Shown one piece after another: positions 1 through 64,000 of a stretch of 64,000 bases of DNA; position 1 is the first letter of the stretch; every line of letters starts with the position of its first letter. Source of the stretch: Mytilus californianus. Lineage: Eukaryota. Below the pieces are notes generated by a model, which saw nothing but the letters and a program-made list of their open reading frames with translations, searched no databases and had not been told where the DNA came from. The stretch lies in contig NW_026262712.1 in assembly GCF_021869535.1 (NCBI RefSeq), positions 52,886,001-52,950,000 on the forward strand, read 5' to 3'. The position numbers and the translations under genes are program-made.

Positions 1-112
1 TCATTCACAAAGGCCCTGTTGGATAGCTGCTCGGTGCCTATAAAAATATGTTATATCGATAAGATAGTTATATTTGCTTTCTTGATGACATTAGTCGGAT
101 GTGCAGACCCCA

Positions 113-165
113 TTGATTGATTGATTGATTGATTGATTAATTGATTGGTTGATTGATTGACTGAT
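113..165. repeat. (GATT)n microsatellite
   Basis: Direct reading; imperfect GATT run. Confidence 0.95.
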
Positions 166-2306
166 TAAATTGCATATGCATATAGTACGACATAAGGTAC
201 GAATTAACATTTATGTGCTCCCACTCCCAAGAGGAAGATACAGAAAGAAGAAGAAGCTAACCACATAATCAGTTACTTACAAGTCCTTCCCCAGACACTA
301 TATCGTATATGTCCCTTTTAATAACAAAGAAATATCTGGGTAAACTGGTCAAGAACGCCTATGGTAAATGCCGGCATGTCTTACGGCCTTCTAAAGTAGA
401 AATCCAATGGCTATTTCGAATGACTGGTCGTGATAGTTGTCACTAGTTTATTATAAGCGTATTTTTTTTAGATTTTGTTATACATCTCAGATCATCATCT
501 GATCTACCCTGTGCAAAGTGATGAACAGGGTAAAACTTTCAACAATAGTTATAAACTCATCTTTTTTTCAATTGATGATTAACTGGTCAGGCTATGAATC
601 ATCACCAGGGGCTGTTAATTATGTGCTTTGGTATATCTTTTATTTTACAATGTTTTACAAAGTCTGTGTGTTGGGTTGGCATGGTGTCCTAAGCTTATTA
701 AGGGGAAACATTAATTTCAACGCTATTTAAAAAGTATTCCCCCAACAATGTTAATTTAAAGACATGCCTCCCCTACAAAAGATGATTGATACCATAAAAG
801 ATATATCATTTATAAAACGTTGTTGTATTTTTTGTAAGACTTATAGGTTACTACATGTAAATTATATAACTAACATGTAGGTATATTTTTTGTTTCAATT
901 GCCAATATATATAGAATAATGACATTTTTGTTTTTGATACTAACTTTTATATATTCAAGCTGATGAAGTTAGTATCAAAAAATAAAATTTATGCCATTAT
1001 TCTTTTTATCAGCAATTCTTTACAAAAGTTTTTTGTTTGTTTAGCATGTTTAGAATAATAAAAAAATAAATTAGTTAGTAAAACAACTTTTACGGGTACA
1101 AAATGTGATAGCTGTTCGGTTGTATGAATAAAGTCACGTGCATTTCATTGATAAATTGACACTGATGGTTTGAACACGCGACGCTGCTGCACTGATAATT
1201 TCAATGGATATGTGACATGATCATTGCCTAGTATTTTGAGTATCAAGTTCTGTCCATAATCTTAATAGAAATTAGTCAGTCAGATCAAAGTAAAAATGTG
1301 CAAATTGCCGATAATAAGGAATATCTAGTCATAAACGAGTGCTACAATATAAAATCAAGTTGGTACATCAAAAAGTTACGCTAAAATATATATGATTGTT
1401 ATAATGGAGAAAAATGCAGAACTGCAAACCTTCCCCCTTTATCAATGATTATGCGGGATATCCACCATGAGAGGTGTTGACCTGACCCTTATAAAACTCA
1501 ATTATTTAATTAGACTAAATACTTAAGCAAAAATTAAGGCATTCAGAAAAAATTTGAATACATGTATACATATTCAAAACACAGATCTCCCCCCCCCCCC
1601 CTTGTCAAAGAGGTTTTGATCCACCCTGTATGTTATAAACTTTTAATTTTATTACAATGGATATGTTGTCACAGTAAAGATAAATCATAAAGATAAAGAT
1701 ATTTCTTAGTATTAAATCCATACAATAGGATTGTTTCTAAATACACAATGACGAGTAACATGAATAAACAATAAACAATACAAATATATATATGTATCAT
1801 TGACAAAAAAACCCAAAAATCTAAGTTTGTTTGTTTATTTTTTCATTTTTCCTTAGATGCTAGACAACATGCCTCTCCTCAAATAAGCATAACAATTATT
1901 ATATTTAGAAAGAAGAAATGCTGCTAACCTCTATTATGTATTTATTCATATACAAGAGGGTGTGCATGAGGGTTTACAGAATAGAGAATATTAAAATGGT
2001 AAAAAAATATAAAGAATAGAGAAAACTGGACCAAAAAAATAAGCAATAGAGAATAATCATGGTAATGAGGTGCTAAAATATAAAGAATTGAAAATAATGG
2101 GCAAAAAGTATAAAGAATAGAGAAAAATGGCCTAAAAAATTTAAGAATAAAGAAATGAAAGAACACCCCCCCTCCCATCATACAAACTAAATTTAAATTA
2201 ACTAAAATAGAAAAGATATTCATATAAAACCGAACATGCGACCATGTATAATACACATATGTAAAATTGTAAATATTTGTTTCTGTAATTATACATTTCA
2301 CTTTAA

Positions 2307-2880
2307 AGCGGCATTAGCTGTCAAATTCATGTTCACCAATTTGACTCAAATTCTCATATTTGATTTATAACAAGCTAAAACATATATAAAAATTACAAAA
2401 AGTCTAAAATAAACAATTAACAATGCATGGACTCGATAATATGTATCAACATTGCGTGTGTGTTTTTGTCTAGATGTCATCTAATTAACCATCGAGATGA
2501 CCTACGAAGACTGCCAACGGTCATATAACCCGATAAAACATAAACTGATAGCGACCACTTGCAATTGAATTGTGTTAGGTCTGTTTGATTTCATATTGTA
2601 GGTTAAAAAGTATGTTTATCATCGTTTTTGCCTGTGTTAGAATAATTTTTTTGTGGATAGAATCAGTCAACCAAATAATTCATCCTTGTTTCACTTTCAA
2701 TGTTGACATTCTTTTCCTTTTGATAGCTGAATACCTGTATAACCCATCTCCAGCTAAGGGGTTAAATTAAAGGTCACATGAATACGGATTTAAAGAGGTC
2801 GAATTATTCACTTGCAATTGAATAATTTATCAGCAATAATAGTTATCTTATATTGACAAAATTGAACTAAATTTGCTGCT
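2307..2880. mobile_element. Kolobok-like non-autonomous TIR element; related copies at ~4700-5325 and ~49195-49350
   Basis: TTAA|AGCGGCATT at the left end and ATTTGCTGCT|aaaa at the right end form an imperfect TIR. Internal sequence recurs at 4700-5325. Family assignment rests on the TTAA/AG termini only. Confidence 0.5.
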
Positions 2881-5561
2881 AAAAGCAAATTAGTATTTTA
2901 CTATATCACTTTCATTAATGATTGAACCAAAAAAAAAATCGATGTTTTATATTTTTGTATATCAAGTAGTAAATGCACATTTAATATGCCATTTACAATA
3001 ATAATCAATATGTCAAAATTTTCACAAGAATATTATTTTTTTCATTACTCTTTTGAAATAAGATTAGGAACAATATTAGACTTTGAGAAATTTCATTATT
3101 CATAAAATTTTCATTCTTGAGCTATTGAGTTGTCAGTCAGGAGTAATACTTACACAAGTGTTTTTAATTTACTGGTGCAGGTAAATTATTTTGGAGGTAG
3201 AGTTATATCCCTTAGACCATGTAGACAGTAAGATTTTTTTAAACTTATTTAAGTAAAAGGTCTTATTTTTTTCTATTCTTGAATTTCTCTTGACTACATC
3301 AATTTGCTCTAACAGAGTGTTTAACTGTCTGTCATTAATAGTTGTCTTTACTATTCATAAAAGTCCATTGTAAATTTCATGGACAATGAAAATTTCATTT
3401 GTCTGTTCCCGTACGAAATAAGTAGTAGGATTCCACCTAGACACTAGTAGGAATGTAGTAGGAATCCACATAGAATCAAAGATTCTATATAGAAAGTAGG
3501 CGGACATGGAAAATGAACAAAATTCTGACTGGATTTTTTATTTTCTCCACTTGCAAAATCCTACCATCTAGCTGGAATTTTAAAAGTCTGTATGGATTTT
3601 TTTCTGTTTTGAAAATCTTAAATGGGAATTTGGACAGAAAATATGATAGGATTATTCATTTTCCTACTACAAGATTCCTACCAGAATTAATTTTATTCCT
3701 ACTAGAAAATCTTTCTACATGGAATCTTTTTAATTATCTTAAACTGGATTCCTGTTTGCTAATGACACAAATTTTGCTGTGTTAAATGCAAACAAGTTCC
3801 AGTTCACTAATTCACAAGTTGGAGAGTAGAAATATGAAAAGTTGTGTTGCACCATATGCTGCAAGGGTTAAACAACTACAATATTGAAATATGGGAAAAT
3901 ATGGCCCATGTAAATTGAAGGTAAATTTTATACTTTTAAGATGAAATTTTTGATATGTTTGCCAATATATTTAGTAATCAGTTAATTCAACAATAGTGCA
4001 TTATTTTACATATTAATTGTTCATAACTCTTTAACTTCATCTTAGAATCAACATTTTTGCCCATTTACATATATGTTTGGATATATCACAGCTTCCTCAT
4101 ACATTTCAAAAGTCAACTTTTTTTAAAATGAATATATTCCATGCATTTCCTTTGTTTTTTGTTGTTGAGATTCAAACTTAAATGATTGACCCAGTTGTGT
4201 ATTTGTGAATATACACTTACATTTTGTATATTTTTAGATTCCTACTAGAAAATATTTTTTTCTATGTGGAATTTTGAAAAATTCCTGCCAGGTTTTCTAG
4301 TAGGAATTTTATTTTCCTACCAAATTATTCCTGCTAATTTAAATATTCCTGGTAGGAATATACAATATTCCTACTAAGAAAGTCCTGCTAATTTAAATAT
4401 TTTGGCTATTTTCCGTGTGGATTCCTACTTCTGTCTGACTAGAATATCACTCTTTTCTGGTAGGAATTCAATGCAATATTCCTACTATATTCCGTGTACA
4501 TTCTGTGTGGAATATTTCATACATTTTATCGTCAAAATACAACTAAGCCTCCAGAGAGCAATTTATGAAGGCCTTGTGCAGTTACTTAACATCGCTGCGC
4601 AATAGATTTGTTTTGCTTTGTGTTTGAGATAAAAGGTTGAACTGTACTTAAAAATTAATAAGCAAACCAGAAAAATTCTCTTAAACATTTTAGAGGGTCA
4701 AAAGCAGTCAAATTCATGATCATTGATTTTACTTATATTCTCAAATTTGATTCATAACATACATGACATATTAAAATGTATTTATCCAAATTACAAAAAG
4801 TCCAAAAGAAACATTTAACAGTGCATGGTCTCTGTTTATACTTCAGCATTTCATGCATATTTTAGTCTAACTGCCATCTAAGAAACCATTGAGTTGACCT
4901 ACGAAGACTGCCTATGGTCATATGACCAAATATTAACATAGATATAAATAGACAAGCAGTGCAATGGTTAAATGATGATTTTCTAGGTCTGTTTGATTGC
5001 ATGTCATAGATTAAAAATGTGTAAATAATTGCTTAACCTGTATACATGACATATGAATGATTTTTTTGTAAAGCCTATTCAGCCAAAAAAATTGGTTTTC
5101 CTGGTGGCTCCCTTGTATCACTTTTCAATGTCGATATTCTTTTCTTTTCAATAAGTTATAAAGCTAAGCACATGCATATTCCATCTCCTGAGAAGGGCCA
5201 AATTAAACGTTGCAAGAATATATGCAGAGACGGATTCAAATGAGGTTGAATTATTGACTTGCAAGCCAATGATACATAAGCGATGTATTTGAGCTTATGT
5301 TGACAAAAGTGACTGCAAATCATGCTAATATTGAAAAATTACACTTTGATAATGCTTGAAAAAAATTTAATTCTATTCTGTCTAAATAATAGTTTATTAT
5401 ATTAAGCCCCTTAAATCTGGTTGAATTGTAGCATTAATACATGTACATGTATCCATTAAGTGTTGCATTTCTGCACACTTCTGCACACTCTCAGTCACTG
5501 AAATTTGTGTGCATTTTTTGTGCTATGAAAAACAATAAAAGTTTATTGATTTCATATTTAG

Positions 5562-8500
5562 ATTTGTCTATATCAGAAGTGGATGAAAAACATCCTAAAT
5601 TTGATGAAGGTGGTAACCAGATGGATGATTGTCACAGTCAGACAGACATGAGACCACATTTAGATGGGAATCAGATGGATGATTGTCACAGTCAGACAGA
5701 CATGAGACCACATTTAGATGGGAATCAGATGGATGATTGTCACAGTCAGACAGACATGAGACCACATTTAGATGGGAATCAGATGGATGATTGTCACAGT
5801 CAGACAGACATGAGACCACATTTAGATGGGAATCAGATGGATGATTGTCACAGTCAGACAGACATGAGACCACATCTAGATGGGAATCAGATGGATGATT
5901 GTCACAGTCAGACAGACATGATACCACATTTAGATGGGAATCAGATGGATGATTGTCACAGTCAGACAGACATAAGACCACATTTAGATGGGAATCAGAT
6001 GGATGATTGTCACAGTCAGACAGACATGAGACCACATTTAGATGGGAATCAGATGGATGATTGTCACAGTCAGACAGACATAAGACCACATTTAGATGGG
6101 AATCAGATGGATGATTGTCACAGTCAAACAGACATGAGACCACATTTAGATGGTAGTCAGATGGATGATTGTCACAGTCAGACAGACATAAGACCACATT
6201 TAGATGGGAATCAGATGGATGATTGTCACAGTCAGACAGACATGAGACCACATTTAGATGGGAATCAGATGGATGATTGTCACAGTCAGACAGACATGAG
6301 ACCACATTTAGATGGGAATCAGATGGATGATTGTCACAGTCAAACAGACATGAGACCACATTTAGATGGTAGTCAGATGGATGATTGTCACAGTCAGACA
6401 GACATGAGACCACATTTAGATGGGAATCAGATGGATGATTGTCACAGTCAAACAGACATGAGACCACATTTAGATGGTAGTCAGATGGATGATTGTCACA
6501 GTCAGACAGACATGAGACCACATTTAGATGGGAATCAGATGGATGATTGTCACAGTCAGACAGACATGAGACCACATTTAGATGGGAATCAGATGGATGA
6601 TTGTCACAGTCAGACAGACATGAGACCACATCTAGATGGGAATCAGATGGATGATTGTAACAGTCAGACAGACATGAGACCACATTTAGATGGGAATCAG
6701 ATGGATGATTGTCACAGTCAAACAGACATGAGACCACATTTAGATGGTAGTCAGATGGATGATTGTCACAGTCAGACAGACATAAGACCACATTTAGATG
6801 GGAATCAGATGGATGATTGTCACAGTCAGACAGACATGATACCACATTTAGATGGGAATCAGATGGATGATTGTCACAGTCAGACAGACATGAGACCACA
6901 TTTAGATGGGAATCAGATGGATGATTGTCACAGTCAAACAGACATGAGACCACATTTAGATGGTAGTCAGATGGATGATTGTCACAGTCAGACAGACATA
7001 AGACCACATTTAGATGGGAATCAGATGGATGATTGTCACAGTCAGACAGACATGAGACCACATTTAGATGGGAATCAGATGGATGATTGTCACAGTCAGA
7101 CAGACATGAGACCACATTTAGATGGGAATCTGATGGAAGATAGTGAAAGTCACACATGTATAGGAATATATCCAGGAGGCAACCAGATTCCTGATTGTCA
7201 CAGTCACACACACACAGAAACACAAAAAGATGGTAGTCAGATGGATAATTGTAACAGTCAGACAGACACAAGTACACTTCCAGGTGCTAAACCTTGCATA
7301 GGTAAATTTTGTAGTAAGAACCTAAGCATGTTAAAGAAGACAGAACGTTAACCTATAGTTCTTCAAAAAAGTTGACAGTTAAAAATACTTTAAGTACATC
7401 ATTTCATAGAAAAAGGAAATAGTGTTTGGTCTTTATGTTAGGATTAATGATATATAAATAATATTTTACCATAAATTATGTTAACATGGTTAATGTCCAC
7501 TTTAAAACAATGTTTTGTAACATTTTGGTCATCATTACCTAAATGTAATCCATGAGCATGTCATGATGGGTGAGTGGCAACATTATCCCGTTATGTCACC
7601 CAAGTGGCTTTATGTATTTGTATTTTGAATAACCTGGTGGTACAGGTAAATCTACAGGAGGGAATCTAGAACAAAAATGAGAAACATGTACTAGGGGTGT
7701 CCTGGTGTCTAAAAATCTCAAAATATTACAGCTCAGATTGATTGAACATTGTTTGCTTAACATCCATTGGCAAATATTTCCTGCATATTGTGAAAAATTT
7801 AAACAGCTTTTGAGTTATGGAAATTTGTAAATCATTTATACACTCTGGCTTCCTCCACCAATAAAAACTGGCCACCACCAATTAAAACTGGCCACCACCG
7901 AATAACCAATAGTGTTTAAGTGGCGTTAAAACGCAAAAAATCAATCAATAAATCAGTTATAATTATTACATAACTATTTATTTGTGTCTATTACGTCAAG
8001 TTAGCGCTACCTTTTAAAAATACAATGATGGTGTCATTAAAAGGCTTGAAACTGGGTATTAACCACATAAAATCCGTGACATGCTATTTATTAGTCCAAT
8101 TCCTACTCTCTATACAACAGATTGACAAAACTTCTTGAAAATAAGGTTTATATTTTGTGTACTTTGGTCAATTTCTTCAACATGTCTATCAATGAACAGT
8201 ATTTTGGGCGACAAGTTTTATTACATCTTGATGGATGGATATTATTTCAGTATATGTCCGTTTCAAAAACAAATTGGTCATAAACTAACAACAATATGGA
8301 AATTGATAAACAAAGGAAAACGCAAGTATTTATTTAGAAAACAATGACAATTCTTTAAAAAGTTGCTATCATTTGAGCAGTAAAATCAGCAAACACCATG
8401 AGAATTAGAAATATGGCAGTTTACAAATACTAATAAGGAGAGACAAATAAAACATCTGGGGAACGCATAACAGTATAAATACAATTCATGCATTGATCAA

Positions 8501-10742
8501 ACAACTTTTACTCATTAAAACTCCCCTAGACAGGAGTTGGCCTGGATCCTAATGTTGAAATGTTGATGGAAGTTGACCAAAGATTTACACCCCATGCCAA
8601 TCTTCACTGTTGGCCCATGGCAATGACAAAATCCGCATGAGCCTGAGTGTATTGTGGAACATTTTTTTTAACACAATTTATCTTGCCATATCTGTAGTTG
8701 TGGATTGAATACTTTTCCACAATATGTAAACACAAAGCCATAAATGCATTATTAATTGTTAGGAATTTCATTACTCATAACCCAAATAATTCAGTCGTTA
8801 TATTCCGATGATCTACGATTACTTCATTAACGCCTGAATTAATGCATAGACAATGAAAAATCTTCGATCGATTATGGAGAGGGACTGAATTATTCGGGTT
8901 ACATTACTCATATCAATTCTAACTTGTATGGTAACAATATGAAGACAGATAACAATATTTAAATCTCTGCCATAAACAGTCTTGTCTTAGTTTTTTGTAG
9001 TTGTGATGATTCTCTCGTTCAGCAAATTCAGACTCTGTTTACTTATTCAAAATTTTCTATTTGTTTTTTATAGTTAATTCTAAAGAGTATTCTAAGATTG
9101 ATTTACATGGTAAGGATCATCAAAATGGTGGCTCTCTGATGCAGCTTGATGAACACACACGTGAGTATTTCTTTGGCTAATCAACCTGAGCAAATATCAA
9201 GATTATTCCATATTGAAGGTCTTACTGTGACTTTGAAATGAAGGATGTATGCCCCCTTTGATTTGAAAATATATGATTTTTAGCATGAATTGTCCGAAAG
9301 TTGTTGTATCGCACCGCTTGGCAGTATACATAAAATTTACTGATATTATTCCCCCTTTAAAAAACCTGGATACCCCTGCTTTTAATTACTATATTCATCA
9401 ATTATTGTCAAATCAAGGAAATATTTTTCTTTTAGGTTATTTTGAGCAATAACGCCTTTAAATTTTAAAGCAAAGATTTAAAAAAATGAGGCCTTAAAGA
9501 ATTTGTGTGCTTAGGGCTTTTTCCTTCCTAAAAATTATAGGGTTGGTTAGTCAGAAAACTTTTAAATTTTGTATACAACATTTTTGTTGTTGTTGTTGTA
9601 ATCTTGGAATTTTTTTAATTTTCTCTGAGCCTGATTCCTGTATTAAACCCTTTAATAGAACTCAACCGTTTGTAAATTGTCATAACACATTCAAGTTGTT
9701 TTATTAATTCTGTCATGTATTTTGATGAAATAAGTTTACTTAGCAGTAGCATCAACTTAAGTGTTGGTGAACAGTTTTTGAAGGAATGCTCATAAAAATG
9801 TTGGGAGTTGATCAGGAAACCCACAGGCACTTGTCTCAGAAAAAAAATTTCCTATATACCTTAATATAACAGTGTTATATTAAGGTATATCGGAATTTTT
9901 TTTTCTGAGACAAGTGCCTGTGAGGAAACCCCAAACACATACCTTTCTTTTGTGTCTACAGATTTTTTTTTTTTTTAATTTGTATTTTAGGTAAAGTTGC
10001 TGAAACATTGGTGATTAATAAATTTGGAAATTTGTTACCACAGACTGGAATCTCCCAAGCAAATATAGACAAACCATATAAATGTGATGTATGTGGTAAA
10101 GGGTTTGGCAAAAACGAATTCTTACAGAAACACACTAGAATTCATACCAGTACTAGAAGTTTTAAATGTGGTGTATGCGGAAAAGGATTTTATGAAAACA
10201 GTGACCTAGAGAATCACATCATAAAACATAACGGTGAAAAACCGTATAAGTGTAAAATATGTGGGAAAGCGTTTGTTCATTTTTGCCTTCTACAGAAACA
10301 CATCAAAACACATAACGTTGAAAAAAGTTTTAAATGTGATCTATGTGGACGAGGGTTTGTTGAGAATAGTGACTTACAGAAACACATTAGAATACATACG
10401 GGTGAGAAACCATATAAATGTCACAGTGGTATTTCCAATAAAGATTTTAGCCGAAGTTGTGCTTTACAGACACACATGCGAATACATTCTGGAGAAAAAC
10501 CATATAGATGTGTCAATTGCAATAAAGAGTTTAATGATAGTAGTAGTTTGCATGTTCATATGAGAACACATACTGGTGATAAACCTTACATATGTGAAAT
10601 ATGTAAAAAGGGGTTTAGCACTAGGAGCAATTTAAAAACTCATGAGAGATCACATACAGGGTTAAAACCAGTTCATTGTGAGATATGTGGTAAGGGGTTT
10701 ACTCGTAAAACCGTCTTGGACAATCACATGAAATACATATAG
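5562..10742 (+). CDS. C2H2 (Kruppel-type) zinc-finger protein with a long N-terminal 18-aa tandem-repeat region; 5'-partial model, exons 5562-7301, 9074-9160, 9991-10742
   Basis: Sites are ttcatatttAG|5562, 7301|GTAAAT, ttttttatAG|9074, 9160|GTGAGT and tgtattttAG|9991. All junctions are phase 1 and join one open frame (..DLSISEVDEK-[repeats]-KPCI / VNSKEYSKIDLHGKDHQNGGSLMQLDEHT / RKVAETLVINKFG..). The last exon has 8 finger units with TGEKP-type linkers, stop TAG at 10740-10742. Start codon and upstream exons not identified. Confidence 0.8.
5609..7282 (+). repeat. 54-bp coding tandem repeat (minisatellite): 28 near-identical units plus 3 degenerate units, encoding DGNQMDDCHSQTDMRPHL
   Basis: Unit gatgggaatcagatggatgattgtcacagtcagacagacatgagaccacattta. 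Unit starts run from 5663 to 7121 (27 x 54 bp) plus a first unit at 5609. Three diverged units at 7121-7282. No indels seen. Confidence 0.98.
9822..9922. mobile_element. 101-bp hairpin MITE with 8-bp target-site duplication
   Basis: cacaggcacttgtctcagaaaaaaaa..ttttttttctgagacaagtgcctgtg is a near-perfect palindrome, flanked by AGGAAACC at 9814-9821 and 9923-9930. Confidence 0.85.
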
Positions 10743-11454
<712 letters not shown>

Positions 11455-13024
11455 GTGTATTGTGCAATATCCATTATGATTTGATTAAACACAATTGTAG
11501 GTCAATGTCAGAAAAAAATCAACTTTTTATATGAGGCATAGAGACTGAGAAAGTGTTATGTTTACTTAGCTCTTCAACAGTTTCCTGCTGAATAAAGTTG
11601 ATGATATTTTTCTGACATTGATCAAAATTGATTTATAGTTTGCAGCTTAAAATGGCTACAATTTTAGGAATGAAAATGTTAAAACAAAAATAACACTTAT
11701 TTTCCATCCCTAAACGAGCTCCGAATTTTGATAAAAAAAAATGATGTGACATAAAATTGACATTGCACAAAATATCCCTTTGTTGCTATATTTGGAAGAT
11801 AAAACAATAGGAAGTGTTCTAGCTGCAGTATAAATAAATGTATATGATACAAATATCTGAATTGGCACTACAATGTATTTAACATGTTTAAGACTAAGGA
11901 GAAGTGGTATGATTGCATATGAGACAATTTTCGACATTATAGATCATAGGGTACTGCACTGGCCTTTGAACTGAACTAACGCCATACTTTAAAGTAATGA
12001 TATGTGAATGACATGTTTCTGAAATAACCTTGAGAACTGTAATCATGGTATTGTGGTATATTTAAAAAGGAATGTTTCTGGAAAATAGTCCGTTATTAGT
12101 ATTTTTTTCATGTTTTTGGATAATCAGTCTGTTATCAAGTAAATGATCAGATGTTGTACAGTTTGCAATTTTTTTATTGTTTGCAACATGTGCATTGTAT
12201 TGTAATATATGTCTAAATGTGCATTGTATTGTAATATATGTCATGTAAATGAAACTAAATATTAATGTTAAGGATATCTGCTGCTAAAATTCAAAATGAC
12301 AACATTCTTTTTTAATTGATAATCACAGATAGATAGTCATAGAAAAGAATTTTTGAAAATTTATCATATGGAACATGTACACAAATAAACATTGAACAAA
12401 TGAGTTTTAAATTGATTCAAATAGATACGACTTGGATGGAGAGTTGTCTCATTGGCACTTATACCACATCTTCTTATTTCTACGAAATTCAATGTATTTG
12501 TACAAGCTAGAATTTGAAAAGTTGTAAAATAATACTGAGACATGTAGGGATAATGCCCTGTAACATGTAAATAAGTCCATGAGAATGTGATGGACATGTT
12601 GATCTGAATGAAGTCCTTCCTTTTTTTTATTTTTTAATTGTTTAGGTCATTTTTTTATATTCTTAAAATTTTTTGCTCATTAATCTCTTTTCTTTATGTT
12701 TTATAAGCACCCCATTATTCTCTATTCTTAATTGTTTGCCTTGTTTCCTGTATTCTTTGAATTTTCTACCTTTATTTCACACTTTTTGCCTTTTATTTTC
12801 TATTCTGTAAACCCCATTTAGACTTGAGACATGCCTAAGTAGATTGTTCCCCTGAAAAAAAGTGTCAATTTTAAATTTGTTGATTTTTTTGCCAGATTTT
12901 TGTTTAGTACAAGAGGGTAACATTAATGTTACTCTTGTATTTATCAATAAAAATGACATTTTGTCATGTAAATGTTGAATGTATATTATTGTATAAGGTT
13001 GCAAACATGCATATTTGGCATAAC

Positions 13025-13227
13025 ACTACCCTGTCAACACTGAAGTTGTGAGTTTGAACCCCGCAGGTGGCAGGTGCGTTAGACTCCAATCTTATGACTA
13101 GGAAAGTCAGTTATCTTCCGAATGTTTGTGTTTCTCTCTGGGCACACATGTATCCTCCGCCAATAAAAACAGACCCATTAAACATGTGTTAAAAGGCCAA
13201 TAATGCTGAAAGTGGTGTTAAACAGCA
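13025..13227 (+). mobile_element. Degenerate tRNA-derived SINE (V-domain-like core); a 3' fragment of the same family at ~7843-7950
   Basis: B-box-like gtgagtttgaacccc, then tctctctgggcacac..tcctccgccaataaaaac and a 3' gctgaaagtggtgttaaac end shared with 7843-7950. Family naming is from recollection of bivalve SINEs. Confidence 0.5.
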
Positions 13228-14041
13228 TGGTTTTTTCCTAAAAAAATATTCTGATCCCCTATTTGATGAAAAAAAATATTGTGGTCAGGCATTCTGAATC
13301 CAGATTTTCCCCATACCTTATAGTGTTAAATTTTGAAAAAAATAGTTTGATTGATAGCGTGGAAAAACTAAAAAAAATGTTTGCACTTTGTGGGAAAAAA
13401 AATTCCTGCCTCAGGCAAAAAAACATACCCCCCCCCCTTGAAATTAAATGGTTGCTCCCTAAGCAATAGCTCAAATGTATTTGGTGTCTAAATAAGTTGT
13501 AAGGTGTATATGTCTGTCGGAAAGATTTATCTGACCATGACCTCATTCTCATAGATCTTTTAAAATGTCAAGTTTATGAGAAACTTTTAGTAAAACCTTT
13601 ATCTTTAAGACTTCCAACATAAAATCAATGGTCAGTAAAGCAGGTAAGACATTTCAGCATGTGCACTCTTGTGTTTATATATATATATACATATATATAT
13701 TGACGTGACGCTTGACTTTTTAATTATTAACATTTAAAAGAAGAAAATCTAGTTAGGGCACTTCTTTCCTTCAGCCCAGTGTAGCCACAGGACACATTCG
13801 AACTACTACCATCTGTTGATGTCAATCTTGTATGTTTGATACTTTTCTTTCTTGTGACAAATTTTAAAAAAAGTTGTGAAAGCAGGACCTAGCCATACGG
13901 GTACCAACAGAACAAGGGGTGCACGTGCGTGATTTCATAATTTAAAAAAAGACGGAGACCAAAATGGACAGTTGTGTTGGTGTTGCTCGCTAGGAAATAA
14001 AATAAAACTAACTTAAAAGTAAGTTTACATTTTTCAATTCA

Positions 14042-15183
14042 TTTTTAGCTCATCTGGCCCTTAGTGCCAGTGTTAGCTTTTGCCATCATTTGGGCATGGC
14101 GTCCGTTGTGTGTTGTCGTAGTCGTCTGTTGTCGTCATCGTCTGTAAACTTTTACAAAGATCATCTCCTCTGAAACAACTTTGCTAAATTTAACCAAACT
14201 TTGCCACGATCATCAATGGGGTATCTCGTTAAAAAATATGTCCGATGACAAACAATTATTTTTTTTCACTTTGCCTATTATCTCGAAAATTATAAAGATA
14301 GACAGAAACTTTAAATAGCAAAAATGATCAACAAGACAAGGTCTAAAAATTAGTCAACATGATCGAAATCGTCAGTCAACACCTGACTGAAGTTATTGCC
14401 CTTCAATGATGATTTTTACCAATTTTTGAAATTTTGCCTATTAATATCTTGAAAACTATAATAGATTGATAAAAAGTTTTAGTAGCAAAAAATTATCAGC
14501 AAGACGAGATCTACAAATAAGTCAGCATGACCGAAATCGTTAGTCGACTCCTTATTGAAGCAAGGGTTTGCATAGTATTACTACATGTATACAAATCCTT
14601 GATTGAAGTAATTGCCCTTCACGTAGAGTTATTTCCAATTTTGTCTTTTTTGTCAATTATCTGTAAAATATAATGATAGACAGAAACTTTAAATAACAAA
14701 AATGATCAGCAAGACCAGATTTTCAATAAAGTCAACCATAATCGCTAGTCTCCTCCTTATTGAAGTTATTGCCCTTTAATGACTATTTTTCCCAATTTTT
14801 GTCATCTTTTGCCTATTATCTTGAAAACTAAAATTGATAGATAGAAACTTTAAATAGCAAAAATGATCAGCAAGATAAGATCTACAAATAAAGCATCATG
14901 GCCGAAATTTCCAGTCGACTCATATTTGGAGTTATTGCTTTTTAATATAATTTTCACCATTAATTTGCGTTATTTGCTTATTATGAATTTATCTGGAAAA
15001 TATTAAGATTACATAGAAACTTTACAAAAGGAAAAATGATCAGCAGGATAAGATCTATAAACACGTCAACGTGACTGAAATTGTCAGTTAATTGTTGATA
15101 GAGTAATTCCCTTTAAAAGATTATTTTTACTAAAAAGTGACCAAGATACAGGTGAGAGACACAGGCTCTTTAGAGCCTCTAGC
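14042..15183 (+). mobile_element. Helentron-type non-autonomous element (HINE/DINE-like) with internal tandem repeats
   Basis: tttttagctca 5' end, (GTC)n microsatellite, ~180-bp internal repeats, 3' caggtgag..aggctctttagagcct hairpin. Same architecture as 17219-17846 and 52283-53531. Confidence 0.7.
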
Positions 15184-16489
15184 TTTATGTGAAACAGTTG
15201 GTTTTCTTGACTGACATGTGTGTTTTATCAAGTCAAAATAGCTGCCTTTCAAACGTGAATTTTGAGTCTACTTCGACCTTCAAAAGTTCTAAATTTTCCT
15301 ATAAGAATCTTATTAATTCTATCATGCCAACCTCTGTGCTTGTATTAATATGAGTAGGCATTATATTTGTCAACATTTTACAGCTCGCTAAAGCTCTGTA
15401 TAAAGATAATGATAATTATAATGCCTACCCTTGTTTATATGAACAAAGAGAATGGCACGAAATAATTATTTCGTAAGCAAACCCCATTCCGTATTGTAAG
15501 CTTTATAAGAGACCTAGAAATGACAAAATGTGAAAAAAATTCCAAGGAGAAAACCAACGGCCTGACTTATGATAAGAAAACCAACAATAATTACAGAAAG
15601 CAACCACTAAATAATAGGCTAATGATTTGGGAGAGGCAGATACAGAATATTGCGGGATTAAACATCTTTGTTAGATCAAGTCCTCCCCTATCATGCCATG
15701 CATATTTAACTCACAATTTAATAGTCCAAAGAAAGACAATCGCATGAAATAAGAGATAATTTTGACACAACTGGCAATATCAATTGTTGCTAACATTTCG
15801 GAGAAGCTGCGCAAATCAATTTAAAGGTAAATTAAACCTGGTTTAAAAGGCCGCGAATTGAACCGACGAATCCCAATGCTTGAGATGAGCTTGCTTCAGT
15901 TAGAATTCAAATATGATTGAATATTATCTTTAAACTTTAACGGACTCGGGTCCTTTTTTTTCGTTTTTCGTCATTTAAAAAAGAAAAATAAGGTAATTAA
16001 AAATTAAACCTGGTTTTATAGCTATCTAAACCTCTCACTTGTATGACAGTCGTATTGAATTCCATTATATTACAACAATATGTGAGCAAAACAAACAGAC
16101 ATAATAGGTAAAAACGTTAACAATTGGGATATAGCAGTCAACATTGTAATATAATCTTAATCACTATAAAAAATAATAACTGTTTCAACAAAGAAAAACA
16201 AAATGGCATATAGACAAAGTACATAATTAAGCAAAAATGAAAAACAAGAAATACAAAATTGACCATAGCACATTAACACAATGGCGGGATGTATAAGTAC
16301 CGAACCACGTCATAAGTATATATTAACTAAAAATGGACGAAACATTAAAGGTTAAATATATACAAGGACAAATAAGAAGAACACTACAACACGTAAGTAA
16401 GATGACAAACAACGCCAGTACCTGAAACTATATACATGTATCAAGACCATCATGTATTATTTGAATTTCTGAATGAAAATTTCCAATGT

Positions 16490-17915
16490 CAGAATCAAAA
16501 TGCCTAATATTGTAAAAATGTATCAATACCTTTGTCAAACCTTCATGGAATTTTAGGAAATTTGGACAAAGGCTTGTTTATGACCAAAAGACAGTATCCA
16601 GGGCAAAATGTTGAACATATTCATTTTCAATTTTCCGTATTCTACTGATAAATGGACTTAGTTTTGTATAAATTTGACAAATTGATACAGTCTGTGGTTA
16701 AAGTTTGTTGCACATCAATTACTTAATCAAACCTTCATAGAATTTTATGTAACTTTGGCAGAATCTTTTTTATGATTAAGAGATAATGTCTCAAGCAAAC
16801 TTTTGAAAATGTATTTTTTTCATTTTCATTTTTTTTCTGATAGGTTGACTTAGTTATTACAGTTTACATTTACAGACAGTCTGGGATTAAACCTTTTCGA
16901 CATGATAAATTTGTAAAACTTCATGGATTGTTTATTAATCTAGGCTCAGCTATAAAACCCGGTTTAATCCACCATTTTCAATATAAGGAAATGCCTGTAC
17001 TAAGTCAGAAATATGACAGTTGTTTTCCATTCGTTAGATGTGTTTGGGCTTTTGATTTTGCCATTTTATGAAGGACTTTCCGTTTTGAATTTCCTTTGGA
17101 GTTCGGTATTTTTGTCACTAGTATTTTAATTTTTGGACAGAACCTAATCAATAGCATCTAAAGAAAAAGTTAGATTTTATTTTTAAAAATCTGTATTTTA
17201 CTGATAAATGGACTCACTTTTTAGCTCACCGGGGCCCGAAGGGCCCAATGTCAGCTTATGCCATCACTTGGCGTCCGTCGTCGTCCGTCGTCTGTCGTTA
17301 ACTATTTCAAAAATCTTCTCCTCTGAAACTACTGGGCCAAATACCTTCAAACTTTAACTAAATGTTCCTTAGGGTATCTAGTTTATAAATAGTATCCGAA
17401 GTTTTGATCCATCGACAAACATGGCCGCCATGGCTAAAAATAGAACATAGGGGTCAAATGCAGTTTTTGGCTTATATCTCAAAAACTAAAGCTTTTAGAG
17501 CAAATCTGACAGTGGTAAAATTGTTCAATTGGTCAAGATCTATCAGCTCTGAAATTTTCAGACAAATCGAACAACCCATTGTTGGGTTGCTGCCACCGAA
17601 TTGGTAGTTTTAACAAAATTTTGCAGTTTTTTGTTATTATTTTGAATATTACTATAGATATATGTAAACTGTAAGCAGCAATAATGTTCAGCAAAGTAAG
17701 ATCTACAAAAAAGTTAATATGACCCCTTAAGGAGTTATTGCCCTTTAAAGACAATTTTACACAATTTGTTCATCAAGTTTGCTAACATTTAAAAATCTTC
17801 TCCTCTGAAACACAGGTGAGCGATTCAGGCTCTTGAGAGCCTCTTGTTAAGTCAACATTACACTTTTAGACTGACAGCAGCAATAAAGAGCGAGACACAG
17901 GGTTCCACGGAACCT
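16490..17915 (+). mobile_element. Helentron-type element (host), interrupted by a nested element at 17219-17846
   Basis: Homologous to 48640-49185, which is uninterrupted at the corresponding site; 3' ggttccacggaacc hairpin. Confidence 0.65.
17219..17846 (+). mobile_element. Nested Helentron-type non-autonomous element
   Basis: tttagctcaccggggcccgaagggccc 5' stem-loop, (GTC)n tract, 3' caggtgagcgattcaggctcttgagagcctcttg. Inserted in a T-run without TSD. Confidence 0.75.
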
Positions 17916-18140
17916 TTTCTCAAATTTTTATTATCTAAATCCCGACAATATGATTGTATATATAATTAAAGATGATCTTTCAATCATGTAATTGGAAAAC
18001 CGGTAAATTTCATTGTCGGAAATCATGTTTTCCGATTATGTTGTATACATAATCTACGCATTTTCAAATCTGCGTATAAATGCTACGTGTTAAGAAAAGG
18101 CTATCATATGAATGAACCGAGAATTCGAACTCAGACCAAA

Positions 18141-21100
18141 ATGGTCCTGATGAAAAAAATATACATATGTGTCTTCCTTGTTTCGTTTTTGGTTGGTGAA
18201 ACTACTCAAGAACCTGGTAAGTAATTATTACATAACAAGTCTATACTTTGTAGGCATCTAATAAGGAAATGATAATTTCAAAATTCAGAAATATAGCACG
18301 GTTGGTACTTGACGAGAAAAAATATTGAACAGGCAAATTATGTATTGTTAGATAGAGTGAATAACATGTTCGTTACATGTATTGCTTTGAGAGACGTTAC
18401 TTGCAACCTGTATGACTTTATGTAATGCATTGTATGCGTGACAAATGAAGAATAAATATCTTTACGTCCAAACCTGCGTTTTCGACAGCGACACAACAAC
18501 ACGTACAACATATATAATAACGAATAAAATAGCAGTTACTACGGGCCCAACTCATCAGGTCGGTACTGTAATTGTGTTAGCCAATTTTCTCCATTTTTAA
18601 TTATATCTGATTAATTATTCCCTAATCTTTCTATTCTAAACCCTACTTCACTCTATTCTTGATTATGTTCACCCATTTTTTCTCTATTCTTTGTTCTTCT
18701 TTCCCATTATTTCTATTGTGTAAACACAATCCAGATCCTCATAATGTAAGTCTAGGTAAATTCAAATATAGATTCACATAAGGTTTTTATTTTTAGGGAT
18801 ATGTTTTTATGGAGAAGAAGCATGGACACAGGCAAAGGATTATTTCACACAACCATCAACTTGCCATGGTAATAATATTTATTAACTATGGATCACAAGG
18901 ATTGTTCCCCTTAAAGGTCTATTTGTATTTCTAAAGTATGTTTCACTATAGAACAGATACAGGGGAATTTGATGTTTAAATGGAATCTTCTTTTGTTGTT
19001 TATTTTCTAACTAAAATAACGAATAAACAGTGCACCAATCATAGCTAGCTATATATTGTGCTAATTGTTGGCATTTAGAATGGGTTTTGGACTCCGTCAT
19101 TCCTAATAGGGGTTGTGGTATACATGTAGAACATTTTTCGTCCAAAGCCAACAATATTAAAGATTAAATTAAAAATTAAAATGTGTGGCATGATTTATAT
19201 CATTTCTTTCACTAGTATTTTTTCTGAACAATGCTATTGATGATTTCATATTTTATCTAATTTAAAAAATTATAATTGATTTAATACATAAAGATAGCAG
19301 TGCATACTTTAAGCTTCAATAAAAAATGTAAGGTACAATTTTTCTATCAATTTTTTTTTCTTTATTTTATCTCCCTTTAGAAGGAAGACCTATTGACTGT
19401 AATGATATTCCTGGCAAATGTCCAAGTGGAGTATATAAGGTGTTTCCAAAGCAAACACAAGGAATTGATGTTTATTGTGAAATGAATTTAGACGAAGGAC
19501 ACTGGACGGTGAGTTAGATTTAAAAAAAATGACAAAATAAAAAGCATTTCACAACAGATCCTTTTAATGTTATAATAAAATAACTAATGAATTTGATAGT
19601 TCCAAATATTTAGTTTTCCCATTCCCCTCACTCAAAAAAATATATAGCATTTGACATTTGGTTTTTCCCAGAACACTAGGCTTTTATGTGTAAAATGCAC
19701 AGATCACGATCATGATAATCGTAGATTAATTTATTTTCATGGTCTCAGAAATCTCTTATCCTCTTTTTTTTTAGCTATTTATTTTGGTCATTTGTCATTT
19801 TTTGTTAAACAAAAAAAAGTATCACACTTCCGGAAAAGATGTATCGAGCTTTGTTTACCTTAAAATTGTCTGAAAACAGACTGGTTATAAATGGACTAAG
19901 AGAACAAAAAAAAAAAACCCAAACCCACAAGTCAACGAAAAACAGAGAAGTCAAAGGCCTAAAGGAAATACAAAGAAAGAAACACCTTCAACAGTACACC
20001 TGAACAAATTCTTCTTTCAAAAAATAAAGATTGAACGGCACCAGGGAAAACTCAAAATGGTCTGCAGTTACTGTTTCAAAAAATTTTCAATGATATCATA
20101 CTCTGATCAAATATAAAATAATACTCTTCTTCATTGACTTTGAGGCAATAAACTTGCTACTGTCCGAATAGCCAGTAAGTAAGTTTTAATATCATAAAGT
20201 ACGAGAAAATGCCTGCTTCCATTAAGTATTTTTTTAAACTATAAACTGGTTAATAGTCTTTTTATGGGACAGTGTTTGCTTCCAGTATATATTTCATACC
20301 CAGTTGATAGACAAGTTCGTGAAAATAGTAAAGGAGAATGTTCGGTAAGGGTCATATTTGGCCCCGAATATAAAGTTCAATGTTACTGATTTATACAATA
20401 AAATGATGCTTTAAGTTGACTTAAAGACATGCGAGAAAGTTATATAGAACTATTTCTGTCAAAGTTTTATTCTAAAGCGTTGGTTTTTACATCCCAATAA
20501 GGTCAAAATAAAGGATTTTGGCGAAATCTGATAAAATCGGCTGGATTTCAGCCAGAACCAGGAAACACAGAGCGCAGGCGTCGACAAACTAAACATTCAA
20601 GTTAGGCCTGTAAAATGTCATTACAATCATTATTTTCATAGATCTTTTTTTGTCGACGTATGCGCTCTATGTTTCCTGTCCAATAATCAATTGAAATTTA
20701 CCCATTTTTATTGATTTTTCATGGAAAATCAAAATGAGGACTATTTGTGACGTCATGAATAAAATGCAGGAACGTAAATTTTCAACAAAAAGACTTATTC
20801 CTATCTAGTCACTGTATTAGCTATGATTCATTGTGATATTTGTCAATAAATCCTAATTCGAAATTTAAGCTAAAAAAGGGGTCCATTTCAGGGCCTTATC
20901 GAACCTACTCCTTTATTCATCTATAATTCAATAAAACAATCATATACTGAGGTATAATAACTACAGCTAAAAAATTGCAAATTGAACATCGAAAATTGAA
21001 AGACAAAATACTACGGTTGTGTAAACAACTAACGGTATCCTGCTAATTTTGTATTGTTAGAAATGTAATTTAGTGACAATATTCAAACGTTTCGCATGAG

Positions 21101-24100
21101 TCTTTCGATTGTTACTACATTTCAGAGAACAAGACGTATTTTGATATTGACATGATATAAGTTTTCACATATTCTTACTGAGAAATGTAAACCTTTGGTT
21201 ACCGAACCTCTTCCGAAATTTTGTATTGCACTGCTCCTCGTATTAAATTGTCATATATCTTTTTTCAGGTTTTTCAAAGACGAGAAAATGGCTATGTTGA
21301 CTTTTACCGCGGATGGAATGACTACAAATCAGGATTTGGGAACCCGAAGAATGAGTTTTGGCTCGGTTAGTTTGCATATGATTTAAATGCATTTTACCAT
21401 TAACATAACCACCAGTCAAAAGTTAAATCAATTGTCTTTTTTTTTCAAATCAGGTCATTTTTTAGTTTGCGTACATTGATTGAATAATACACCTAGTCTT
21501 TACCAAACTACAGTCGGGAATATCCTTTGGAATATTACCGACTTTTGAATCCGGAGTTTATATTTTTTCGACAGGTTACCTACTCTGTGGAAGAACATCC
21601 TGGTGCTGGTCAAGTAAATGAATAAAATTAAGCTTTCACTCGGTACAATTTATGGGGAAAATTAACTGCTTTACATTTTCACGAAAACTGCTTTATATAT
21701 ATACATTTGATCACGAAATCAAAATACTTTAAGCAATTAATATATAAAATGTTTCATTGAAGTGCATAGGGTCATGATTTAATCTTCAATTTAATGAAAT
21801 TTTGAACTTTGTTGCATTATAAACAGCTACGCCACGAGCGCATGATACGCCCGTCGTCTTGTGTGTGACGTTTTATGCAATAATCATAAATCGTTTCTGA
21901 TATACGGCGCGACATGTGAAAACCCCCCTTTTTTATAAAAAAAGTATACAGATCCCGCTGTTTTAGTTACAAAGCCCCGTTACTCAGGAAGTTTTAATCT
22001 TATCTTCGCCAAAAAGTATACAGATCGTTTGACCATCTTAAGAAACAACTATGAAAAGTTTCACGGATAAGACGTTCTCAAGTTACGGTACGACATGTGG
22101 ACGCCGGACAGACGGACAGATGGACGCCGGACATTTGTATACCATAATACGTCCCTTCAAAGTTTTATTTTGACGGGCGTATAAAAACAAACATTAGGTC
22201 ATGGTGGTCTCTTACTTGTGTGCTCACCTCCTGTGGGAGAGGTGTAGGTTTTATTTCAGACAAGGTGAAACCAATTACTGTAAAATTGACATTTGCGCTA
22301 TGTTCACAGCATCTGGGAATTAAGGTATAATAGCAAATTTTTACTGATCGGCTAGGATTCAGACAATCATGTGTCATTGTAGGGTGTGACATGTCTATCC
22401 GAGGAAAATAGAATATTCCATGCAACGGAAGGTAAAAAATTACGGCAATTACGGCAAGGTTTGAACTATAATGCATGGACATGTACGTCAATTTTACGGA
22501 AATTTTTGGAGTACTTTTTTGGAGAAGATGTTACTAAGTTGTCAAATTTGTGTCTGATCCAATATATTTGTCATTTTGAACACAACAATACCGATATATT
22601 TAAACTAATCATCCCATATCTTTTTATATTTTATTTTGTGTTATTTTTAGGCAACGAAAATTTGCACTCTCTAACATCACAACACAACTATGAAATGAGG
22701 ATCGATTTAATCGATTTCGATGGAAACGCGGCATTTGCAAAATATAAAGTTTTTGCAATTGGAGATGAGAGTTCGAAGTTCAAACTAACCGTAAATGGAT
22801 ATCATGGCACTGCAGGTACAAATTTGATCATATTTCATGTTTAAGGTATTTTGATATTCTTAGTTTTTTTAGTTGTATGGGTTCACTGTACTTAAACTCG
22901 ATTTGATGAATACGAAACGTGAATAACTTTATTTATTAATAGAATGTCGATTTTTTTATTAAAGTTTTACTTCATGGTTCTTAATTAAAGTAAAACAAAT
23001 AGCTTGGGATTAAAAAAAACCCAACAGTTAATTATATGGGCGCATGGCATTCAGTGCGCCATTTTTTACAAAATCCAATCTGTCATTTGCGCCACAAGGT
23101 TATATTTCATTTGCACCAAAAAATAAAACTACATTTGCGCAATTTTACAGGTGATATAGCGAAAAAGTTTAAAATATTCATTGCTTCATCGTGAATAAGA
23201 TTTTTTTTTAAGTATTCCACCAAGTACGTAACTATGCAAGTTTAAACTCAATTTCTAATATTGAACTGAGAGTCACTTAATGATAACATGTTTTATGTGT
23301 CAAGATAGACATTATCAATTCTGAGACAAACAAGCCGTTATTTTTTCAATTGGATTGTTTCATATTTTTCATTTCGGGGATGTTTATATCCGACTATATG
23401 GTATGGCTTTTTTCTCATTTTTGAATGCCTACAATTGCTTTCATCCACTTCATTAATTTTGGTGAATAGTTGTTTTATTGGCAATTAAACCACATTTGGT
23501 TATTTTTATGTAGAGAAAATAAGTCTGTATTTTTTATGACCACACATATAGGTTATCCAGTGTACATGAGTACGTCCGAGCCGTTGCTAAAAAGTCTTGT
23601 TTCAGAACGAACTTTTGGTTTTACTCCAGTGTATAGCGCTTACTTTTAGGTTTTATGATCTCTTTAATTTATAACAGAACTGTGTTTTAACATTATCATG
23701 AAAAGTCTCTTATTATAACGTATCAGTATATATATATATATATATATATATAGTGCTTTCATTATAGTTAGTAATACGATGATTTCAGAGGAATATGTTT
23801 TATTATGTAATCAAATAATGTGTTTTAAAGTTATTATTAAAAGTCTCTTTTGAATAAAACTAGTTCTTATACTATTTACCTGTATTATTGGCGCAAATGA
23901 AATGTTTTATTTTGGCGCAAATGAAAAATGGTTTGTGGCGCAAATGAAAGATTAGTTTGGCGCAAATGAAATGCAAAGCACTGAATTATGTAACAAGGTG
24001 GGTACTGACATATCTTCCTAAAGAATTTATACCTTGATTAACTATTATTATAAGAATACTGAATAGAAAATCAAATATCAAAATTGAGCAATACAAACCC

Positions 24101-24934
24101 TAACAAAACGGGTTTTTCAACCAGCTTCTAGCTGTATAAGCAACTGATATTGATTGATAAAAGATATGCATGATACCGTTATATTGTTGTTCTGTTACTA
24201 CTCGTTCTATTCTGATTAAAGTAATCGACCTACCTAATAAATTGGTATGTACTGATTAACTGTGAAGGCTGATGTTCCAGAAAACCAACAAAAAATCGTA
24301 TAAACATTAACAAAAACCGACTACTAAGCACTTCAATGAAACGGAGTTTATATGAAATATCATACATTTATTGTACATTTGGCTCTTTTAATGTTCTTCT
24401 AAAAATAAGAGCAAAAAGATAGTAACCGTATAAACAAAACGATTATCAGCAAATACTGCGCTTTTCCTTGCTTCAATTTGTTTTTTCTATATCTTATTAT
24501 CGTGTTTACGGAACATCCGCACTCTATGCATGATTCTAATCATACATACTTCTTGGAGACAGAAAGCTGTAAAGTTCAGGAGATGCTTGTAGCATTAGTA
24601 CAATAAACTTGATAACGTTAATCATGATTCGTAAGAATACTTATATGGTTCAATTCTTGATAGAATATTTGTATTTTCAGGTAACAGCATGGAATACCAC
24701 AGCGGCCATGGTTTCTCAACAAAGGATAGCGATAACGATAACCATTCTAGTCACTGTGCTTTAGTGTATTCTGGAGCCTGGTGGTTTAATGCCTGTGTAA
24801 AAGCTGATCTAAATGGTCAGTATTTTCTGAAGACACCAGACTCCGCCCATCGAGGTGTTTACTGGCGTGCCTGGAAAGGATCAAACTATTCTTTGAAAGG
24901 CTCATTGATGATGATACGTAGAGTGTCAATTTAG
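18141..24934 (+). CDS. Secreted fibrinogen-related protein (FReD/FREP, ficolin/MFAP4-like), 263 aa; exons 18141-18216, 18797-18868, 19381-19508, 21269-21365, 22651-22815, 24681-24934
   Basis: All introns are GT..AG with consistent phases, 792 nt in total. Signal-peptide-like [19 protein letters not shown]. Fibrinogen-C motifs: [91 protein letters not shown] at ~24959. Confidence 0.93.
20332..20912. mobile_element. Kolobok-like MITE in FREP intron 3
   Basis: Imperfect TIR AGGAGaatGTTCGgTAAGG versus the reverse complement of ccttatcgaacctactcct. Flanks gtaa/ttat resemble a decayed TTAA. Confidence 0.6.
21822..22188 (-). mobile_element. Helentron-type non-autonomous element, reverse orientation
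   Basis: atacgcccgtc..gacgggcgtat subterminal inverted repeats with a (GGAC/AGAC) microsatellite near the right end. Confidence 0.55.
23046..23991. mobile_element. Foldback-like TIR element with TGGCGCAAATGA subterminal repeats, in FREP intron 5
   Basis: Left end has catggcattcagtgc plus about three catttgcgc(c)a-type copies; right end has four tggcgcaaatga copies plus gcactgaattatg. Confidence 0.6.
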
Positions 24935-25177
24935 AATTCACACATTATAAGAATTTTGAATAAATTATTAGTATTGTGTATTTCCCCCTCTTTATATCAC
25001 TTTCACAAAGCAGTAGTGAGTCAAGTGGACTAAGACTTGAAATTATTTTTTTTTTATTTCTTTTCTTGTGTCGTTTTATAAATACAGTAAGAGAGTGTTT
25101 TAACTTATGATTGTGAGTCCCCGAGGGTATCACTAGCCAAGTAGCCAGTGGCATGAAAAGACGGGTAATTTTTTAAA

Positions 25178-25685
25178 CCCCCGCAATTGAAAGTTGAGGG
25201 GCATATTGTTTTACCCCTGTATGTTCGTCCTTCCGTCTGTTCTTCCGTCCGTCCGGTTATGGGTATATAGTAATTCCAGATAACTCCTCCTACAGTTTGA
25301 ATGCTAGGAAGGTTTTTCGTTGCTGGATGTATGTACATTTATTGAAGGTGTGCATGTGGTCAGGGGTTTTATTTTTATTGACATTTGCTCCTTTAGGAGA
25401 TAGTTTAACTTTGTCATTTTTGCTCTTTTGGTAGATAGTTGAACTTAGTCACTTAGAATTTACTTTCATAGGAGGTTCATAGCGTTTTCGGATAACTCCT
25501 CCTACAGTGAACCATAGACTTACCTATATGCTCCAATACTCAACTTTGTGTATTTAACAATAACACTTTGCATTTGTGGGTGCATCATATGTGTCTCCAA
25601 AACACAATATTATCTCAAAGAAAGTCCTACGTTGGCTTTGTTATGATATAGTTATTTCAGAGTTGAGTGCGGGGGCATTAATTTG
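25178..25685 (+). mobile_element. Helentron-type non-autonomous element
   Basis: ttttaaacccccgca..gaggggcat 5' structure, (CGTC)n tract, 3' tgcgggggcatt subterminal inverted repeat. Confidence 0.6.
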
Positions 25686-26071
25686 TCTAGTTTTAATTTG
25701 CCTAAATTAAATGTCGAAATAATCTAAAATAAATAATTTATCTCCTTCATGCATGCCTCTGATTCCTTGTTCGTGTTTGGTTTGATCTTTGGTCCTTTTA
25801 AGTTTTATCAGCACTTCGGCGTTTGTATTAGAACATACTCACCCATTCTTGTCCAATGGAAAATCAGAATTTTTCCTTTCTATTTATCATAGTACATGGC
25901 TTTCCATGCACTATAAAATGCTATACATTAATGACTTTTCATTGTTCATGTGTAGATTAGTTATGAACGTGAACTCTTAAAAACTGCACTAACGAAATGT
26001 ACAATCCCCCAAGGCAATTTCCAAAGGAAAAGAGTAAACGAACAAAATAATGAGTAGTGTTGTTTGTCTAG

Positions 26072-26651
26072 TATATACTACTAAAATAACGAGGTCCAAT
26101 TTGTTAGCCAGCATGACATAAAAACGACGCATCAAAGAATCCGACTTTAGATTTAACTAATATAGGATAACGGTGTTGGTTAAAAATTACACCAAACCAG
26201 GCCCTTTGTTTTCCACATTATTAATACGACCAATAATAAACAAGTTCCGGGTCGAATCCGATACAGATACCAATAAATGCCAGTTATCTGTTACCTAATC
26301 TGTACGTTCCGCCTCTGTCAGGCGTACCAGCAAACGGTGTATTTGGGATTTGTTATATACACGTGTCATATTCACACATGAACTTCGTCACAGGGATTCC
26401 CGCTACTAAAATCAACCATTGACAAAAAAAAATATATGTCACATGAAGTGTCTAGGTGTTATGAGCAAACCAGGACGGATTCAAACAGAAAGATTCTTTT
26501 AGGGTTATTTAAAATTTTGAAATCAGAGAAAACTGTGCACCTAAATATGATCAGCATGACTTTATCAGATGACAATACGAATACTCAAATCCAGACTAAA
26601 AATAAGGCGTAAGTACTTTAGTTCAGTCACGGACCCGTGTGTGTGTTCTAG
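26072..26651 (+). mobile_element. Non-autonomous Helitron-like element
   Basis: The 3' end has a CACGG-AC-CCGTG hairpin followed ~8 nt later by CTAG|T (26648-26652), the Helitron 3' signature. The 5' end tatatactactaaaataacgagg is approximate. Confidence 0.6.
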
Positions 26652-27253
26652 TCATTATAAATGAAACAGAATAGAACTATAATAAATGCATTTTAAGTTG
26701 AGATTTTAACATTATTAAAGTTATCTAATGGTAAATATATAGAACCCCCCCCCCCCTTCCCCTAGAAATAAGAATTGAAAAGGGGACACAGATGTGGGTA
26801 AAATACATGAAGTATTTAATCTAATTTTTATAAGAGACCTTAAAAATCAATGTTTTTAGAAACAGTGACTGTTGATAAAAAAATCAAAGAAAGTTTTTGA
26901 AAATAAAACACAATATAAAAAAGCAAGCATCTGATGTTGAAACGATTGTAAATTAAAATTTATTGATGATGATTCAAGTAACATTGTGTGATTTTTAAAA
27001 TGAAGGATTTCTATACATTAAACTGTGCCTGTAGCAGAGAAATTACCATTTTTTAATAATTTATTGTTTTGTTATCACAAAACTATATCTCATTGCTCTT
27101 TCATTTCATTAGTTGAAATCACCATAAATATTAATATCCCTTTTACTAAACATGTTAAGTTAACATTAAAAATTTGAGTATTACAATGAGATTATGAGAG
27201 GCTTATTTTGTTATGTCATTCGAAGGTGTGAATATGTTCTAAATTTACCAGAC

Positions 27254-27336
27254 AATACTTGGTCATGTTTTATGAACATTTAAATCACTCGGCTAGGTAT
27301 CGGGCTTTAAATGTTCATAAAACATGACCAAGTATT
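27254..27336. repeat. Hairpin / MITE remnant with 31-bp inverted arms
   Basis: aatacttggtcatgttttatgaacatttaaa and tttaaatgttcataaaacatgaccaagtatt around a 21-nt spacer. Confidence 0.85.
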
Positions 27337-27676
27337 ATCTAACCTATAATTAGGTTTTTGGACTTTTCAATATTTTGGCCTGAAGCAGCACTGAAGATTA
27401 ATTGTCGTAATGTGTTTTTATTATTAACAGTGTGGTAGGAAAACACAGGTCGATATTTTAATCATTTTCCCAGATTAAATAATATAGATCAAGATTTAAG
27501 AAGGAATGTCAAAATTTTGGAATTGACAATTTTAACTTGCGGTAGTATTCAAAGCTATCAAAGTTATCGATTCTACTGTAAATCTTTTAGTTTTCTTAAC
27601 GATCCATTTAAAAAAGTTTTTTTTTTTAATTATTGAGTATGATGATTTTTTTTCAACTCGCTAATTTTAGCAAGAC

Positions 27677-27837
27677 CAGTGGCGGATCCAGAACTTTTTA
27701 TAAGGGGGCCCACTGACTGCAATAAGAGGGGGCCCGCTACAGTCATGCTTCAGTGATTATGTATATAATCAACCAAATGTTTCCCACGAAAGGGGGACCT
27801 GGGCCCCATGAACCCCCCTCCCCTGGATCCGCCTATG
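27677..27837. mobile_element. Short MITE with GGCGGATCCAG terminal inverted repeats
   Basis: cagtggcggatccag .. ctggatccgcctatg. Confidence 0.7.
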
Positions 27838-30412
27838 AAGACTAAAAGATTCCGTATGATTTTCTGGATTGAATTCTACTCATGAAGGTGTTTTGGGAAT
27901 TAACAAGATCGTGTACCGTTTATATCGTTGCAGGGTAAAATCTACTGAGAACTACCAACTGAGTATTGGACGGCACAATTTTATAAACCCAATTCATCCT
28001 ATATAGAAAATGTTCTTTCACTGAATAATGAATAATACATATTTTGTTCGTTGGACTCGGTGAAAATCATATCTCTGGGGTTGGTAATCATTGTATCAAC
28101 CTGGTCAAAAGTCCATAATTGTATAGTATCGTCCTGCATACGCAGTTTATATAAGCAGCTTGACGTTAAAAAAAATCTGTAGACATCAATCAATCATAAA
28201 ATATATCCATATACGATTATAAGGATTCATAAAGATGTGTATTTATAGAAAATAGAAATAAGCATACTAGTAGTATAAAGTAAGTGCAATGTTCATATAC
28301 CCCGGCTCCTAAATTCCCAGTTGGTGTGCTCAGTTTAAAACGTTTTCTTACCTTCATCACAAAATTAAAGTAAGTACGATTTTGAAAATAAAGGAAAAAG
28401 TAAAATAACAAAAAGTACCGAACTCCGAAGAAAATTCAAAACGGAAAGTCCCTAATCAAATGGCAAAATCAAAAGCTCAAACACATCAAACGAATGGATA
28501 ACAACTGTCATATTCCTGAATTGGTACAGGCATTTTCATGTAGAAAATGGTGGCTTAAACCTGGTTTTATAGCTGGCTAAACCTCTCACTTGTATGGAAT
28601 CAAGAGAACATGTTCATTATCAGTGCTGTTACATTATAGATAAGACTACTCGTTCAAAAAGATATTGGATTTGTATAATTTGATAAGATTTGAAATGATT
28701 TCATACCATTTTGTATGTAATGTAAAGAAATATTTTAATTTTAAAAATAAAATTATGACAATATTTGATATGCATGACGCAGGGGACACAGATATATTTT
28801 TGATTGATATACAGTTAACAATTTTGACTTTCTTCGTAGAAAAAATACATTTCGTTGAATCTTGATTTTAAGTGGAAATATTTTATTTTATAAAAATGTG
28901 AAATTTTGAATCACAAGGATAGATAAGACCACATTCGAATGTAAGAGTATTAAACCTACGAGTTGATGTCGTCTAGATCATATTTTAGTCTCTGATGCAT
29001 GATTGTTTATTATTAATTGTGTTTTGCTTTTCACTAGCTTTCAGTAACTGCGTGTACTCTCAAATCGTACTTTCGTGTTAATTTGACCTGTTGATACAAT
29101 GTGTAATGCATTTTTGTTATTTTTGTTATTTAATGTTTACTTATTTAGTGTTATATCTCGTCTCTTTATTTTTTATATTATATACCAGCAAGTGTTTGGT
29201 ATGAATATAAATTTTCACTTCTGTTTTCTTACTATGAATAACAAAATTATTTATTTTGTAAAACAATATTTCCGTACTCCATGACTGTATATCTTACAAC
29301 AAAATTATTTTTATTTACCTGTGTACGTTATTTTTTTTGGCGGCATTTTGTCCAAGGTTATGCTTGTCTTTCTGACATTGTTTAACATCTCACCCCTTAT
29401 TTTATTTATTTTGTATTTACATTGTGTCATAGATCAGATTTATTCGTTCAGTGTATGTTCACTTGTTTGTTAATTATATGTCTTTTGATTGAGTAAAGCC
29501 ATTTCAATTGATATTTATTAGTGTGTCTTTCTATGTTGTGATGTTACACTATTGTTTCAGGTTAGTACCTATTAAAACGTTTAAACCCGCTGTTTTTGTT
29601 TGGACCTGTCCTAAGTCAGGAATCTGATGTTCAATGGTTGTCTTTTGTTGATGTGGTGCATACGTGTTTCTCGTTTCTCGTGTTTTATATAGATTAGACC
29701 GTTGTTTTTCCTGTTTGAATGGTTTTATACTAGTCATTTTTAGGGCCCTTTATTGGTTGCTGTTCGGTGTGAGCCAAGGCTCCGTGTTGAAGACCGTACT
29801 TTGACCTATAATGGTTTACTTTTACAAATTGTGACTTGGATAGAGAGTTGTCTCATTGGCACTCATACAACATCTTCTTATATTATCAGTAATAGTATAT
29901 TTTAGTTGGTTTTCTTACATAATTGATTAAGGCTTTGAAACTTCTTTGATTAAAGGGAAAATTACAATGTAGTGTAAAATTACTTAAGTTTAATCCTTTA
30001 GCAGAACATTTTTCACAAATAGTGTCTATTATATCACAGAGAATTTGTTGGTAAGCAATTTGAAACTTTTTAATAGAGAACCTTAGGTTTTTGACGTACT
30101 TACAGCTATTTTCCTAATGCTTGTAGTGTAAAAGTTTTGTTGGCTTGCTTTGTTTGTATGAATGTTTGCTCAAGTGTTGTAATTAAGATTGAAATCTGCA
30201 AATACTATAAATAGGCAGAGTAAGACCTGTCAATCAAATGATCAAATCTAACGATAATGTATGCAGGTTTAACACCGCCTATTTATAGTGTTTGCAGATG
30301 TCAATCTTAATTACAAACGTTTACACCAATAAAGCAAGCAAGCCAACCAAAGTCTTATTCTACAAGCTTTAGGAAATAAGCTCTAAACGTAATGTATCTT
30401 CTGCTGGTGAAC

Positions 30413-30655
30413 TATCAGTCCCCGAGGGTATCATTCAGCTCAGTAGTCAGTACTTCGGTACTGACATGATTTATAACAAATTTCTAAAATTGTCCGTTTA
30501 TAAATTTCGAAATTATTAAGAAACTAAGGTTTCAACTCTCTCAGGCAAAGTTGACCTTAGATGAATTTGGCTATTATTTTAGGTATTTTTGTCATAAAGC
30601 TCTTCAACTGTTTCGGTACTTATACATCTTCGGATTTCAAATGTTTTGCTTTAAA
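30413..30655 (+). mobile_element. Truncated copy of a repeat related to the hammerhead-bearing element at 61254-61550
   Basis: Shared architecture (cagtacttcggtactgacatga..ctaaggttt..caggcaaag.tgaccttag). It ends before any hammerhead core. Confidence 0.45.
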
Positions 30656-32848
30656 CAAAAATCGTAAAACGCCTAAGCTTGATCGTTGTAAAATTGTGTT
30701 TGTCTCCCTTTCTCATTATTTATTTTAAAATAGCGTGTTCTACGATGGAGAGAGTTTTCACTTATATTTGAATATACGAAAGTGCAAACTTTGTTCGCAG
30801 GGGATACAGGTATATTTCAAATGATATGCAGTTAACAATTTTTCCTATATTCGCAGAAAAAAAGTTTCTTGTCAACAAATTTGTCAATATAGCTTGACGC
30901 GTTAAAAGAGTATACTGGAATAGGAGTTTCTGGGCGTATTTCTTCAAAAACAGATAAAGTTGATCAACGTTAATAACACAAGTTCAGTAATATAAATAAA
31001 TATATACCTTTCGATTATTAAGCAATCAAAATACCCTGATTATTTGATTTTCAGATCGTTTTGGTTGATTATTTGATTGCCATTAAGTGTTTTTGTTGAT
31101 ATTTGTAAGATTACCAAACATGAGTTTTTTTTGTTTGTTTTTTTTTTTTGGTCTTATTGATAACTCAATTATTCTTTGTTAGAATGAATGATCTGTGTCA
31201 TGTGTGTGGAATTAGAAATAATCTGTCAAATCTATCAAGAAAAGCAGTTTGAAAACTTTAACCTAGGAAGTCTAATTATGGCAAGTGAAAATAGAACATC
31301 TCGCCGGCGGTGTGATAAATTTGCCATGTTTAAAATCCCTGGAAGGATGCATATTCAAGAGTGTCAACAAGGGTGTAACGAGCGGACGGACCAACGGACA
31401 GGCAGAAGGATTAAATCAAGCCTTGTGTCACTATTACCTTTTGAAGCATTGCTAAGGAAAGATAAGAGCTCGGAAAAAAAGAAAGTTGTCACGGGAGGAT
31501 AAACGGAATGAAAATATTGACTTTCAAGTACCGAACACGTTTGTGGTAAATTACTTTTTATATAAATGTGTTATTTTCTAATTCTTTTTTTATTTTATTC
31601 TCTCTTTTATGAATTCTCATGAATTCCAGTCCTACCTGTTTATTTCAAATTTATTCTAAGCCCCCTCCCCAAAATATCAAATGATTGTTGTCTAAGGTTT
31701 ATTCAAATAGATATGATTGTATATGGGAGAACCTTGTGTTTTTTGGCAAGCTTCGCGGGCCAGATTATGTTAATATAAGAAAATTTTGTGTTGAACATTA
31801 TCTAATGGCAAAATGTGGGCCATCTCTTTTTTTAACTCAAGTGCTGGCCAACAGTGAAATTAATTTCATTTCAGTCAAAATCAGGGCTAAATTATTTTCA
31901 TCTTAAAACCCCCAGATTTTGTTAATTGAATACGAACATCAGCATTACCCAATCAAATCCCGGATTTATGGCTTTCTAACTTTCGCCGAAATCAATATGT
32001 AATTGTACAAGGTTTGGATACCTTTCAAGATAACAAATGATAGCGCTTATCATACACCATCCTGTCACCTCTGTGTTAAAGTATCGGTAACGCAAATATG
32101 ACTAACACAAATGTGGTGTAAAATTCAGTATCCCAGCTACATAATAAAACAAAATACATGTTAGTACATTGTTTTGTTTCAATAATAGACGTGTATGAAT
32201 ACGATATTTTAATCTTAGACCCTAATTCTCCTGGAAACTTATTAGGTTGTCAATAAACTCCACAAGTAAGATAAAAGAATAACACTAAGGTTAAAGCAAA
32301 GCCACCTCTCAAATGTATTTGAAAGTAAACATTTATGTCAAATGATATACAATTATGTTCTTATTTCTGTTGTATGGCAATGCGTGAACTTTTGGGTTTA
32401 GTGTCCCCCTTTTTGGTATCTTCTAATTCTTTTTAATTTGTTTAATAATACTTTAAGATGCCTATATTGATTTTGTACCAAATGAGAGCTAACAAAAAAA
32501 TAAGTAATACGGTAATTTTACCATGATGCAAAGTAAAGGTATTGTTTACTGGTCTTTTGTTTCACAACATATTATGCGCGGGGAAAAAAAATCAAACCCG
32601 AATAGATAGATTAATCTATTATTTTACAATTTGGAATAAGAATTTAACTTTGTTTGCGTTTTTGGCAAACAATATAGTGTATGACTGTATTTAATCAATA
32701 TTGTAACAATATATGAACAGTTTGTCACTATAGAATTAACTATTCGCGTGTCTTTCCGTTTCAGTTCGTATGTTATTTCAATCAATCGATTGGAACAAAT
32801 TCTCCTGGATTTTTGTCTTTGAAGTGTACGTAGAAATGTAACAAAAAC

Positions 32849-35800
32849 ATGTTCTTGAGAAAATCTAGTTCAAGTCATATTTCGACTACTTTTTTACTAT
32901 TTACTATGGGAGAAGTTATTGGCAAAGAAATGTATAGCCGTTTGGAATTAAGACTTGATAGCAACACAGAGGCATTAGAAGACAACAATATCAAGTTGAA
33001 CAAGAATACCAAAAGCATAAACCGTAATGCTAAAATACTGGAAGATATTCTAAAATTCCTTAAAGGTACGGCTTAATCTATTGAAGAATATCATGTCGTG
33101 AGGGTAAAAAATCGGCATCATATTTGTTAGGATCACAGGTCAACTTTGATGCTTGTAGACTATGAGGGGTAAGAGTTCAATAAGGCACCCCACCATACTA
33201 AAAGAACACAATAATGTATTACAGTTCATTCCGTTGGGGTGCAATATGAAACTCTTTCCCATAAACTATCTTATTGTACTTAATATTATCAATATAATCT
33301 AAGGTTGCAACTCTATCAGGCAAATTTTACTTTATGTAGTTTTTGGCTAATCTGGTATTGATAGTTTTCATTCTGTGAAACGTTTGATATAGACAAGGAA
33401 GCACTTCTCATGATTTAGTTGATTATGATTAATCCCGCTGTAAATAGTTTGCCACATAAATATTATTTCATAATGATGTATTATCGATTTTATATCAGAA
33501 TTAGTATATGATTAAACGCCCTTTAAAAGGAATTTATTAGTGTTTAAACTGGACCAATTCACTCACAAACAAATAGAAGTCCGAAGGACTTTATGATTTG
33601 TTTGTGAGTGACTTGGTCCTGTTTATACACCAATAAATTCCTTTAAAAATGCGTTTAATCCTTTTATTTCTTTAAAATTGGAGATTAGGAATTTTAATTT
33701 CCCCACTCGTAACATCTATCACACGTAAATTGTATATTTGTGTCATTTAATTGGCCTTGTGTATGATTTATTTATTTGGTTAATGCATAAAAATGTACTC
33801 CATGAAATTTGCTATCTGATTAAAAGTAAACTACAAAAATATCTTATTATCATTCAAATGAATGTTTGTGTTTATTGTTTAATTTAACGATGAACGAGAA
33901 GTGAAAATAAATATTTTAAACGTCGAGCCGGTTTGTGTTACATGTATTATCGCCGCCATCTTGTTTACATTAGTTGCGAAAAGTAGTTCCGTCAACGTCG
34001 TCTATCGAAAAATAAATAACGTCAAGAGCCACTTCTGGGAGCCCTTTCTACCAATCATATAAACGTATTCCGTAATATGCAAATCATATAAGAATTATAA
34101 CAAATTACCTCACAAAACAACAAATGATATATACAATAAAAGGTTCTAATACAAAACTCCTCCAGTAGGGTAATCAGGTACATCAGCTAAAAATCGTCAT
34201 TTCGCAAGTAATTCGGTGAAAATTACTACAATTTAGGTAGTCCAGAACATACAGCCCATAATGTTTTGTTTATTTTTTACGAGCAGCTGCCTTACTCTAT
34301 CAAGTATCAAGATTTATGACTTTCTTGTATCTTATGTTTTGTAGTTTTTATTCTATTCAACGTTTTATATCTTTGTCATTCTACTTTCTCGTAGTTTGGT
34401 GTTCTGACCCTTTTAAGTGGTATTCTCTTAAAGTGGATTAACTGTATACCGCTATCTGTAAAATAGCAGTACTGTACACAATCGGTCTAGTTCTTTGCTT
34501 CAATCGGCAATTTTTTTTTTTTACAGAATATCGATTAATGTGTAAAATTGTTTATTCAATAAAAAATAGTGACTGTTTTACCAATACCGAATATTTGTTT
34601 TTGGTTGATTCAATTTTTCAAGTCATAATACTTTTCAACCATATAACGAAAATAACTTTTATAGTTTTGTTTTTATTAAGGAATGTTAATGAAGTTTTTA
34701 TTTTACTCTTTTAGAAAGAAAAAGTTCTATGACACCATTTTTTCTTATATAACTATCTATCTATCCCATTGATTTCTTTCACGAATACAATGTGTATGTG
34801 TCGAAAATCATTAGCGACATAACTTCGCAGTCTTAGATCTTTAGATACCAGAATAGTCATCTGTAATTTACCGATTATGTACATATTTCTGTGTCTGAAT
34901 TGACATGTCTGGTGATGCATGTATAGCAGGAGTCGTTTATTTTATCGAAGAAACTGGTCTCGGTTGTTTTAAGTTTATTAATTCCCTTTGTTTTCGTAAG
35001 TTTGTTACCTTAATTTGTAACAATTGTAATGAATTTATGAGATTTGAACATCGGTACACTACGGTTGCCCTCATGCATTCATGTTTACACACAAATATCA
35101 TTCTTCATTTGTAGATTCAAACCTGTCTTCTATAAAACAAGAAAAAACACTTCTGGAAGTGGCCCAAGGCAAACGAACATACCAAAGTTCAACACATGAC
35201 TCTATGTATGCTTCTAAATTTGCTGTCGACGGACGTTTGAATACAATTCAGCACACAAAGAAGCAACATTTTCCGTACTGGGTAGTAGATATTGGCACCA
35301 TATATAACATAGAACGAATCGAAATTTACAATGAACCAGACTGTTGTGGTAAGTCAATTCTTATAAACTTTTTGAAAAAAAAGTAATGGTTTTGTAAAAC
35401 TAAAGAAACAATTAAATAATTAAGAATTGAAATGTACCTTAATGATATTGAACTACTTTAAGCCCTACAAAAAGTTATCTTCAGTATGAATACTTATAAT
35501 GCAAGGCATTGTGTCACTGTTAGAGATTCTATACAATACAGAAACACTACTAAATATGAACAAGAATAGATTTGCTGTTCAAACACATGCATTTTCTTGC
35601 AACTTTTCACGGAACTAAATAAAAAAAACCTCATGCTTTGTATTTCCTACTACTTCATCTATTATATAAAAAATGACCGCCCCTCAAACGTAGACACGGA
35701 ATGTTAATGTTTAGTTCCAAAACTGACTAAATCGATAAATATTTGATAAAATTGAGAATGGAAATGGGGAATGTGTCAAAGAGACAACAATCCGACCAAA

Positions 35801-37676
35801 GAGCAGAAAACAGCCCAAGGCCACCAATGGGTCTTCAACTCAGCGAGACAATTCTGCAACCGGAGGCGGACTTCAGCTGGCCCCTAAACCAAAATGTGTA
35901 CTAGTTCAATGAAAATGGACGTCAAACTAAACTCCGAAACATATAGATTAACTAAAATTTAAAAAAGCATACAAGACTAACAAAAGCCAGAGGCTCCTTA
36001 CTTGAGACAGGCGCAAAAAAGCGCTGGGTTAAACATGTTTTGTGAGATCTCAACCTCCCCTATACCTCTAGCCAATGTAGAATAAACAAACACACAGCAA
36101 TACGCACAGTAAAACTCAATTTAAAGGAAGTCCGAGTTCGATGTCAAAATAGGTAACAGAAGAAACTAAGCAAAATGACAATGATACATAAATTAACAAA
36201 GAACTACTAGCAGTTACTGACATGCCAGCTCCAGACCTCAATTAAACTGATTGAAAGATTATGTCTTCATCATATGAAAATCAAGCATAATCACTTCCGT
36301 TAGGGGTTTAGTATCATACGATCATAAAATATATGAGAACAACATAACCAGTATTATGCCAACAACTGGTTTTAGAATAAATGTGTTTATGTTCGATGCA
36401 AAGACCTTATGAGTAAATTTAATATTAATTCCAAAAAATGCCATCTTTAATGACCTGACAACAGTATCGTAACTATATCCTTTCTGAATAAGTCTGTTAA
36501 AAGGTCTTTTTTTTTAGCTTTTGGGGTGAATGACGACATTGTTGTGCTTTGTAAAGAATATTACCATAAAATATAGGATGTGAAATGCCTGAACGTGTAA
36601 GATGTCTGCATGTTGATTTATATTTACGAATAATGTCCTCGTACCGATAATAAAATTTAGTAAATGTTTGACTAGTTTGTGATATCGAAAACCCTGGTGT
36701 AATAATTTTTCAGTAATACAGAGATTTCTTTTGTTAAAATCAAATACGTTGTTACATACACGAGCGAATCGAACAAGTTGAGATATATAAACACCATAAG
36801 ATGGTGACAAGGGAACGTCACCATCTAAAAATGGATAATTAACAATAGGAAATGAAAATATCATCTCTTTTGTCGTACATTTTGGTATAAAGCTTTCCGT
36901 TAAAGATATAGATATCAAGTTCCAGGAAAGGACAGTGTTCATTGTTAGTATTAGTTTTATTTAAAATCACTTCCGCAGGATAAATCTCTTTAGTGTACAT
37001 ACTGAAGTCGTCATTATTGAGAGCCAATATATCATCCAAATATCTAAAAGTGTTATTAAATATTTGTATCAAATGTTGTTTCGATGGGTCTTTACTGATT
37101 TTAGTCATAAATTGTAACTCATAACAATACAGAAATAGGTCCACAATAAGTGGTGCACAGTTAGTCCCCATTGGAATTCCGATAACTTGACGATATACGG
37201 AATCTCCATAGCGAACAAATGTTTTCTAGTAAAAATTCAAGTGCAGTCATCGTATCAAAGCAGGTCCAAATGTCATAGTTCTTAAGTTTATTTATAAATC
37301 AACTTTCAAGAAACAATAACGTGGAGCCTGTCTGACCTATAAGAAAATGTACGCTTTTGTATATTCACGTACAATGTTCATGGAAAACAAAGCTAAATAG
37401 TACTGGAGAGCAAAGAGATTTATAATACAATATAAATGTTTATATTCTAACTTTAATTGTTTTGTAGGAGAACGTCTTCGTGATTTAGATATCTTAATTG
37501 GACCGTACCATAATGCTATGAAATTATGTGCACACTATGCAGGGCCAAGTCATACAGGAGATCATCTTGTGTTTAAATGTGGTGGAATCTTACCAGGGAG
37601 ATATGTTAAACTTATGATGAGGAGAACAGAATATCTCCATGTAGCTGAAGTGAAAGTGTTTGCTAGGATAGAATGA
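32849..37676 (+). CDS. F-type lectin (fucolectin/FTP domain) with N-terminal coiled coil, 219 aa; exons 32849-33065, 35115-35348, 37468-37676
   Basis: Phase-1 GT..AG junctions give one frame of 660 nt. FTLD motifs: VAQGKRTYQSST, ASKFAVDG, HT..FPYWVVDIG, IEIYNEPDCCGERL, GRYVKL, YLHVAEVKVF. AATAAA at 37760-37765. The start codon and signal peptide are less certain than exons 2-3. Confidence 0.85.
35745..37250 (-). mobile_element. Penelope-like retroelement 3' fragment (RT at C-terminus, Naiad-like) in F-type lectin intron 2
   Basis: GIPMGTNCAPLIVDLFLYCYE, FRYLDDILALNN, KMYDKRDD, FPIVNYPFLDG, YGVYISQLVRFAR across frameshifted ORFs 36839-37171 and 36514-36942. No endonuclease follows the RT. Clade call is inference. 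Confidence 0.7.
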
Positions 37677-38295
37677 ATTGTTGTTTTCTTAATATCATTG
37701 TTATCATATTATTCTGATAAGAGTTTATATACGCACTAGAGTAATACATGTAAGAAAATAATAAAAAGGCATATCGTCTTCAAATTTAAAATTTAGGGCA
37801 TGTTTCACAACTTAATCATTGCTGTCGTGATGTATCAAGGTAAGAATTCTCGACCCAACTTAAAAAGGCTTTTAAATGGTTCCATTTTCCCGCATTTTAT
37901 TCTTAAAATGTTATGTACCAAGTCAGGAAAATGGCTATTGTTATCTTATTGTTAGTTTATGTGTGTGTTGCATTTTAGAGTTTCTGTTGTGTCTCCTCTT
38001 ATATTTAATGTGTTTCCCTCAGTTTTAGTTTGTAACCCGGATTTGTTTTTTCTCAATCGATTTATGAATTTCGAACAGCGGTATACTACAATATAATGTG
38101 AGTGACTGAGGATTATGAGATCTCCAGAGGTCATTGACGATCAAAACTGTAATCACCAATTTCATCACCTTACCAAGGCCACAACAAGAGACACCATCTT
38201 GAAAAATAATTGAAAAAATTACATTTTCGTAATCCAGGTTGTGCAAAGAGACTTTTAATTTAGCTCACACACTAGATAATACACATCCACATTGA

Positions 38296-39105
38296 GCTCA
38301 CGTTCGACAGAAAAGAGGGACGAAAGATACCAGAGGGACGGTCAAACTCATAGATCGAAAACAAACTGACAACGCCATGGCCAAAAATAAAAAGACAAAC
38401 AGACAAATAATAGTACAGATGACACAACATAGAAAACCAAAGACTAAGCAACACGAACCCCACCAAAATCTGGGGGTGATCTCAAGTGCTCCGGAAGGGT
38501 AAGCAGATCCTGCTCCACATGTGGCACCCGTCATGTTGCTTATGTTATTACAAATCCGGTAAATAGTCTAATTCGGTAAGTCACATTCGTGAAACGGGAG
38601 GGTATTGTAGTTACGACATAAGGAACATATCCGATATCATCTGTGAAACGGTTATTCCATAACGGTCAACCAACTCGTGATGGCGTCCGTAAAATTTACG
38701 AAGGGATGACTCCAACTTCACCATTTGGAACTCTTGGTTTAATAGCTTCCTTGTGAGCAGCAATCCTCTATCAAGGAAATCATGATAGGAAATACAAGCC
38801 CGGGAATATCGTATCAATTGGGAGATATATACTCCGTATGCAGGCGCTGCTGGAATGTTGCTACATAGAAATGGAAAGTTCACAATTGGGAAGCTTAAAT
38901 CATCTCTTTTGTCGTAAAGTTTTGTTTTCAATCGACCCTCATTGTCAATTTTTAGATGTAAGTCAAAATATGAGGCAGACTTAACTGTATCTGTAGTATC
39001 CTTTATCTCTTAGTTCGATGGGATAGATTCGTTCAACATAGTCACCAAATTTTGTATTATTTAGTGAGAGAACATCATCTATATAGCGGAACGTAGACAG
39101 AACTT
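38296..39105 (-). mobile_element. Second Penelope-like RT 3' fragment (different subfamily)
   Basis: FRYIDDVL (~39068-39090), KTKLYDKRDDLSFPIVNFPFLCSNIP, AYGVYISQLIRYSRAC, followed by a UTR-like repeat at 38296-38600. Confidence 0.7.
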
Positions 39106-39261
39106 TTTGGACCTTTTAATGCGTTTTTAACATTATTCCACGAGCATCTTTGTCATAGTCTTCTAAATTACTGAGTGGCAAAGTAACCTGTGTATAAACA
39201 TTTTTATTTATCATTAGTGCCTTTATTGACTTTTTAAAATATCCGCATAATTTCAATTTAA

Positions 39262-42200
39262 TAGATGTTTTGATCGTCGTTGACCTCTGGAGATCACATA
39301 ATCCTGTCACTCACATTGAACATGGCAAAGGAAATGAAAGCAAGAAATAGTGGTTGTAATGAATTAAGCTGTGAACGAACAATTAGCAAAAGATATACTA
39401 CACGAAATAGAAATAGCTTATCAACAAATGAACAAAGTGTGCCATCAAAACAATCAGGTACAATACAAAAACATGTCCCATACACAACCACCTTTTAAAA
39501 GCTGCGTCACGTAAAATCGATGCATCAAATAGGGTATTAGATATAGAAACTGAGGTTAAGTTTAACAACATTATTCAGACATTTACTGCAGGGGCTTATG
39601 AACAATTTAAATCTGCTCTGAGTGGAAGCATCATTGTAGCAAAACTAAACACGACAACAACCACAAAACAAAACCGACAGGGTCTAATCGTTGAAGAGTC
39701 AATCTCAGTCGTCCAAGAGATCAGGAGAACAGTCACTTTAGAATTATGAAAAATGGAAATCGCAAACTTAGGTCAACCCAGAGACAACTAGAAGCGGTAG
39801 CCAGAAAACAAAAGTTTGAAAACATCATGACAGCTAGGGAAGATGACCAAAAACTCTTCTTTAAGTTGGTAAATGATCAACGAAGAACCGGTATGGAAAA
39901 AACATCGCAACTGAAATTTAAGAATGGTATCTATGACAACCCTGATTCAATAAGGAAAAGGTGGGCTGAGTATTTTGATGAACTAGCAATACATTCAAGC
40001 TCTTACAGCGAAGATGTTCTATACAACAACCAAATAGAGTTAGACTGTCTGTTATTTGAAGATACATATATCTCAAAGTTGCAAAATAGCGAAAAAATAT
40101 CTGCAACTGAAGTGCAGGTCGAAAAGGTTATTAGCACTTTAAAGAACGGAAAAACAGCCGATTGTGCAAACTTGCCAAGTGAACCTTTTAAGAATGGAGG
40201 TCAAATAATAATATCAGCAGGGACAAAACTAATCAATATGATCTTTAATGTATGTTCAATACCAGATTTATTCAAACTCAGTATAGCAACGCCAGTGTAT
40301 AAGCGTAAAGGGAAGCCACTGGATGACCCAAACTCATATAGGAAAATAACTGTATCCAGCATTCTAAATAAAATACTAGAAAAATATATTTAGAAAAGAA
40401 AGATGAAACACTCAAAAATGTACAGAGCCCACTACAACGGGGTTTCACTAGGGGTGTATCTGGACTTTATGCAGCTTTGATACTGAATGAATTAATTACA
40501 GAGGCGCAGGACCTGCACATGCCATTATATGTTGCCTTTCTTGACGCCCAGAAGGCATTTGACTTAGTTTGGAACAGTTCATTACTGCGAAAGCTACATC
40601 AAAGTAGTATTGAAAGTGACTCGTGGCTTATGTTCAAGGAATGGTATAAAGATTTAACCTCACGAATAAAATGGGAAAGTTAACTATCAAAAATCTTCTC
40701 TGAAAATCAAGGGGTACGACAAGATGGAGTAACCTCCCCTGCAGCATATAAATTTTTTATCAACCCAATGCTGGATCATATAGAGACTCAAAATTTAGGA
40801 AATTATATTGGGCCAATTTATTGTGGCACTCCAACAGTAGCAGATGATGTATGTCCGGTCTCGAACAACCCAGAGGATCTACAAGCAATGCTTGACATAC
40901 AAGGGGATTATGCAAATAAAGAACACTACTGTATACGTAAAACAAAATCATCTGTGTTTCAAATTGATGACAAACAATCCAGAAACATGAGAAATTTCAC
41001 TCTGAACTAGGAAGAGATTCCAACGTCACAATCTGCTGTTCATCTAGGTATTGAAAGAGATAACTCATCAAAGTTTGGCACAAAGAATGTTAGCAATTCA
41101 AGGATCAGTGCTGCAAGAAAGGCAACCTTTGCACTGATGGGAGCCGGCCTGCACGGTCTGAACGGACTAAACCCCACTTTATCTATCCATATTATCCGTA
41201 TATTTATAATACCAAGACTCATACCTGGACTTGAAGTAGTTAGATTAATGGTTAGTGATACAAAAGCACTGTCATTTTATTTTAAACAATTGTTAAAACG
41301 TATCCAACATCTACCAGAAAGAACAGCTGATTCAGCAACTTACCTTTTGTCTGGTCAGATGCCAATAGAAGCGGAAATTGATAAAAAAAACTTTAACTTT
41401 GTTCGGAAATATTATAAGAAACCCAAATACAGTGGAGTTTAAACTCGCACAGAGACAATTAGCTATCAAAGACAAAAGTTCCAAAGGCTGGTTTATCTGT
41501 GTTCAACAGCTATTGGAGAAATATAACCTACCTTCATCATCAGCACTGCTACAAGAACCACCAGGAAAATTCACATGGAAAACCTTAGTATCTAAATCTG
41601 TAAAATTATATTGGACAAACAAAATACATTCTGAAGCCCGTGAAAAATCGACTCTACAATATATAAACTTTGACCAATTAACTTTTGATAATCCACATCT
41701 AGTATGGAAAAGTGCAAAATTTGAATAGTTCTCAATCCAGAGGGCAGGTATCAAATGCACACTCATGTTAGACACTTATCTACTTCAAATCCATAAACAA
41801 AAATTTATAAGTATGAAGTAGACTCAACCTATTTATTATGTCATAATTGTGCTGAGGATAGGAAACCTTTTTTAATTCAATGTTTCGCTTTTGACAGTAT
41901 AAGAAGTCCATTCTTGAAACTATTACATGGAAAAACCACTAAAAGATGTGAAACTCACTGATGCAATCTTTGAACAGCCGGATGAGTAGTTGTCTTTGAT
42001 TCTTGATTGTACAGGATATAAAGTTATCCTCCATCTAGACATGAAGAATTTGAGGCAGTGAGCATAGGCCTGTGCTTTGCATTACACATTGAGAGGAGTA
42101 ATAGGATTAAGACTTTACAATAACTGTTGTCCTAGCAGAAGTGCGATATGGTGTCACAGGGTGACAGGAACATTAATTTTCAATGTATAGTGAGAGTATA

Positions 42201-42410
42201 CATAGGGTTACTGTGAGTGTACGGAGGATTATTGATCTCATTAGAGGGATTTTGAAACATTTTTCATTCTAGGATTTATAATTTTATTAATAACTATCTC
42301 CCTGGACGATTAGATGGTGTTTCGGCCCATAATTGAAGAACAGTAGTGGACGTATTACGTTGTAAACTCAACGGTTCTCCAAGATAGTGGAGGAATACTA
42401 CAAAAACAGA
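39262..42410 (+). mobile_element. Degraded non-LTR retrotransposon (LINE), 5'-truncated within the endonuclease
   Basis: TSGDHIILSL (APE C-terminal SDH-like motif), YRKITVSSILNKILEK, AFLDAQKAFDLVW, GVRQDG, PTVADD, and a C-terminal Cys motif near 41840. Many stops and frameshifts; ends approximate. Confidence 0.8.
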
Positions 42411-42479
42411 ACAGATAAGAGAGTACAACATACAGATACATCTAATTTAATACACAATACAATATAAGACCAATACATA

Positions 42480-45400
42480 AATATATATTTATTAAAGATA
42501 AAAGGCATGAATTTGACAGATACAATATATATATTACAATGACACAGATATAGCACTAGACATAGTTCATAGACACTAAAATGATTTACATGTTTACTAA
42601 ATATTTTAATTTAAAAAAAAATTATGAAAATGTTCATGATATTTTAATAATATGAATAGATTAGATTAAATAATGAGTGAAATTCAAATTGACTAGATTT
42701 TCACTGTAGCCTAATATCTTAGGATGACCCACAAAAGTTATCAAAACTTATTTCCAGTGTGGTCCTTTTATGACGAGACTTCTAGTTTACACAAAGGGTT
42801 GACACATAGAAATACAAACACAAATCATTTAGAATTTATCACAGATAAATGGTCAAAGTCCCAGTATAATTAATAAAAAACAAAATTCACTATTAAAGAT
42901 GGATTTGAATTTATCCATCAAAAATTTTTCACTTGTACTTTAAAATTATATTTTTGGAGCAACTTTTAATCATGTCTGGTAACGAATTCCAGTCGTTTAT
43001 CCCATTATAAAAGAAAGTGATGGATTCACACCCTTTAATTCCTGGTATATAATAGTTTTTACTACTAGATCTTGTATTGAAAGATGTTTCATTTCTAACA
43101 AAATTAGTATGAAAATAATTTGGGCATATATTGTTAAAAATGTTGAAAACATGATTGAGTCTTAGTTGTTTGACTCTATTACTAATATCAAAAAGCCCAA
43201 TTTCTTAAATTAAAAATATGTCACACTATTTCTGGGATGTAATTGCAGAATAAATCTCACAATCTTATTTTGTGCCACTCGAAGTTTATTCTTCATTTGG
43301 TTTTGATAAACCTTCGTACCAGCATGCACATGCATAGTCAAAATGACATGGAATCAGAGAAGAGAACAATGTTTTCCTAGATTGAAAATTTAGACACTTA
43401 TTTTTCTTATATAAAAATTTAAGCCTTTGATTGACTTTTTTCACTTTAGAGTTGACAATAAAATCACCAGTTAGAAACTGATCAATTATTATTCCCAAAT
43501 ATTTTACAAAAGTTTTGGATTCAATATTAATACCATAACAGAAGATAGCAAAATCACCCGATATTAAAGACCGAAGTTTTCGACCAGGACCAAAAATTAT
43601 ACTCTCCGTCTTTCCCAAATGTAGGGACAATTTGTTGTCAGTTACCCAATCATAGCATGATTCCAGCATTCTGGATAATTTATGCTAGATGACCCCAGTG
43701 TCTATATGGGGAAATTTCAGTATCATCTGCATATATCAAAACTTTACAATCTGAGTCGATGCCAGTTTCAACATCATTGACATAGATTAAAAACAATAGT
43801 GGACCCAGTAGCTACCTTGAGGGACACCACATGTAATATTACATACTTCTGAAATCACCCCATTTACACTTACAACCTGTTTTCTGTTTGTCAAATATGA
43901 CTCAAACCAAGGTATAGATCTAACCCCAATCACTTCTAATTTTTCACATAATATCTTGTGATCTACTGTGTCAAATGCCTTCTGAAGGTCTACTAGGACC
44001 ATGCCTGTAAAAAGACCTTTGGCTGTTTGAGTTTTAATGTGATCTATCAAGTGAATGAGACAAGAATCAGTTGAATATGAACTTCTAAATCCTGATTGAA
44101 ATTCAAATAATAAATTATTTGAAATCAAAAATTTTACAAGTTGCTTATAGGCAGCTTTTTCTAGAATTTTAGAAACAATACTTAAAATGCTAACAGGCCT
44201 GCAATTTTCATGCTTAAGTTCGTCATTTTTCTTAAATAGGGGCTTGACCATAGCAATTTTCAGATCGTCAGGTACCGTACCTTCAGATAGATAAATTTAT
44301 CAAGAAAGTAATGGGTATTTTCAGAATTGGGGCTGCATCCTTAAGAAACCTTGCTGGAATACCATCTAGGCCTATGCTCTTACTTATATCTAAACATAGT
44401 TCTTTATACACAAATTCCTCTGTTACATGCTTTAGGTTAAAAAAATATCTAATTTCCTTCTCTGAACATAAAAGGATCTAACAATATTTGTAGTGGCACT
44501 ATATAAACCCTTTGCAGTTGGTAGTTTTTCTACCTGTTTTGCAGCTATAGTTGTAAAAAATATGTTAAAATTATTTGATATTTTTTTGTTATCGTGACAG
44601 TTTTGCCCATCAATATTTAATACTATTTAGGATATGATTTAGGATCTTTTCGATATCCTAAATTTTTAAAACTTTTCCAAAGTTGTTTTGAATTATTTCT
44701 ATTTTCTTTAATTTCACTCCTGTAATAATCAGATTTTGCAGTTTTGCGTGATCTTTGAACATGATTTCTAAGTAGCTAAACTTTTTGAAGTCTTCAGGAT
44801 TTTTAGAAATCTTAAAAGTCAGATAAAAATGTGTCTCTCTGCTAAATATATATCAAAATTTCAGCTGACATCCATGGTTCTGTTCTTTGTTTAATACAAA
44901 CTTCTTTAAGAGGGGCAACGCTGTCAAGAATATCCATAAAAATTTCTTTAAAAAATGACCAGGCCTCATTTATGTCTGAGGCACTGCAACACCTTTCCCA
45001 TTTTGCTTTAGTAAGCTTAGCTATAAATTCCTCTTCATTATAAGATTTCACAGATCTAACTTTAACTTTACTGTGCTTATTATATACAGAATTTGCTTTT
45101 TTTTCTAGTACAATATACCATACAATGATCACTAAAACCAATATTTAGTACACCAGACTGAGAGATTTTCTCAGTATTATTACATAAAATATGATCTATA
45201 ATAATATATTACAGATGCTGTAAATTCTGTAATTCTTGTTGGCTCTTTAATAATTTGACTTAAATTAAACAATTTTAAAAGCTCATTAAAAGATTTATAC
45301 AGTGATCCACTCTGATCTTTAAAACATATGTTCAAATCACCAAGTAATATAATTTCACAATCCTCTCTTAGCTGAGACAAAACTTTTTCAAATTTCTCAA

Positions 45401-45925
45401 CAAAATTACAATTTTGAGGGGGTCGATAACAAGTCCCGACAAAAATAGGTTTAGATTTTGGTAATAATAATTCAATACACAAAAATTCATCATTATTGTT
45501 TATTTCGTCCAAATTCATTGGTGTAAACGCAAGATTTTTTTTTAATGTACATACACACACAACCTCCACATCTGTTACGGTCTTTTCTGATAATAGTGTA
45601 TCCAGGGATGTTAGCCTCTGTATTGGTTATCGTTTCATCAAACCAGGTCTCGGTTACAGATATCACTGCTGCGTTTTTTTAAAACGCAATAGTCTGTAGC
45701 TCAGGATTTTTTGTAAGTAACGAGCGGGCATTCAGGTGAATAAAGTGCATTCCCTTCTGGAAACATTTAAAGACTTCATCAGAATGTATATTGTCATTTT
45801 TTGGAGCTTCGTATTTAACTGCACACCTACACATATTACTGTCATTACACTTTGAACAATGGATGAAGCGATTCCTAAATGCGTCGGACTAATACATGCT
45901 ATAAAAACAACAGAAACTGTCAATT
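42480..45925 (-). mobile_element. Degraded CR1/L2-group LINE with near-complete ORF2 (APE + RT)
   Basis: By frame-hopping: HLNARS..VISVTETW (~45650-45750), VGTCYRPP, LLGDLNI, CRPVSILSIVSKILEK, FQSGFR, VDLQKAFDTVDH, GVPQGS, KLSLHLGKT, KYLG. Minus-strand AATAAA at ~42488-42493. Confidence 0.85.
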
Positions 45926-46575
45926 AAACAAAAATTTTAAAAATGTATCCAATATTGTAAATATCAAATAAAAGTTTTCAAGTTTTATTTTAATACATAT
46001 TTCTAGTCCCATCGTACATTGAAGTGCATTGAATAAATGACGACGTAACAATAACGCAATGTAACCGTAGACACATATATTATTGTTACATTCGTAATTA
46101 ATCGACTCCTTACCCAACCCTGTATTCCGGCAATTATTCTCCAATGTAACAATAATTATTTTATTATTGTTACATTTCCATGTAACCGCAGTCAGTGCTT
46201 TTTTTAAATTTTCGTAAGTTGTTTTGCATCAGATAATTTTCAACTGATAAGTCATTAATTTTCAAATGTGCTATGTTCGTACTGGCATATTGTCCTAGAT
46301 CTTCAGCTTTAACAAGTACTTGCCCATAGTAATGGTATAAAAAGGAGAGAAAAATTTAGCCATGGCATCTTGGCTTAACCGGAAGTTGCGATTCTTTGTT
46401 TCTTTGTTCATTGCAGATCTATGAAATCTATTAAATTCATTCACAAAGGCCTTGGAGATTATCTTCTTGTAATGACGGGCAATGAATAGCTACTGGGTGA
46501 CTAAAAAAAAATGTTATATGATCGATATGGTATTTATATATATATTGTTTCCTTGATGACATTAGCCGATTGATT

Positions 46576-46752
46576 TGTAACCGGAGAGCATGATTCTACT
46601 TGCAAAATCGTATGTCTCCACCGGGACTCGAACCCGGGACCTCTGTGTTACAAGGCAGCGCGTATACCGACTGAGCTAAAGAAGTACTTCCTTAGCTCAA
46701 CCGCTTACGGCTGAGTAAGTATCTACTAATGAAGGGAAGCAATCCCGTCACA
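46576..46752. mobile_element. 177-bp TGT..ACA element carrying a tRNA-like Pol III cassette
   Basis: Termini TGTAACCGGAGAGC and (reverse complement) TGTGACGGGATTGC, with GATT on both sides. Absent from the paralogous site at ~90-113. Confidence 0.7.
46614..46684 (-). pseudogene. tRNA-Thr(TGT)-like sequence (pseudogene or SINE head)
   Basis: Minus strand reads TTCTTTAGCTCAGTCGGTATACGCGCTGCCTTGTAACACAGAGGTCCCGGGTTCGAGTCCCGGTGGAGAC. A-box (46667-46678) and B-box (46624-46634) intact, T-arm perfect, D- and anticodon stems mispaired, TTTT just downstream. Confidence 0.7.
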
Positions 46753-46808
<56 letters not shown>

Positions 46809-46820
46809 GATTGATTGATT
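46753..46820. repeat. (GATT)n microsatellite, paralogous to 113-165
   Basis: Direct reading; flanks on both sides resemble 1-110 and 166-480. Confidence 0.95.
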
Positions 46821-47629
46821 TGCATATGCATATTCAAACGGTACCAGATAAGGTACAAATTAACATTTATGTGCTCCCACTCCCAGGAGGAAAATACAGA
46901 TATAAAGAAGAAGAAGCTACCATTAGAGGAAATTACTTACAAGTCTTTCCCCAGATTTTATATGTCCCTTTTTATAGAGGAAATATCTGGTACACTGACC
47001 AAGAATGCCTGAACGTCCATGGTAAATGCCGGCATGTCAGCAGGTAACAGCCCAGAAAGTAGATATCCAATGACAATGTCGAATGACTGGACAAAGATAG
47101 TGGTCACTAGTTTTTTATAAGCGTATTTTTTAAAACTTTGTCATAGATCTTAGTCCTATACTCAGTATAGCCTATAGTATAACAAATGACTTCGCATTCT
47201 TATTCAATTTTTTACATTTTTATACTGATATTTTCTTTTTTTCTTTATTTTTTTAATGCGAACATGTCTAGAGCATAAAGACATGATAAAAAAAGTAATG
47301 CTAGAATATATAAATAAAAAAAACTTTCCCCCTTTATGTTCACCTGACCCTTATAAAACTCAATTGAATTATAAGACTTAATACTGAAAACAAAAAAGGA
47401 AACTAAGAAAAAATTAAACACGTATACTTACAAAAAACTTCGATGTTCTAATTAAGTACTATAATGAAATGTATAGGTATGCACCAAACATCACCCTGAC
47501 TCTCTATGATCATGTCTACATATCTAAACAACTACTACAAAAAATTTCCATGGACCCCCTCCTACCCCACTGTAGGTGGTTGGATTGGGCATTAAGTTTT
47601 ACCCTACAATGTCTGTCTATACATATGTA

Positions 47630-48020
47630 CATAAGTCTGTACATCCCGAAATTAGTTTCTGTTCTCTAACTTTAGTTTGCCTCGAACGATTGTTATGAAA
47701 CTTATACACAATGCTTATTACCACAAAACACAGATCAAGTTTGAATTTTGGTAGCTTCACTTTTACTGTTCTTGAGTAACACCCCTTTACAAATGGAAAA
47801 ATTGCTGAATTTTTCGTTTCTGTTCTCTAAAGTTTGCCTCAATCAAATGTTATGAAACTTATAAATACACGTTATACACAATGCATGCTTATTACCACAA
47901 AACTCAGATCGAGAAGAATTTGGGTAACGTCACTTATACAGTTCTTGACTCATGTCCCTTTATAACTTTTTATGCAAGCGGGGGCATCATCTGTGTCCAA
48001 TGAACACACCCTCATTTATT
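47630..48020 (+). mobile_element. Partial Helentron-type element, same family as 61195-61900
   Basis: Shared unit gaaacttatacacaatgcttattaccacaaaacacagatcaag; 3' gcaagcgggggcatc. Confidence 0.6.
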
Positions 48021-48514
48021 TTAGATAACAGTAAGCATGGTACATGTAAGTACTTCGATTTTCCCAACCATCAGAAAAATTCATTTTGGATCATCAACAT
48101 GGTAAAATTTTGATTTTTAAATCGAATACTTCCCGCATTTGCAGGTAAACTTTATAAACATTATCATGTTTTTTTGTTAAGACTCGTTTGACATTGTTAG
48201 ACATGTTAGAGCTTATAATACTGTAAATTCAGAAACTATTTCATGCATTTGAACAATGATGGGGGGGGGGGGGGGGGGAACTAGAAAGTTAACATGTGGA
48301 TTGATACTTGTAAAAAGTCTATGTGTCTATGCAGTTATCATGTTTATCATTTATGTAACTCCATAAGGAGAGGAAGCGTGTGCCCCCTTTCCCCCCCCTC
48401 CCCCATTTTCCCAATGCTTGTTCATTAAAAAAAAACCTCAAAATCGATCTATATCATGTTTATGTTGTCTGACAATCAATACAAGATTACAGAAAAAAAA
48501 ATGATATTGTCTTC

Positions 48515-49185
48515 ATCTGACTCTCTAAAGGGAGACATAGCGATCCTAGATTCAGTTGTTGATGGCGGCGTAGTTGGCGTCAACATTTAGGTTCAGTCTG
48601 TGGTAAAACTTGTTAAAGTTTTTTTGGACATCAATAAATCTATCAAACATACATGGAATTTATGAAATTGGGACAGAAACTTATTTATGACCAAAAAACA
48701 GTATCCAGGGCAAAATTTTGAAATATTATTTTCTTTTTTCCCTATTTTATTAATAAATGGACTTTATTTGTTTGTAACACATCAATTACTTTGTCAAACC
48801 TTCATAGGGTTTTATGAAACCTTGGCAGTAGTAATCTTAATGATTAAGACATGTAAGAGATATTGTCTGAAGCAAAACTGTGAAAATATATTTTTTCATT
48901 TTTGGTATTTTTCTGATGGATGTATTTCATTTTTTACAGTTTAAATGTAAACACAGTCTGGGATAAAAAAAAAGATTTACATGATAAAATTGTGAACCTT
49001 CATGGATTGTTATGAAATTTGTACAGAAGCTCATTTTCAAGACCAAAAAATAGCATTTAAAGAATTTTTTTTCTTTTAAAGTCTATTTTACTGATAAATG
49101 GACTCACTTTTTAAGTCAACATAACACTTTGACACTGACAGCAGCAATCACAGGTGAGACCCAGGTTCTGTGGAACCCCTTATGA
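48515..49185 (+). mobile_element. Helentron-type element, uninterrupted homolog of 16490-17915
   Basis: Collinear similarity (tcaaac..catggaattt..gaccaaaa..cagtatccagggcaaaat); 3' ggttctgtggaacc hairpin. Confidence 0.6.
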
Positions 49186-51009
49186 AGTTTTTATAAGCTG
49201 TCAAATTCATGATCATTGATTTGACTTAAATTCTAATATTCGACTTATAAATACAATAACTGTCATATTAAAACGTATATATCCGAATTACAAAAACTCA
49301 AAAAAAAAAAATTAACAGTGTATAGACTTGTTATAATGTATCAACATTCAGATGTGCATCCAGGATTTTGAAAAAGTTCTAAATTAACCATAAATTTAGC
49401 TCCATAGACCACCCCCCCCCCTCTCCCCCTCCAAAAAAAACCAAAAAACTCTGGCATTTTGTGAATATTTTAGACATATTTGAGATAACCCAATCAGTAA
49501 AATCAAAATATATTACAAGTGAAAATAGTTTATATAAACAATTAAAAAGAAAATCAAAATGATAAACTACATGTACGTAGGGGGAATTTATCCAAGACAC
49601 TCCCACTCAGGGGCACCCAAAGGTAATCATGTTCACACTTACCTTCATGGAATCTAGAATCTACAATAAATAATAATCAGCTGGCTTTCTGTTTGTAGTT
49701 TTATCACTACTCTATTAATAATGTTTTGATTAGTAATTACATTAAAAACTGAGGAACTTATATCAATTACAAATTATAACTGATAACAAGTTTGTTGTTT
49801 CAACAATTAATTTTTTTTTTTTTTAAAAGTCATTTACTTGCAAAACATAATCTGTTAATTTTGGGTGCCGAATTAACCAGGAACCCCCTTTTAAAATGGC
49901 TAAAAAAAGTCAGGATAAACTAATAGCTGACTGTGCGGTATGGGCTTTGCTCATATTTGAAAGCTGTACAGTGACCTATAGTTGTTAATTTCTGTGTCCT
50001 TTGGTCTCTTGTGGAGAGTTGTCTCTTTGGCAATCATACCACATCTCCTTTTTTATAATAAAAAGAATGGCAGGACCAAATTGAGTGAAAAATAAAAAGG
50101 AAGGACAGAGATTACAACTAAAAAAAAAAAATTTAGGACAACAATTTTCATCTGAGCCCTCCCCCCTTAAAACCCAAATTGTAGTCCCCTATTTTATTTT
50201 TCACTTCCCTTTTTTCGTGATAATCAAACAGTTGATAAAAAGGCAATATTAAAATATATATTCTTGCAGGGGAAAGTCTAGCTGCAGAACTCATGGAACT
50301 GTAGTTCCGTAAATAGTCAAAAAATATTATAAGGACCTAAGCTACTGTTCGGCAGCTAGGGAAAGTCCTGCTTCTTCCACGGAAACTTTTTAAAAGTCAA
50401 GCAGAAATTAAGCTGTAAATTGAACTGGTCTAGTTCAAAGCTCTGAAACTTCAATTTTACAGAAACAAAGAGAAGTTTATGTATAATTATCTTACTTTTA
50501 TTTAATATACAAATGATTCTCAATTTCTGAATTAATAGAATTAAAAGTTCATGAATTATTCATGATTCACAATATATGATCAGGCCATTGAAAATAGAAT
50601 GCTGATTTTCCCTATTCACAAAGGAAAATTTCAAAGGGTAATTTTTTTTAAAAGTCATATGAAAGGATAGTCCAAATAATTATGACGTCTTTCAAGGCAA
50701 CTAAATTTTTTTTTCTGTGACGCCTCCCTACGACGTCATAACGTGATTACACTTAAGCCATTTTTTCTGTTTGGACTTTGAGAGAGAGTTTTGGGGGGAA
50801 CTTTGAGACCCAATTTTGGCATGAAATCTTCATTGCCGGCTAGAAAATTTTGCATAGTTACAAAGTCTTACCTTACCTTTTTTGTGCTTATTGATGCAAA
50901 ATATTTCCAGAAATATCCAAAAGAAATGATAAAATAAGATACGATTCCATTTGAGGTGAACAAATATTTACTTTTATTCAGTTCTGCCAAATTTTACCAA
51001 GTTTGATAT

Positions 51010-51995
51010 TTTTGTCTCGCCTTGACGAAGTCAAAAAGCGAGACATAGGTATGCTGTTTCCTGTGTCGGTGGCGGTGGCGGCGTCAACAATGTATTAGTT
51101 TGCGATTAGGTCTAGTTTATGGTGCCCCACTAGTGGTAGATCAATGATATTTGATATGCAGTTGTATAAGCATTGGCACATCTCATTACCATGGAGATTA
51201 TTTGGCCCCACCCCTCAGTTATGGGCTATTGGCTTTGAAACTTTGCTTAGTTTACATGTATTAGTTTATGATTAGGTCAGTTTATGGGGAACCACTAATG
51301 CTAAGATAATGATAATTGGTATGCTGTTGTATAAGCGTTGGCATATCTCATTTCCATGGAGGTTATTTGGCCCCGCCCCCTCAGTCATGGTATATTGACT
51401 TTGAAACTTTTGCTTAGTTTTCATGTATTAGTTTGTGATTAGGTCAGTTTATGGGGAACCACTAGTGGTAGGTCTATGTTATTTGGTATGCAGTTGTATC
51501 AGCATTGGCATATCTCATTACCATGGAGATTATTTGGCCCCGCCCCCTCAGTTATGGTTTATTGACTTTGAAACTTTTGCTTAGTTTCCATGTATTAGTT
51601 TGTGATTAGGTCAGTTTATGGGGAACCACTAGTGGTAGGTCAATGATATTTGGTATGCAGATGTATTAGCATTGGCACATCTCATTACCATAGAGATTAT
51701 GTGCCCCCTCCCCCTCAGTTATAGTCTATTGACTTTGATAATTTTGTTTAGTTTACATGTATAATATTACTTAGTGTTTAGGTTTGTTAAAGGGAACTAC
51801 TTATGATAAGACATAGTTTTTGGTATGCAGTTGTATTAGCATTGGCACATCTCATTTCCATGGAGATTGTTTAGCCATGTACCTTCAGTCATGGTTCATT
51901 GACATTGAATACTTGCAAAACTTACATGTTAAAGTGTTGTTATTTTAATTTCAACATTTGCATTATAGAAATTATAAAAAGGCGAGACATATCTC
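51010..51995 (+). mobile_element. Helentron-type element with about five 167-bp internal tandem repeats
   Basis: tttgtctcgcc..gcgagaca 5' stem-loop, GGC microsatellite, unit starts at 51094, 51260, 51427, 51594 and 51761, 3' aaggcgagaca. Confidence 0.75.
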
Positions 51996-52282
51996 TGTGT
52001 TAACAGTTTATATACCTATGATGTCTGTTTGTTTTGTTCACACATCATTGTCAATATAATGAAATTTGATGCGACTGTCATACTAGTGAAAGGTTTAGCT
52101 AGCTATAAAACCAGGTTTATATAATCAACAATTTTCTACATAAGAACATTCCTGTACCAAGTCAGGAATATGATAGTTGTTATCCATTCGTTTGATGTGT
52201 TCGAGCTTTTGATATTGCCATTTGATTAGGGACTTTCCTTTTTGAAATTTCCTCAAAGTTCTGTTTTTCTGTGATTTTACTT

Positions 52283-53531
52283 TTTAGCTCACTGTCCCGA
52301 AGGAACTGTGAGCTTTAGCCATCACATGGCGTCCGTCGTCGTCGTTGTCGTCCGTCTGATGTAAACTATTTTAAACATCTTCTCCTCTGAAACTACTGAA
52401 CCAATTCCAACCAAACTTAAGTTGAATGATCTTTAGGGTATCTAGAATAAAGTTAATGCTTTATTTTCTATTTCGTCAAAAAACATGGCCGCTATGGCTA
52501 AAAATAGAACATAGGGGTAAAATGCAGTTTTTGGCTAATATCTCAAAAATCAAAGCAGTTAGGACAAATCTGACATGGGGTAAAAGTGTTCATAAGGTAA
52601 AGTTCTATCAGCCCTGAAATTTTCAGATGAATCTAATAACCAATTGTTGGGTTGCTGCTACTAAATTGGTAATTTTAAGGAAATTTTGCAGTTTTTGGTT
52701 ATCTTGAATAGTATTAATGATAAAAATAAACTGTAAACAGCAAATATGTTCAGCAAAGTACGATCTACAAATAAGTTTATATGACCAAAATTGTCAATTG
52801 ACCCCTTAAGGAGTATTGGCCTTTGAGGACAATTTTACACAATTTGTTTATCATGTTTTCTAACTTTAAAAAATCTTCTCCTCTGAAACTACTGAACCAA
52901 TTCCAACCAAATTTAAGCTGAATGATCCTTAGGGTATATAGAATTAAGTTTGTGTTTTATTTTCGGTTTAGTCAAAAAAACATGGCCACCATGGCTAAAA
53001 TTAGAACATAGGGGTAAAATGCAGTTTTTGGCTAATATATCTCTAACACTTAAAGCAATTAGAGCAAATCTGATGAGAGGTTAAAATGTTCATTAGGCCA
53101 AGTTCTATCAGCCATGAAATTTTCAGACGAATCTAACAGTCCATTGTTTGGTTGCTGCCACAAAATTGGTAATTTTAAGGAATTTTGCAGTTTTTGGTTA
53201 TTATCTTGAATATTATTAATGATAAAGATAAACTGTGAACAGCAAAGTAAGATCTACAAATAAGTTAATATGACCAAAATTGTCAAATGTGTTCTTATAT
53301 AAGGAGTTATTGCCCTTTAAAGACAATTTTTCACAATTTGTTCATCTAGTTTGCTTACTTTAAATAATCTTCTCCTTTGAAACAGCTGAATCAATTTCAG
53401 CCAAACTTGGGCTGAATGAGTTTCAGAGTATCTAGTATAAATTTTGTATTTTATTTTCTTGTACGTCAAGAAACATAGCCACTATGGCTAAAATGGAACA
53501 TAGCGATTCAGGCTCTTGAGAGCCTCTTGTT
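52283..53531 (+). mobile_element. Helentron-type element with duplicated ~500-bp interior, same family as 17219-17846
   Basis: ttttagctcac 5' end, (GTC)n tract, repeated aatcttctcctctgaaactactga units, 3' gcgattcaggctcttgagagcctcttg. Confidence 0.75.
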
Positions 53532-53797
53532 CCTTGGTCGATTTTTCCACCTTAAAGTCATATGAAACTTCAAATTAAAAAAAAAATGATGAATGATATG
53601 TTTTTTTATAACTAAATGGTTAGTTTTCATTATAAAACTTATGTACATATACTTTTTTTCTGAAGAAAATTCTTTAATTTGTTCAAATTTAGAAGAAATT
53701 TACTTTTTCTGAATTGTTACCATTCACCGAAAAGTTTTCCGTATGCAGTTACCTCAGCATGACCTTTATCATAAAAATCCGGTGATTGCAATTACGC

Positions 53798-55875
53798 TGG
53801 AGCGTCTTTTTACCACAGAACACTCAAAATATACCACAGAACTACACAAATTACAATTAAACTACTGAAATATACCACAGAACATTACAATTACTTTATA
53901 AAACGCAAATCTAATAATTCAGAATTATATTATTTCTTTAATTAGGGTTATACCAATGACATGATGATTGACTGGATGAGATAAAAATGATCAAAGCCTT
54001 TTTGTTATTTGGCATTTTTTGTTTTACATTTGGAGACCTTTGAGACACTACAGTAAACTCTGTGGAGTTTATTAAATATGTTGTTTAATAACAATAAAAA
54101 CTTTATATAAATAAAACTTGTTTTTCTACAAAAAAAGTTGATCTGAAGGATTTTACCAGGGTATAATACGCTATGAATAATATTGATCTGATTGACAGAA
54201 AGTGCTTATATCGTTTTTTTAAACATTTTTTCAATGAATTAAGAAATCTGCGAGATTGATGAATATTCTCTATGAAAATATAACCATTATAGTAAATAAA
54301 TTGTTTTTCTACAAAAAATGTTGACCTGACAGATTTTACCTGCGCGAATCATGCTATGAATAATATTAACTTGATTGACAGAAAGAGTTGATATTTTTCA
54401 TATGTAACTTTTTTTCTGTGAAGTTAATAAACGTATAAAACAATAATTTTATTTCTTTAACTAAATTTTTGGTCATCATCGGCTCTCATTTTAATCTTAA
54501 ATTTTTATTATTATAAAAATTGCATTCTTGAAATTATTTAACAATAATTAGAACAGGAAGACTGCTGTCAACATTCTATTTAATATAATATTTATATCAT
54601 TAATAATGAAATATTTACAAAATTCTTCATTGTTTGGATTCTAGCTAGCTAGTTGCAACTTGATTATATAAGGTAATTCAATTTTTATGTATTTGATGTC
54701 TCAGGTCAGAGACATATACACACATGTGTATATATGTCTCTGCTCAGGTGTGAAAACTTAAATGACATGTTAATTGGCTTGATTGGTGATTACTTAGATA
54801 ATCTAAGTAAATTTTGGTGCTATAATTGTGTCAGTGAACTTGCTACGGTCAACATTTTCGGACTCAAAAATATATATAATAGAATCTATACGTAAATGCT
54901 ACATATACCAGTTTTTTTTTTTATGTAAAGTCCTAGTTCAATAAATGCATACAAAATTTGGCAAAAATCTGAAATATTAATTGTCAAATGATTGGAGAAG
55001 ATACACGCACAACATATGAATCCAAAAACAGAGTTATCTTTGTATGCTTCCATTATTATAAATTAAATGATTTGTAGAGTTATAGCTGAGGCACTTTCTA
55101 AATACACAAGAAGTGTCAGAAATTATATTATAGCAAGCAAAAACGTTTTCTTTATGTAGTTGACAAAACATCAAGTACACTATAAAACATTAAGATAAAT
55201 CTGAACCAAAACCAACTACTATTTAAAGGCTTTATAATATCAATCTGAATTGTATTTTCTATCTAAAACAGAAAATTGTAAGATTTGTGTAATACAGTAA
55301 AGATGTATATTTTGATACGATATTTGGTATTTTTGGAGTTGGGTCATTTTAGAGCTTTGGGCACAATTTCTAAGAAAACCAACGGACCTAGTAATTCCTT
55401 ATTAGTATTCTGCAAGAAGTAGAACTTAAATTCAAATGATGACAAAGACGTATTTTCTTCAAAGGTCAGTCGTACAAGAATATGGACAGATTTTGAAAAA
55501 GACCCATAAAAAAAAATGAATTTAACAAATAATTACGTAATGCATCTAAACATTCTCAAAAATGAATTGAAAATTACAAAAAAGATTAACATGTATTAAG
55601 ATATAAATGTCACAAACATAAATAATCTTTGTATATTATGGTTTTAATAGCTAGGGATTATCGGTATGATCCCAATTATTGGCCATTCAGTTTTGGGCGT
55701 ACCAATAGTGAGTCGACCTTAAATAGAAAAAATAAATTTATTTGAATAATAAATGTCAAATCATAAAAGAATGAACAATAACACGATAGCTGTAGTATTA
55801 ATATTGCGAAGTTCTGTGGTAAATTTAGGGTGTTCTGTGGTATTCTGTGGTGTTCTGTGGTAAAAAGACGCTCCC
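53798..55875. mobile_element. Mutator-like (MULE) non-autonomous element, 2078 bp
   Basis: TIR (T/G)GGAGCGTCTTTTTACCACAGAAC with ACCACAGAA subterminal repeats. 9-bp TSD CAATTACGC at 53789-53797 and 55876-55884. No transposase ORF. Confidence 0.8.
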
Positions 55876-56282
55876 CAATTACGCAAGTGCGAAGGGGAAA
55901 ACCAAATTGGCAGAGAGAGTCAACAAACGTAGAAATTTTATCGCAACGTCATCGAAATAATAATCTTTATCGTTTTGTACATGTTATACACGTGCTTACC
56001 TGAATATCCATGCTTCTTTGTTGATTGTTTACAAAGGTGACAATCGGTAAACTTCGGCTTCTAAACACGACCATTAATTATCTGCCATATTTTCACAACA
56101 ACACTGACCGAGTGAAATATTTTTTTGACGATTATACGAAATGGAAGCGTGAAGATAAAATCGTGCACAGAAGACGAAGTTTATGATATATATGCATGCA
56201 TATCTTCAAGAGTTGGATTAACATTATTTTCCAACAGTCACTCGTTTCATTAGTCCAAATAATTATGACATCTTGCAAGGCT

Positions 56283-57298
56283 ATTTTTGTCGAGCCTGCG
56301 ACTTTTGTCGCAGAAAGCTCGACATAGGGATAGTGATCCGGCGGCTACGGCGGCGTTACCTAACTTCTTAAAAGCTTTATATTTTAGAAGCTAGAAGACC
56401 TGGATGCTTCATACTATGTATATAGATGCCTTATGTTACGAAGTTTCCGTCTGTCATATGTCCATTGTCCTTGACCTCATTTTCATGGTTCAGTGACTAC
56501 TTGAAAAAAAATCAACTTTTTTTGTAATGTTAATTTCTTTCTTATTATGAGTGATAGGATAACTATATTTAGTATGTGCGTACCTCTCAATGTCCATTTT
56601 CATGGTTCAGTGGTCAAAGTTAAGTTTTTGAGTTTTGGTCTTTTTTTCTAATACTATATGCAATAGGTCAACTATATTTGGTGTATGGAAATATTTTATG
56701 ATGTACATGTCAGTCTCGTAGGTTTTATTTGACCTTGACCTCATTTTCACGATTCATTTCTCAGTGTTAAGTTTTTGTGTTTTGGTCTGTTTTTCTTCAA
56801 CTATAAGCAATAGATCAACTATATTTGTTGTATGGAAGGATTGTAAGGTTGTCTGTATGGCAAGTATCATCTTACCTTGACCTCATTTTCATGGTTTATT
56901 GGTCAATGTTAAGTTTTCATGGTTAAGTTTGTTTCTTAGATATTATAAGCAATAGGTCAACTATATTTAATGCATAGATTGATTGTAAGGTGTACATGTC
57001 TGTCTGGCAAGGTTCATCTGACCTTGACCTCATTTTCATGGTTCATTGGTCAATGTTAAGTTTTCTTGGTTAAGACTGTTTCTTAGAAACTATAAGCAAT
57101 AGGTCAACTATGTTTGGTTTATTGAATGATTGTAAGGTGTACATGTATTTCTCGTTTGGTTTATCTGAGCTTGACCTCATTTTCTTGGATCATGTTAAGT
57201 TTATGCGTTACTTGTAGTAAAGCTTTATATTTAGGACTATCAACATAAAATCAATGGTTAGTAAAGAAGGCGAGACATTTCAGCGTGTGCACTCTTGT
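56283..57298 (+). mobile_element. Helentron-type element with ~125-bp internal repeats; a 3' fragment of the same family at ~13560-13670
   Basis: ttttgtcgagcc..gctcgaca 5' stem-loop, GGC tract, repeated gaccttgacctcattttcatggttc, 3' aaggcgagacatttcagcgtgtgcactcttg. Confidence 0.75.
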
Positions 57299-57344
57299 AA
57301 TTTTTTTCTGTGACGCCTTCATATTAGGTTGAGTTTTAGGTTGG

Positions 57345-57665
57345 ATTGGTCGATCCGACAGGCTGAGAGCGTAGTAAGACCGCGGTATGAACGTACGTGG
57401 TATAATCTTGGTAAGAGCGGGCTATAATCGTAATAGAAGCATGGTAAGATCGTGTTGTAATCGGAGAATTCGTGGTATGGTCGTAGATAGAACAAGATCG
57501 TGATAATCGTAGTGAGATCGCAGAATAAGCGTGGTGAGAACGTGGAATAATCGTAGCGGGATCGTGAAAACAACGAAAATTTACAGTTTCATGCCGTTCA
57601 TACCGCGACCTCACCACGATCTGAATTTATTTAAGATTGCGGTGAGCGTGGTGCGATCGTGGTTT
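57345..57665. repeat. GC-richer interspersed repeat built from short ATCGT(G/A) motifs
   Basis: Recurrent atcgt/gcgtggt motifs and an imperfect inverted repeat at ~57603-57663. Confidence 0.45.
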
Positions 57666-58080
57666 TACTGGTCAGTTACAGTTAAAAATGAGTAAGTAAG
57701 TGTATAAGTTTGAAAGGGCTTGACTCATCCGGTCACAACTAGACACCAAATAGATAACAATAATAAAAAGACATCAGTTTATTCTATTTTACCTATGGCA
57801 CCATGGAATTATTGTATTTCTTAAATAATTTTTATTTGTTTTGGATGAATAATATCTTTCAGACAGAAAATTTAAAAGCTCATATTGTCTAAAAACCAAT
57901 GGAAAATCATCTGAACCTTACCTAAAAAATGTAAGCTAATTTAAAAGCTGAAAATGGTCTGAACCCTTCCTGAACAATAGCTGGAGACTGAACAATGGCT
58001 GAGTATAGATTCTTTCAAATTTTTACTGAACATTTGCTTAAATATCCCTCTGTTTGTTGAACATAATAAAAAGAAATGCT

Positions 58081-59017
58081 GAAAAGCTTCTGAATATTTG
58101 TCAAAACAGTCTTAGTTGAATTTTTACTGAAAATATGCTGAAAATCTACTGGAATGTGCCAAATTCAGCCATTTTCAAGTAAAGGGTATTTTCAGAGGTT
58201 CTGAATATTTTAGCAAGGTGTTCAGAAAAGTTCAGAATTAATGCTGAATTATTTCTGAATATTGCTGAATATTTACTGAAAACGACTGGCTGAATATTTA
58301 CTGAAAATTTGCTGAAAACCGGCTGGAACATGCCAAATTCAGGCATTTTTAAGGAAAGGGTTTACTAAATGTTTTCAGTTAAATTCCAGCATCGTGTTCA
58401 GAAAAAAATCAGAAATTTTTTTTAATGAGGAATCATGGAATAAGAAACCACCAAAAAGTAATTTACTGAAATATATACATAATACGCTAGTTGGAAGTAG
58501 ATCTAGTCTTTGGTGAAAATCTACACTGAAAAAATGACAATATACATGTACTAATAGTAAGATGTAGTATGATTGCCAATAAGACAACTCTACACCAGAA
58601 TTTTAATATATAAATAGAAGATATAGACGCTCTCTCACTAGCCAAACACCCGAACTGCAAAATTAAAGTACATACACCATAGGCACTAAGTGTCATAAAT
58701 AGGTACATGTAAAATGTGTATTACAAACACTTGTGGCATGAAGTTTTGACAATAACAAGATATTATTTAAAACAAATAAATGATCATATTTTATAGCTCA
58801 AGGAGTGACCAATCTGACAAGTCATGTTTACTGTTATGTCCAATTACTATGATGGAAAAGGTGACAATTTTATCGAGACTAACATAACTAACGACTAAAC
58901 TGAAATTTTGCGTCATTTGTCTAAATAATTGAATAATGTTCAACAATTTTTCCACGGCCTTGGACTTTTCAATTTTCTCAAATCAGTGTGTAGGGACCGT
59001 CTAAAAAGAGTTCAACT
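58081..59017 (+). repeat. Copy 1 of a ~930-bp near-identical direct duplication
   Basis: Aligns base by base with 62900-63827, with only scattered substitutions and short indels. Confidence 0.95.
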
Positions 59018-61253
59018 TTGTTGCATGTTAAAGGACTTTATGAGATGAAGAACAGCATTAAAACACTTTTCCTTCACTGGGTTTTGTCATAAGTGGGACA
59101 ATAAATGAAAAATCAGAACCTATCCTAACATTTCAGTGATATTTTTCGTCCATCAAACTTTTTACAAGATGGGAAAATGATCCTGGTGAGGAAAACTTTG
59201 ATTTAAATTTGATCGTCAGGCAAATTGCAGAAGTTTGTCATCACAATTTTTTTTTTTATCCAATGCATCTTTTTTACTAATGATTTGAATTATTATCCAA
59301 ATGCATAACGGGGACATGACCTGACCAAAAGAATGAAAAAACAATGTATGACAAATCTATGAATAAGAGGACATTTGAAGATAACGGGAATGAAACAGCA
59401 ACCCAGCGGCACAAAAATACCAGAAGACAACATAATTGTGTATGTCTTATAACACTGATCAAAGCATTGGATGTTTCCAGGATTTCGACCCCTTTTTGGT
59501 ATCAATCCCATACATTTAGTATCTATTAATAATTCAACATAATAACAAACTGTAGTCCCTCCTCTTTCGTAATTAACATCTCCATTGTTTACAACTTTAC
59601 ATTATACGTCATTAGTCAATTCCTCCAATACACGATACATAGTGCATGTATAGGTAAACCACACTTAGACATGAGATGCATGACTAATAGTTAGGTCTTA
59701 TTCATGTTACAATCCTTCAATAATTGTGTGTTTACAATTATTAGCTCATTTTACAGCTGAAATTATGGTATGTCGTTTTCGTTTACTTGTCGATTTTTTT
59801 CGAAGAATTGTTTCGGAGATTGCTCCCCGAAATTTATTATCGATTTATTTCCCCATAGTAGGTTATTGTTTTGATCTGACAAAAATCCCTTTATTGAATG
59901 AACTAGATTACAGTTCTGGGCTAAGTGGTTTATACTGTTAGATTTGAGTAAGTCCTTCTATTTCTTTAATTTTGTCAACACAGATCTCTAATGATATCAC
60001 AGTTGTAGTATTGGTCATTGTTGGTAGGAATGAGATAAAAAAAAGTTATAAAATGCATGTTCACATTGTTTCAATGTTTTTGATTTGTTTAATGAACAAA
60101 TATTTGATGTATTATTAATGTTTTCCTCCTACTGAAGACTCAATATTTTTTTTGTATACCAATTTTCCATGGTTGAGGATAAATATTTAGTATTTTTTTG
60201 ATATTTTTTTTGTGGTTTTATTTTTATTGATATTACAAGCATTTTATTTATCTTTTTACAACAATTATTATGTTCTTAGTTTGAACAAAATTATTGTCAC
60301 CTTTACCACAGTGTATGGTTGCCCCCGAAATCATGTGCATAATTTATTTTTCCTTTAAATTATCCTGGACAATTTCTGGCATCTAATTTATGTCTTTGAA
60401 AACATGTTTATTCTTAATTAAATTTTGCTCCTCAACCATTTTGTGAAACGTCTTAAATCACTTGCGGTTTTCCGCACTGTGTTGTCGTTTTCAAACAAAT
60501 TCCCGGAAATGCACGAAGTTGTATGAGATAAACGTCACGGACATTAACGGGAAGGCATATGATAATATTTCGGAAGCAGTCAATAAAGGTTTGTTTATCA
60601 GCTCGCCGAGGCAATTCTTAGGAATCTGGTCAATAAATATAGTAATCATTTCATAACTTTTTAATATTATTAGATGTTATTGAACTGTGAAATTGAAGTA
60701 ATATTTTATACAAGTATGTGATAAAATTTATTGTTTGATATCTACACGATCTAAAACATTTATATGTACCTACAACCAAATGGAATTATCTTTTACAAAC
60801 ATAGAGGCGGACAGAAAAGTCAGTCAAAACTATAAGTTGAGATTTCAACATTTGCGATTTAAAAATGATTTCTATATAGATATACAGATAATTGTATGTG
60901 CAATATAAAATAAGTAGATGTGGTATATGATTGCCATATGAAACATTTCTTTACAAGACCAAGAAACAAAGATGTGAGCAATTACAGGTCACCATAAAGT
61001 ATTCTACAATGAGCAAAACCCATATATATTGATAGCTGTAATACTAAATGACAAAATGTTAATTTAGGCCAACGTTTTTTTTATTATCTGTTTTACGAGA
61101 TTTTTTCTGAGAACTTAGGGTCGGGGGTCGGAATGAAAATAAAAATAAAAGAATAAATTTGTTTGAGTTGAAAAAAAAGTGGTTTTAACCATTTCTTTTT
61201 AAGCCCCCGCCGTAATTAAGTTTTACCCTTGCCCGTCTGTACGTATGTACGTA

Positions 61254-61550
61254 GTCAGCACTTCTGTGTTGACATGAATTATCATTGATATGATCATATT
61301 TATAAATTAACTGTTCATAAAACTTTGAATTTTTGAAATACTAAGGCTTTTCTACCTCAGGAATAGATTACCTTAGCTGTATTTGGCAAAACTTTAAGGA
61401 GTTTTTGGTCCTCAATGCTATTCATTGAACTTCGTACTTTATTTAGCCTTTTTAACTTTTTTGATTCGAGCGTCACTGATGAGTCTTTTGTAGACGAAAC
61501 GCGCGTCTGGCGCAAATACAAATTTACATCCTGGTATCTATGATGAGTTT
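61254..61550 (+). mobile_element. ~300-bp hammerhead-bearing repeat (Penelope pLTR-like / non-autonomous retroelement)
   Basis: Inserted within a (GTAC)n tract; contains the minimal hammerhead near its 3' end. Confidence 0.6.
61471..61512 (+). ncRNA. Minimal type I hammerhead ribozyme
   Basis: CGTCA-CTGATGA-GTCT(TTTGT)AGAC-GAA-ACGCGCGT-C-TGGCG: intact CUGAUGA and GAAA core, 4-bp stem II, palindromic stem III, GUC cleavage triplet (after 61507), stem I CGUCA/UGGCG. Confidence 0.85.
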
Positions 61551-61919
61551 ACGTACGTACGTACGTCCCAAAATTGGTTTCCGTTATCTATCTTGAGTTT
61601 GCCTCAACCAAATGTAATGAAACTTATACACAATGCTTATTACCACAAAACACAGATCAAGTTTGAATTTTGGTGGTGTCACTTTATCCGTTCTAGAGTT
61701 ATGTCCCTTTATAAATGGAAAAATTGCAAAATTTTTAGTTTCCGTTCTCTAACTTAAGTTTGCCTCAACCAAATGCTATGAAACTTATACACAATGCTTA
61801 CTACCACAAAACACAGATCAAGTTTGAATTTTGGTGGCGTCACTTTAACAACTCTAGAGTTATGTCCCTTTATAAATGGAAAAATTGCAAAAAAATTATT
61901 TTCTAAATATCAAGTAAAT

Positions 61920-62895
61920 TTTAGTCCCCTACCGACGAAGTCGAAGGGGACTTTAAGTTTGCACTCTGTCCGTCTGTCTGTCTGTCTGTCCGTCCGTCCG
62001 TCTGTCCATCCGTCAGTCCGGCAACTCAGCTTTCCACACTTTTTTTCTTCGTTCTTGAAGATATTGATTTGATATTTGGTATATAGTTTTATCATGACAA
62101 GTTATAGATCAAGTTCGAATTTTGTTCCGGTCTGATGATTTAGTCCAGAGTTATGGTCCATGAAAAAACTCCATAACTAATGTTAGAGTACTATGTTAAA
62201 CCATATAATCTATACAAAGGGAGATAACTCATTTTTTAAAAGACATTCTTTGGTAAATTGTTTGAGGAATTTTGTGGCAGGTTTATATATTATTTTGTAT
62301 AAACTAATTTTCTGAATGCTACATGTATATATATGTATATTTTTTTATTAAGTGAAATCCTTTAATTAGATAATAATCTATTTTTATTAAGGTATATATT
62401 TCATTACATTGCTTTGTGTAGATAAAAGTTGTTGACATTTTATAGGTAAGTTACAAATCTATATTATTTAGTTTGTGACAAATGAAAGAAAAATTATTTG
62501 GAACTATTAATTATATTTGATTGTAATTTGAAAATAGATATACATTGTATTACATCATATCTAATGTTAAAATGTTGTAGGTTTTCCACACTTTTTTTCA
62601 TCATGCTTGAAAATATTGATTGACAATTGGTAAATAGTTTTATCATGACAAGTTACAGAATACAGATCAAGTTCAAATTTTTGTTTCGGTCTGATAATTT
62701 TGTGCAGAGTTATGGTCCTTGGAATTTAAAAATTCACTCATATATTCAGTTTTCCACCCTGTTTTTAGTCATGTTTGAAGATATTGACTTGATATTTTCT
62801 TTTTGTTTAAACCATGACAAGTTATAGGACAAGTTAGCATTTTGTTCCAGTATAATGAATTTTTACCCGGTAGGGGACTATGTATTGCCATGCAA
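61920..62895 (+). mobile_element. Helentron-type element with (GTCT/GTCC)n tract
   Basis: ttttagtcccctaccg..aggggact 5' stem-loop, microsatellite at 61965-62015, internal repeat at 62030-62160 and 62580-62830, 3' cggtaggggact. Confidence 0.7.
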
Positions 62896-62899
62896 TGAT

Positions 62900-63827
62900 G
62901 AAAAGCTTCTGAATATTTGTCAAAACAGTCTTTAGTTGAATTTGTACTGAAAATATGCTGAAAATCTACTGGAATGTGCCAAATTCAGCCATTTTCAAGT
63001 AAAGGGTATTTTCAGAGGTTCTGAATATTTTAGCAAGGTGTTCAGAAAAGTTCAGAATTAATGCTGAATATTGCTGAATATTTACTGAAAACGACTGGCT
63101 GAATATTTACTGAAAATTTGCTGAAAACCGGCTGGAACATGCCAAATTCAGGCATTTTTTAGGAAAGGGTTTACTAAATGTTTTCAGTTAAATTCCAGCA
63201 TCGTGTTCAGAAAAAAATCAGAAAAATATTTTTATGAGGAATCATGGAATAAGAAACCACCAAAAAGTAATTTACTGACATATATACATAATACGCAAGT
63301 TGGAAGTAGATCTAGTCTTTGGTGAAAATCTACACTGAAAAAATGACAATATACATGTACTAATAGTAAGATGTAGTATGATTGCCAATAAGACAACTCT
63401 ACACCAGAATTTTAATATATAAATAGAAGATATAGACGCTCTCTCACTAGCCAAACACCCGAACTGCAAAATTAGAGTACATACACCATAGGCACTAAGT
63501 GTCATAAATAGGTACATGTAAAATGTGTATTACAAACACTTATGGCATGAAGTTTTGACAATAACAAGATATAATTTATAACAAATAAATGATCATATTT
63601 TATAGCTCAAGGTGTGACCAATCTGACAAGTCACGTTTACTGTTAATGTCCAATTACTATGATGGAAAAGGTGACAATTTTATCGAGACTAACATAACTA
63701 ACGACTAAACTGAAATTTTGCGTCAGTTGTCTAAATAATTGAATAATGTTCAACAATTTTTCCACGGCCTTGGACTTTTCAATTTTCTCAAATCAGTGTG
63801 TAGGGACTGTCTAAAAAGAGTTCAACT
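62900..63827 (+). repeat. Copy 2 of the ~930-bp direct duplication
   Basis: From gaaaagcttctgaatatttgtc to ctaaaaagagttcaact. ORFs 58487-58708 and 63272-63517 share an identical peptide. Confidence 0.95.
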
Positions 63828-64000
63828 AGGTGCAGGCCGTTTCGTAACTAGTCGATTCGTAACTTACTAGGTCGTTTCTTACCTGGGACGTTTTGTAACC
63901 TTATATCAATATATAATAACAATATAAGTCGTAGGTTACGTAAAAAATAATAAAAAAGACTTATTGATGTATATTTATGTATATTTATTTATTAAATAAT

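Follow-up and report, generated by a model that had tools for sequence, protein, structure and literature searches.

A recently expanded in-frame 54-bp minisatellite in a putative exon of a poly-C2H2 zinc-finger gene pair of the mussel Mytilus californianus

Two described systems come closest to the locus reported here. The first is the human gene PER3, in which an exon carries a VNTR of 54 bp, or 18 aa, per unit; it is present in 4-5 units and is both expressed and polymorphic (PMC4164614). The second is PRDM9, whose zinc-finger array has been termed a coding minisatellite (PMC3890296). The mussel locus lies in a window of 64,000 nucleotides, which is the whole stretch of DNA that was analysed and to which positions without a prefix refer (Table 1). 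In this window, a 54-bp tandem array fills most of a putative exon that is located upstream of a C2H2 zinc-finger exon, and the two are referred to here as copy A. A tandem paralogue, copy B, has the same orientation and is situated 64 kb farther downstream.

The interpretation to which the evidence inclines, by a modest degree of confidence, is that copy A of this poly-C2H2 pair has an older, lineage-restricted exon within which an in-frame minisatellite has expanded very recently, most likely without any specific function. The array would probably be a case of the usual instability of repeats rather than the birth of a protein domain.

Table 1. Features of copies A and B, with their positions in the window or, for copy B, in the prefixed downstream stretches.
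Feature	Position	Strand	Remarks
Dispersed transposon-like repeat just upstream	4902..5380	.	2240 first-look genome candidates, 69-76% identity
In-frame ATG, candidate start codon, 36 bp upstream of AG	5526..5528	+	Same place in copy B
Putative phase 1-1 exon, 1740 bp	5562..7301	+	AG before, GTAAAT after, frame open
Unit 1, degenerate edge unit	5603..5656	+	6/54 positions off consensus, all in first 15 bases
Units 2-28, 27 homogenised 54-bp units encoding HLDGNQMDDCHSQTDMRP	5657..7114	+	7 unit types
Units 29-31, old degenerate units	7115..7276	+	11-17/54 positions off consensus
Short dispersed MITE-like element in intron	8766..8920	.	1012 first-look candidates, 82-92% identity
Predicted 87-bp phase 1-1 cassette exon of the initial annotation	9074..9160	+	AG and GTGAGT, open frame
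C2H2 exon, in-frame part: leader, 6 intact fingers, finger without its second Cys, TAG-cut last finger	9991..10742	+	
1-bp deletion relative to copy B, frameshift	10735..10737	+	A/B alignment
Four further intact fingers, out of frame	10739..11113	+	End at TAA 11111-11113
Ancestral stop codon, common to A and B	11204..11206	+	
Copy B repeat exon, 339 bp, five units	L003:6054-6392	Same as A	Sequence comparison
Copy B finger exon, 476-aa frame, 16 fingers	L004:8211-9643	Same as A	Sequence comparison

The 54-bp array and its open frames

The array accounts for 1674 of the 1740 bp (96%) of the putative exon. A T-rich tract ending in AG precedes the exon, in which split codons contribute two bases at the start and one at the end, giving it a 1-1 phase. 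Tandem Repeats Finder delimits the array at 5611-7268, counts 30.7 copies with a period of 54, and gives 93% for matches and 0% for indels; in the coding register it comprises 31 units at 5603-7276, in which neither an indel nor a stop codon occurs. It has the form of a coding minisatellite, as its 54-bp unit, a multiple of three, is repeated 31 times in frame and without interruption. In all these respects (coordinates, number of units, phase, share of the exon and absence of indels and stops) the initial annotation was correct. In the 1.65-Gb genome searched, the array is single apart from the short paralogous copy in B.

The units in the interior of the array are nearly uniform. Each of units 2-28 departs from the consensus at 0-3 of its 54 positions, and their mean pairwise divergence is 3.0%. 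Their types, which follow one another in an irregular order, recur in blocks of 2-4 units. Three of the seven variants are synonymous and four are not, and with only seven variant types the array itself holds no information on selection. The degenerate units 29-31 correspond to units 2, 3 and 5 of copy B, and in them the coding frame is the sole open frame. The consensus unit of the array consists of the tail of unit 1 joined to the head of unit 29, which indicates that the amplified piece was one 54-bp segment lying over the boundary between the old units 1 and 2.

The exon frame that encodes HLDGNQMDDCHSQTDMRP is free of stop codons and would give about 579-580 aa if translated. The antisense strand is also fully open across the array, as a 560-aa ORF on the minus strand (5595-7277). 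For a random 54-mer with the composition of the window (32% G+C), a given frame is open with P = 0.24, and two open frames among six across the array are what is expected by chance. With the antisense strand open as well and a probability of this size, a long open frame alone is no evidence of coding. Indeed, in a row of nearly identical copies, each a multiple of three in length, the openness of the frame is automatic. A coding origin had been deduced from the lack of indels and stops together with the clean splice sites and the degenerate edge units. The sites stand, but the open frame does not serve as proof.

It is scarcely credible that the antisense ORF is the true coding frame. Apart from being open over the whole array, it reaches a weak summed Pfam score to DUF5038, but no single DUF5038 stretch rises above threshold. 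Stops occur in every antisense frame of copy B and of the degenerate units of copy A, and a synonymous excess is absent in all antisense frames; for these two reasons antisense coding was rejected.

The paralogue and the age of the exon

The repeat exon is found in two places only in the 1.65-Gb genome, namely, in copy A and in copy B, which spans C132:52956054-52969643. Collinear similarity between the two copies extends from about 5190-5222 to at least 11474; besides the repeat exon and the finger exon, it takes in parts of the intron. It begins within the dispersed repeat that lies upstream of the putative exon. A duplication boundary inside such an element suggests a repeat-mediated duplication.

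In copy B the exon consists of five degenerate 18-aa units with 65% mutual identity. Its acceptor and donor motifs are identical to those of copy A, and an identical run of 23 bp lies over the acceptor. Every frame except the splice-compatible one is closed, the five others having 2-15 stops, and only 0.04% of base shuffles of copy B leave the coding frame open (P = 0.0004). Once the array of copy A is collapsed, its exon aligns to that of copy B with one indel of 3 bp and another of 54 bp, neither of which shifts the frame, whereas the immediate flanks contain nine indels, seven of them frameshifting. Frameshifting indels thus number 0 in 282 bp of exon vs 7 in 485 bp of flank (P = 0.017). 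The base composition changes at the same borders: the G+C content of the exon is 0.415 in copy A and 0.38-0.41 over both copies, as compared to 0.29-0.31 in the flanks, and it rises by about 10 points at both exon borders in both copies. These observations support the older coding origin that had been proposed for the array, and in this comparison the stretch has the behaviour expected of a genuine exon of some age that was recently expanded.

The age of the expansion can be judged from the same alignment. Divergence between the exons of A and B amounts to 15%, vs 3% between pairs among units 2-28. Together with the recurrence of unit blocks, this difference supports a recent homogenising expansion, as the initial annotation had suggested.

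It is quite improbable that the stretch was never an exon and is a non-coding intronic or intergenic minisatellite with an open frame and AG/GT borders that arose by coincidence. A frame that stays open so easily by chance, on a locus where the antisense strand is open as well, would agree with such an origin. So would the upstream region, where the unique sequence shared by A and B before the exon is only about 180 bp long and is preceded by the transposon; blastn and tblastx comparison of the upstream regions gave transposon matches only and no upstream exon common to A and B. In addition, the libraries searched hold no annotated protein with the repeat peptide. A coincidental frame is, however, hard to reconcile with a degenerate copy B that is open in the splice-compatible frame alone, with the lack of frameshifting indels in the exon next to seven in the flanks, with the identity of the splice motifs in A and B or with the G+C step at both borders of both copies.

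The repeat exon could also be the first coding exon, starting at the ATG at 5526, instead of an internal one. In copy B, a further in-frame ATG occurs at about L003:6074, six codons into the exon, where A at -3 and G at +4 make its context a strong one. Copy A has GTG at the opposite position, 5580-5582. This difference could bear on the start of translation in each copy.

The DNA around the pair contains several other elements. An ORF at 22386-22844 (+), between the two zinc-finger copies, carries a Fibrinogen_C fragment (Pfam E = 8.5e-17) and is probably an exon of a fibrinogen-related gene. Fragments of non-LTR retrotransposons are located at 43286-45569 (-) and 39746-41728 (+), with a reverse transcriptase match at E = 1.8e-18 and an endonuclease match of 23.5 bits, below the Pfam cut-off of 27.4 (E = 5e-5). 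Tandem arrays with units of 147-167 bp are present at 51090-51914, 56595-57193 and 61577-61892 of the window and at L003:3473-3788 and L003:8007-8450; a 161-bp tandem unit occurs in three places between copies A and B.

The zinc-finger exon and its lesions

The finger exon is readily recognised by Pfam (zf-C2H2, E = 8e-44; zf-H2C2_2, E = 9e-58), and its fingers follow one another in tandem with TGEKP-type linkers, as in other poly-C2H2 genes. Its leader is found in the genome only in A and B. The phase of the finger exon accepts the repeat exon either directly or via the 87-bp exon. The predicted attachment of the repeat exon to a C2H2 array is in this respect sound, but the array to which it would be attached in copy A is damaged, with 6 intact fingers in frame vs 16 in copy B.

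The predicted 87-bp exon had been regarded as looking like a further diverged relative of the repeat. Between 58 and 63% of shuffles score as high against the unit as the exon itself, and no counterpart of the exon was found in copy B. Its identification as a diverged repeat unit was rejected, as the similarity is no better than that of shuffles. Good splice sites and an open frame are the whole support for this predicted exon, the sequence of which is unique in the genome.

The reading frame through the fingers of copy A is interrupted at two points. A premature TAG at 10740-10742 results from the 1-bp deletion near 10736, and a TAA is present at 11111-11113 where copy B reads GAA. In one finger of copy A, 6 bp have been inserted and the second Cys is gone (Cys to Ser). 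Relative to the intact copy B, the shift of frame, the nonsense codon and the missing Cys are disabling lesions of the kind expected in an unprocessed pseudogene. In addition to its six in-frame fingers, it retains four out of frame. The functional member of the pair is probably copy B.

The two copies also differ in the number of fingers. Copy A is without 252 bp, corresponding to three 84-bp fingers, that are present in copy B. Four near-identical tandem 84-bp fingers occupy about L004:9000-9330 of copy B, where copy A has one (10894-10990). To judge from this alignment, the finger array also varies in copy number in the manner of a minisatellite. Decayed finger remnants follow the old stop shared by the two copies (after 11206). 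A 30-bp direct duplication at 11139-11199, in the last finger remnant of copy A, is not present in copy B.

The dN/dS ratio of the finger exon is 0.4-0.7 both upstream and downstream of the frameshift, a value that describes the A and B lineages jointly, with no outgroup. Equal constraint on either side of the frameshift indicates that the lesions are recent and that copy A was constrained for most of its history. As the stop is located in the last exon, after six intact fingers, copy A could still encode a functional protein of reduced length. From its sequence, it may be a pseudogene of recent origin or else a protein cut down to six fingers which puts up with an overgrown, disordered N-terminal region.

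Assembly errors classically occur in long tandem arrays and at single-base indels, and either the length of the array or the frameshift in the finger exon might be an artefact of this kind. Such an error is very improbable. Seven unit types in irregular order and without indels are unlike a collapsed or inflated repeat. Likewise, a mere change in homopolymer length would not account for the 1-bp deletion, and the other lesions (the TAA, the change of Cys to Ser and the 6-bp insertion) are independent of it.

Constraint, predicted product and relation to known systems

The residues encoded by the repeat exon show a different history from its frame. Between A and B, dN in the repeat exon is 0.19 and dS is 0.08, and the differences at codon positions 1, 2 and 3 number 17, 14 and 11. 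Among the units of copy B, pS is 0.33 and pN 0.35. No amino-acid-level constraint was found in the repeat exon, either between the paralogues by dN/dS or between units by pN/pS. The dS of the finger exon (0.14-0.23) and the intron blocks, with 85% identity, can be taken as neutral yardsticks, and the 15% divergence of the repeat exon matches the neutral level that they suggest. A reading frame that seems to have been kept while its residues were not is a pattern typical of a disordered spacer.

The predicted product of 579 aa is of unusual composition. It contains 20.6% D, 10.4% H, 10.4% Q, 9.2% M and 5.5% C, whereas F, W, Y and V make up 0.2% or less each; its pI is 4.45 and its net charge about -90. 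AlphaFold2 modelled eight units without secondary structure at a pLDDT of 38.7, which is weak evidence, as it was obtained from a single sequence. Each 18-aa unit has one Cys, and the CxC motif is absent. The suggestion that the repeat might form a metal-binding domain amounts to pure speculation, given a Cys content of only 5.5%, the missing CxC motif and the lack of a Pfam match. Indeed, Pfam assigned no family to the repeat exon and no recognised N-terminal effector domain (KRAB, SCAN, BTB, SET or similar).

Homology searches were run exon by exon. A word-based protein search returned no homologue of the repeat exon, and the BLASTP-type check for relatives of the unit that had been recommended gave no homologue in two protein libraries. 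A profile of A and B was compared with 1.84 billion representatives, a library that holds one protein per 50%-identity cluster. It produced one match (P0121), an ORF with a 9-aa repeat, which was rejected as a homologue of the repeat exon, being a compositional match to an unrelated repeat. Nothing was found in the ESM Atlas, by exact look-up of the ORF or in a metagenome scan for the core of the unit. When the finger exons of A and B were used as queries, with sequence of copy A entered from 9995 or 9996 onward, only generic zinc-finger proteins were recovered, at no more than 52% identity. From these searches, the A/B pair appears to be a small lineage-restricted subfamily without an annotated product in the libraries searched.

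The segment might nevertheless be a functional effector: an extended disordered stretch, acidic and rich in His, Cys, Met and Asp, carried by a working protein of six to seven fingers. The roles proposed for it are those of an acidic activation, condensate-forming or metal-responsive module, polymorphic in length and tunable. This is possible but doubtful. In its favour are the conservation of the splice sites, a fitting phase and a frame that was maintained historically, as well as the position of the stop at 10740 in the last exon, with six fingers still encoded, and the composition and charge described above. On the other hand, the residues are unconstrained between paralogues and between units, neither a homologue nor a family match exists in the collections searched, the fingers of copy A are degrading, and the array is too young to bear any trace of selection. 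A bolder form of this idea, in which a newborn polyanionic domain of about 500 aa with spaced His, Cys, Met and Asp residues is expressed, varies in length and acts as a metal-responsive or condensate-forming effector, is unlikely.

In the favoured account, that of a young minisatellite in an older exon, the ancestral exon would have consisted of five degenerate 18-aa units before the finger exon, an arrangement still visible in copy B. In copy A, a single 54-bp segment across the boundary of units 1 and 2 would then have been amplified about 27-fold. The pattern of the units points to slippage or unequal exchange, involving blocks of one to four units, as the mechanism of amplification. The expansion would have been neutral, to judge from its place in a region without amino-acid constraint and in a gene copy with truncated, decaying fingers. 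Translation, if any, would yield a polyanionic segment of 579 aa, predicted to be disordered.

Should copy A be expressed, it would offer a clean and datable case of a protein region enlarged five-fold through the amplification of a minisatellite, and the ancestral form without the expansion would be available nearby as a reference. It would then be useful for the study of the origin of disordered repeats and of their tolerance by transcription factors. The locus also carries a caution. An open frame over a tandem unit whose length is a multiple of three comes about automatically and is uninformative on selection; the informative evidence is provided by the degenerate paralogue and by the condition of the remainder of the gene.

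Bulky hydrophobic residues are typical of acidic activators. The mussel segment resembles acidic disordered activation regions in its strong acidity and in its predicted disorder and linkage to a DNA-binding array. It differs from them in that it is not conserved and is nearly devoid of F, W, Y and V. In the finger arrays of PRDM9 and the KZFP genes, tandem coding units shift in number by unequal exchange (PMC3890296), and the fingers of the A/B pair appear to behave likewise. However, the 54-bp array is not made of fingers but lies N-terminal to them and has no DNA-contact logic. A further difference is that this array shows no sign of diversifying selection. In comparison with the 4-5 units of the expressed and polymorphic PER3 VNTR (PMC4164614), the mussel array has 31 units and is hosted by a damaged gene copy. 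The likeness to PER3 is otherwise close, as both repeats have a 54-bp unit encoding 18 aa, are in frame, are lineage-restricted and lie in a region without a folded domain.
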